This document shows positions 1-46,607 of a stretch of 46,607 bases of DNA, piece after piece. Origin of the DNA: Armatimonadota bacterium (GTDB taxonomy: Bacteria > Armatimonadota > UBA5829 > DTLH01); contig JBBRAE010000022.1 of assembly GCA_038207085.1 (NCBI GenBank), positions 1 to 46,607 on the forward strand, written 5' to 3'. Position numbers and translations under genes: made by a program. The notes under the pieces are model-generated. The model saw only the letters and a program-made list of their open reading frames with translations, was not told the DNA's origin and searched no databases. Within the stretch, counting starts at the first letter, position 1; every line of letters begins with the position of its first letter.

Positions 1-198
1 CCGAGCAAGCGGCTTGCGGTCCTTGGGCTTGCGACCACGCCAGTGAGCTTTCCTGACGTGCTTCTCCACCTCCACAACCTCCAGGACCAACACGAACCGA
101 CGTTCCTTCTCCGTCAACTCACCGATTTCCTCACGCAAATATGGAAACAAAGAACGCTGGACACTACCAAGCAAATATGATATTCTCTCCACAGGCAT
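1..198 (-). mobile_element. Transposase N-terminus, IS5/IS1182-like DDE type, truncated by window edge
   Basis: Not in ORF track. Manual translation from ATG at 198: MPVERISYLLGSVQRSLFPYLREEIGELTEKERRFVLVLEVVEVEKHVRKAHWRGRKPKDRKPLAR. The 'LFP..EE.G.LT...GR.PKDR..LAR' pattern is recalled from IS transposase N-termini. Candidate terminal IR GAGGTTCTTGCAAAATAG (minus strand) ends near 281. Confidence 0.75.
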
Positions 199-354
199 CT
201 ACCGTTATCCTTTCTACTCATTAAAGAATTCGACGGTCGGTGCCTAAAATCCTCATCTTTTTACTATTTTGCAAGAACCTCAGCTGTTAGCTGTTAGGTT
301 TCATGTTTTTAATATTTCGTGCTTTCGTGATGAGAAAAGCCTGACATTACTTAT

Positions 355-1488
355 ATGAGAATAGCTCACATTGCCGATACCCACCTCGGGTATCGCGCCT
401 ACAACAGAACGACGCGGTTTGGCCTGAACGTTCGCGAAGCGGATGTCTTTAACGGCTTTCGTCAGGCGCTTGGGCGGATCGCTGAGATCGCCCCTGACTT
501 GGTGGTTATCGCCGGGGACATGTTCCACGTCGTGAGGCCTTCAAACCTGACGATCGACCAGACCTTCCGGGAGCTTATCAACTTCAGGATGCGCTGCAAC
601 GCGCCTATTGTGTTGATCGGCGGCAACCACGACTCGCCGCGCTCGACCGATACGGGCTGTATTCTGGATTTGTTTAAGAATATCCCTGCTACTTATATCG
701 TCCATAACGAGTTTCAGGCCGTAGAGCTGCCGCAGCTTGATACTACGGTGTTCTGTCTGTGCCACAGAGCGGTGTCGATGCTATCGAGCCTGAAGGTGGA
801 GCCGAATCCCGCGACCAAATACAACGTGCTCGCCATCCACGGCACGCTTGAAGGGGTAGGGAAGCATTTCCAGGATATGGGGACGCCTATCACCCGCGCA
901 CAGATCATCCACGACGGCTGGGACTACATCGCGCTCGGCCACTATCACGTTTTCGAGAAGATGGACGACCGCTGCTACTACTCGGGTTCGCTCGATTACA
1001 CGAGCCCAAACATCTGGGCCGAGCTTGGCGTGTCGAAGGGGTTCATCGAGTTCGATCTTGAGACTCGGGAGCTTGTGAAGTTCCACGAGGCAAAGACCCG
1101 CGAGGTGATCGATCTAAGAGCGATCGACGCCGAGGGAATGTCCGCCGTGCAGCTAAGCGACATCGTTATGCACCGCATCGCCGGAATTCATGGTGGGCAC
1201 CACGAGAAGATCGTCCGTCAGGTGGTAGAAAACGTCCCGCGCGCAATCGTCCCGGACCTCGACTACCGCACGATCCGCCAGATCAGGATGGAAGCGCTGC
1301 ACTACGACCTCCAGCTCCGCCCGCCAAAGAGAGTCGGCCTGACCGAGCGCGAAGGAAGAGACCACCACACCGCGCGACCCTTGGAAGAAGAGTGGCGCGA
1401 GTTCGCGAAAGACTACCCCATTCCCGGCGAGGTCGAGCGAGAAGAGATGGTCGCAAAGGGCGATCGCTATCTGGAAAATGAGAAGTAG
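355..1488 (+). CDS. sbcD: SbcD/Mre11-family metallophosphoesterase nuclease
   Basis: Motifs DTH, GDMFH, GNHD, GHYH; lies upstream of a Rad50-like gene. Confidence 0.93.
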   Translation: MRIAHIADTHLGYRAYNRTTRFGLNVREADVFNGFRQALGRIAEIAPDLVVIAGDMFHVVRPSNLTIDQTFRELINFRMRCNAPIVLIGGNHDSPRSTDTGCILDLFKNIPATYIVHNEFQAVELPQLDTTVFCLCHRAVSMLSSLKVEPNPATKYNVLAIHGTLEGVGKHFQDMGTPITRAQIIHDGWDYIALGHYHVFEKMDDRCYYSGSLDYTSPNIWAELGVSKGFIEFDLETRELVKFHEAKTREVIDLRAIDAEGMSAVQLSDIVMHRIAGIHGGHHEKIVRQVVENVPRAIVPDLDYRTIRQIRMEALHYDLQLRPPKRVGLTEREGRDHHTARPLEEEWREFAKDYPIPGEVEREEMVAKGDRYLENEK

Positions 1489-1496
1489 GACGCTCC

Positions 1497-1633
1497 GTTC
1501 GTCCGGATCTGTGATCCGGGACGAGCTTGCCGGATAGGCATCTGTGATGCCGGTTGATCGGGCATGGTGGATATTACGGGATCACAGATCCCTTACTTGC
1601 CAGCGGGGTTCGGATTGCAAATCCGACCCAACA
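1497..1633. repeat. Cluster of four REP-like short palindromes
   Basis: CGTCCGGATCTGTGATCCGGGACG, GGCATCTGTGATGCC, GGGATCACAGATCCC, CGGATTGCAAATCCG in the sbcD-sbcC spacer. Confidence 0.7.
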
Positions 1634-1670
1634 ATAGGACTCTGACCTCTGCACTCTGAACTTACAAACT

Positions 1671-4118
1671 ATGAAACTAGTATCAATAGAACTGGAAAAC
1701 TTCAGACAGCACCGCTCGACCAAGATCGAGTTTTCGCCCGGCGTGACGGGGATCATCGGCAAGAATGGGTGTGGGAAGACGACCGTACTTGAGGCGATCG
1801 CTTGGGCGCTCTACGGCGGCCCGGCGGTTCGGGGAACCAACGAGACGATTCGCTGTCGCACGGCTGAAGGCAATACGCCTGCGGAGGTGACGCTCAAGTT
1901 TGATCTTGGGCCGCATTCTTATACAGTTACCCGCAGGCTGGAGTCGTCGCGCAGCTCAGCGAGTCTGTCGATCGACGGCGTCCCTGCCAAGACCGGGTTT
2001 AAGGAAGTGACCGAATCTATTACAAAGTTGCTCGGTATGGACTACCAGGCGTTCTTCACGAGCTTCTTTACAGGGCAGAAGGAAATGGAGTTCATGCGTG
2101 GGATGGATGGTCGTTCCCGCGCCGCTGCGATCAGCAAGATGCTCGGCTACGAGCGGCTGGTGCGCGCCCGGGACAAGGCGAACCAGGACAGAATCGGCCT
2201 CGCCCGCGAGATCGAGGCGCTTGAGCGGGGCCTCGGCGACCCCGAAGAGATCATCAGGCGCAAGAACGACGCCGTCGAGTCGGTCACAAACGTCGAAGCC
2301 GACGCAAAATTCGCTGAAAAACGCGCAGCAGAGAGCTCAAAAGAAGTAGAGCGACTAAAGCCGCTTAGAGAGCTTTCCGAGCAGAAATCCAAGAGATATC
2401 AGGACCTCTCAAGGCTCCTTGACGTAAGCCGCGCCGACTTCGCCCGCGCGTCCGAGCGAGTCACCGAGCTTTCCAAAGAAAAAGAAGACCTGACAGCCAA
2501 GGCGATTGAGCTAAACTCGATTGTCCCTCAAATTGACGAATACAAGAAGGCCGGCGCGGAGTATAAGCAGCTCTCCGAACTCCAAAAGCATGAGGCGGCG
2601 CGCACGGATATTCTCGCCAAGTCCGCCGCCGCAGAGGAACGCGTGAAGTCGCTTGCCGAGCAGATGGAGTCGCTCTCAGCGGCACCGGGTGAGTTTGACG
2701 AAGCCGAAAAGTCACTTTCAGAGCTCGGCATTACATTTACAGAGATCGAGTCCAAGATCGAACGCGAGCGTGAAGCGTATTCTTCTTCCAAGGCGACCGT
2801 CAAAGCCGACCTCGAACACATCGCCCGCGAGCGTGCGCAGGTTGCATCGAAGAAGGGGACGGTCGAGTCGGCGGGCAAGGACGGCAAGTGCCCGACCTGC
2901 GAGCGTCCGCTCGTAGACGAGCTTCCCAAGGTGCTCGCGAGCTTTGACGAGCAGATCGTGGCGCTCGACTCGCGCGAGTCCGAGCTTCAGAAGCTCGCCG
3001 AGTCGCTTGCACGCGAACCAGAATCGCTCGCAAAGCTTGCATCTGATCGCCTGGAGATCGAACGCCGCCGAAACGAGATGAGAACTGCGCGGGACCTCGC
3101 GTCGGCCCGTTCGTCCGAGCTGAAGCGCGCGAAGACCGAGCTTGAAGCGAAAAATAGTGAGCTTGCACGCCTGAAGACGGAGCTTGAACAGATACCGTCG
3201 GGGTTCGATCAGAAGCGCTACACCGAGCTTCGAGAAGCTGGCGACAAGCTAAGAGCGTTCTGGGACCGCGGTATCCAGCTTCGGACAGAGCTAAATCGGT
3301 CAGCCGACGTAGAAACCGATCTCACCCGCGAGGAAAAGTCGCTTGCGCAGGCCAAACTTGAGATATCGACCTCAGAAGCCGAACTAAAGCAGCTGGGGTT
3401 CAGCGAAGATGAGCACGCAAAACTCGTCGCTGTCTACGAGCAGGCGGTTGGTGCGCTGAACGCCGCGAACATAGAGGCTGAGCGCGCCAAGGGGTTGCTT
3501 CTTGCTGCCAAGGCGGCGCTAGCTTCGGCTGAGAAGGAGTTCAATTCCTACAAAGCCCGAGAGACAGAGCTTCGCGAAAAGCGAAAGGCCCGTGTAGAAC
3601 TCCAGACCATCGCTGAAGCCTTCGACAACATGCGAAACGAGCTGAACAACCGCGCCGCGCCGGAGCTTGCCGCTGCAGCAAGTGAAATCTTGACCGACCT
3701 GACCGACGGCCGCTACTCCACCCTGGAAGTGAACGAAGATTACGAAGCCGTCATCCGGGACGACGGTGAGCTGAAGCCAATCATCTCAGGCGGGGAAGAA
3801 GATGTCGTCAACCTCGCTCTGCGACTCGCAGTCTCGACGATGATCGCCGACCGCGCCGGGCAGGATCTCTCGCTTCTGATCCTCGATGAGGTCTTCGGCT
3901 CGCTCGACGACATCCGCCGGGACAACGTGGTAAACCTGCTTCAGGCGCTGAAGAACAGGTTCGAGCAGATCATAATCATCACCCACGTCGAGTCGATCCA
4001 CGATGCGCTCGACAACTGCATCTGGATTGACTACGACGAGCGCACAAAGACAAGCTCACTGCGCGCCGAAGACAGCATGGCTGGCGCGTTCGTTGAGGAC
4101 ATCGTGCTGCTTAGTTAG
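1671..4118 (+). CDS. sbcC: SbcC/Rad50 SMC-family ATPase
   Basis: Walker A GKNGCGKT, long coiled coil with central CPTC zinc hook, signature ISGGE, Walker B LILDE, ITH. Confidence 0.93.
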   Translation: MKLVSIELENFRQHRSTKIEFSPGVTGIIGKNGCGKTTVLEAIAWALYGGPAVRGTNETIRCRTAEGNTPAEVTLKFDLGPHSYTVTRRLESSRSSASLSIDGVPAKTGFKEVTESITKLLGMDYQAFFTSFFTGQKEMEFMRGMDGRSRAAAISKMLGYERLVRARDKANQDRIGLAREIEALERGLGDPEEIIRRKNDAVESVTNVEADAKFAEKRAAESSKEVERLKPLRELSEQKSKRYQDLSRLLDVSRADFARASERVTELSKEKEDLTAKAIELNSIVPQIDEYKKAGAEYKQLSELQKHEAARTDILAKSAAAEERVKSLAEQMESLSAAPGEFDEAEKSLSELGITFTEIESKIEREREAYSSSKATVKADLEHIARERAQVASKKGTVESAGKDGKCPTCERPLVDELPKVLASFDEQIVALDSRESELQKLAESLAREPESLAKLASDRLEIERRRNEMRTARDLASARSSELKRAKTELEAKNSELARLKTELEQIPSGFDQKRYTELREAGDKLRAFWDRGIQLRTELNRSADVETDLTREEKSLAQAKLEISTSEAELKQLGFSEDEHAKLVAVYEQAVGALNAANIEAERAKGLLLAAKAALASAEKEFNSYKARETELREKRKARVELQTIAEAFDNMRNELNNRAAPELAAAASEILTDLTDGRYSTLEVNEDYEAVIRDDGELKPIISGGEEDVVNLALRLAVSTMIADRAGQDLSLLILDEVFGSLDDIRRDNVVNLLQALKNRFEQIIIITHVESIHDALDNCIWIDYDERTKTSSLRAEDSMAGAFVEDIVLLS

Positions 4119-5665
4119 TCCGTCCGTATCCGCCAGGAGAGCCTTTCGTACTGCCCGGTAGTCGGGAAGAACGGTGGCGGGCAGGCGGCGAGCCTTGGGT
4201 CGTAGACATAGTTCTTGACGTAACCGGAGGTCGTCTGTCCCGTGCCCGAGTTGAACGTGCCGACCGGTCCTCTATCCTTCTGAATGATCCCTCCAAGCAG
4301 GCTGAGTGTCCCTATGGAGCGACTGTTATAGCTTTGGGCGTAGAAGCTGCCGCTCGTCGTGTTCTGTCCGCCGGAGAGTGTGACTGCGTCGAGTCGCATA
4401 TTGGTGGGACAGGCCGTTGAGATGATCGTGCTCTCCGCGACAAGTCCCATAGTCCCTGCTGCAAGGTTCGACGTGTCGCTCGCGTCTTTGGTCTTGTCCG
4501 GTTTGGTGTGGTAGTAGAGACTGCCGGTCAGGGTTATGTCCTTGCCCGCGTTGACGTCGGTTGCTATTGTGTAAGCCGACCTCTTGGTTATACCGCTCGA
4601 GTTGTACGTATTGTCCGCGATCTCGCCCTGGAGCGAAGTGATATTGCCTGTACAGTAAATAACGCCGTCGGGCAGTTTGCTGATGTTGCCGTCGCTGCCG
4701 GTGCCTTTCACCCCTGACAGTGTCGTGGAGCTTGAACCTAGCAGCACCGTAATTGTTGTAGTGTTGTTCTCCTGAGTGATGAGTATTTTCTGGTTACCGG
4801 AGGCGTCCAGTGTGAATTGAATTGCCGCGTCGCCACGGATGTATATGCCACCGTTCACGCTTGCTCTCAAGTAGACCCCGTTGGTGTTCGGGAATCCCGC
4901 CGAGGAGCCCCAAGCGGCGTTCTTTTGCGCCTCGGTAGTGCTGGGTAGCTCAATTGCAGGGACGCTGAGCTTGTAGCCTTTGCTGCCGTCCGAGAAGATC
5001 TTGCGGAAAGTCGTCTCAGTCGTCGGGCGCGACGGCGTATAGTTGATCGTGTTCCCCGCGGCAGTCACGACATCTTTGAATATCGGCGCGTTTGACCCGT
5101 TGTAGTTTATGTTGAAGTTCGAGTTGTCCTTGTTGTTGCTGTGGACGGGTCCGTCGACGGTTTCCCCGGCTCTCCACCATATCGCGCCGCCTGAGATGCT
5201 GGAAGTTTCTTTGTCGGTGAAGTAGGCGTATCTTCCGAACGATGCCTGCTGTACGACCAGTTCGACCTTCTTAGTTGCGCCTTTGAATGTGCCGGTACAG
5301 ACTATCTGGTATTTCTTGAGAAACACCGTCAAGTTGGAGGCGTCGGGGTAGATTGTTGCCTGATAAGTTCCACCATCGACCGCAACCGCTCCTCCAAACG
5401 GGTCCAACGGCGTGAGCGTCGCCGGTGGGGTAGACATATCTCGGAGCACCTGGTAGCCGTATTCCGCGCCTGACTCCGCCAAGTTGAACGCGATGGCCCT
5501 CTGCTGTTGAGAGCCGTTCAAATGGATCGCCTGGGACGTGACCATAAGCACCCCGGCCGTTGCCGCCGCCACGACGAACATCGCGACGACGACAACAAGG
5601 AGTATAGCTCCGCGATCACCGCGGCTGTGTGATAAACTATGTATATGTTGTCTTGACAAACTCAT
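4115..5665 (-). CDS. PilX-like minor pilin with large C-terminal beta-rich domain (DUF4900-like)
   Basis: RG|AILLVVVV cleavage site without Glu5, 'AFNLAESGAE' PilX-N motif, 'GPVHSN', C-terminal 'YDPRL...PPFFP'. Confidence 0.75.
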   Translation of the reverse strand: MSLSRQHIHSLSHSRGDRGAILLVVVVAMFVVAAATAGVLMVTSQAIHLNGSQQQRAIAFNLAESGAEYGYQVLRDMSTPPATLTPLDPFGGAVAVDGGTYQATIYPDASNLTVFLKKYQIVCTGTFKGATKKVELVVQQASFGRYAYFTDKETSSISGGAIWWRAGETVDGPVHSNNKDNSNFNINYNGSNAPIFKDVVTAAGNTINYTPSRPTTETTFRKIFSDGSKGYKLSVPAIELPSTTEAQKNAAWGSSAGFPNTNGVYLRASVNGGIYIRGDAAIQFTLDASGNQKILITQENNTTTITVLLGSSSTTLSGVKGTGSDGNISKLPDGVIYCTGNITSLQGEIADNTYNSSGITKRSAYTIATDVNAGKDITLTGSLYYHTKPDKTKDASDTSNLAAGTMGLVAESTIISTACPTNMRLDAVTLSGGQNTTSGSFYAQSYNSRSIGTLSLLGGIIQKDRGPVGTFNSGTGQTTSGYVKNYVYDPRLAACPPPFFPTTGQYERLSWRIRTD

Positions 5666-5705
5666 ACCAATATATCCTATAATTGCCTGCTGTCGATGGG
5701 GGTGT

Positions 5706-6245
5706 CTAGTAGTTCCTGAGATAGACTACTCGCTGGGTGAGCTCGGTCTCTTTGTCTCCGTCAGCGGATGAACCTTTGGCCGTTACCGTGATCTTGACCG
5801 ACCTTGCGGTATCCTGCTCGAAGTAGAGGCCGGTGACGTTTCGCTTGATAATTTGTGTGGTGCTGTCCTTGCTCCTCCACAGCCAAGTGCCGATCTTTCC
5901 CTGGGTGCCGGTTTTGTCTGACAGGTAGTAGCATATCTGATGCGCGGCATCGGCTATGTGCCTGTCGTAGTAACCGGTCGACGTGTTCTTTACGGGAAAC
6001 ACGATGGTTAAGTATGCACCGTTTGTTGGTATACTAACGCTCTTGGCTTCGCGCACGTCGTCGACTATTCGGTTCATAGCAATGACCGCATCAGCGTCGG
6101 TGAAGGCCTTGGTAGACGCGCCATCCGCCGTCTTGGTCGCGGTAATGAGCATTCCCATTGTGCATGCCGCGATGAACCCGAAGAGTCCGACTGATATCAT
6201 GACTTCCGTAAGCGTTATGCCCTTGTTGTTTCTGATCTTGCGCAT
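5706..6245 (-). CDS. PilW/PulJ-like prepilin (N-methylation domain)
   Basis: NKG|ITLTEVMISV type IV prepilin signal; middle gene of a triplet. Confidence 0.82.
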   Translation of the reverse strand: MRKIRNNKGITLTEVMISVGLFGFIAACTMGMLITATKTADGASTKAFTDADAVIAMNRIVDDVREAKSVSIPTNGAYLTIVFPVKNTSTGYYDRHIADAAHQICYYLSDKTGTQGKIGTWLWRSKDSTTQIIKRNVTGLYFEQDTARSVKITVTAKGSSADGDKETELTQRVVYLRNY

Positions 6246-6254
6246 AGTATTTTC

Positions 6255-6725
6255 CTAGTCGGCGTTCGATATATAGGCCGAAAGGCTCATCGAGCTGGTT
6301 TTGCTCTCATAGCCGGTAGTTTTCCAGGTGATGGTCGCTGTGACTTTTAGTACCCGCGTGCTCCATGCCACCGTATCGACGTGCAGCGAGGTCGTCGCAT
6401 TCTGCAGGTATTCGGGCACGCTGTCGACTGTTGAAAACGTGTATGGTGAGGATGTTGGGTTCAGGTCGACAATTTCCGCGTCCGAGAGTTCAGTGTAGTT
6501 CAGCCTGCCGAAACCGACTGCGCGAAGCTGGTCGATCTTGTGTTGGCATAGGCTGATGGCCTGGGCGTATTGTCCGTTCATATTGGAGGATTTGTCGGCG
6601 AGCGGCACCGCCGTCGCGAACATGATAATCAGCATGGAAAACACCGCGACTGCGATCATGACCTCAATCAGTGTAAAGCCTTTTCGTCCCGATATGCTTG
6701 ATGATCTCAATGACTTCCTCCACAC
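6255..6725 (-). CDS. PilV-like prepilin
   Basis: RKG|FTLIEVMIAV; C-terminal 'KVTATITW' strand typical of PilV/PulI. Confidence 0.85.
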   Translation of the reverse strand: MWRKSLRSSSISGRKGFTLIEVMIAVAVFSMLIIMFATAVPLADKSSNMNGQYAQAISLCQHKIDQLRAVGFGRLNYTELSDAEIVDLNPTSSPYTFSTVDSVPEYLQNATTSLHVDTVAWSTRVLKVTATITWKTTGYESKTSSMSLSAYISNAD

Positions 6726-6845
6726 AATGCACTTTCAAGTATATGTTTCCACGGCTGCAACCAGGATTACCAAGCAATAATGCTTCATTGCTGCAATTGT
6801 GAGGACATGGGGTTTCCGTCCGATGGAGGTTTGATGGGTGGGAAG

Positions 6846-7724
6846 CTACTTTTCTTCGTAGGGCTTGATGTTTCGCTTGTAGTAGATCGCCCCGATCTGT
6901 GCGCCGAGGATCGTCACAAGCGAGGAATAGTTAATCCACACCAGCAGCAGTATGATCCCCGCAAGCGAGCCGTAGACCGCGCTGTAGTTGGCGATATTGT
7001 TCACATACCAGCTGAACCCATACTTGGCGATCTCCCAGAGCAGTCCTGCAACCGTTCCCCCGGCAAAGGCAGCCCCGCGATGCACGTGGACGTTTGGCAG
7101 CACTTTGTAGATCAGTGTGAACGTGAGGATCGAGAAGCCGATCGGCAGAACATATAAGAGTATGTTCCAGACGAGTCCAAAAGCATCTGACACGCTCCTG
7201 CCGAAGACTACATAGTCCTGGGATCTCACGGCGCTTGCTGCTGCGGTTATCCCAAACGAGGCCACCAGAAGCAACCCGACTATCAAGAGCATGATAATCG
7301 CGATCAGCCTGCTTTTCACAAACCCCCGCATAGGCGCGTCCCAGGCGGTATTGATCGCCATCTCAAGGTTCACAAACGCCTGGCTTCCAGCCCAGAAAAG
7401 AGCTACAAGCCCAATCCCGGTCGCCGCGCCGCTTCCTTTGATGATCTCCTGAAGTAGTGGGACCGTTCCGTTGGCGCCTTCGGCAAGCGCCGGTGAGTAG
7501 TTGTGGACAAACGAAAGAACGGCTTGGTAGGCCTGATCCTGGGACTGCAAAATATAGCCGAACGCAGCCATCGCGAGGAGCAGGAGTGGCGCAAGTGAGA
7601 GAAACACATAAAACGACACAGCCGCAGCCATCATGCCGCTGTTGTCCTCGGCGAACTCTCGAAACAGCTCTTTTGTGAAGTCGGCGCTAGGTTCAAGCCA
7701 TTTTGGGATCTTCATAATAGCCAT
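6846..7724 (-). CDS. YihY/BrkB-family inner membrane protein
   Basis: 'AAAVSFY..LSLAPLL', 'YKVLPN', 'YSAVYGSLAGIILLLVW.NY' motifs; about 6 TM segments. Confidence 0.9.
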   Translation of the reverse strand: MAIMKIPKWLEPSADFTKELFREFAEDNSGMMAAAVSFYVFLSLAPLLLLAMAAFGYILQSQDQAYQAVLSFVHNYSPALAEGANGTVPLLQEIIKGSGAATGIGLVALFWAGSQAFVNLEMAINTAWDAPMRGFVKSRLIAIIMLLIVGLLLVASFGITAAASAVRSQDYVVFGRSVSDAFGLVWNILLYVLPIGFSILTFTLIYKVLPNVHVHRGAAFAGGTVAGLLWEIAKYGFSWYVNNIANYSAVYGSLAGIILLLVWINYSSLVTILGAQIGAIYYKRNIKPYEEK

Positions 7725-7767
7725 AGTTACCCCTGAGCTTCGATATCTACACGTTGGGCCGTACGTA

Positions 7768-7830
7768 GAAAAGGCCCCGGGGTGTCTCGACCCGGGGCCC
7801 TCTCTGGAAAGGAGAGAAAGGGAGTGTCTA
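7768..7830 (-). ncRNA. Putative small RNA copy A (CU-rich 5' tract plus terminator hairpin)
   Basis: Minus strand AGACACTCCCTTTCTCTCCTTTC...GGCCCCGGG-TCGAGACAC-CCCGGGGCC-TTTT; duplicated about 135 bp away. Ends are approximate. Confidence 0.55.
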
Positions 7831-7835
7831 ATTAC

Positions 7836-7863
7836 AAGACTGCCCGGACTCTCATTTTGTTCC
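7836..7863 (-). promoter_or_regulatory. Putative ECF-sigma promoter GGAAC-N18-GTCTT (copy A)
   Basis: Same boxes and spacing as copy B while most of the spacer differs. Confidence 0.6.
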
Positions 7864-7897
7864 GGCTTGGGGAAAGTTTTTCTTTTTTCTTGCAGAC

Positions 7898-7965
7898 AAA
7901 ACTCAAGCGGCCCCGGGGTGTCTCGACCCGGAGCCGCTTTTGAAAGGAGAGAAAGGGAGTGTCTA
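7898..7965 (-). ncRNA. Putative small RNA copy B
   Basis: Same 5' tract and same TCGAGACAC loop; stem AAGCGGCTCCGGG/CCCGGGGCCGCTT differs from copy A but still pairs. Ends are approximate. Confidence 0.55.
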
Positions 7966-7970
7966 AATAT

Positions 7971-7998
7971 AAGACTGTTCAGGCTACCGAAATGTTCC
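7971..7998 (-). promoter_or_regulatory. Putative ECF-sigma promoter GGAAC-N18-GTCTT (copy B)
   Basis: Plus strand AAGAC at 7971-7975 and GTTCC at 7994-7998, 18-nt spacer. Confidence 0.6.
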
Positions 7999-8128
7999 AG
8001 CAGTATATAAGAAAATATTTCCGGTAATTACGCCTGTTTCGTGTTACCCGGTAACGATGCCTGCACCGATTGGTTGGTTCCTAATAGAATAACAGCCATG
8101 GATCGCAATAGCGAACGGAGGATCATCC

Positions 8129-8569
8129 ATGCGTAATCGACGCGGCACAACTCTTATAGATGTTATGGTCGGGCTCGTGCTGCTCACAGTTGCCGGGCTT
8201 GTTTACTCTGCAACGTTCCCCGCCGGGTTCAGGGCGGTGCGGCAGGGTGGTGAGAGCAAGAAGGCGGTAGCTATAGCTCAGGCGAAGATTGAACAGGTCA
8301 AGCTGCTAGGCTATGAAAATTTGAATTATGAAACAATGCAGAGCCAGGGCGTCATAGACTCAGCGTCTGCAACATCTCCCTTTGTGTTCACGTCAGTGGA
8401 GTCTTTGACCACTCAGCTTCCGAACCCCACTGGGACGCTTGCGATTTCCGACTACTCAGTTACCACCAAGCTTGTCGTCGTCACCGTAAACTGGCGAAGC
8501 GACAGCATAACCAGATCGGTTACACTGCGCACGCTGGTTGCCGACAAGAGCACATACAGGGGGTCATGA
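8129..8569 (+). CDS. PilV-like prepilin (second triplet)
   Basis: RRG|TTLIDVMVGL (Asp at +5); GGAGG RBS; visibly paralogous to 6255-6725 (KI.Q....G...LNY, SP..F..V.S....L.N.T, V.VTV.W). Confidence 0.82.
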   Translation: MRNRRGTTLIDVMVGLVLLTVAGLVYSATFPAGFRAVRQGGESKKAVAIAQAKIEQVKLLGYENLNYETMQSQGVIDSASATSPFVFTSVESLTTQLPNPTGTLAISDYSVTTKLVVVTVNWRSDSITRSVTLRTLVADKSTYRGS

Positions 8570-9117
8570 ATATGATCAAGCCCAGTTTCTATAAGAACAG
8601 ACGCGGCTTCACAGTGATCGAGTTGTCGGTGACCATGGTCACGATGGCAATGATCGTTGCGACGCTTGGAGTTATGATGTGTAACGCGCTCAGGGGCTGG
8701 TCCTCGGGTGTAAGCCACGTTGGCGCTGACGCTCGGGTATCGACCGCCGCACACAAGCTCTGGCAGGAGGTGCGGCTCGGCAAGTCTGCTTATACCGTCA
8801 AGGGCACGAGCCTCGGCGACCAACTCTATGTCGTTGTCCCGCCGCTTGTTACGGACGTCAACCACGAAACCTTCTACGACCTGTCCGCAGCCGGGACGAC
8901 ACACCGTTACTATGTAAGCAACGACGTGTTGTATAGGCAGATAGGCACAGGCACAGCCGAGGTATTCGCGCGCGGTATCTCCAGACTCGAAGTCTTTGGC
9001 GTGTCCGGCCCGATGGTTATGGTCCGGCTACTTCGGAGTGTGGATAGAGACGGCGCGGTGACGACCAACGAAGACTACGTGCAGCAGAAGATTCTCATGA
9101 GGAATAGTTTAAACTGA
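8566..9117 (+). CDS. PilW/PulJ-like prepilin (second triplet)
   Basis: RRG|FTVIELSVTM; ATGA overlap with the upstream gene; ends '..MRN' like the 'YLRNY' end of 5706-6245. Confidence 0.8.
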   Translation: MNMIKPSFYKNRRGFTVIELSVTMVTMAMIVATLGVMMCNALRGWSSGVSHVGADARVSTAAHKLWQEVRLGKSAYTVKGTSLGDQLYVVVPPLVTDVNHETFYDLSAAGTTHRYYVSNDVLYRQIGTGTAEVFARGISRLEVFGVSGPMVMVRLLRSVDRDGAVTTNEDYVQQKILMRNSLN

Positions 9118-10805
9118 TGAAACGGGAAGGGTTGCCTATGTTTACCAAGAGGATAATAACCAGTCGGCGCGGATCAGCGGTGATCATCGGCATGTTTGCG
9201 CTTATGATTCTGCTGGCCTTTGGTGTCTCGTTTGTCTCTGTTGCCGTGTCGAACCTGTACAGCGCCAAGCGTGACGATCTCAGCTCAAGGGCGCTTGCAA
9301 TCGCCGAGGCGGGTATCGAGCGCGGTATCTCCTTTGTGCGTGTCGACGGAAACTGGCACACGACCCACCCGTCGAGCAACCCCGATGACCACACCGGCGA
9401 CACCTGGTTCAACGAAACACTCGCGACAGGCGAGTCGTTCAGGATCTGTGTCAGAACCGCCGCAGGAGGCGACGCAGACAGGCTGGTCATTACAAGTGTT
9501 TCGACAGTTATCCGAGGTGACGACGTCGCCTCCCGGACTCTCCGGGTAGTAGTCGAGCGCAAGGCTGAGAACGTCAACTGCTGGAACAACGTCATCTTCG
9601 CCGGAGTCGGTCAGGCTGGTCACAGCATCAACGGAAACGTTGTTATGCGGGGTTCGATACACCTGCTCGGCGATGGTGAGCCGTTCACCGACATCGACCA
9701 CGACGGCAAGTGGGACAACGACGAGGCCTACACCGACAGCAACCATAACGGCGTCTACAACCTCGGTGAGCCCTATACCGACACAGACCACGATGGCCAC
9801 CGCGATTCCCGCGAGCCATTCACCGATCTAAACGGCAACGGTTCGCGCGATCCGGCTCTGACCGTTACGGACCTTGCAGAAGAGATGTCAGGAACCGCCG
9901 ACGTAGGTAACAACTATAGCGGTATGTCCTCAACTCTCACCAACAAGGTGCCGGCCATCCCGACTACGACTTTCAATGGTGAGACGGTAGGAACTCTGGA
10001 CGCCAAGCTCAGGGTCAAACACGGACAGGTGGGAATCTCGGGCGCGGCTACGGTCGGCTCGGGGAACACAGCGGGCAACTCCATCAAGGAAACTATGGAC
10101 GGCTGCTACGTAACCGATGGTTACACCGGCAACAAAGGCGCATCAAGTGTCTATTCTGACAACGGCTCCAACGCCGACTACGATCTCGGCGATGGGCTTG
10201 TGACCTTTCCGTCGCTTGCCGATCCCTGTCCTCCCTATGGTACATATCAGGACTACCTGCAGAGCACGTCTTATGTAAGAAACGGAGCCTTGACGCTCGG
10301 CACGAGCACCTCATACGTGTTTGGGGATGCAAACGGCGGTCTAGTATATAACAAAGACACAAAGACCCTTACAGTGTATGGGAAGGTCTACGTCAGCGGT
10401 GACATAACGCTCGATACAAGCATCAAGTATGTGGGCGCGGGCACGTTGATCTCGACCGGAGACATAAACATCAACGGCAACCTGCTTCCCAATACCGGGT
10501 TCCCACTTACGGACAGGCTGGGTCTGATCGCTGCACATAACATGACCGTAGGCGGTTCGTCTCAGCTCACTGTCGCGGCGGCGTGTTACGCTCAGTATCA
10601 GATAAACATACCGAAGCAGACGGAATTTGCCGGGACGTGCGTCTCAAGTTACTTCAGTGTGAAAAACGTTCCGCATCTCTATCAGGTGCCCGCGCTGAAG
10701 GACAACCTTCCACCCGGCATGCCCGGGTCCGACCCGATATGGGTCATAGACGTAAGCGTTCTCAGCTGGCAGGACGTGTCCGGCTCCTCGTCACAGACCC
10801 ACTAG
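9117..10805 (+). CDS. PilX-like minor pilin with four DxDxDG-type Ca-binding repeats and beta-rich C-domain
   Basis: RRG|SAVIIGMF, 'ALAIAEAGIE' PilX-N motif; repeats EPFTDIDHDG, EAYTDSNHNG, EPYTDTDHDG, EPFTDLNGNG. Confidence 0.75.
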   Translation: MKREGLPMFTKRIITSRRGSAVIIGMFALMILLAFGVSFVSVAVSNLYSAKRDDLSSRALAIAEAGIERGISFVRVDGNWHTTHPSSNPDDHTGDTWFNETLATGESFRICVRTAAGGDADRLVITSVSTVIRGDDVASRTLRVVVERKAENVNCWNNVIFAGVGQAGHSINGNVVMRGSIHLLGDGEPFTDIDHDGKWDNDEAYTDSNHNGVYNLGEPYTDTDHDGHRDSREPFTDLNGNGSRDPALTVTDLAEEMSGTADVGNNYSGMSSTLTNKVPAIPTTTFNGETVGTLDAKLRVKHGQVGISGAATVGSGNTAGNSIKETMDGCYVTDGYTGNKGASSVYSDNGSNADYDLGDGLVTFPSLADPCPPYGTYQDYLQSTSYVRNGALTLGTSTSYVFGDANGGLVYNKDTKTLTVYGKVYVSGDITLDTSIKYVGAGTLISTGDININGNLLPNTGFPLTDRLGLIAAHNMTVGGSSQLTVAAACYAQYQINIPKQTEFAGTCVSSYFSVKNVPHLYQVPALKDNLPPGMPGSDPIWVIDVSVLSWQDVSGSSSQTH

Positions 10806-10820
10806 CTCGAACAAATGCAC

Positions 10821-10861
10821 AAAAAAGCGCCTCAGGAGGGATTCTCCGGGGCGCTTTTTTT
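10821..10861. terminator. Bidirectional intrinsic terminator
   Basis: AAAAAAGCGCC...GGCGCTTTTTTT between convergent genes. Confidence 0.85.
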
Positions 10862-10878
10862 GTAAGTGACCAGCGTTC

Positions 10879-12222
10879 TTACGCTTCCGGCTCGGCAAAG
10901 CCAAACTCCCTGATCTTGCACCGCAGAGTCTTGCGGTCGATCTGCAATATGCTCGCCGCAGCCGACTTGTTCCAGTTGCAGTGGATCAGCACTCGCCTGA
11001 TGTGGTCACGCTCGATGTCTCTGAGCGGTTTTGCCACATTGTGTTTGCGCTTTGAGAGCCCTCCGCCGTTTAAGCTCAGGTGCGTGGGTTGGATCATTCC
11101 TCCGTCGCAGATCATTGTAGCGCGCTCGACACAGTTTTCGAGCTCCCGGACGTTTCCCTTCCACTCACAGGCGAGTATAAGCTGCATCGCCGGTTCCGAT
11201 ATCCCCGATATGCTCTTGCCGGTTTCAGCCGCGTACTTGCCTGCGAAATACTTGGCAAGCGCAGGGACATCCTCGACTCGCTCGCGAAGTGGAGGCAGGC
11301 TGATCGTGAAGACATTCAGATAGTCGCAGAGCATCTCCGGCTTGTTGGGGCCGATCACCTCAGTGAGGTCAGCGTTTGTCGAGGCAATGACCCTTACGTC
11401 AGCCGAAAAAGTCCTGCTGCCACCGACCCGCTCATACTCCCTGTGCTGGAGCACTCGAAGGATCTTGTCCTGAACATCCGCGCCAAGACCCGCGACCTCG
11501 TCTAGAAATAGCGTTCCACCGTTTGCAAGCTCGACCCGTCCGACCTGCCTCGATGAAGTCTCACGGGAGACTCCTTTTTCACGCCCAAATAGCTCCGCCT
11601 CGACCGCTTCGTCAGAAAGCCCGCCGCACGCGAGCCTGACGAATGGGCCGGCCCCACGTCGGCTCTTGTAGTGGATCGCCCGGGCGAAATACTCCTTGCC
11701 TGTCCCGCTTTCGCCGCAGATCAGCACCGGCGAGTCGGTTTCGGCGATCTCAAGGGCCATCTGATACGCCTTCTTTGACGCCATATTGGTGGCTATCATC
11801 GTATCAAAGCTGTAGAGCCCCTTCAGCTCTTCAAGAAGATGGCTATTTTGGTCGACCAGTCTTCTGTGGCGGAGGGCTCGCAGGACGCTGTGCTTTATCA
11901 CATCGGGGTGCAGCGGTTCAGTTAGAAAATCAAACGCGCCGCGCTTCATAGCTTCCAGCGCTGAGTCGACTTCCACGTTTTCTGACTTGGCGATGATGGT
12001 TATCTCGGGGCACTCGTCCATAATCGCCTGAAGCGCCCGCATGCCGCCTCGCTTGGGGAGGTCTATATCGAGTATGACCAGGTCATAGGCGTAGACGCAC
12101 GCAGCCGATACGGCCTTTTTGCCGTCCGGGGCCTGATCCACGACGTGTCCGTCCGCTTCCAGCGACTGGGTAAAAAGGGACCTGCACTCCGCATCATTGT
12201 CTACGATAAGAATTCTGGCCAT
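10879..12222 (-). CDS. Atypical NtrC/AtoC-like regulator (REC-AAA+-Fis HTH) lacking GAFTGA
   Basis: GESGTGKE, GGTLFLDEV, WKGNVRELEN, C-terminal HTH; GAFTGA position reads GVSRET. Confidence 0.88.
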   Translation of the reverse strand: MARILIVDNDAECRSLFTQSLEADGHVVDQAPDGKKAVSAACVYAYDLVILDIDLPKRGGMRALQAIMDECPEITIIAKSENVEVDSALEAMKRGAFDFLTEPLHPDVIKHSVLRALRHRRLVDQNSHLLEELKGLYSFDTMIATNMASKKAYQMALEIAETDSPVLICGESGTGKEYFARAIHYKSRRGAGPFVRLACGGLSDEAVEAELFGREKGVSRETSSRQVGRVELANGGTLFLDEVAGLGADVQDKILRVLQHREYERVGGSRTFSADVRVIASTNADLTEVIGPNKPEMLCDYLNVFTISLPPLRERVEDVPALAKYFAGKYAAETGKSISGISEPAMQLILACEWKGNVRELENCVERATMICDGGMIQPTHLSLNGGGLSKRKHNVAKPLRDIERDHIRRVLIHCNWNKSAAASILQIDRKTLRCKIREFGFAEPEA

Positions 12223-12266
12223 TGTGTTCTAAAGTTAAGTCCGTGAGGAGGATTATCGGCAAACTG

Positions 12267-12315
12267 ATTATACCCCAGGTAAGCCTACTTAGCAAGACGG
12301 CAGGTAGGCTTACCT
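12267..12315 (-). promoter_or_regulatory. Sigma70-like promoter (TTGCTA-N17-TATAAT) overlapped by a perfect 12-bp inverted repeat
   Basis: AGGTAAGCCTAC (12277-12288) / GTAGGCTTACCT (12304-12315). Confidence 0.55.
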
Positions 12316-12337
12316 CCCTATCTTGCTGCTCGTATGT

Positions 12338-12367
12338 TTGCCAGCCTGTTCGGGCTTGTGATATAAT
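12338..12367 (+). promoter_or_regulatory. Sigma70-like promoter of the efp operon
   Basis: TTGCCA-N18-TATAAT with extended -10 TG. Confidence 0.6.
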
Positions 12368-12412
12368 CTGAGCGACTATATGGATGAGATTTTTGGAGGT
12401 CGGAACCAATAG

Positions 12413-12970
12413 ATGGATACCAGTGATTTCAAGAATGGCCTTTCTATCATACAGGACAACGATATTTTTACGATCGTTGAGTTTCAGCATGTAAAGCCTG
12501 GAAAAGGCGGGGCATTTGTTCGCACTAAGATAAAGAACCTTCGCACCGGAGCAGTGGTCGACAAGACTTTCCGCGCAGGTGAGAAGATGGATCAGGCCAT
12601 TCTCGATCGCACGCAGATGAACTATATCTACGAGCAGGATGGAGACTACTACCTGATGGACCTGGAGACCTTTGAGCAGGTCCCTGTGAAGGGCAGTCTC
12701 ATCGGCGACTCGGTCAAATATCTCAGGGAGAACGAGCAGGTTCAGGTGGTTCTTCACAACGAGATTATCATCGGAGTTGAGCTTCCGTTCACCGTGGAAC
12801 TCGAAGTTATCGAGTGCGCTTCGGGCGAGCGTGGCAACACCGCCTCCGGTGGGTCAAAGCCTGCCAAGCTTGAGACCGGCGCAGTCATTCAGGTGCCGTT
12901 CTTTATCAACGTTGGAGATAAACTGAAAGTAGATACACGCACGGACGCTTATTTGGAGCGAGTCAAATAG
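12413..12970 (+). CDS. efp: Elongation factor P
   Basis: HVKPGKGGAFVR, KTFRAGEK, KPAKLETG, VPFFINVGD. Confidence 0.97.
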   Translation: MDTSDFKNGLSIIQDNDIFTIVEFQHVKPGKGGAFVRTKIKNLRTGAVVDKTFRAGEKMDQAILDRTQMNYIYEQDGDYYLMDLETFEQVPVKGSLIGDSVKYLRENEQVQVVLHNEIIIGVELPFTVELEVIECASGERGNTASGGSKPAKLETGAVIQVPFFINVGDKLKVDTRTDAYLERVK

Positions 12971-12991
12971 CCATCTGATAAGACCTAAGAG

Positions 12992-14140
12992 GTGGTAATG
13001 TCAATGAAAAGTCAGCGTTCCAAGAAAGCCAGTCAGGTCTTCGACATTATCGAGTCCATTGCAGACTTGGGGATCAAGCTTGGCGGCATAGCGTTTCTGC
13101 TGATGCTGTCCTATATCATCTACGGGCTTGCCGCGAAGAACGGGTTTACCGCTCTTGCTGCGATGCCCAAGGCTGACAGACTGCGAGTGCTCAGTCTGGT
13201 GATGATCACGGGCAAGATTTTCTGGGTATCGGGAGCAGTCGTCGCATTTTCGGTCGCGGCGCGTTACTACGTTGAGGAGGCGCTGGGGTATATTATCTCG
13301 CTCCTCGGTGTGCTGCTCTATCTGGGCACTCCGTATGTGTTTGCGACGAAGTTCCCGCACGAGTTGCTCGCGAAGAATGTGGCGATTGGGATCGTTGTAA
13401 CGAACTTCCGCTCGCTTGGGATGACTCTATTTATCCCTGGTGCGATATTGATCCTGCGGCATTTCGCGCTGAAGATATTCAGACTGTTCAGGCGTCAAGA
13501 TATCAAGAAGGCCCGCTACGACAGTAGCTTTATCGTAGGTGAAGTGCCGGATATCGATCCGGAGCCTTACAAGCCGAGGCCTTACTCATCTTGCTGGCAT
13601 ATGCCTTACTGTCGGACGTTTATCCGCGGGTTCTGCCCGGCACATGAGGCTAAGAAGTCGTGCTGGAGGCTAAAAAGAGGCTGCATGTGCGACGGCGACA
13701 TCATTATGGGCGCGCTCAAGGCAAGAAGCTCCGACGGCAGCTCGTTCCACAAGGAACTGATGTATCGCGGTGCTGATATGGCGCCGAAAACCAAGCTTAC
13801 GGCGGCGCAGAAGCGACTGCGCTGCCGGATGTGCGTAATTTACGATTTTCACCAGAATCAGAAGTACAAGATAATCAGTCCGCTTGTCTTTCCGTTTGTG
13901 GTTTGGCTGATGTGGTCGAGCTACTCAAGCGTGGTCGGGGTATTGCAGACGGCGGTAGACTTCACGGACAAGCTGATGAAGACCGTTGCTTTTGCGCCGG
14001 GCGCTGACGGTCTAAAGCACATATCGGCGTCGGCGACTCCTGATTATGTGTTGGTAGTGTTTGTTGTGTGGCTCGGGCTTATTGCTATGAGCTACTTGTT
14101 GCAGTTCGTTGAGTTCTGCATATTTGGTCTGAAAATCTAG
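12992..14140 (+). CDS. Multi-TM membrane protein with Cys-rich (two-CW-like) soluble domain
   Basis: About 4 TM, then CW..PYC...CPA...CW...GCMC...CRMC.IY, then 2 TM. Confidence 0.7.
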   Translation: MVMSMKSQRSKKASQVFDIIESIADLGIKLGGIAFLLMLSYIIYGLAAKNGFTALAAMPKADRLRVLSLVMITGKIFWVSGAVVAFSVAARYYVEEALGYIISLLGVLLYLGTPYVFATKFPHELLAKNVAIGIVVTNFRSLGMTLFIPGAILILRHFALKIFRLFRRQDIKKARYDSSFIVGEVPDIDPEPYKPRPYSSCWHMPYCRTFIRGFCPAHEAKKSCWRLKRGCMCDGDIIMGALKARSSDGSSFHKELMYRGADMAPKTKLTAAQKRLRCRMCVIYDFHQNQKYKIISPLVFPFVVWLMWSSYSSVVGVLQTAVDFTDKLMKTVAFAPGADGLKHISASATPDYVLVVFVVWLGLIAMSYLLQFVEFCIFGLKI

Positions 14141-14199
14141 TCGGCTCGGCGCACGTGTCGGGCCAAATTGGTGGGACTTGGTGTTCTGCCTGTTGAAGG

Positions 14200-14628
14200 G
14201 TGTTCGAGATGGATCTTGATCGAATAGAAGCGATTATTGAAGTCGTTAAAGACGCGGCTGTGACTGAGGTCTCCGTGCGCCAGAACGGCTCAACCATCGT
14301 TGTTAAGAAGCCTCTTGGCAAGCTGAAAACTTCGGCTGTGCCTCGTAAGGCGTCTCCCAAAACTGCTGCGGAGGTCTCACAGGTCGCGGCTGTCGCTGTT
14401 GACGAGATGGTTGTGAACGCCCTGATGGTCGGGATTTTTCGCACCATCGACGGCGTCGCGACTGTCGGCGACATCGTCAAAAAAGGTCAGGCGCTCGGGG
14501 TGATCGAGTCTATGAAGCTCATGAACGAGATCAAGTCCGATGCCGATGGCTCAGTCGCCGAGGTCTACGTTGAGGATGGAACGCCGGTCGAGTTCGGCCA
14601 GGCGCTATTCAGACTGAACAAGGCATAG
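14200..14628 (+). CDS. accB: Acetyl-CoA carboxylase biotin carboxyl carrier protein
   Basis: Biotinylation motif ESMKLMNE, 'PVEFGQALF'; close to accC. Confidence 0.9.
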   Translation: MFEMDLDRIEAIIEVVKDAAVTEVSVRQNGSTIVVKKPLGKLKTSAVPRKASPKTAAEVSQVAAVAVDEMVVNALMVGIFRTIDGVATVGDIVKKGQALGVIESMKLMNEIKSDADGSVAEVYVEDGTPVEFGQALFRLNKA

Positions 14629-14633
14629 GAGAC

Positions 14634-15047
14634 GTGAAAATGCTTGGTAGCGTGAAAAACGAGCGAGGTAACTTGTCGCTTGTCGGGCTTTTGGCCGGTG
14701 TGGCTATCATCGGCCTTTTGATGTATTTTGTCCTGCTCCCGAAGCTCAACACCTCCACCAATCGGGCTGTCAAAGAGGGTCTAGTCAAGCCCAAAGACGG
14801 CCAGAGCGTCTACAGTGCGGCGATGGACAAGGGTAAGGAAACCGAGTGTATGTCCAATCTCCGTGAGATCCGTCAGATGATCCACATGGAGAAGGACGCA
14901 AATCCTGGCGGGCAGTTATCCGGCACGCTTCAGGAGATGAAGGCGCCGAACGAGATGATGTCTTGTCCGGTTTCCAAGCAGAGGTATGTCTATGATCCCA
15001 CTGCCGGTACGGTGCGATGCGTCACTGAGGGCCACGACAAACTCTAG
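14634..15047 (+). CDS. Small pilin-like membrane-anchored protein
   Basis: KNERG|NLSLVGLL hydrophobic segment; 'CMSNLREI' and C-terminal CP...VRC..GH. Confidence 0.65.
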   Translation: MKMLGSVKNERGNLSLVGLLAGVAIIGLLMYFVLLPKLNTSTNRAVKEGLVKPKDGQSVYSAAMDKGKETECMSNLREIRQMIHMEKDANPGGQLSGTLQEMKAPNEMMSCPVSKQRYVYDPTAGTVRCVTEGHDKL

Positions 15048-15058
15048 GAGTTTCAACT

Positions 15059-16411
15059 GTGTTTAAGAAGGTTCTAATTGCAAACCGCGGCGAGATCGCC
15101 GTTAGAATAATACGCGCCTGCAAAGAGATGAAGATCGCGACTGTTGCGGTCTACTCTCAGGCGGACGCGAACTCGCTCCACGTCAGGCTTGCTGATGAAG
15201 CCGTCTGCGTCGGCCCGCCGCCGAACAAGGACAGCTACCTCAATATGCCGAACATCATCAGCGCTGCGATGATCACCGGCGCTGACGCGATCCATCCCGG
15301 CTATGCCTATTTCTCAGAGCAGCCGAGTTTCGCCGAGGCGTGCGAGGCGTGTAACCTCACATTCATCGGCCCGAGCGCGTCCGCTATCGAGAAGATGGGC
15401 AACAAGTCCAAAGCCCGTGAGATCATGCAGGCGGCTAATGTCCCCATCATCCCCGGCACCAAGGGCACGATCGAAAGTGAGCAGGAAGCTTACAAGACGG
15501 CGCAGAACATGGGCTACCCCGTGCTTATCAAAGCCTCCGCAGGCGGCGGTGGCCGAGGTATTCGCCTGGTTCAGAACGATGAGGAACTTGTAACCCAGCT
15601 CAAGATGGCTAAAGCCGAGGCTGAGTCGACGTTCGGAAACGGCGCTGTTTACATGGAGAAGTTTATCGAGGACCCGCGCCACATTGAGATTCAGATCATG
15701 GCCGATAAGCACGGCCACTGCATCCACCTCGGCGAGCGCGAGTGCTCCATCCAGACCGCGCGTCATCAGAAGATGGTGGAGGAGTCGCCCTCTGTTGCGA
15801 TCACCCCTGCGCTTCGTCAGAAGATGGGCGACGCCGCCATTCGGGCCGCAAAAGCAGCCAACTACTCGAGCGCAGGCACCGTTGAGTTCCTGCTTGACAA
15901 GGACGGCAGCTTCTACTTTATGGAGATGAACACCCGCGTACAGGTCGAGCACCCTGTGACAGAGGCTGTTACCGGCATGGACATCGTCCGCGAGATGATC
16001 CTGGTCGCCTCGGGCGAGAAGCTCAGTATGACTCAGAAGGAAGTGCAGTGGCACGGTCACGCGATCGAGTGCCGCATCACCGCTGAGGACCCTGACAACG
16101 GCTTCAAGCCCGCGGTCGGCAAGATAACGACCTTGAGCCTCCCCGGTGGCCTCGGCGTGCGCGTCGATACCCACATCTACGGAGGCTACGAGATCCCGCC
16201 GTACTACGACCCCCTGCTTATGAAGCTTATCGTTTGGGGCAAGGACCGCAACGAGGCGATCGCGAGGATGACCCGCGCGCTTGACGAAGTCGAGATCGGC
16301 GGACTGAAGACCAACGCGGAGTTCCACAAGAAGATTATGGGCAACGCCTACTTCCGCAAGGGCGATCTGTCCACCAGTTTCCTTGCTAGAAGGATGCTGA
16401 ACGAGGTTTAA
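15059..16411 (+). CDS. accC: Biotin carboxylase
   Basis: IANRGEIA, IHPGY, KASAGGGGRG, ERECSIQ, EMNTRVQVEHPVTE. Confidence 0.97.
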   Translation: MFKKVLIANRGEIAVRIIRACKEMKIATVAVYSQADANSLHVRLADEAVCVGPPPNKDSYLNMPNIISAAMITGADAIHPGYAYFSEQPSFAEACEACNLTFIGPSASAIEKMGNKSKAREIMQAANVPIIPGTKGTIESEQEAYKTAQNMGYPVLIKASAGGGGRGIRLVQNDEELVTQLKMAKAEAESTFGNGAVYMEKFIEDPRHIEIQIMADKHGHCIHLGERECSIQTARHQKMVEESPSVAITPALRQKMGDAAIRAAKAANYSSAGTVEFLLDKDGSFYFMEMNTRVQVEHPVTEAVTGMDIVREMILVASGEKLSMTQKEVQWHGHAIECRITAEDPDNGFKPAVGKITTLSLPGGLGVRVDTHIYGGYEIPPYYDPLLMKLIVWGKDRNEAIARMTRALDEVEIGGLKTNAEFHKKIMGNAYFRKGDLSTSFLARRMLNEV

Positions 16412-16857
16412 TGCAAAAACAAAGAAGGGCCGCGCGAGAATTGGCCTTGAATATCGCGTATCAAGTTGACGCTATCGGAGTGCCGTTTGAAGAGGCGCTC
16501 GAGACTGCCAAAGAAAACGCCAGAGCCGAGCCGGAATCTGTTGATTATGCCGAGATGCTCATAAGTGGGTTTCGCGAGCACCGGGAATCGATCGATGCCG
16601 TGATATCCCGACTGTCCGAAGGCTGGACGATAGAGCGCCAGCCCGCCGTGGACCGCAACATACTCCGGCTTGCGATGTTCGAGATATCGCACACCGAAGG
16701 CGTGCCTGCGGTTGTCGTCGTAAACGAGGCAGTCGAGCTTGCGAAGAAATACAGCACCGCCGACTCAGGCAAGTTCGTAAACGGTGTGCTCGCCGCGTAT
16801 TTGCGGGAGATTAAGCAAGAACCAATAGTAATAGAACAAGAAGCTGACAGCGAGTAG
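16411..16857 (+). CDS. nusB: Transcription antitermination factor NusB
   Basis: RRAARE, DRNILRLA, NEAVELAKKY, FVNGVL. Confidence 0.95.
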   Translation: MQKQRRAARELALNIAYQVDAIGVPFEEALETAKENARAEPESVDYAEMLISGFREHRESIDAVISRLSEGWTIERQPAVDRNILRLAMFEISHTEGVPAVVVVNEAVELAKKYSTADSGKFVNGVLAAYLREIKQEPIVIEQEADSE

Positions 16858-16877
16858 CAGTCAGCAGTCAGCTTTAT

Positions 16878-17759
16878 ATGGATTTACAAAAGTATCTCAA
16901 AGACCGGGGCGCGATCGTAAACGAGGCGCTGGAGTGTCATCTGCCGCTTGCCGGCGATCTGCCCGGTGTCATCCACGAGGCGATGCGCTATAGCGCAACC
17001 GATGGAGGTAAGCGTGTTCGCCCGATACTCGCGCTGGCGGCCTGTGAAGCCGTTGGTGGGAGCTATCAGTCGGCTATGCCCGCCGGTTGCGCCATCGAGT
17101 TCATCCACGCCTTCTCTCTCATCCACGACGACCTACCTTGCATGGACGACGACGATTTCCGTCGCGGCAAGCTGACGAGTCACAAAGTCTACGGCGAGGC
17201 GATCGCGCTTCTAGCCGGTGACGCGCTCATATCCCTTGCCTTTGAGGTCATAGCCGCAACCCCTGACGTCCCCGCTCTGCGACTTCTTGAAGTCAGCCGC
17301 CTGGTCGCCCGCGCGACCGGCACACGGGGGATGATCGGCGGCCAGGTGCTCGACATGCTGGCCGAGGGCCGCGATGTCGAGCTATCCGATGTTGAGGCGA
17401 TTCACAGGCGAAAGACCGGCGCGCTTCTTGAAGTGTCGGCAGTTGTCGGAGGAATTCTAGGCGGCGGCTCGAAGGATCAAGTTGACGCGCTTTCAATTTA
17501 CGGCAAGAACATTGGTCTAGCCTTCCAGGTGGCCGACGATATATTAGACCTAACCGGCGACTCCGAAAAGCTCGGCAAGTCAACCGGAAGTGACCTTCGA
17601 CAGAAAAAAGCGACATACCCAAGTGTGATCGGCATCGAGAGATCAAAATCCCTTGGAGAAAAAGCCGTCTCAGATGCAATCGAGGCGCTTTCGATCTTCG
17701 ACGAGAATGCCGACCCGCTCAGAGCAATAGCGCGGTTCATAATAGAACGCGACGTGTAA
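16878..17759 (+). CDS. ispA: Polyprenyl (farnesyl/geranylgeranyl) diphosphate synthase
   Basis: GGKRVRP, first DDLPCMDDDDFRRG motif, KTGAL, FQVADDILD. Confidence 0.93.
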   Translation: MDLQKYLKDRGAIVNEALECHLPLAGDLPGVIHEAMRYSATDGGKRVRPILALAACEAVGGSYQSAMPAGCAIEFIHAFSLIHDDLPCMDDDDFRRGKLTSHKVYGEAIALLAGDALISLAFEVIAATPDVPALRLLEVSRLVARATGTRGMIGGQVLDMLAEGRDVELSDVEAIHRRKTGALLEVSAVVGGILGGGSKDQVDALSIYGKNIGLAFQVADDILDLTGDSEKLGKSTGSDLRQKKATYPSVIGIERSKSLGEKAVSDAIEALSIFDENADPLRAIARFIIERDV

Positions 17760-17785
17760 ACCAAAGAGAAAATCGGGAGCAAGCA

Positions 17786-19132
17786 ATGACCATCGACCAT
17801 CTCGAACAGCAACTGAACGACTTCAACCCCCTGGTGCGTAAGGAAGCCCTTTCTGAGCTTGCCAAACGCGTGGAAAGCGGCGAGATATGCATCCCCGAGG
17901 CGAAGCCGGAAGTGAATATCCACTTCCACACTTTCTTTTCGTTCAACGCCGAGGGCTGGTCGCCGAGCCGTGTGGCTTGGGAGGCCAAGAAATACGGGCT
18001 GGAAGTCGCAGGCATCGTTGACTTCGACGTGCTCGACGGGCTTGATGAGTTCATCGACGCGGGTGAGACGCTTGGTCAGAAGGCTACGGTCGGACTGGAG
18101 TCGCGTGTCTTTGTCGAGGAATACTCGGACAAGGTGCTAAACTCGCCGAACGAGCCCGGGATTCTCTACTTCATGGCCCAGGGTGTCTTCAAAAAGCCCG
18201 ATGTCGGCACCGCGTCACACACCACGCTTTCGATGATGTCCGAGACCGCCCGCGAGCGCAACATCGGGATGATAGACCGCGTCAACGCGCACCTGGGAGA
18301 GTTCACACTGGGCTACGATGCCGACGTTCTGCCGCTGACGCCTAAGGGCAACGCGACGGAGCGCCATCTGCTCCTCGCCTACGACCGCAAGAGCAAGACC
18401 GCGCTCGACGGTCGTGCGTCGTCGTTCTGGTCCGAGATTCTGGGTGTTCCCGAAGCTGAGGCGGCTGCGCTTGTCGCCAACACTCCCGAGTTCCACGAGA
18501 AGATGCGCTCCAAGCTGATGAAGTTCGGCGGCGTCGGCTACGTCAAGCCCGACCGCAAGAGTTTCCCGTCGGTCGACGAAGTGATCGCGATGGCTCGCGG
18601 CATGGAAGCGCTCCCGACCACCACCTGGCTTGACGGCACAACACCTGGCGAGGCCGACATGATGGCGCAGCTCGAGCTTATGACTTCAAAGGGCGTCGTT
18701 GCAATCAACATTGTCCCCGACCGCAACTGGAACATCAAAAACGCCGAAGAAAAGGCGATCAAAGTCGCCAAGCTCGCCGATGTAATCGAAGCCGCCCGCG
18801 CCTTTGACCTGCCGCTTTCTATCGGAACCGAGATGAACAAGGGCGGTCTGCCGTTCGTCGACAACTTCGCCGCTCCCGATCTCGCGCCGTATGCCGACGA
18901 GTTCGTCGAAGGCGCACACTTCTTCTACGGTCACACGCTGCTTGCCCGCTGGGCAAACTTCGGCTACTTCTCCAAGGGCGCTGATGCCGCATTCGGCTCT
19001 GATCGTAAGGCCCGAAACGCCTTCTTCGCCGAAGTTGGTGCAAAAGCCGTGCCAGTCGCGAAGCTCTACGAATCGCTAAGAGCCGGGGCAGGGGAGTGGG
19101 AATCGGCGAGCTTGCTTGATCTGGTGCGCTAG
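17786..19132 (+). CDS. PHP-domain-like protein
   Basis: N-terminal HFHTFFS and 'GLEVAGIVDFD' PHP-like metal motifs; 'ERHL'. Confidence 0.65.
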   Translation: MTIDHLEQQLNDFNPLVRKEALSELAKRVESGEICIPEAKPEVNIHFHTFFSFNAEGWSPSRVAWEAKKYGLEVAGIVDFDVLDGLDEFIDAGETLGQKATVGLESRVFVEEYSDKVLNSPNEPGILYFMAQGVFKKPDVGTASHTTLSMMSETARERNIGMIDRVNAHLGEFTLGYDADVLPLTPKGNATERHLLLAYDRKSKTALDGRASSFWSEILGVPEAEAAALVANTPEFHEKMRSKLMKFGGVGYVKPDRKSFPSVDEVIAMARGMEALPTTTWLDGTTPGEADMMAQLELMTSKGVVAINIVPDRNWNIKNAEEKAIKVAKLADVIEAARAFDLPLSIGTEMNKGGLPFVDNFAAPDLAPYADEFVEGAHFFYGHTLLARWANFGYFSKGADAAFGSDRKARNAFFAEVGAKAVPVAKLYESLRAGAGEWESASLLDLVR

Positions 19133-19155
19133 ATGCTGATCTGTTAGTGTGTGAA

Positions 19156-19191
19156 CAGGGGGCCAGTGATCATCGACCAGATGGCCCCCTG
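19156..19191. terminator. Hairpin between convergent genes
   Basis: CAGGGGGCCA / TGGCCCCCTG. Confidence 0.6.
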
Positions 19192-19201
19192 AGTCTTTAG
19201 A

Positions 19202-20281
19202 TTAATAATCGCAGTGCGCCCGGAACACTTCGAGCGCGTATTTGTAAGTCTCCAGGCTCACCTGAGGGCTGATGGAGTGGTCGCTGTGCATAAAGTATGC
19301 TGCGCCAAGCGACTTAAGCGCGCCCATCTTGCCTGCGATCTCGGCTTCGATTTCAGGCTTGTTGCCGCGCTCCAGCACCTGAATGTCGATGTTCCCCATA
19401 AATGCGAGCTTGTCCCCGTAATCTTTGGCAAGCTCAACGACGTTCACCCCGGCTTTGGCCTCCATCGGCTGCAGGCAGTCGACTCCCTCTTCGATCAGCA
19501 TCGGGACGGCGGCGGTGATATTGCCGCAGGAGTGCATAATGACCGGCATCCCTCTGTCATGGAAGTAGCCAAAGAACTTCTTATGGTGCGGCATTATGAG
19601 CTCGCGATACATGTTCGGCGAGCAGAATAGCCCCTTGTTATAGCCCAAATCCTCGTATATCAAGACGCCATCGGGCTGGCCCGCGTGCTCGAACAGGTAG
19701 TCGATATGACGGATCATAAAGTTCGTATAGGTCTCGCAGAAGTCTGTGATCCACTCCGGTTCAAGAGCGAGGCTTTCGAGCATCGCCACGTCGCCGAGCG
19801 TGTTTCGAAGCAGCTCGAAAACGAAGATGTCGCCGTAGTAGCTGAACCTGCCCGAAGCTTTGGCGGCTTCAAGGCCCTTTTTTGCAGCCTCTATGTCCAC
19901 CCGGCTAGGGTCAAACTCAAGAAGCGGTGGCTTGTAGATGCTTTCCCACTTCTCAGGCGTGGTGCAGTCGAAGTCGACGTGCTCCGGCGTCCCGGACTTG
20001 TTTTTCCAGTAGCGCATAGTCGCGCCGTTGCCGTGTCTGACCAGTCTGTGTTCGTCGGTTTCCTCGACGACTACCTCCTGGCCCTTGAACGATGTCTTGC
20101 AGATCCACCCGCAGGCGAATGTAAGGTCGTAGCCGAACTGCTCCTCGGGGCTTGTGCCTTTGGGATACCCATGCTCGGGCCAGACCTCATTCAGGGTTTC
20201 CGGCCAAAAGTGGTCGTAGAGCCCCATCCTGTCCGGCAGTTCTCTTTTTAGAAGTTTCTGAACTCGCTCTCGTGATGTCAT
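19202..20281 (-). CDS. Uroporphyrinogen decarboxylase (URO-D/MtaA-CmuA) family protein
   Basis: MTSRERV start, EDLG, SP.MYRE, HSCGN, GNID, SDHSI. Confidence 0.85.
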   Translation of the reverse strand: MTSRERVQKLLKRELPDRMGLYDHFWPETLNEVWPEHGYPKGTSPEEQFGYDLTFACGWICKTSFKGQEVVVEETDEHRLVRHGNGATMRYWKNKSGTPEHVDFDCTTPEKWESIYKPPLLEFDPSRVDIEAAKKGLEAAKASGRFSYYGDIFVFELLRNTLGDVAMLESLALEPEWITDFCETYTNFMIRHIDYLFEHAGQPDGVLIYEDLGYNKGLFCSPNMYRELIMPHHKKFFGYFHDRGMPVIMHSCGNITAAVPMLIEEGVDCLQPMEAKAGVNVVELAKDYGDKLAFMGNIDIQVLERGNKPEIEAEIAGKMGALKSLGAAYFMHSDHSISPQVSLETYKYALEVFRAHCDY

Positions 20282-21798
20282 TTTGTTTCATCTTCCTGAG
20301 TAGCATGCTTTTCAGGCTTCATCTGAGGAAAGAGCACTACGTCGCGAATAGAGTTCTGGTCGGTAAAGAGCATCACGAGCCTGTCGATACCTATTCCAAG
20401 CCCGCCTGTGGGCGGCATGCCATACTCAAGTGCGGTCAGGAAGTCCTCATCCATCGGATGCGCCTCAACGTCGCCAGCCGCGCGCATCTTTGACTGCCCG
20501 ATGAACCGCTCGCGCTGGTCGATGGGGTCGTTGATCTCCGAGAAGGCGTTGCCAGTCTCCTGGGTGCCGATATAGACCTCAAAGCGTCTGGTCATCGACG
20601 GATCGCCCGGGACCTTCTTCGCAAGCGGCGAGGTCTCGACTGGAAAGTCGGTGATAAACGTCGGCTGCATAAGCGTAGGCTGAACGAATCGTTCGTGGAT
20701 CTTCTCGATGATCCCGCCGAGCATATCCTCGTTCTCGGTCGAAAGCCCAAGGCGCTCCATAGCGGCTTTTGCGCTCTCAACGGTCGCGAGCTCTTCGGGT
20801 TTGACGCCGGTCTGCTCTTCGATCCCCTTAAGCATCGGGAGCCTCTTCCAGGGTGGGGCGAAGTCGAGCACTTGGCCCTGGTAGTTGATCTTGGTGTCGC
20901 CGTAGACTTTCATCGCGACGTGGGCAAAGAGCTCCTCGACCAGCACCATAACGTCTTCGAGGTTCGCGTAGGCCTCATAGCTCTCAAGGAGTGTGAACTC
21001 GGGGTTGTGGCGGGTCGATAGCCCTTCGTTTCGGAAGACGCGCCCGATCTCATAGACCTTCTCAAGCCCTCCGACGATCAACCGCTTCAAGTATAGCTCA
21101 AGTGAGATCCTGAGGTGGAAATCGTGGTCAAGCGCGTTGTGATGGGTCGTAAACGGACGCGCCGCCGCTCCTCCCGCGACCGCCTGAAGCACCGGTGTCT
21201 CTACTTCGAGGTACCCGCGATTGTCATAGAACTCGCGAATCGCCCGGATGATCAGACTGCGCTTTACGAACGTCTTGCGGCTGTCGTGGTTTACTATCAG
21301 GTCGAGGTAGCGCTGTCTGTAACGCTGCTCCACATCCTGCAGCCCGTACCACTGTTCGTCGCCCTTCTGCTTGCCGTATGGAGGCGGACGAAGCGCCTTT
21401 GAGAGCATAATCACGCTCTTGACGTGTACCGATACCTCGCCTGTTCTGGTTCTAAAGACGTACCCTTCGGCTCCAATGAAGTCGCCGAGGTCCATCTGGT
21501 GGACGATTGCGTAGTCGTCGCCCAGCTCCTCACGCTTGAAGTAGAGCTGGATCTTCCCAGACTGGTCTTCAACGTGCGCGAAGCTTGCCTTGCCCATCTC
21601 ACGAATAGACGCGAGGCGGCCGGCGACTCTCACGGTCTGATTTTCAAGACTATCAAAATCAGAGTGAATATTCTCAGCAATGTGCGTTCGCTCGTAGCGC
21701 TCGATGGCAAAGGGGTCTTTGCCCGCCGCGCGCATCTCTTCGAGCTTGGTCATACGCATCTTGATGAGTTCGTTTTCCTGCTCATGCAGCAGGTCCAT
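20278..21798 (-). CDS. lysS: Lysine--tRNA ligase, class II
   Basis: OB-fold (MGKASF), RYRQRYLDL, GGAAARPFTTH, FRNEG, HNPEFT, YGMPPTGGLGIGIDRL. Confidence 0.98.
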   Translation of the reverse strand: MDLLHEQENELIKMRMTKLEEMRAAGKDPFAIERYERTHIAENIHSDFDSLENQTVRVAGRLASIREMGKASFAHVEDQSGKIQLYFKREELGDDYAIVHQMDLGDFIGAEGYVFRTRTGEVSVHVKSVIMLSKALRPPPYGKQKGDEQWYGLQDVEQRYRQRYLDLIVNHDSRKTFVKRSLIIRAIREFYDNRGYLEVETPVLQAVAGGAAARPFTTHHNALDHDFHLRISLELYLKRLIVGGLEKVYEIGRVFRNEGLSTRHNPEFTLLESYEAYANLEDVMVLVEELFAHVAMKVYGDTKINYQGQVLDFAPPWKRLPMLKGIEEQTGVKPEELATVESAKAAMERLGLSTENEDMLGGIIEKIHERFVQPTLMQPTFITDFPVETSPLAKKVPGDPSMTRRFEVYIGTQETGNAFSEINDPIDQRERFIGQSKMRAAGDVEAHPMDEDFLTALEYGMPPTGGLGIGIDRLVMLFTDQNSIRDVVLFPQMKPEKHATQEDETK

Positions 21799-21867
21799 AT
21801 AACTTCCTCCTGGATAACAGTCAACAGGTGTAACTTGGCCCGTTGTCTGCGATATACAATGTACATA

Positions 21868-21913
21868 AAGATGGGAGTGTGTAGGCGATGTTTCTCCTAT
21901 ACACTCCCATCTT
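21868..21913 (-). terminator. Long hairpin downstream of greA and upstream of lysS
   Basis: AAGATGGGAGTGTGTAGG / CCTATACACTCCCATCTT, near-perfect 18-bp stem. Confidence 0.6.
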
Positions 21914-21951
21914 CTTCTATAAATGGTCCGGTTTATCCTCTGTAAGTAAGC

Positions 21952-22431
21952 TTACTTGCGGATGCCGGTTATCTCGTATCGGGCTATTCCCGCAGGGATT
22001 TCGACCTCTAATCTGTCTCCTATGGAACGGCCTACGAGCGCCTCACCCACCGGTGACTCGTTTGAGATCTTGTCGTCAGCGGGGTCAGCTTCCACTGGTC
22101 CGACAATCGTATACTCCCACTCGTCGTTTGTTTCAAGATCTCTCACTTGGACGATGGAGCCTACGCTGACGCGGTCGGTCAAGACCTCGTCATCTTCGAT
22201 TACGTGAGCGTGAGCCAGAATGCTCTTCAGCTCTTCGATCCGGCCTTCTACAAACGCCTGCTCGATCTTTGCATCCTCGTACTCCGAGTTTTCGGCAAAC
22301 TCACCGAACTGCTTGGAGTCGCGGATGCGATCGGCAACACGCCTGCGATTAACCGTTCTGAGCTGTTCGAGTTCTGATTCGATCTTTCTAAGCCCACCAG
22401 CGGTTAAGACTAACTCTCTGTCCGTCTGCAT
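21952..22431 (-). CDS. greA: Transcription elongation factor GreA
   Basis: ENSEYEDAK, EGRI, ISNESPVGEAL. Confidence 0.95.
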   Translation of the reverse strand: MQTDRELVLTAGGLRKIESELEQLRTVNRRRVADRIRDSKQFGEFAENSEYEDAKIEQAFVEGRIEELKSILAHAHVIEDDEVLTDRVSVGSIVQVRDLETNDEWEYTIVGPVEADPADDKISNESPVGEALVGRSIGDRLEVEIPAGIARYEITGIRK

Positions 22432-22465
22432 AGGACGTCACCTCTCGGTCTTGCGTAAGTGGAGG

Positions 22466-22514
22466 AATAAACAAGCACTGGCTTCGCTCGCTAGCGTAGC
22501 TTGACCAGTGCTTG
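22466..22514 (-). promoter_or_regulatory. Terminator-like hairpin in the greA leader (possible attenuator)
   Basis: CAAGCACTGG...CCAGTGCTTG followed by TTTATT on minus, about 35 nt before the greA start. Confidence 0.5.
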
Positions 22515-22814
22515 ACGGAACATGCTGTGCCGATTCAATATGTATATACCACACATGCGCCTACTCCCTAAACGAGTCCGGCGATTGGCTAGCAAGCCCG
22601 TCTTGTCATCTGCCTCATCTATTTGACGTAAGTATCGGCAAAAAGGATTCCAATTTTTAGAGAATATTTTTGATTATTTTTAGCGGGCAAGCTACTTTAG
22701 TTCATAGTTTACCCTTGAAAGGCGCAGAAATGATGGCGAAGTCACAGCCAAAAGGCAAGTAATGCCTTCTCGATCCGCCAGCTTATTATTGAAACAAGAA
22801 TGAGCAGACAACAT

Positions 22815-22842
22815 AAAAGCCCCGTCGATGATCGACGGGGCT
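22815..22842 (-). terminator. Intrinsic terminator
   Basis: AGCCCCGTCGA/TCGACGGGGCT plus U-tract on minus. Confidence 0.8.
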
Positions 22843-22866
22843 CGTGATTAGGTGTCGTTTCAGTAG

Positions 22867-25800
22867 TTAGAAGCCAGCTCCCTGTGCGACAGGCAGGTTG
22901 CCGATCACAAATACCCGGAAGTCCCGCGGCTCAACTTCTACAAAGACGCTGTTAGGCTTGAGCGTGCCCCAGGCCCAGGTTATGTCTTTGACCCCAAGGC
23001 CGTTCCCCTCGCCGGTTTCGAGGTCAAACATCTGTCTGGTCTCGATGTTGCCGGGGGTCGGCAGGATCTTCGGGAAGTCCATCCAGACTTCAGCGCGCCT
23101 TTTGGACTTGCTGTAGTTGGCGACTATCACTAGAATCGCCTTGTCTTTCCTATACATCGCTACGTCGATGTCGGGGTCGGCGTCAGCCACCTTGAACAGG
23201 CCATTGGCCTTCCATGAAGGGATGAACTGCGTCTCGCCGGGGAGCATCTTGAACATCCTGTAGTAGCTGCCGAGGAAGTTCTTGTAGTCGATCCCGTGGA
23301 AGAACTCGACTCCGTGGATGAGCATACTTGCCGACATTCCGCGGTATGTCTTGAACGCAGCAGTCTGGTCGTATTTGCCTTCCTCATCGACGAAGGTGTC
23401 TGATCCATAGTGGTTGAGGTGGCTGATGTTGTATCCCCATAGATTCTGGTTAAACATCACATCCATCCACTCCCGCGGCCACATATCCATATAGTCAGGT
23501 GTGCCCTTGGAAGGTAGCGGGTTTTCGCCTCCCATCACGAGGTCAGCGTAGGTGCAGACCGGCGCGAACTGGAAGTCTGTGTTGTGGATGGTGATCATCG
23601 TGTTAGGGCGATACTTCTCGAACGTGTTTCTAAGCCGCCTCATATACTCACGCATCTGCCAGAGGTCAAACGCGGGCTGGACCCGTCCGTCGGGCAGATA
23701 GTAAGCTGCTGTAGTCAGCGGGTCTTCGTAGACCCGGCAGAACATGTTGTCGAGGTAGTAGCCGTCGATGTCGCAGTCACGGATGAACTTCTCGGTCCAG
23801 TAGATGCGGCAGTCGCTTGCGTTCTTGGAGAAGACCGCGCCGAACTCATTTGCAAAGTAGCTGTACTCGGGCTCAAAGTAGTCTGCTTGGGTCTGCTCTG
23901 TGTACGGCTCCGAGAGCTGATCCCGTTCGTGGGCTAGTGCTGACCACTCTTTATACTTGGTGGGATTGTCCGGGTACATCCTCGCGTAGACTTCTGTTGG
24001 GGTCTTTTCAGGGTCCCAGCGACCGCTCTCGCGGGTGTAGCCAAACCCGACCACGTTCATGCTCGGCTTGTGGCCGGTGGTCTTGCGCGTAGGCACGGTA
24101 GAAAGGCCGAAGACGATCTCCCTCGGTTCAGTGAAGCTGACTTTTTCGCTTGCGAGGTTGAATATGAGATTGAGGTTGCCTTCTTTGGTGCGGACCATCT
24201 CGATCGCCGGCTCTTTGCTGCTCGGCCACCAACCCTGGTCGCTATCAGCGAACCAGGTGATGCCGCTTGAGAGGTTTCCGACGTGAACGATCGGAACGAA
24301 CGACCCTGTGGTCATCCTCTGGAACTTGACCATTGTCGAGTCCCACACCCGTCCAAGCTTGTCCTTACCGGGGATCAGCCCTGCCTGGTTGGAAAGTCGC
24401 ATGTTCGCGCCGTTAGCCAGGTAGTAGGTCGCCGCCTCCCCTCTAAACGGGATGACGACCTGCAGGCGGTCGAGTTTCGCCGATGTGTTTGTAGGTGCAA
24501 CTTTCAGCACGACCTTTGCGACTCCGTCAAAGTCGAGCCTGTAGGATACATCGATCTTGATAGGTCCTCCAACGCCGCTTCCGGTGTAGTTGACCTGAGT
24601 CTTGGAGACTATGCCCTTCTTCGCAGTAGTCGCGGTAGGGCTGACGGTAAACTCTTTGCCATCAGCGACTCCCCGGATCTGCATCGGGGCCGCTAGAAGT
24701 TCGACATCCGCGGCTTTGACGGTTCTGGGCAGAGCCATTCCAGTAAGCGTGATCTCCTTCTGGAATCCGTAGATGGTGTTTCCTTTGACGCTTACAGGCT
24801 GGAAGATCTTGGGCAGAACGTCCTGCTCACCGATCTTGTTGCCGATCCAGGGGAACTCTTTTGCCGCATCCTTGCGTTCAAACTCAGCCGTGTTGCTGAT
24901 GAGCACGTTGCCTGAGGCGTCGAGCATCTTCGCCTGGCACTGGTAAGTTCCAGGTTTCATGTCGGTAGGAAGCTTAACTCCGGTGCTCCCACTTTCATAC
25001 TCGAAATTGGTGATCACGCCACTTACTATGGGCGCGCCGCCTTTGGGGCTGATCTCAAACTTACAGCTCTTGACCTTGTCGCGCTGTGCCAGGTCATAGC
25101 GGTCCACGGTTACATTGGCATAGCCCTTAATCGGGTAGTAGCTGACCTTGAGAGGGAATGGCTCCTTCTTTGCTTCGACTACGAGCCCGATCTTGTTCGC
25201 CGGGTCTCCATAGGCGACAAAGCGGTTCCATGTGTAGAGTGATTTGCCGTCCTCTATGACCATGATCGCAAACTGGTAGCGCTTTTCGTCCTTGGCTGAT
25301 GCCGCGGACTCATCGACTGTGGTCTTGAACGTTTTGCCGGGTGCGAGGCTGATTGGAATCTGTTTCTCCGCGACGACCTCATTTGCACCTGGGTCCCAGA
25401 CCTTGCCGATCGCGGTTGCGTTGATCGGTCTGTCGGTGGTATTGGTAACCTCAAGGTCAAAAGTCATCCTCTTGGTCATAACGCCCGCCTCGGGGCGGAA
25501 CACGCGGATCGCGGGCGCGGTGTTCTTGAACGTTGCGGTGATCGGCCATCCGTAGAACCCGCTCCACTGCCACGGCTGCTGCAGGCTTGCCGCCATTCCT
25601 ATCCACCAGCGGTCGCCGTCTTTAAGCGGTGTCGCCTGGTAGACGGTTTTGCGTGGAATGGCAAACTCGCAGTCCCACCACTTGCCGTCGGCGCTGACGC
25701 TCTGTTTGAACGTCCAGTAGGTGTCCCAGATCATCCAGTTCTGACCGATCTGATACTGGTCTTCGCGGTCCGTGACGTTTCCTGCGGCGTTGCCCATAAA

Positions 25801-26367
25801 CTGCCAGCGGCAGAGCGACCCGATGGAGCCTGTGGTCTTGCGGTCAATGTAGAGCTCGCACTCCGTCTCCCAGGCTTCGACGAGGTCTCTTTTGGGGGCG
25901 CGGCTGAGGCGCACGGGAACTTCGCCTTCCCGCATGGGCATCTTCTGCGCCATATAGAAGTTTTCTTCGTCCCATCCGAGGTAGAAGAGCGACGCGGGGC
26001 GAGCCATTAAAGGTTGGCCCATGTTCTGTGCGCCGACTCCTGCGGGGATCACCGTTGCGCCGGCCCATTCGTCGGCGTCAACCCGCCCGTCGATCACCGG
26101 GGTCTTCTTGAACTTTGGAATACAAACCTGCAGTAAGTTGATATCGAGTGCGGCCATGTCTTTGGTCGCCAATTCGGACTTTCTGGCCGTAGCCAACTCT
26201 TTCTTGGTAGTGGTAACCGAAGTTTCGAGTTCCTTCAGCTTATTCTGAAGCTGCTCGACGGTGCCGCCTGAGGGTGATTGTGCGCCCACCGCTCCTGCGA
26301 TCACCAGTCCGGTCGCTGCCACGGTAAGCAGCACTTTGGTCGGGGTTTGGGTCTTGCGAAAACTCAT
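22867..26367 (-). CDS. Large secreted protein: CBM9-like sugar-binding domain plus putative glycoside-hydrolase-like domain (DUF6067-like)
   Basis: Start reassigned to ATG 26367 (AAGGAG RBS, signal peptide); 'PVIDGRVDADEW...GWDEENFY' CBM9-like; 'DGYYLDN', 'WQMREYMRRL', 'FIPSW'. Confidence 0.6.
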   Translation of the reverse strand: MSFRKTQTPTKVLLTVAATGLVIAGAVGAQSPSGGTVEQLQNKLKELETSVTTTKKELATARKSELATKDMAALDINLLQVCIPKFKKTPVIDGRVDADEWAGATVIPAGVGAQNMGQPLMARPASLFYLGWDEENFYMAQKMPMREGEVPVRLSRAPKRDLVEAWETECELYIDRKTTGSIGSLCRWQFMGNAAGNVTDREDQYQIGQNWMIWDTYWTFKQSVSADGKWWDCEFAIPRKTVYQATPLKDGDRWWIGMAASLQQPWQWSGFYGWPITATFKNTAPAIRVFRPEAGVMTKRMTFDLEVTNTTDRPINATAIGKVWDPGANEVVAEKQIPISLAPGKTFKTTVDESAASAKDEKRYQFAIMVIEDGKSLYTWNRFVAYGDPANKIGLVVEAKKEPFPLKVSYYPIKGYANVTVDRYDLAQRDKVKSCKFEISPKGGAPIVSGVITNFEYESGSTGVKLPTDMKPGTYQCQAKMLDASGNVLISNTAEFERKDAAKEFPWIGNKIGEQDVLPKIFQPVSVKGNTIYGFQKEITLTGMALPRTVKAADVELLAAPMQIRGVADGKEFTVSPTATTAKKGIVSKTQVNYTGSGVGGPIKIDVSYRLDFDGVAKVVLKVAPTNTSAKLDRLQVVIPFRGEAATYYLANGANMRLSNQAGLIPGKDKLGRVWDSTMVKFQRMTTGSFVPIVHVGNLSSGITWFADSDQGWWPSSKEPAIEMVRTKEGNLNLIFNLASEKVSFTEPREIVFGLSTVPTRKTTGHKPSMNVVGFGYTRESGRWDPEKTPTEVYARMYPDNPTKYKEWSALAHERDQLSEPYTEQTQADYFEPEYSYFANEFGAVFSKNASDCRIYWTEKFIRDCDIDGYYLDNMFCRVYEDPLTTAAYYLPDGRVQPAFDLWQMREYMRRLRNTFEKYRPNTMITIHNTDFQFAPVCTYADLVMGGENPLPSKGTPDYMDMWPREWMDVMFNQNLWGYNISHLNHYGSDTFVDEEGKYDQTAAFKTYRGMSASMLIHGVEFFHGIDYKNFLGSYYRMFKMLPGETQFIPSWKANGLFKVADADPDIDVAMYRKDKAILVIVANYSKSKRRAEVWMDFPKILPTPGNIETRQMFDLETGEGNGLGVKDITWAWGTLKPNSVFVEVEPRDFRVFVIGNLPVAQGAGF

Positions 26368-26491
26368 CTCCATCTCCTTATAGTATATTCTGTTGGCCAT
26401 CACGGATGCGAATGCGTGGAGTAAAGAAGAAGTCTGATAACCTTCAACGCCGCAATCCGCATGCACTTGGGGGTCCGTACACCAAAACAGG

Positions 26492-26534
26492 CGCAATCGT
26501 GTCCGGCGTATTTTGTGCTCGGAAACCGATTGCG
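26492..26534. promoter_or_regulatory. Two LacI-family-like operators
   Basis: GGAAACCGATTGCG (26521-26534) fits nGnAAnCGnTTnCn exactly; CGCAATCGTGTCCG (26492-26505) has one mismatch. Confidence 0.55.
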
Positions 26535-26608
26535 TTCCTAAAAACCTTGACGCTGAGATGCAGGCGTTATATCCTATAACGTTACACAGTGTGAGGAGAA
26601 TTTTTGCA

Positions 26609-28072
26609 TTGAACCAGGAACAGACCCAGAACACAGAATCTGCGCCAAAGAACGGCAAACGCAAGTTTATAATCTTGGCGGTCGTGTTTGCGATCGCGAT
26701 TGGCATATTCATCTACTGGATACTTGGACGCGGGTGGGTGGAGACCGACGACGCCCAGGTGGACGGCGATCTGGTCCCAATCAACGCCCGAGTAAGCGGC
26801 TACGTCAACAAAATCTATATCGATGACAACCAGGAGGTTCTTCGAGGCCAGTTGCTTGCTCAGTTCGACCAAAGAGATCTGCAAGCGAGGCTTCGAAGTG
26901 CCCAGGCGAATCTAGCCACCCAGAAGGCTCAGTCCGCCGCAGCATCCGCACAGCTTGCTCTGACCCAGGAGACGGCTCCTGCGGGGGCCGGAGCGGCGGG
27001 TGCTCAGGTGAGCGCCGCAGGCTCGGGCGTATCGGCGGCGCAGTCTCAGATAGCGAGCGCCGAAGCTCAGGTCGCAAGCGCTGTGGCAAACGCCGCAGCG
27101 GCACGAGATGCCGTCGGTTCTGCTCGAAGCGACGTAACAAGCGCTCAGGCACAGATCGACTCCGCACGAGCCGCCATTCAGGTAGCCCAAGCCAACGTCT
27201 CAGCAGCCGAAGCCCAAGCCGAACGCACGGCGAGCGACGCCGCCCGTTTCAGGCAGCTCGTGGCTCAGGGCGCAGCATCCACGCAGCAAAATGAGGTCGC
27301 TCAGGCCGCTAACAAAAGCGCTCAGGCAGCCCTAAGAGCAGCCCGCGAGCAGATAGCGTCCGCAAACGCGGCGGTCGCCCAGGCGAAGGCCAGGAAAGCT
27401 TCCGCCGAAGCCGCCGTCAAGCAGTCGATATCGCGCGCAAACGCCGCCGATGCCGCCGTTTCACAGGCGCGAACCGGTGTCACGTCCGCCCGCGCGGCTC
27501 TATCAAGCGCCCAGGCGCAGCTGCAGGGGGCCGAATCAACGGCATCCGGCGCGCGGACGGTTCCACAGCAGGTGGCGATAGGTTCTGCCCAGTCAAGGGC
27601 CGCCGTAGCACGGGTCAATCAGGCGATTGCCGATGTCCGTAACGCGAGGCTGCAACTTTTATACACGACCGTTGTCTCGCCGGTGACGGGCATAGTGAGC
27701 CAGAAATCGGTCGAGCCGGGCCAGTATGTGCAGCCGGGTCAGATGCTGATGGCTGTCGTGCCGCTTGACCGCGTATGGGTCACTGCAAACTTCAAAGAAA
27801 ACCAGATCGGCGGCATGCGAACCGGCCAAGTCGCCGAGATCAAGGTCGACGCCTACCCTGGGCGGGAGTTCCGTGGACGAGTGCAGAGCATCGGCGCGGC
27901 GACCGGGGCGACGTTCAGCCTGCTGCCGCCGCAGAACGCGACCGGAAACTATGTGAAAGTCGTGCAGCGTATTCCTGTGAAGATAGTGCTTGATGAGCGG
28001 CTCCCCAGGGGTGTAGTGCTTCGCCCTGGGATGAACGTCGTTGCGAGCGTCAAAGTAAGCGGAAAGGGCTGA
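26609..28072 (+). CDS. emrA: EmrA/HlyD-family membrane fusion protein
   Basis: Start reassigned to TTG 26609 (GAGGAG RBS); ETDDAQV, WVTANFKE, FSLLPPQNATGNYVKVVQRIPVKI, LRPGM. Confidence 0.9.
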   Translation: MNQEQTQNTESAPKNGKRKFIILAVVFAIAIGIFIYWILGRGWVETDDAQVDGDLVPINARVSGYVNKIYIDDNQEVLRGQLLAQFDQRDLQARLRSAQANLATQKAQSAAASAQLALTQETAPAGAGAAGAQVSAAGSGVSAAQSQIASAEAQVASAVANAAAARDAVGSARSDVTSAQAQIDSARAAIQVAQANVSAAEAQAERTASDAARFRQLVAQGAASTQQNEVAQAANKSAQAALRAAREQIASANAAVAQAKARKASAEAAVKQSISRANAADAAVSQARTGVTSARAALSSAQAQLQGAESTASGARTVPQQVAIGSAQSRAAVARVNQAIADVRNARLQLLYTTVVSPVTGIVSQKSVEPGQYVQPGQMLMAVVPLDRVWVTANFKENQIGGMRTGQVAEIKVDAYPGREFRGRVQSIGAATGATFSLLPPQNATGNYVKVVQRIPVKIVLDERLPRGVVLRPGMNVVASVKVSGKG

Positions 28073-28076
28073 TCAC

Positions 28077-29666
28077 TTGGACCAAGGATCGCCTGAGTAT
28101 GTTCAGCGCTACGGTTGGGCCCCAACCGTAGCGCCGGGAATAATCGCGCTTTCGGTTATGCTTGCGACGTTTATGGAGGTGCTCGACAGCACCGTCGTAA
28201 ACGTCTCCCTTCCGCACATCGCCGGGAACCTTTCCGCCGGCACCGAAGAGACGACTTGGGTGCTCACATCTTATCTCGTCTCAAACGCGGTCGTCCTGCC
28301 TGCCACGGGATGGTTGAGCAGCCTCTTTGGCCGGAAGCGGTTCTACATGTCATGTGTGGCGGGCTTCACGCTTGCATCGCTTCTCTGCGGGTTTGCGCCG
28401 ACGCTGATGTGGCTGGTCTTCTTCCGGGTGCTTCAGGGGCTTATGGGCGGCGCGCTTCAGCCGATCTCCCAGGCGATCCTACTCGAGAGCTTTCCCGCGA
28501 GTCGCCGTGGCTTTGGCATGGCGCTTTTCGGCATCGGGGTAGTCTTTGCGCCGATCATTGGCCCGACTCTTGGCGGCTGGATTACAGACAGTTACAGCTG
28601 GCGGTGGGTGTTTTTGATCAATATCCCCGTCGGCATCATAGCGCTTATTCTGACTGAGATGAACGTTGTCGACCCGCCGTACCTGATTCGCAGGGTGGGG
28701 AACATCGACTACTGGGGCCTTGGGCTCCTTGCAGTTGGAATAGGTGCGCTTCAGATCGTGCTCGACAAGGGGCAGAGTGAGGACTGGTTCCAGACCGGAT
28801 GGATTACCCAGCTTGCGGTGATTTCGGTCGCCTGCCTGGTTGCGCTCGTCATCTGGCAGCTTCGCAACCCGCACCCGGTCATCGACCTGTCCGTCTTCAA
28901 GTTCAGAAACTACGCGCCAGCGACCATTCTGATTTTTGCGCTAGGCATTGCGCTCTACGGAAGCCTGGTGCTGCTGCCGATCTTCCTGCAGAACCTGCTC
29001 GGCTACACTGCGCTTCAGAGTGGTTTTGCGATGAGTCCCGGCGGCATCGGCACGCTTATCTCCATGCCCATAGTCGGTTTTCTGGTGGGCCGACGCGACG
29101 CGCGTTATCTCATCATATTCGGCATTGTGATGCTGTCTGCGTCGTTGTTTATGATGTCCCACTACAACATCCAGATCAGCTTCTGGAACGCGGTTGTGCC
29201 ACGCATTGTTATGGGGATCGGCCTTGCGTTTCTGTTTGTGCCCTTGTCGACGGTCGCTTTCTCCTACATGTCGCTTGAGAAGATGGGCGCCGCCACGGGA
29301 ACGTTTAACCTGCTAAGAAACATCGGTGGAAGCGTTGGTATCGCCTTTGTGACGACGATGCTCTCCCGCCGCAGCCAGATCCACCAGGCACGTCTGACCG
29401 AGCACACGACGATGTACAACCCCATCTTCAACGAGGCGATACAGAAGATCACCGCGAAGTTAGTCGCGCTCGGTCAGCCCGTGCTTCTAGCTCAAAAGCA
29501 GGCGATAGGCATCATCTACTCGCAGGTTGTGAAGCAGTCCATGATGCTTGCATTCGTCGAAACCTTTTGGATGCTTGCAGTCATAATGCTCGCGATGATC
29601 CCCGTAGTCTTCATCATGCGACGTCCACCAAGGCACCGCGGCCCCGGCCCCGGCGGCATGCACTGA
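28077..29666 (+). CDS. emrB: DHA2 (EmrB/QacA) MFS efflux permease
   Basis: MEVLDSTVVNVSLP, WVLTSYL, GPTLGGWIT, WRWVFLINIP. Confidence 0.92.
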   Translation: MDQGSPEYVQRYGWAPTVAPGIIALSVMLATFMEVLDSTVVNVSLPHIAGNLSAGTEETTWVLTSYLVSNAVVLPATGWLSSLFGRKRFYMSCVAGFTLASLLCGFAPTLMWLVFFRVLQGLMGGALQPISQAILLESFPASRRGFGMALFGIGVVFAPIIGPTLGGWITDSYSWRWVFLINIPVGIIALILTEMNVVDPPYLIRRVGNIDYWGLGLLAVGIGALQIVLDKGQSEDWFQTGWITQLAVISVACLVALVIWQLRNPHPVIDLSVFKFRNYAPATILIFALGIALYGSLVLLPIFLQNLLGYTALQSGFAMSPGGIGTLISMPIVGFLVGRRDARYLIIFGIVMLSASLFMMSHYNIQISFWNAVVPRIVMGIGLAFLFVPLSTVAFSYMSLEKMGAATGTFNLLRNIGGSVGIAFVTTMLSRRSQIHQARLTEHTTMYNPIFNEAIQKITAKLVALGQPVLLAQKQAIGIIYSQVVKQSMMLAFVETFWMLAVIMLAMIPVVFIMRRPPRHRGPGPGGMH

Positions 29667-29673
29667 CTAGTCG

Positions 29674-30087
29674 CTAGCCGCTGTTCCCAACAATTTGCAT
29701 CGACTCAGGTGTAAACTGATGAAACTCGATCGGGTTGCCGTCGGGGTCGTTTGTCCAGAACTGCCAGGCATTGTCCATCGCGAACTTGGGCTCGCCGTGG
29801 GGCACTCCTCCGCGAGACTTGAACTCCTTGTAAGCCTCTTGGATGTCGTCGACCTGCAGGCAGATGTGGACCGTCGCGGCGGTCTTGGGTCGCTCGTGCG
29901 GGCCCTCGGCTCCGGGGAAGAGCTCGATGAACTGGTTTGGCGCGACTTCAAGATAGACCAAGTGCGCCTGGCCCGCCTCATTGTTGATCCTGAACTTCTC
30001 AGCTATCCCGAGCTTGTTGCAGTAGAATTCGAGCGCTTTGTCGATATCCGTCACGAGAACCGCGACGTGGGTGAGTCCCGTTATCAT
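29674..30087 (-). CDS. VOC/glyoxalase-family protein
   Basis: Start reassigned to MITGLTHVA (GGAGG RBS); FIELF, HICL, DPDGNPIEFHQ. Confidence 0.88.
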   Translation of the reverse strand: MITGLTHVAVLVTDIDKALEFYCNKLGIAEKFRINNEAGQAHLVYLEVAPNQFIELFPGAEGPHERPKTAATVHICLQVDDIQEAYKEFKSRGGVPHGEPKFAMDNAWQFWTNDPDGNPIEFHQFTPESMQIVGNSG

Positions 30088-30433
30088 TTCCGTTCCTCCG
30101 GTTAGGTTTGTTATTTGATTCTTCTCCCGCCTGCCTGAATATCCCTCCATTCAAGGCTAACGCATTTTGACGTGCAACCAGCGTAGTGGCCTGTCTCCGC
30201 CCAGGCCATCGGTGTGGAACGCGCCGGGTAAACGATGGAATTTCGCAGAATTGACCATTTGCAGGAGATTGTGCGGTTCGCGCAGCACCTTCGGTGCTGA
30301 TGTCCGGCGCGGCGACCGGACACTACGGGCGTTTTGGCTTGCCCGACAGCTAAGATGCGTTCACCCTGTCCCTCCATTGACATTCCCCGCGCCGGGCCTT
30401 ACCATAATGCAGAGCCAACAAGGGGGACAGACG

Positions 30434-32095
30434 ATGATCTGCAAATACTGCAACAACGAGATACCCGATAGCGAACTCACCTGCCCGCACTGCGGTGAAA
30501 CCGTCCGAGCAACCGACGAACCCGGACCTGCCAGGCGAAGAAGCCGCGCGCGAGCCTTTGTAATCGTCCTTCTGTTGATCGCCGCCTGCGCAGGAGCAGT
30601 TTTCGTCAAGTATAGGCCGCTTCCCATGCTCACACTGGTGCCACAGAGCGCTGCAGGCGCTGCCGCAGTCGACACCCAGTGGCTGTGGAGCGCACTTGCC
30701 GACGTCCGGGCAGTGCCGCGTGCTGCTCAGGCAATCGCTCAGTTCGAACACGAGACAGGCCTATCCCTTGAGCGTGACATAATCTCCTGGTCGGGTGATA
30801 TAGGCGTTTCGATGCTCGGTATGGACGGCGACCTGCCGAGGTTTGCTCTCTTCACCCAGGTCCGCGACTGGCCCAAGTTCATCAGGGTCGCCCGAAAGCT
30901 TCGCCCCAGGGTTGGAGAATCGATGAACCTGCAGTGGACACAGTTCAACTACAGCGGCGTGCGGGTCTACAAAGCAAGCTCACTGGGGGACAGCGGAGTC
31001 TTCACCGTCTGTTACCTGCGAGGGTGGGTGGTCTGTGGGATCGGCGCGGGATCGGTTGAGAAGGTCATCGACACCTGCCAGGGCCGCGTCCCATCACTTG
31101 CAGCAAGCGAGGAGTGGAAGCGCGCATTTGCAAATCTTCCGGACAACCCGCCCGCCTGGGCCGGTGTTGATCTTGGAAGTGCAGCAAAACTCGTCGCTAG
31201 CCGTCTTCCCGCCGGGAGGATGCTCCCAACAGCCAGCATGCCGAAAATGGTCTGCGTATCAGCCCTCACAGAGCGGCAAAACGAGCTTCGACTGGACTCG
31301 ATCTCCGTCGCCGGGAGCGACCTCGTCCGCTCGTCACTGAAGAATACCGCGCAGTACAGTGACCCCATCGACGAGAAAACGCTCGCACGCCTCCCCGACG
31401 GTGCTTTTGCGGTCGTTTTGGGGAACAACCCCGCGCTGCAATGGACTCAAGCCAAGGCGCAGGGCGTGTCTGGCGGTCTTGGTGGCAATTCGTCAGAGAT
31501 CGCCTCCAAGCTTCGCGATCTAAAGCCGCTCGACGACGTTTTCTCAAGCTTCTCAGGCCCGTTCGCAGCAACTCTCGCATGGCAGAATGGAAAAGGGTTC
31601 GGCGCGGTCGGTATGAGCGAACTTTCCGCCGAGTCGCGCGCGAGGTGGGCCGAAAAGCGTCTAGCCTCGTTTGCGACTGGCCCCATGCTCGGCGGCGTGT
31701 GCGTAAGGCGAAACGGCGCGTACAACCTCACCATACCCGGCCCGTTCGGCTCCAGTGTTCCCAAGGTATGCTGGAAGACCGATGGCAAATGGCTATTACT
31801 AGCCTCCGATCCCAAATTCCTCCTGTGGCGCTCAGGCGATGCGCTCCGTATACCAAATGAGCTCATAGGGGCAAGCTCCGGCGCGTTTGGCAACCTGAAG
31901 TTTCTTCCCGAGGCCCTCCGTGGGTTCGGCCTGAACTCCAGCGACGACGCCTTCGCGCGAATAACCCGCATGGGCCTGCCAAACGCCGAGTGGCTTGCGT
32001 GGTCAAGCATCGAGCCAGGCGGAGAATACGCTCAGGGAACGTTCATCCTTCGTTTGAACTGGCGAAACGCGCTCAAAGTCGCCCTTCGGGACTAG
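30434..32095 (+). CDS. Zn-ribbon + TM + DUF3352-like extracytoplasmic protein
   Basis: Start reassigned to MICKYC..CPHCG; one TM; 'ERDIISWSGDI' resembles DUF3352. TTGACA-N17-TACCAT at 30377-30405. Confidence 0.6.
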   Translation: MICKYCNNEIPDSELTCPHCGETVRATDEPGPARRRSRARAFVIVLLLIAACAGAVFVKYRPLPMLTLVPQSAAGAAAVDTQWLWSALADVRAVPRAAQAIAQFEHETGLSLERDIISWSGDIGVSMLGMDGDLPRFALFTQVRDWPKFIRVARKLRPRVGESMNLQWTQFNYSGVRVYKASSLGDSGVFTVCYLRGWVVCGIGAGSVEKVIDTCQGRVPSLAASEEWKRAFANLPDNPPAWAGVDLGSAAKLVASRLPAGRMLPTASMPKMVCVSALTERQNELRLDSISVAGSDLVRSSLKNTAQYSDPIDEKTLARLPDGAFAVVLGNNPALQWTQAKAQGVSGGLGGNSSEIASKLRDLKPLDDVFSSFSGPFAATLAWQNGKGFGAVGMSELSAESRARWAEKRLASFATGPMLGGVCVRRNGAYNLTIPGPFGSSVPKVCWKTDGKWLLLASDPKFLLWRSGDALRIPNELIGASSGAFGNLKFLPEALRGFGLNSSDDAFARITRMGLPNAEWLAWSSIEPGGEYAQGTFILRLNWRNALKVALRD

Positions 32096-32170
32096 CGAAC
32101 GCATAGCGATGTTACTCTTTGCGACCCAAAAGGGAACGATTGCGCAATGAGAAACATCTAAAGATACACT

Positions 32171-33001
32171 ATGCGACGATTTGCCAAAGTTCCGCCGTGG
32201 CTTGCGGCCTCGTTCGCGCTCGGCTTTATATCATTGTCCGGCGTTCACGCCGAAGTCTATCAGCCGGTCCTTCATCTAAGAAAGACCACGACGCCGCCTG
32301 CGTTCGTCACCAAACTGCAGTACCAGGCGACGGCCTCACGCCCGATCGCAACCACATCGAAGTCCTCGCGACCTACGATGACACCGCGCTCTACATCGCC
32401 TTTCTCGATGGGAGTCTTTTATCCCAATTGCCCAAGAGCCGACGGAGTGCTATCTCCGACCGGGAACAACTGTATAGGCTTGCATAATAATAACGATATA
32501 AGCTCTACAATCTTGCTCACGAATCGCACCGTAACGGGCGTGTATAGTGGGTGTTTCTACATCCAGTGCCCGGAGCATGGGCACGTCGCTTGCGGCATCA
32601 GGGTGAAGAGTGGCGAGACTCCGGCAGTCGGATCCAAGGCGACCGTCACAGGCGCTCTCATACAATACCTGAGCGGTGAGCTTGCGATCAGCCTGACCTC
32701 AGCGTCGTTTGCCCCCGGCGGGACAATGCCCGCGACCGCAGGGCTATCAAGTTCGCAGATCGGCTCAGGAATAGACCTTGTTGGGGCGCTTCTGATGTGT
32801 TGGGGTAAGGTCAGCGGGCTCTCTCAGGGAACCGCGATGACCATCGACGACGGCGGCACCCCCATTCACGTTGCAGGCCCAACGGGAGCAGCGACGGCAG
32901 GGGCATACGTTCGTGTCAGCGGGGTGCTCTCAACCGAAAGCACAGGGGCACGCGTCCTTCGCACACGCACAGCAAACGACGTGCGGGTTATGTCGCCCTG
33001 A
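32171..33001 (+). pseudogene. Secreted protein remnant: signal peptide, out-of-frame CBM9-like fragment, C-terminal OB-fold-like tandem domain
   Basis: The ORF is open, but 32326-32409 reads far better in another frame (GDGLTPDRNHIEVLATYDDTALYIAFLD, mostly C/G-ending codons). C-terminal part has 'FYIQ..GIRV', 'WGKV', 'IDDG', 'VSGV'. Confidence 0.55.
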
Positions 33002-33002
33002 T

Positions 33003-33983
33003 CTACTTGGTGACTTTGCTGCCCCACCAGATGGCATTGGGCGAGGGTGACTTGCCGGGGGATGGGCGATAGAAGTCGCAGACAAGAGCAAATTGGGGAC
33101 GATCTACGCCGAGCGAGTCCTTGACCTGCAATATTACCCGCGCTGTTACACGCTTGACGCCTGCCACCGAGTCAAAGGCCACACGTGCGACAATCTCCGC
33201 ATCTGCCATTATTGTGGACTTGGTCGGCTCGGTGTTGATATCCGGGTCCCAAAGGGTGACGACAACCGAACCATTGCGAGGGTCGAGCCGGGCGTCCTCC
33301 ACGACGATCTTCTCAGCTGATATATTGGGATGGGTGGCGAGGCTGAACACCAAGTCCTGTTCCCTGACGGGGCGTACGCTGGCGTTTGTGGAGACCGAAG
33401 TTGAAGGTCCGATCTTCTGAGTGTTGTCGTCACTGGTCTCACTCGGGGCAGGGATTTCCGCGACTCCGGGGTTAGAAACCCACGACCCAAACCCCATAGC
33501 AAGAAGAATCGTCATAAGCACGACGCACGCGAGGACAAACACTTTTAGCTTCTGGTCGCCGACCCCAGAGAGTTCCGGCTGGGCGCAACTGCCGGTGATC
33601 TCCGGCGAGGCGTCGGCAACGTCAGGACTGAACCTGCCCTGCAGATCTCTGAGCTTGTTCAGGTCGATAGCGCAGTCGGGCCGAAGCTCGATCGCGGTCT
33701 CGTACCACTTCGCAGCCTCACGCAGATTCCCCTGGGCCGAGTAGATGTCGCCGAGCAGTGAATGGACTTCGGGGTTGTCCGGGTCGATGTCGATCGCGTC
33801 GGCGCACCTGTCTACCGCAGCCTTGAAGTCCCGCTGAATGCGCAGCAGGTTAGCTTCGGCGAGGAGTTGGCGGACGCGTGCGTGCCTTTCAGAGGACTCG
33901 TGCCTAAGCACCATATCGCCGCATGTTGGGCACGCGGTGAGCTGTTCCTCCAACTGACAGTTGCACGACTTACACGATTTCAT
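33003..33983 (-). CDS. Zn-ribbon + TPR + TM protein
   Basis: CKSC/CPTCG, TPR helices ([10 protein letters not shown]), one TM. Confidence 0.75.
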
Positions 33984-34429
33984 ACACCAGTATGTCCAAA
34001 CCCTCCGTCACCGCGTTCGGTTTCGGGGAGTTTCTCCCGTTCGATCAGCTTTGCCTGAACCACTGGGCAGATGACCATCTGGGCGATTCTGTCACCCCTT
34101 GAGATGACGATCGGGTCGCGCCCGTGGTTGATAACTATCACCTTGACCGGCCCGCGGTAGTCCGAGTCGATGGTTCCCGGAGTGTTCACCATCGACAGCC
34201 CGTATTTCACTGCAAGCCCGCTTCTCGGGCGTATCTGCGCCTCGAACCCCGGCGGAACGGCGATCCTGATGCCGGTTGGGATAAGCGTCCTGTTCCCTGG
34301 GCCGAGTGTCACATCCTCCTCGACCGCCGCCATCAAGTCCATACCCGCCGCGCCCGCCGTAGCATACTCGGGCAACGGAAGGTCTTTCGCGTCCGGGAGC
34401 CGTTCGATCAAGAGTTCGACATCCTGCAT
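33980..34429 (-). CDS. dut: dUTP diphosphatase
   Basis: [35 protein letters not shown]. Confidence 0.97.
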
Positions 34430-34432
34430 TGG

Positions 34433-35632
34433 TTAAAGCTCCTCTTGGGCTCTGATGTTCTGCGCGGCCTCTTCAGCCTCTGGCGAGCCCGGCGCAGCCG
34501 AAATCAGCCGACGCCAAAGCTTCGCGGCCCGCTCATGCTCGTCGTTCTCATTCAACATATACCCGAGATAGAGCATCGCCGTCGTATCGTTGGGGTTAAG
34601 CTCAAGGGTGCGCTCATACTCCCGCCGCGCGTCTTCGTCCTGATCGAGCTCATCGTAGGCTACGGCGAGGTTACAGTGGAACGAAGCGTTGTTCGGTTCA
34701 AGTATAACCGCCTGCCTGAACGCTTCGATGGCCTCTTCGAAGCTCTCTTTATCGAATAGCTCCGCGCCTCGGGCGTTCTGCTTGGCCCCGGGGCTTTTGC
34801 TTGATTCGTCTGTTCGGACTTCGCTTGTGGAAAGTGTCGCCGTGGCCGCTTGTGCCTGCGCGACCGCCGTCCTGATCCCTCGGGCCGTGACGCCTTCCAT
34901 ACTGCCGATCTCCCGACCGCAGTAGCGGCATCTGGGCCAGCCTTCGATGATCGCCGCCCCGCAGGACACGCACTTGTCTGAGACAGCCGTCCCGCACTGC
35001 GGACAATACGACATCACCGTCTCATTGATCCGTCCCCCGCAGTTTCGGCACTTGGTGTTAGCCGCTTTGTGCTCCGTTCCGCAGTAATAGCAGAACTTGG
35101 CGTCCGGTGATATCCCGCTTCCGCACATCCGGCAGACATCGCGCACCTGCTCGCCGCATGAATTACAGAAGGAGGCCTTCTCATCCACCGCAGCGCCGCA
35201 GGATGGGCAGCTGTTGCCTTTGATCGGCGCGAGCGACGACTTTTCGGCTGCGGTCTGCGTGCCAGCGCCTGAGGCTATCATCCCCTTGATCGTCGAAGCT
35301 GCCGCAGCAAATGTTCCGCTCATTTCTGAGGGGAAATACACGGTGCGCTGGTCTTCGGGCATCCAGTTTCCGGTGGTGATCTTGAGCGCTCCGCCGGTCG
35401 CCATCTGCTCGATTGTAACGTCCTTCACGGCAGATATCGGTTGGACGAAGAGATCGACCCCGTCAAGCACCGGCTTTTCTCTGACTACAAAGACTCTGCG
35501 GTTTGTAGCGGCGAACGCCTCACCCATCGCGCCTGGAACACGGACGATGACCTGTTCGCCCGTCATAAGCGACTTTTGTAGAGTCGCGTCAAGAACCCCT
35601 GAAATATCCTGAACAATGTTTGTATTGATCAT
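34433..35632 (-). CDS. PH-like + multiple double Zn-ribbon + TPR protein
   Basis: N-terminal 'ATNRRVFV' (bacterial PH-like), eight CxxC pairs, C-terminal TPRs. Confidence 0.75.
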   Translation of the reverse strand: MINTNIVQDISGVLDATLQKSLMTGEQVIVRVPGAMGEAFAATNRRVFVVREKPVLDGVDLFVQPISAVKDVTIEQMATGGALKITTGNWMPEDQRTVYFPSEMSGTFAAAASTIKGMIASGAGTQTAAEKSSLAPIKGNSCPSCGAAVDEKASFCNSCGEQVRDVCRMCGSGISPDAKFCYYCGTEHKAANTKCRNCGGRINETVMSYCPQCGTAVSDKCVSCGAAIIEGWPRCRYCGREIGSMEGVTARGIRTAVAQAQAATATLSTSEVRTDESSKSPGAKQNARGAELFDKESFEEAIEAFRQAVILEPNNASFHCNLAVAYDELDQDEDARREYERTLELNPNDTTAMLYLGYMLNENDEHERAAKLWRRLISAAPGSPEAEEAAQNIRAQEEL

Positions 35633-35795
35633 CTCATTCTCCTACGGCCACAATCGGCCCTGCTTAACGAGTGAGTTCGCTTTTCTAAGCCCAATTTCCT
35701 GCAACCTTCCGTTGTTTCGGGGACCTCGTCCCCGAAACCGACCTATCGGCAAGAGGTAAAACCCGTGATCGTTATATACTGCGGGAACTCTGTTC

Positions 35796-35963
35796 TCTAA
35801 GAGCGTGTCTGAGAAATCCCGATTGTAGTGGCCGGTCGCCGTGCCGGCCATCAGCGCCGTAGGCGCTGCCCTACGGCGCAATCTCTCCACCGTTTTCCGG
35901 CTCCTTCGGAGCCGATGGCCGCCACGGCGGACGGCCACTACACTTTTCAGACACGCTCTTAGA
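35796..35963. mobile_element. MITE-like element with 17-bp terminal IRs enclosing a GTAG-type REP doublet
   Basis: TCTAAGAGCGTGTCTGA / TCAGACACGCTCTTAGA; inner TGTAGTGGCCG...CGGCCACTACA. Confidence 0.7.
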
Positions 35964-36048
35964 ACTGAAAAGTGGAACGAAATGAATCGTTCCCGCTTCA
36001 TTGCGTGCGCGATAAATATCGCGTACAATCCCGTCCCATAGCTGACAG

Positions 36049-37809
36049 CTAATATCCACCCCGCCCAAACTCATCCATCTGTGCAATAAGCTCATCGTGT
36101 TCGTCGAGGAACTGCGGCGGGCATTTGAGCAGCTCGAATATGAAGCTCGACCCCTTGCCCATCTCGCTCTCCACCCAAATCCGTCCACCGTGAGCTTCTA
36201 CCAAATGTTTTACGATATAAAGACCTATCCCGGTGCCGCCGACCTCGCGGGTGTCGCGGTTATCGACCCGGTGGAACCGGTCGAACACCTTGGATAGATG
36301 CTCCTTCGGTATCCCCATCCCCGTGTCGCTCACCGTGCAACGCACCACGTCACCTATGTATTCAACGCAGATCGTAACCGTGCCGCCTCTTGGTGAGTAT
36401 TTTATCGCGTTGTTCGTAAGGTTGGTTAGAATCTGGTCGAGTTTGTCCTCGTCCGCTACGATGACCGGAATCTCTCCCCGGATCTCTACGGCGAGTTCGT
36501 GCCGAGTGCTGTAACTTCGCTGAACCGTGACGACCTTCTCCACAAGCTGTGGGACGTTGACAGGCTTGGGGTTGAGATCGAGCGCGCGCCCGGCTTCGAT
36601 GCGCGAAACGTTCAAAAGGTCGTTTATGAGCCGGGTCAGGCGGTCGCACTCGGAGTTGATGATATGGTAGAACTCCCGCACCGTCTCCGTGTCGTAGCTT
36701 GTGGCGTCCTCTTCGGCAAGGAGCGTGGTTATGAACCCCTTGATGGAGGTAAGCGGCGTGCGAAGCTCGTGTGAGACCGTGGAAACGAACGCGGTCTTCA
36801 TCCTGTCGACGCTTCTGATCTCGGTGATGTCGTTGAATATAGCGACCACCCCGATCGCCCGCCCGTGTTCGCCCCGGACTACAGCGGTCTGCACCTGATA
36901 GATGTTCTCCTCGTCCTCTTCGCCTGGTGTTGGAAGAGTCACTTCTTCTGCGACCTCTGTCGCGCTCTCTATGGAGGTTTTTAGAATCTCCCGGACCTTT
37001 TCTGACTCTATGCATTCTTGGTAGGAGCCGCTTGTCAGGTCCTCGTCGTTTATCCCAAGCATCGCCCGCGCGGACTGGTTGATCTGCATGATCCGACCCG
37101 CCTTGTTGACCATCAGGAGGCCCGAGTAGACGTTTTGGATGATGCTTTCGAGTTCTTCTTTTTCTTCAAGCACCTCGCGGTACATCTGGGCGCTTGCGAT
37201 CACCGACGCGGCGTTTCTTGAAAGACGGGTCAGCAGGTTGATGTCTTCCTGGATAAAAACGTTTCCGTCGCGTTTGTTAAAGACGTGCAGGACGCCGATC
37301 ACCCTGCTCTCGACCACCTTGTTGGTGTCCTGCTCGCGCTTCTCGATGATCAGCGGCACGCACAGGCCATTCTGGATACCGAAGCGCACGACATTGTCTT
37401 TCACCGTGCGGGGGTCGTTTGTGGCGTCGTAGATGATCACGGGCTTGCGCTCGCGGAATACTTCACCTGAAACTCCCTGGTCGGCGTTCACCCGCAGCGC
37501 CTTGATCTGTTCGTCGGTGAACCCGAGCGCCGGACGACTCGCAACTAGGTCGGCGGTCGGCTTGTCGTAGATCATAAAGACGCAGCGTTCGGCCTGGAGG
37601 ATCATCGCGATGCGGAAAACCAGTCGCTTCAGCGTTTCTTCCAGCTCGGAGAGTGGGGCCGGTCCTTCGGTGACGTCGGATGTCTTGAGCTTGTCCTCAA
37701 GCTGCCGGTTTGCGCGCTCAAGGGCGGCGACGGCGACCCGTTTCTCTTCCAGCTCCCTAAGAAGCGACTCGATCCGGTCATTGAGAAACTGAACATCCAC
37801 GGTATCCAA
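36049..37809 (-). CDS. Cytoplasmic GAF-PAS histidine kinase (WalK/PhoR-like transmitter)
   Basis: SHELRTPLTSI H-box, NLTNNAIKY, DTGMGI, GGTGIGL; no TM. Confidence 0.92.
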   Translation of the reverse strand: MDTVDVQFLNDRIESLLRELEEKRVAVAALERANRQLEDKLKTSDVTEGPAPLSELEETLKRLVFRIAMILQAERCVFMIYDKPTADLVASRPALGFTDEQIKALRVNADQGVSGEVFRERKPVIIYDATNDPRTVKDNVVRFGIQNGLCVPLIIEKREQDTNKVVESRVIGVLHVFNKRDGNVFIQEDINLLTRLSRNAASVIASAQMYREVLEEKEELESIIQNVYSGLLMVNKAGRIMQINQSARAMLGINDEDLTSGSYQECIESEKVREILKTSIESATEVAEEVTLPTPGEEDEENIYQVQTAVVRGEHGRAIGVVAIFNDITEIRSVDRMKTAFVSTVSHELRTPLTSIKGFITTLLAEEDATSYDTETVREFYHIINSECDRLTRLINDLLNVSRIEAGRALDLNPKPVNVPQLVEKVVTVQRSYSTRHELAVEIRGEIPVIVADEDKLDQILTNLTNNAIKYSPRGGTVTICVEYIGDVVRCTVSDTGMGIPKEHLSKVFDRFHRVDNRDTREVGGTGIGLYIVKHLVEAHGGRIWVESEMGKGSSFIFELLKCPPQFLDEHDELIAQMDEFGRGGY

Positions 37810-37862
37810 GGTTGTTACCTCGTTTTCGAATTATGCCACTGGGGATTCTTCGTACAGAGATT

Positions 37863-37892
37863 ATTATAGCAGGGGTAATTACCTGGGGTCAA
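37863..37892 (-). promoter_or_regulatory. Sigma70-like promoter of the kinase gene
   Basis: TTGACC-N18-TATAAT with extended -10 TG. Confidence 0.6.
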
Positions 37893-37948
37893 CTGCAGAT
37901 TCAATGATGAGTATATGTAAAAAGTGTCGACGGCAAATGTCCTTTATG

Positions 37949-38063
37949 TGGAGTGCGGCGAGCAATCGCCGCTTTGTTCTCGGGCGACAGCAAGGCGCGC
38001 AAGCGCCGTATTATCGCCAGTCGGAAGATTTGTGAAAGCGGCTCTCGCAATCCGCACTCCAAA
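37949..38063. repeat. REP-like doublet (GGAGTGCGG type)
   Basis: TGGAGTGCGGCG..CGCCGCTTT ... AAAGCGG..CCGCACTCCAAA. Confidence 0.7.
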
Positions 38064-38147
38064 GCTTGCTTGGCCGCTGCCGATAATTCCTAACATGCAT
38101 CTGTCTATGATCATCTGATGTATCGACTGAGGATGAAATATGGCGCG

Positions 38148-39659
38148 CTAATCTATGCCAATGACCACAATGGCGATGTCGTCTTTGAGCTTGCCACCGG
38201 CAAACGCCTGCACATCGTTTGCGAGGTAATCGGCCGCATCTCGCGCGCTGCGCTGCGCACATTCGCGCACGGCCTCAAGCATGCGCCGTTCCTCGTACAT
38301 CGCATTGCCCAGACGTGCTTCGCTCATTCCATCGGTGTAAAGTAGCAGCAGGTCTCCGGGGAAGAACTGTTGCACGCGCTCATCGAACGCGGCGTCGGAG
38401 AACAGTCCTGCCGCGACTCCGCTTGCGTGGAGTTCTGTTATCTCGCCTTGTCGTGAGACCACAAGCGGGTAGGGGTGTCCCGCGCCCGCGTAGGTGATCG
38501 TTCTCTTGCCGCAGTCGATCAGCCCGCAGAAAAGCGTGATAAACGCTTCTGGCCTCATCTGTGCGGAAAGCGCGAGGTTCGTGAGAGCAAGCGCCTTTGC
38601 AGGCGACTTGTATTCGAGCATATAGGAGCGAAGGACGTATTTCACCATCGCGGTGTACTCTGCTGCGGGAAGTCCTTTGCCGGACACGTCCCCGATTGCG
38701 ACCCAGATTTCGTCATCCGATATCTGGACGAAGTCGTAGTAATCGCCGCCCATCCTGCCCATTTCCCCTGCGGGTTTGTACCACGCCGCCACGTCCAATC
38801 CTCCGGGTCCATTGGAAGGCGTCGGCACCAGCACCTGCTGGAGCAGCCTGGCGTAACGGGCCTGGTCTTCTGTCCGAATGTGCGTAGCCACCGCTGGCCC
38901 GACGGTGTTGGCCATAGCCGTCGCAAGCGATATCTCTTCTGGTGAGAGTCTGCGCCGTTCGACAATTGATTCAAACGATATCGAACCTATCGTCCCCTCA
39001 GGCGTGGTAAGTGGGACTATCACTGCGGCACTCACCGGATCGAGCCCCGTGACTATAGATGAGTTCGGAGGCAGCTCTTCGCCTTCGCCGATTGACACCG
39101 ATCTTGATTCCCGCGCCGCCAAGGTGACTGCGCACCCCGCTCCCGCGATGATTCTGCCTCCAATGCCTTCAGCCGGAACGCTTTCAAGCCTGTCGCTCTG
39201 CAGGTTAAAGACCCACACACGGGCTCTTGCCTCAAGCGCCATTATGGCGGCTGCGTCTACCTGTTTGGCGATATCAGAGACCCTTCGAGCTGTCGCAGTC
39301 TCAGATGCGAGCTTGTTCAGCATTTCCAGGTTTCTAACTCGTCGGTTTACCGCAAGCGCCATGTCATTGAAGGCCAGCGCCACCTCTTTCATCTCATGTG
39401 GGAGTTCGGTTGGGATCCTGCTGTTGAAGTCACCTGCGGCCATTCTTCGCATGGGTGGCAAGAGCGCTTGAAGTGGGTTAGTGAGGACTTTGGAGAGCAT
39501 ATACCCAAGCAGCAGCCCGACAAGCGTGGCTACGACTCCGGCAGCGATGGTGTTATGCCGCTGGTTGCCGATCTTCATCGAGACGATGATCCAGCTTATT
39601 TCAATCCCCACCGCCAGCACCAGCGCCGTCAGCAGAGCGATTCTCAGCCTGATGCTCAA
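38148..39659 (-). CDS. Membrane HAMP-GAF-SpoIIE (RsbU-like PP2C) phosphatase
   Basis: 2 TM, HAMP, GGDYYD, IGDVSGKG, AGHP, YTDG..EA, DDIA. Confidence 0.92.
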   Translation of the reverse strand: MSIRLRIALLTALVLAVGIEISWIIVSMKIGNQRHNTIAAGVVATLVGLLLGYMLSKVLTNPLQALLPPMRRMAAGDFNSRIPTELPHEMKEVALAFNDMALAVNRRVRNLEMLNKLASETATARRVSDIAKQVDAAAIMALEARARVWVFNLQSDRLESVPAEGIGGRIIAGAGCAVTLAARESRSVSIGEGEELPPNSSIVTGLDPVSAAVIVPLTTPEGTIGSISFESIVERRRLSPEEISLATAMANTVGPAVATHIRTEDQARYARLLQQVLVPTPSNGPGGLDVAAWYKPAGEMGRMGGDYYDFVQISDDEIWVAIGDVSGKGLPAAEYTAMVKYVLRSYMLEYKSPAKALALTNLALSAQMRPEAFITLFCGLIDCGKRTITYAGAGHPYPLVVSRQGEITELHASGVAAGLFSDAAFDERVQQFFPGDLLLLYTDGMSEARLGNAMYEERRMLEAVRECAQRSARDAADYLANDVQAFAGGKLKDDIAIVVIGID

Positions 39660-39778
39660 CAGACATCCCTCCGGCAGAAGCGGACGCGAACGTTGAAACG
39701 CCCCTCAACGCTTGCCACGCCGCAAAACTTCATAGGCTTTCATACCCATTCGCATAAGTGTCGAACCGGATAAACATA

Positions 39779-39947
39779 AAAACGGCGGCATCTCCTTAGT
39801 AAATGGCGTCTTTTGCCATTTACGTTCCTGTCGTGGCACGAAGCCCGTGGCGACAGCAGTATGCAATACTGCGATAGCCGTCAGCGGCGCTGCATTTGCG
39901 CTGCGAAAGGCTTCGTGCCACGACTCTGAAGAGATAGCCGCCGTTTT
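39779..39947. repeat. Nested inverted-repeat structure (REP insertion in a terminator, or structured RNA)
   Basis: Outer AAAACGGCGGC/GCCGCCGTTTT; inner GTAAATGGC/GCCATTTAC; GTCGTGGCACGAAGCC/GGCTTCGTGCCACGAC; GCAGTAT/ATACTGC. Confidence 0.65.
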
Positions 39948-39970
39948 GAGTTTGCTTTTTGGGTGATCGC

Positions 39971-40657
39971 TTAGAACTTCAAAGCGTTGTAGCTGATACC
40001 AGCAGTGAAGTCGGAGAAATCGACCAGACCAGCATCGAGCCTGAGCTCATTGGTCAGCGCATAGCGGATGCCGCCATTGAAGTGTGAACCATCAACAATG
40101 CCCTCGTCGCTGCCGACGAACTCGAGCATAGCTGAGAACTTCGGGCTAAGGGTCCAGTCCAGACCAAGGAACACGCCATCAAGGATGTCGGTGCCGAAGC
40201 CGATGTAGCCGCGAAGCGGCTTGGACTCACCACCGGCAACCTCTTCGGCTGCGGCAGTGAGGTTGCGTCCGACCACGATGTAGATGGACGGGTCCTGGCC
40301 GATCTCAGAGGTTAGATCGATCACGCCAACGGTGACCGAAGGGCGAGTGCTAGTCTCAGAAAGAATTCTGTACTTGGCATTCAGAAGTAAATTGGTGTCG
40401 CCGAAATCCACAACGCCTGCGCTGGCCGACAGGTTCGGGATGATCCCGGTGCCGACTGTGTAGGTGTTGAGGCTCTGGCCGGAGTCGGATACGTCGTACA
40501 CGCCGTGATACGCGGGTGTCCACTCGCCGACTGCGTAGATGGAGTCATCCGGAATCTCGATGAGTCCACCGGTTCCATAGAGGTTGGGTGCGGCAGTGAC
40601 AGCGACTGCCGACAGGATCATGGTTGTCGCCAATGCGGCGACGGCTACGATTTTCAA
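39971..40657 (-). CDS. Outer-membrane beta-barrel-like protein (YjbH-domain-like)
   Basis: Start reassigned to TTG 40657 (AGGAGG RBS); signal peptide, 'YGTGGLIEIP', 'NAKYRI', amphipathic strands, C-terminal Phe. Confidence 0.7.
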   Translation of the reverse strand: MKIVAVAALATTMILSAVAVTAAPNLYGTGGLIEIPDDSIYAVGEWTPAYHGVYDVSDSGQSLNTYTVGTGIIPNLSASAGVVDFGDTNLLLNAKYRILSETSTRPSVTVGVIDLTSEIGQDPSIYIVVGRNLTAAAEEVAGGESKPLRGYIGFGTDILDGVFLGLDWTLSPKFSAMLEFVGSDEGIVDGSHFNGGIRYALTNELRLDAGLVDFSDFTAGISYNALKF

Positions 40658-40777
40658 GGCGAATCCTCCTATTTTTGCTTGAGGAGAAGCTGTCCTGCCC
40701 GTTTCCCACCAGAGTTTCCTTGTTTCCTCGGTGGTCCGTGGGCTGGAATAGTGCCTTTCCTTCAAGACTTACAGTGT

Positions 40778-40807
40778 AAACTGCAACAGATCACTATGTT
40801 GCAATTT
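40778..40807. promoter_or_regulatory. Palindromic operator candidate TGCAACA-N8-TGTTGCA
   Basis: AAACTGCAACA / TGTTGCAATTT upstream of the outer-membrane protein gene. Confidence 0.5.
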
Positions 40808-40906
40808 CGAAAGTGGGACAAACATGTCCCTGTAGCAGACAGACGTGGGATTCCCCGAATAATTGCCGTAATGGGAACAATAATTGTAGAGTTTGTTGGT
40901 TCGAAG

Positions 40907-41362
40907 TCAGGGGGTGATGATACCGAGGGTTATCAGCCTGTCGATGGCGAACTTGTCGGCTTTGGTCTGCTTGTAGTTTCCGTTCAGCCCCTGGGCGTGG
41001 TCGAGATAGTGGGAATACTCGTGCAGAAACACTGCGACAAGCACTTGATGTGGCGTGTGGAAGTCCTCCACGCGGAACTTCTGATAGATCACTTCCCGCC
41101 CGCGCGAGTCTTTCTTCGTGTAATACTCGCTTGTCTTAAACGGCACCTTGACCGGGTATCTGTTGGCGCGGTTGATCCTGAGCCTGATCAGCTTCCCGTC
41201 GGGGGCTTTGGGAGCGCGCCTGTAGTATGTCCCCGAGGCGATGCGCTTTGACCCCAGGGGACAGTATTTCACCTCAACCACAAGCTCGCCGTGGTCGAGC
41301 CCTTCAAGCGCCTGCTCAAGCATCGATGCGACATCGCACTCGGTGTAGTTACGAACGAGCAT
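40907..41362 (-). CDS. Small HExxH (zincin-like) hypothetical protein
   Basis: FLHEYSHYLD followed by 'ADKFA'. Confidence 0.6.
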   Translation of the reverse strand: MLVRNYTECDVASMLEQALEGLDHGELVVEVKYCPLGSKRIASGTYYRRAPKAPDGKLIRLRINRANRYPVKVPFKTSEYYTKKDSRGREVIYQKFRVEDFHTPHQVLVAVFLHEYSHYLDHAQGLNGNYKQTKADKFAIDRLITLGIITP

Positions 41363-42620
41363 TGGGTTTCTTCATAATCGCGCCGAGCGTCCCAAAGAAA
41401 ATCGCAAACAGCAGCGACAGCGGGAGCGCAAGCTTCGCCGAAGGCCCTAGGACGACCTTAGTCCGCGTGACAATGTCGCCAACGCCGATCGCGGTCGAGG
41501 TCGCAAGCGTGAAGAATATCACCCCAGCCGTCATCAAAAGCGTATAGAACCCTGCCATCATCGCCGCTGCGCCGAGCCTGCTTTCAGATCCGACCGCAGC
41601 CATTCGTCCCGCAAGGAACAGGCAGGCGGCGGGAACGATCATTGCCAGGAAGAACAGCGGCTTGATCGGCTTTTTCTTGCCTTCGCTCGCAAACCCCGAG
41701 AACAGTCCAGCCTGGTATGACTGAACCGTCGGCGAGGCCTCGGGAATGCCTGGTTTCGCCTCCACGCGACCTGTAAGCGTCACCCCATGCGCGAAATACT
41801 GCGCCCACGCCGCTCCCGTAGGCAGCAGAGTCGCATACGACCGGGCGGCTTTGGTCCGCTCAGCGGCGTTCATATTCTGCCCGGGAAGCCAGAGCCCAAG
41901 GAATATCGCAAAAATCGCCAGGAACACGATGTGACCGCCGACCGCAGCGGCAAACGCCCCTCTGACCCACCCCGGCCAGATCCCGTCGCTTCGCCTCAGC
42001 CCCCACAGCAGCGCCGCAGGCCCGCCGACCGCGCCGATTCCACCAAATATCAGCCCAAAGATAAGTCCGTTGAAGATCACGCTCGGCGTCGCAGGAAGTA
42101 GCATCGCAGAGACGAGCCCCGGGTCAAACTGGGGGATCGCCTCAGGCAGGCTCGGAAGCGCGACCGCCACACTCGGCGCTGAGCACCACGCCCTCGCTAC
42201 AAGAAGCGCGATCACATACGGCACGGCGATCATCGCGCCAGCAAGGAAGTTCCCCCGAATCCTGGCGATCCTGGCCGCGACGTGTCCACCGAGCATCAGC
42301 GCCGCCGCAGGGACGATTGCCCAAAGCGAGATAGGCCAGAGAATGCTGACTGAGAGGCTTCCCTCGCCGCCTGGCAGTCCCGCCCCCGCGATTCTTATGT
42401 GATGAATCGCCTGAAAGTTAAGCCCGGCGCGCGCGAGAAACGACTCCATCGACTTTCCCGCGGCTTCGGTCGGGGTGACAAGCCCAAGCCCGTGCCGGCA
42501 GAGCAGCGCGCTCGTGACATATCCAAACAAAGCAGCCACAATCGCGCCAACAACCACGGCAATCACTACAACCGGAAGCCCGCCACGTGGCTGCCGTCCC
42601 TGTTCATATTCCTGTGCCAA
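41349..42620 (-). CDS. Hypothetical multi-pass membrane protein
   Basis: About 8 hydrophobic segments with two internally similar halves; overlaps the next gene by 14 nt. Confidence 0.65.
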   Translation of the reverse strand: MAQEYEQGRQPRGGLPVVVIAVVVGAIVAALFGYVTSALLCRHGLGLVTPTEAAGKSMESFLARAGLNFQAIHHIRIAGAGLPGGEGSLSVSILWPISLWAIVPAAALMLGGHVAARIARIRGNFLAGAMIAVPYVIALLVARAWCSAPSVAVALPSLPEAIPQFDPGLVSAMLLPATPSVIFNGLIFGLIFGGIGAVGGPAALLWGLRRSDGIWPGWVRGAFAAAVGGHIVFLAIFAIFLGLWLPGQNMNAAERTKAARSYATLLPTGAAWAQYFAHGVTLTGRVEAKPGIPEASPTVQSYQAGLFSGFASEGKKKPIKPLFFLAMIVPAACLFLAGRMAAVGSESRLGAAAMMAGFYTLLMTAGVIFFTLATSTAIGVGDIVTRTKVVLGPSAKLALPLSLLFAIFFGTLGAIMKKPNARS

Positions 42621-42786
42621 TATCAGTTCCCTGCAATTCTATAAGTTATCTTCGGCTAATCACAGCCAACAGTGGGATTATATCACAGGGGAGGGGAATT
42701 GGGGGAGTCGCTAGTCGCCAGGGTGACGGCACGACCCAAATTGGACAGCCAACACAGCCATAAGCCTGTGCCAGAGGCAGGGAGCC

Positions 42787-42825
42787 GGTTAGGGGTTGGG
42801 CCCCACCAGCCCCCAACCCCTAACC
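42787..42825. terminator. Hairpin downstream of the ferritin-like gene
   Basis: GGTTAGGGGTTGGG / CCCAACCCCTAACC; no clear U-tract. Confidence 0.45.
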
Positions 42826-42838
42826 TCCAACCCCAATC

Positions 42839-43375
42839 CTAAATCTGCATCCAGCGCTCTTCCATCGCCATAATGCCGTCGGGATGGTTCAGGAAGTCGT
42901 GGGTGTCCTGAATCATCTTGAAGTGTCTTTCTTCTTCGGCTGCGAGGAAGTTAAACAACTGCTTTGCGCGCTCATCATGGACCTTCTTTGCAGCCCCCGA
43001 ATAGAAGTCGTAACCTCTGTGCTCCATATCCATTGCGACTTTGTAGGTCTCAAGCCGCTCGTCGCTAGACGCGCTCACCGTTTCGAACTCGGCCGCGAAT
43101 CGCTCGAATATGTTCTTGATGTGGCTGCCGGCTTCGGACAGTGAAATCTCTTTCAGCCGCGAGTCGTCCCACTCCTGCGCGCCCGCAAGGGTCTTTGCAA
43201 AGTCTTTTATAAGCTCGATATGGTTCAGCTCCTCGCTTGCAAGGAAGTCGAACGTTGCCTTGGCGAGAGCTGTATTTGCCGATTCCTTGGCGTTGGTGAG
43301 GATCTTGTGGCCCTCAACCTCATTGGCTATCGCGATGTCAAGAATTGTGTTGGGATCGTCAGGGATATTATTCAT
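42839..43375 (-). CDS. Ferritin-like/rubrerythrin-family protein
   Basis: Start reassigned to ATG 43375 (AGGAGG RBS); duplicated E...EExxH motifs (ANE/EELNH; DME/EEERH). Confidence 0.85.
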   Translation of the reverse strand: MNNIPDDPNTILDIAIANEVEGHKILTNAKESANTALAKATFDFLASEELNHIELIKDFAKTLAGAQEWDDSRLKEISLSEAGSHIKNIFERFAAEFETVSASSDERLETYKVAMDMEHRGYDFYSGAAKKVHDERAKQLFNFLAAEEERHFKMIQDTHDFLNHPDGIMAMEERWMQI

Positions 43376-43412
43376 AGCAGTGCCTCCTACCTCTATTGAT
43401 AACTCAGCAGTT

Positions 43413-43437
43413 ATACCCACCTGCCTATGACCTAAAC
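43413..43437 (-). promoter_or_regulatory. SigB/SigF-type promoter GTTTAG-N13-GGGTAT
   Basis: Matches the Bacillus SigB consensus GTTTAA-N12-14-GGGWAW, upstream of a stress-type gene. Confidence 0.65.
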
Positions 43438-43495
43438 ATGGCAGGCGTGAATATATCAGGTAATAATTGCAGGTATAGCAAATAGCCGCTTTTGA

Positions 43496-43512
43496 TTGGC
43501 ATAGTTCTTGCA
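43496..43512 (+). promoter_or_regulatory. Sigma54 promoter TTGGCATAGTTCTTGCA
   Basis: GG-N10-GC with TGGCA/TTGCA boxes. Confidence 0.7.
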
Positions 43513-43660
43513 GTAGAAAGAGTGTAAGAGAGATAGAATCACAAAGGAAAGTGTCGCAAGGAGGGTATTTCCATGCGAATCCAACGTGCGGTCGTCTGTG
43601 CGGGCGCTGATGTTGAGTTGCCCTGGGGCTGCGCGATGGAGAGTGGAGGATCCCAGAATA

Positions 43661-44665
43661 ATGTTTAGTAAAGGTAGCGTATTAGTGGTGGACGACGAGA
43701 TAAATCTCTGTCGGATCCTCGGCGCCAAACTGGCTAAGAGCGGCTACAGTGTTGTAGCTGTTCATGACGGCCAGCAGGCGGTTGATAAGGTCCGGGAGAG
43801 CGAGTTCGATGTCGTGTTGCTAGATCTTATATTGCCAAAAGTTGATGGGCTGTCGGCTCTCGCACAGATTCGCAGCCTGAACCATGACCTGCCGGTCATC
43901 ATCATGACCGCGTGTGGCAGCGCTGAATCGCTTGAAACCGCCCGAAACCACGGTGTCTCAGCATATATTAACAAACCGTTCGATCTCGACATTTTGGTCG
44001 AGCTCGTCCAGAGCACTTCCGCGGCAAGCTCGACGCGCAAGCAGAAGGGCATGCCTGGCGGGACGATCCTTTTCGTTAAGGATCAGCCTGTCACGATCGA
44101 GGTTCTAAACGGCAGGACGGGCGGCGTATTTGCGAGTCTTGTGGACTCCAAAGACGAGCGGACGCTTACACTCATCGCCCCGATGCGCGACGGGAATATC
44201 ATCGAGGTGGCGCCGAGGACACCGGTCAGAGTTGGGCTTGGCGCAAACGAGGCATATTACAGCTTCAACAGCTATGTGCTCTCCGTGAAACCTGGTGAGG
44301 CTCCCTTGCTCGTGCTCGACAAGCCCGGCGTCATCTACCGCACACAGCGGCGGCAGTCTCCGAGGATTGCGCTCGATGCTGCTGTGCGCTACGGCAAACT
44401 ATCGTCCGAGGACGAAGCGCCTGGCGCGCTTGTGACGGGTCGATCGAGCGACCTTGGTTCCGGCGGCATCAGAATTATCTCAGCCGAGCGACTTGATCCG
44501 GGCGATCTGGTCTACCTTGAACTGGACGCAATCGGCGGGGTGGGCCCCATAAACGCCGTTGCGGAGGTTCTGCGGTCAAGACCTGTTGACTCCGAATCGA
44601 GGTATTCCTCATCGATGAAGTTCAGAAAGCTGCGGGGAAACCTCGGCCGACTGCGTGTGGACTGA
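43661..44665 (+). CDS. Response regulator receiver fused to YcgR-like PilZN-PilZ domains
   Basis: Start reassigned to MFSKG (GGAGGA RBS); REC (VVDDE, LLDLILP, MTA, KPF); PilZ motifs QRRQSPR and DLGSGG. Confidence 0.85.
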   Translation: MFSKGSVLVVDDEINLCRILGAKLAKSGYSVVAVHDGQQAVDKVRESEFDVVLLDLILPKVDGLSALAQIRSLNHDLPVIIMTACGSAESLETARNHGVSAYINKPFDLDILVELVQSTSAASSTRKQKGMPGGTILFVKDQPVTIEVLNGRTGGVFASLVDSKDERTLTLIAPMRDGNIIEVAPRTPVRVGLGANEAYYSFNSYVLSVKPGEAPLLVLDKPGVIYRTQRRQSPRIALDAAVRYGKLSSEDEAPGALVTGRSSDLGSGGIRIISAERLDPGDLVYLELDAIGGVGPINAVAEVLRSRPVDSESRYSSSMKFRKLRGNLGRLRVD

Positions 44666-44711
44666 CTCTCGTTCTAACCTGGCCAACCACGCTTCATCGA
44701 CGAAATTCCTC

Positions 44712-44740
44712 TTGACGAGCCTCTGGTTAGGTGTTATAAT
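44712..44740 (+). promoter_or_regulatory. Sigma70 promoter of the tRNA
   Basis: TTGACG-N17-TATAAT. Confidence 0.8.
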
Positions 44741-44753
44741 CATACTCGCTCGT

Positions 44754-44829
44754 GGGGCCATAGCTCAGTTGGGAGAGCGGTTGCCTGGCAGGCAATAGGT
44801 CAGGGGTTCGAGTCCCCTTGGCTCCACCA
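44754..44829 (+). tRNA. tRNA-Ala (GGC)
   Basis: Cloverleaf GGGGCCA/TGGCTCC with G3:U70, anticodon loop CT-GGC-AG, TTCGAGT T-loop, encoded CCA. Confidence 0.97.
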
Positions 44830-44835
44830 AATATG

Positions 44836-44871
44836 AACCGGAAAACTATCCTGTATAGTTTTCCGGTTTTT
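44836..44871 (+). terminator. Intrinsic terminator after the tRNA
   Basis: AACCGGAAAACTAT/ATAGTTTTCCGGTT plus T-run. Confidence 0.8.
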
Positions 44872-44897
44872 GCGTTTTCGTATGTTCGTATGCTGTA

Positions 44898-45033
44898 GGA
44901 ATAAATGGACTGAGCCCTTTATTGGCAAAAGATCCAGCAGATTGTATACTGCTGCCATGCTAAGAGTAGCGCGTTCGGTAGTTGAAGAGGCCGACCGCGA
45001 AAGGCTTAACAAAGGGCTCAGTCCCCTTATTCC
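44898..45033. repeat. 23-bp imperfect inverted repeat enclosing 90 bp
   Basis: GGAATAAATGGACTGAGCCCTTT / AAAGGGCTCAGTCCCCTTATTCC. Confidence 0.65.
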
Positions 45034-45156
45034 CCCCCTTATTCCCTAAAACTCACCGAAAAAATGTCTTGACAAAGGGGTCCACCTTACATCTGCCTCA
45101 TGGTACAATGAGGTATGGTGGCTAGATCGGAAATCTTACGCTGGAGGCGTGGTCAT

Positions 45157-46607
45157 TTGAGAGTCAAAACCGGGACGAGTTCAATGCGAGCAGTGTTCAT
45201 ACTCACTTTGTATACCGTCGTTTCCTTAGCTGTTTGTGGTGTTGCAGTTCCTGCGACGGCGTCGCCGACGTTCATCAATGGCGGCTCGATAACCACTGAC
45301 ACCACATGGACTCCAGAAGGCAGCCCCTATGTTGTTACGGGGAGACTTACTATCCAGGCTGGCGCGACACTGACAGTGGATCCTGGAACTGTAGCCAAGC
45401 TGGATGGGCGTGTCAGTAGCGGTATCACTTGCCTCGGAAGGCTGAATGCAACTGGCTCTGCTGAAGATCCGATTTACTTCACGAGCATCTTCGATGACAG
45501 TGTCGCCGGAGATACGGATGGTGACGGCGGACGGATAATGCCGAAACCCGGCACTGCAGGCGACATCGGCGTTCAAGGCGCTGGGGCGTCGCTTAACCTG
45601 AAGCGGTGCAAGGTGCGATACGGCGGTAAGTACGGATGCGGCATCAGTTGTTGGGCTAATGGAGCCACGTCTGTCACGATAGATCACTGCGAGTTCAGCG
45701 ACTCCAACGGCTGCGTGAACTGCAACGCTTCCCCCATTAGTGTTACAAACAGCACGTTCAGCAGTTCTCCCACCGGATTATACTTGTATGACTGTGCGAA
45801 TCCGACCGTGAGCGGCTGCAAGTTCATCGGCGGTCTCTGGGGCGTGACGATGTCGGCCACAGGTTCCATGACACTGAACGACAACCTATTTCAAGGCACG
45901 GACAAGGCCGTGGTTCTCCAAAATCCGTCCAATTTGTCCGGCACGGTCAATATCAAAGGCAACAGCGCTGTTGGCGGCAAGATAAACGGAGTTCTGCTTG
46001 ACGGATGCAATGTGTCGGGAGACCTGCGCTTAACGTGCGACCCTAAGTTGCCTTATGTTATCCGCTCTGTTACGGTTTCGCATGGAGCGACCCTTACGCT
46101 CGATCCCGGATTGGTGGCAAAGTTCGATCTGAACGGTGGAATAACTTTCTATGGCACGTTGAAGGCGAACGGAAACTCGTTTGCACCCATCTACTTCACG
46201 AGTATAAGAGATGATTCGGTTTGCGGCGACACGAACGGCGACGCCGACCAGTCGAGTCCGTTACCGGGAGACTGGAAGTGCATCAACTTGATATACCAGA
46301 ACTCGGCGACTATGAGTTACTGCATAGTAAGGTATGGAGGGCAAGGTTCTTACAGCGATAGTGCGGCCATTTCCTTGTCGGGCGGATGCAGACTATCCGC
46401 GACGAACTGCACAATAGCAAAGAATCTGCGCGGCATATATTCCCTCGGCGCATCGTATCTGAGCGACGCAGTGGACTTGACGAACTGCATAGTCGCCGCA
46501 AATAGTGAATATGGGTGTTTTGTCGGTGGCACTGGCTGTGCGTTCGACCACAACGACTTCTGGCCGGATACAGGCAACAGCTATGGCACCAGCCCCGTAA
46601 TGACCGG
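45157..46607 (+). CDS. Secreted right-handed parallel beta-helix repeat protein, truncated by window end
   Basis: Not in ORF track. Frame open from TTG 45157 (GGAGG RBS) or ATG 45184 to the end; signal peptide, DTTWTPEGSPYVV, and two copies of GATLT.DPG.VAK...PIYFTSI.DDSV.GDT.GD. Confidence 0.85.
   Translation, partial: MRVKTGTSSMRAVFILTLYTVVSLAVCGVAVPATASPTFINGGSITTDTTWTPEGSPYVVTGRLTIQAGATLTVDPGTVAKLDGRVSSGITCLGRLNATGSAEDPIYFTSIFDDSVAGDTDGDGGRIMPKPGTAGDIGVQGAGASLNLKRCKVRYGGKYGCGISCWANGATSVTIDHCEFSDSNGCVNCNASPISVTNSTFSSSPTGLYLYDCANPTVSGCKFIGGLWGVTMSATGSMTLNDNLFQGTDKAVVLQNPSNLSGTVNIKGNSAVGGKINGVLLDGCNVSGDLRLTCDPKLPYVIRSVTVSHGATLTLDPGLVAKFDLNGGITFYGTLKANGNSFAPIYFTSIRDDSVCGDTNGDADQSSPLPGDWKCINLIYQNSATMSYCIVRYGGQGSYSDSAAISLSGGCRLSATNCTIAKNLRGIYSLGASYLSDAVDLTNCIVAANSEYGCFVGGTGCAFDHNDFWPDTGNSYGTSPVMT

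Follow-up and report, generated by a model that had tools for sequence, protein, structure and literature searches.

MicA, RybB and MicL are sigmaE-dependent small RNAs (sRNAs) of enterobacteria (PMC4102768). In Listeria monocytogenes, the multicopy sRNAs LhrC1-5 are linked to envelope stress and block translation using CU-rich sites (PMC4132741). Sibling sRNAs can also be arranged in tandem; for example, NmsRA and NmsRB of Neisseria meningitidis, which carry fully conserved UC-rich stretches directed against Shine-Dalgarno (SD) sequences (PMC5362039), and PrrF1/PrrF2 of Pseudomonas aeruginosa and OmrA/OmrB, which are described as lineage-specific tandem siblings (PMC4211561). In the open literature on Armatimonadota, as far as its text is covered by searches with small RNA, sRNA, Hfq or the core sequence given below, no description of the family presented here was found. 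The window, which is the whole stretch of 46,607 nucleotides that was analysed, is contig C22 of an Armatimonadota genome of 3.35 Mb (G000), and positions given without a contig name refer to it. It contains two tandem units that probably belong to a new family of trans-acting anti-SD sRNAs of about 65 nt, in which an ECF sigma factor would drive transcription, the core would block SD regions with the aid of Hfq, and the gene would have been duplicated locally.

Anatomy of the tandem units

Units a and b lie on the minus strand at 7998-7765 with a repeat spacing of 135 nt, and in each of them GGAAC, an 18-nt spacer and GTCTT are followed, six bases later, by a 23-nt segment that is the same in both units and then by a hairpin. 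An earlier sequence-only reading had described two minus-strand units of about 135 bp, each with GGAAC-N18-GTCTT, and this is confirmed at 7998-7971 and 7863-7836. In unit a, the ECF-type promoter motif (7971..7998) has its -35 box GGAAC at 7998-7994 and its -10 box GTCTT at 7975-7971; in unit b (7836..7863), these boxes are found at 7863-7859 and 7840-7836. The two matches in the window compare with 0.10 expected, and two matches were reached in 1 of 100 shuffles. The spacers of the two motifs match at just 8 of 18 positions.

The predicted sRNA of unit a, of about 65 nt, spans 7900..7964; its start near 7964 is set by the distance from the -10 box and its end is approximate. The predicted sRNA of unit b, also of about 65 nt, spans 7765..7829, with a presumed start near 7829. 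The 23-nt segment has the same letters at 7964-7942 and 7829-7807 and includes the 17-nt core, UCCCUUUCUCUCCUUUC, which is located at 7942..7958 in unit a and 7807..7823 in unit b. Over a 75-nt repeat, the identity between the units is 75%. In the predicted folds (MFE -30.4 and -29.6 kcal/mol, z -3.6 and -2.3, for a and b, respectively), the first 23 nt of both RNAs are mostly unpaired, the core being mostly single-stranded in unit a and single-stranded in unit b. The core is followed by a GC-rich hairpin of 13 bp in unit a (7905..7939) and a hairpin of 15 bp in unit b (7767..7805), both of which are likely terminators. In RybB, a 5' pairing region is likewise combined with a terminator.

Both hairpins enclose an identical 9-nt loop (7926-7918 and 7790-7782), which repeats the AGACAC of the 5' end. 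The loop had been called invariant, and it is the same in both copies of G000 but not conserved among homologues. The earlier statement that AGACAC(C/T)CCC occurs twice per unit holds for the 5' end; the loop copy, AGACAC-CCC, is one base shorter, and AGACAC[CT]CCC fits the 5' copies only. The loop identity despite the divergent spacers possibly reflects a lineage-specific second site or gene conversion. The U-rich tails that had been noted are present after both hairpins but weak, and they are absent from several copies in the sister family. A simple terminator scan of the window, with a loop limit of 8 nt, flagged neither hairpin.

Conservation, gene context and the opposite strand

BLAST, a two-copy profile and motif scans found only two full copies in the 3.35-Mb genome. 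Two similar palindromic hairpins 135 bp apart could be taken as a dispersed repeat (REP or MITE) or a chance terminator duplication without function, and the sequence-only reading had named a high-copy repeat as the outcome that would speak against it. This outcome did not occur: with two copies and none elsewhere in the genome, the units are neither numerous nor dispersed, as a REP or MITE would be. In relatives there is a single copy, in which the core and promoter are conserved and the changes in the stem are compensatory, and the probability left for such a repeat is negligible.

In the same family, DNA searches found single homologues in four of five genomes; in the fifth, the contig starts within a hairpin just upstream of yihY. 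The exact 17-mer is present in 20 of 401 genomes of the phylum, of which 18 are inside the order (G000, the four family members and 13 of the 28 genomes of a sister family); the two matches outside the order are isolated, without promoter or hairpin. The 23-mer is also present in five metagenome stretches, three of them distinct. A covariance model (R1) was trained on 20 copies including units a and b, which score 61.1 and 63.2 bits as members of the training set. At a threshold of at least 60 bits, this search of relatives, which had been proposed earlier, gave 21 hits in 20 of the 36 genomes of the order, with weaker hits besides, and added two genomes (G018 and G019) missed by the exact pattern. 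A GTDB-wide pattern scan gave 24 stretches, of which 15 score 61-84 bits and are largely training copies; nine of these 15 are labelled Armatimonadota and six carry no phylum label. The matches outside the lineage (nine from GTDB, two from the phylum sample and one viral contig) reach 14-27 bits, and their resemblance to the core seems fortuitous. Among the genomes searched, the family is limited to one order of Armatimonadota. The idea of a tandem sibling family thus stands for the family, which is conserved in the order, but not for the tandem arrangement, since among the 20 genomes with strong copies the pair is found in G000 alone. The two units are likely to have arisen by local duplication of one conserved non-coding gene.

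No catalogued RNA family corresponds to these units, as had been suspected. A scan of 6500-9500 against Rfam 15 with E-values up to 10 gave just two hits, both to miRNA models and well short of the gathering scores, and a scan of 14 homologue loci and the window gave one tRNA elsewhere and no match to an sRNA family. A conserved stretch beside the sister-family copies, also without Rfam match, was taken for coding sequence at the 3' end of a tetratricopeptide repeat (TPR) gene in convergent orientation and set aside. One sister-family locus (L092; G025:C82:8768-9502) contains three related units close together, one of which has GGAAC-N19-GTC. Two weaker model hits (L097 and L091; G034:C49 and G031:C45) have a common upstream motif, GTGACCTGCCAGCAC-CCGCAGT, which is perhaps the site of another regulator.

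The core is invariant in 20 of 20 aligned copies, which were themselves selected by the core, and the two copies added by the model have one core change each. Stem pairing is kept in 99% of 200 cells, compared with 43-49% in slid controls, and both sides have changed in 5 of 10 pairs; the structure was defined on the same alignment that was used for counting, and the sequences are related. The earlier remark that the stems differ and still pair is borne out for the pairing, but the difference between units a and b is small (96% identity over 27 nt), with changes mainly at the base. Another outcome that had been set against the reading was homologues without promoter boxes or stem covariation; all 24 copies carry a stress-type motif, with the ECF-type boxes in 13, and half of the stem pairs are changed on both sides. 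The 3' eight bases of the core are equal to the 3' tail of the 16S rRNA, which in one of the order's genomes ends in GGAUCACCUCCUUUCU. The complementary SD sequence of the AAAGGAG type, GAAAGGAG, occurs as a 7-nt match before 125 of 2783 genes in G000, as predicted with a simple in-house gene predictor.

On the plus strand, the purine tract could instead act as the ribosome-binding site of a small peptide, such as a type I toxin, with the minus-strand RNA as its antisense. GTG, ATG or TTG follows AAAGGAG after 8-10 nt in 16 of 22 copies, as this would need; in the other six there is none, and the peptides range from 5 to about 60 amino acids with nothing in common beyond residues forced by the promoter boxes. 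A conserved small hydrophobic open reading frame on the opposite strand, as in type I toxin-antitoxin systems, is thus lacking, and it is the CU-rich strand that carries the promoter motifs and the U-tails. The missing start codons and unrelated peptides make this reading fail, and it is given a very small chance.

The closest gene downstream is yihY, encoding a BrkB-family membrane protein (6846..7724, minus strand; PF03631, E 8e-57), which lies outside the predicted RNAs. A SigB-like motif, GTGT-N16-GGGTA (7728..7752, minus strand), is found just before it with one mismatch to GTTT-N16-GGGTA and is likely yihY's own promoter; G002, G005 and one metagenome locus have GTTA-N16-GGGTA at the equivalent position. 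On the other side, a divergent prepilin-like cassette of three genes (8129..10805, plus strand) is syntenic in G002, G003, G005 and the metagenome loci, where the order is sbcC, yihY, unit and prepilin cassette. A second prepilin-like cassette (4115..6725, minus strand) is inserted between sbcC and yihY in G000 only; in relatives, yihY abuts sbcC. In G001, the unit is flanked by a convergent sbcC and a hydrolase-like gene, with neither yihY nor pilin genes close to it, and in the sister family it faces the convergent TPR gene in many loci and unrelated genes in others. The divergent cassette is absent from G001 and from the sister-family loci examined. The unit persists while its gene context changes and is independent of its neighbours.

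These neighbours bear on the view that the units are a cis element, that is, a stress promoter with a leader or attenuator that serves yihY, or an element that regulates the pilin cassettes on either side. It is favoured by yihY being downstream in the same direction in G000, G002, G003, G005, G004 (where the contig end cuts) and three distinct metagenome loci, and by terminators that look leaky, so that read-through into yihY is possible. Against it stand G001, where the next gene is the convergent sbcC, the convergent gene facing the unit in many sister-family loci, the SigB-like motif that yihY has of its own in several loci, and poor pairing: among 2817 genes ranked by their pairing to the 23-nt segment, yihY is at position 2480 and the pilin-cassette genes are at 1361-2722. 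The earlier links to yihY, which is missing in G001 and the sister-family loci examined, and to the pilin operons as targets are unsupported because of the changing neighbours and the poor ranks, and a cis element is improbable.

Promoter motifs, sigma factors and related units

Each of the 24 copies examined has a stress-type motif, whose distance from the core is nearly fixed. GGAAC-N18-GTC only is found in 10 copies, GTTT-N16-GGRTA only in 11 and both in three; the two motifs are therefore present in 13 and 14 copies, with distances to the core of 13-16 and 19-27 nt, respectively. The first has the -35 element GGAAC in common with the E. coli sigmaE element GGAACTT (PMC3326320), and the second resembles the Bacillus subtilis SigB consensus GTTTAA-N15(+/-2)-GGGTAT (PMC9847131). 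The identical boxes and spacing and the divergent spacers noted in the two units extend to the family, as the spacer is N18 in 13 of 13 ECF-type copies, with conserved boxes and a free spacer sequence. An ECF promoter with conserved -35 and -10 boxes and fixed spacing, as in sigmaE-type sRNAs, is therefore seen in 13 of 24 copies, and the earlier description of an ECF-driven family has to be narrowed, since the other 11 have the SigB-type motif only. Judging from these motifs, the sister-family RNA is rewired to a SigB-type promoter, and three genomes (G015, G021 and G032) carry both motifs.

The genome-wide scan that had been suggested for the promoter motif also gave a clear preference for its spacing. 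In intergenic regions of G000, GGAAC-N-GTC[TA] occurs 30 times at N18, 14 times at N17 and 12 times at N19, compared with 4-9 times at spacings of 13-16 and 20-24. GTTT-N-GGGTA occurs 41 times at N16 and 30 times at N17, compared with 1-10 times at other spacings. By eye, these 71 SigB-type sites precede general-stress-like genes (KGG, BON, ferritin-like and STAS), and many genes behind ECF N18 motifs start with signal-peptide-like ends.

G000 has an RsbV-RsbW-SigB operon along with six ECF-type sigma factors, four of which were scanned. Hfq is also encoded; within the class, 51 of 53 genomes have it. A SigW/RpoE-like ECF sigma factor (C12:54476-55207) is present in 35 of the order's 36 genomes and is, by distribution only, the best candidate to read the promoter of the units; no N18-type self-promoter is found directly before its gene. 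The most RpoE-like ECF sigma factor (L257-L282) was set aside as the driver because its self-promoter spacing is N17 (GGAAC-N17-GTC in 22 of 26 orthologues, N18 in none); it was also not found in G001 with the query used. The C15 ECF sigma factor is patchy, with a clear orthologue in one of five genomes tested, and was set aside as well. In G019 and G035, the gene of the most RpoE-like ECF sigma factor and that of the sRNA are about 7 kb apart. Another ECF gene of G000 (C49:15988, minus strand) has a likely self-promoter TGTAAC-N18-GTCTT, which is a third ECF motif type.

Further units with a similar core are present in this genome. A scan of G000 for an intergenic CU-rich tract followed by a hairpin gave 15 hits, including units a and b, of which five others are doubtful. 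The unit at C9:69544 (C9:69487-69610, plus strand) has the same ECF N18 motif. Those at C30:30265 (C30:30200-30330, plus strand) and C20:21305 (C20:21370-21250, minus strand) have GGGAACT-N16-CGTA, which matches a motif upstream of the C5 ECF gene. A sigma70-like motif is found at C9:82863 (C9:82810-82930, plus strand) and a degenerate sigma54-like motif at C23:29935 (C23:29990-29890, minus strand). The units at C31:18684 (C31:18910-18620, minus strand) and C3:81270 (plus strand) consist of a CU-rich tract and a hairpin, and that at C13:65429 (plus strand) lies just after a gene end. The cores of these further units are UUCUCCUUUC-like (YUYUCUCCUUUC-like). In addition, four CU-rich units follow consensus sigma54 sites (C12:60372 and C12:60590, plus strand; C26:4386, plus strand; C28:15714, minus strand), the C12 pair being in tandem. 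For each of the C30, C20 and C9:82863 units, three relatives have a clear orthologue behind the same type of promoter. When 56 permutations are ranked by how often a strong hairpin follows them, TCTCCTTT comes first (11 of 25 sites, compared with 14% for the others). In an 8-mer enrichment upstream of 524 terminator-like hairpins, the core was outside the top 15, and CTCCTTT was found in six of the 524.

It is conceivable, though doubtful, that the pair belongs, as one branch, to a superfamily of RNAs that mimic the 16S tail and are indexed by sigma factor, with a dozen or more per genome and a UCUCCUUUC-like core. Each would have a different promoter class: two ECF types, SigB, sigma54, sigma70 and, in one case, a 3' UTR. 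If so, every stress programme would launch its own SD-masking RNA, and either the flanking bases would tune specificity or AAAGGAG-led translation would be broadly damped. On this reading, a switch from ECF to SigB, or the reverse, would have passed through dual-promoter intermediates that are still extant.

Predicted action and comparison with known systems

For the preferred reading, that of trans-acting anti-SD sRNAs, the following steps are proposed. Stress would free an ECF sigma factor, which would transcribe both units from about 7964 and about 7829 to the hairpins, where the RNAs of about 65 nt would terminate. The exposed CU-rich core would then pair with the SD regions of mRNAs, likely with the help of Hfq, and block their translation initiation. 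Duplication would raise the dosage, and a read-through transcript of both units may form. We infer transcription, hairpin termination, use of Hfq, sigma identity and target repression from the features described above.

Target predictions did not single out a gene set. The ranking of 2817 genes in G000 is smooth, with no outlier family, and the longest continuous predicted helices, of 13 bp, occur in two of these genes. Among 891 orthologue pairs of G000 and G003 (covering 2.11 Mb of the approximately 3.1 Mb of the latter), nine are in the top 5% of both genomes, compared with 8.4 +/- 2.1 in 60 controls with a shuffled 5' part. The predicted pairing of genes behind SigB-type motifs is 1.66 kcal/mol stronger than that of other genes; shuffled seeds give 1.60 +/- 0.33, and the difference therefore reflects strong SD sequences and not targeting. 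A crude estimate of the signal-peptide share gave 20-25% for the top predicted targets and 19% overall. For anti-SD seeds, weak target prediction is expected. Conserved pairing that reaches 5' of CUCCUUUC across genomes would point to targets.

The same results can also be read differently: the RNA may be made, with its core serving as a protein-binding site (for Hfq, ribosomal protein S1 or a cold-shock/KH-type protein) that titrates the protein or acts as a broad decoy, without repression of a specific mRNA. A 17-nt core that is near-invariant over two families, yet has no conserved target, would fit this, as would the approximately ten other units of G000 that have a YUYUCUCCUUUC-like core and other promoters. 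However, the core matches the 16S tail and complements the AAAGGAG sequence before the 125 genes counted above, and weak target prediction is to be expected for such seeds. In the described cases, known CU-rich siblings also act through pairing (PMC4132741, PMC5362039). This alternative is unlikely, but it is the one with the largest share among those considered here, and sRNAs that act on SD regions are preferred.

Compared with the described systems, the best reading is that of a new RNA family with a known mode of action, in the style of MicA/RybB, LhrC and NmsR, as far as its sequence allows such a comparison. The units appear to have what characterizes Hfq-associated sRNAs: a promoter motif of their own, an exposed and conserved seed, a terminal hairpin and independence of neighbours. 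They also have what characterizes CU-rich anti-SD siblings, namely an SD-complementary tract that is single-stranded in the predicted fold, in two copies plus related units. As a candidate family of regulatory RNAs it is well supported, and it comes from a phylum for which the literature searches found none described. Its start sites, sigma class and seed are predicted exactly, so a direct test is possible. Two aspects go beyond a routine sRNA: the visible ECF/SigB promoter swap with dual-promoter intermediates, and the genome-wide set of RNAs that reuse one anti-SD core under different sigma factors, which bears on how generic anti-SD seeds gain specificity.

The ECF promoter motif is common to these units and to MicA, RybB and MicL, which are described as short Hfq-type RNAs forming the repressive arm of a stress regulon (PMC4102768). 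The units differ from them in having no sequence or Rfam match, a generic anti-SD core, N18 after GGAAC and, in about half of the homologues, a SigB-type promoter motif. With LhrC1-5, they share multiple copies, a link to stress (predicted here from the promoter motifs) and CU-rich sequence; LhrC, as described, depends on the LisRK two-component system and has three redundant CU-rich sites (PMC4132741), whereas here one 17-nt tract and sigma-factor motifs are found, with no Rfam match. NmsRA and NmsRB are likewise tandem siblings with a conserved anti-SD tract and are reported with three stem-loops, two anti-SD sites and TCA-cycle mRNA targets (PMC5362039); in contrast, one hairpin and stress-sigma promoter motifs are found here, and the tandem arrangement occurs in 1 of 20 genomes. 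PrrF1/PrrF2 and OmrA/OmrB have other regulators, and no similarity to them was detected by the Rfam scans. PrrH, which arises from read-through of the first PrrF terminator (PMC4211561), provides a precedent for a possible two-unit transcript at this locus.
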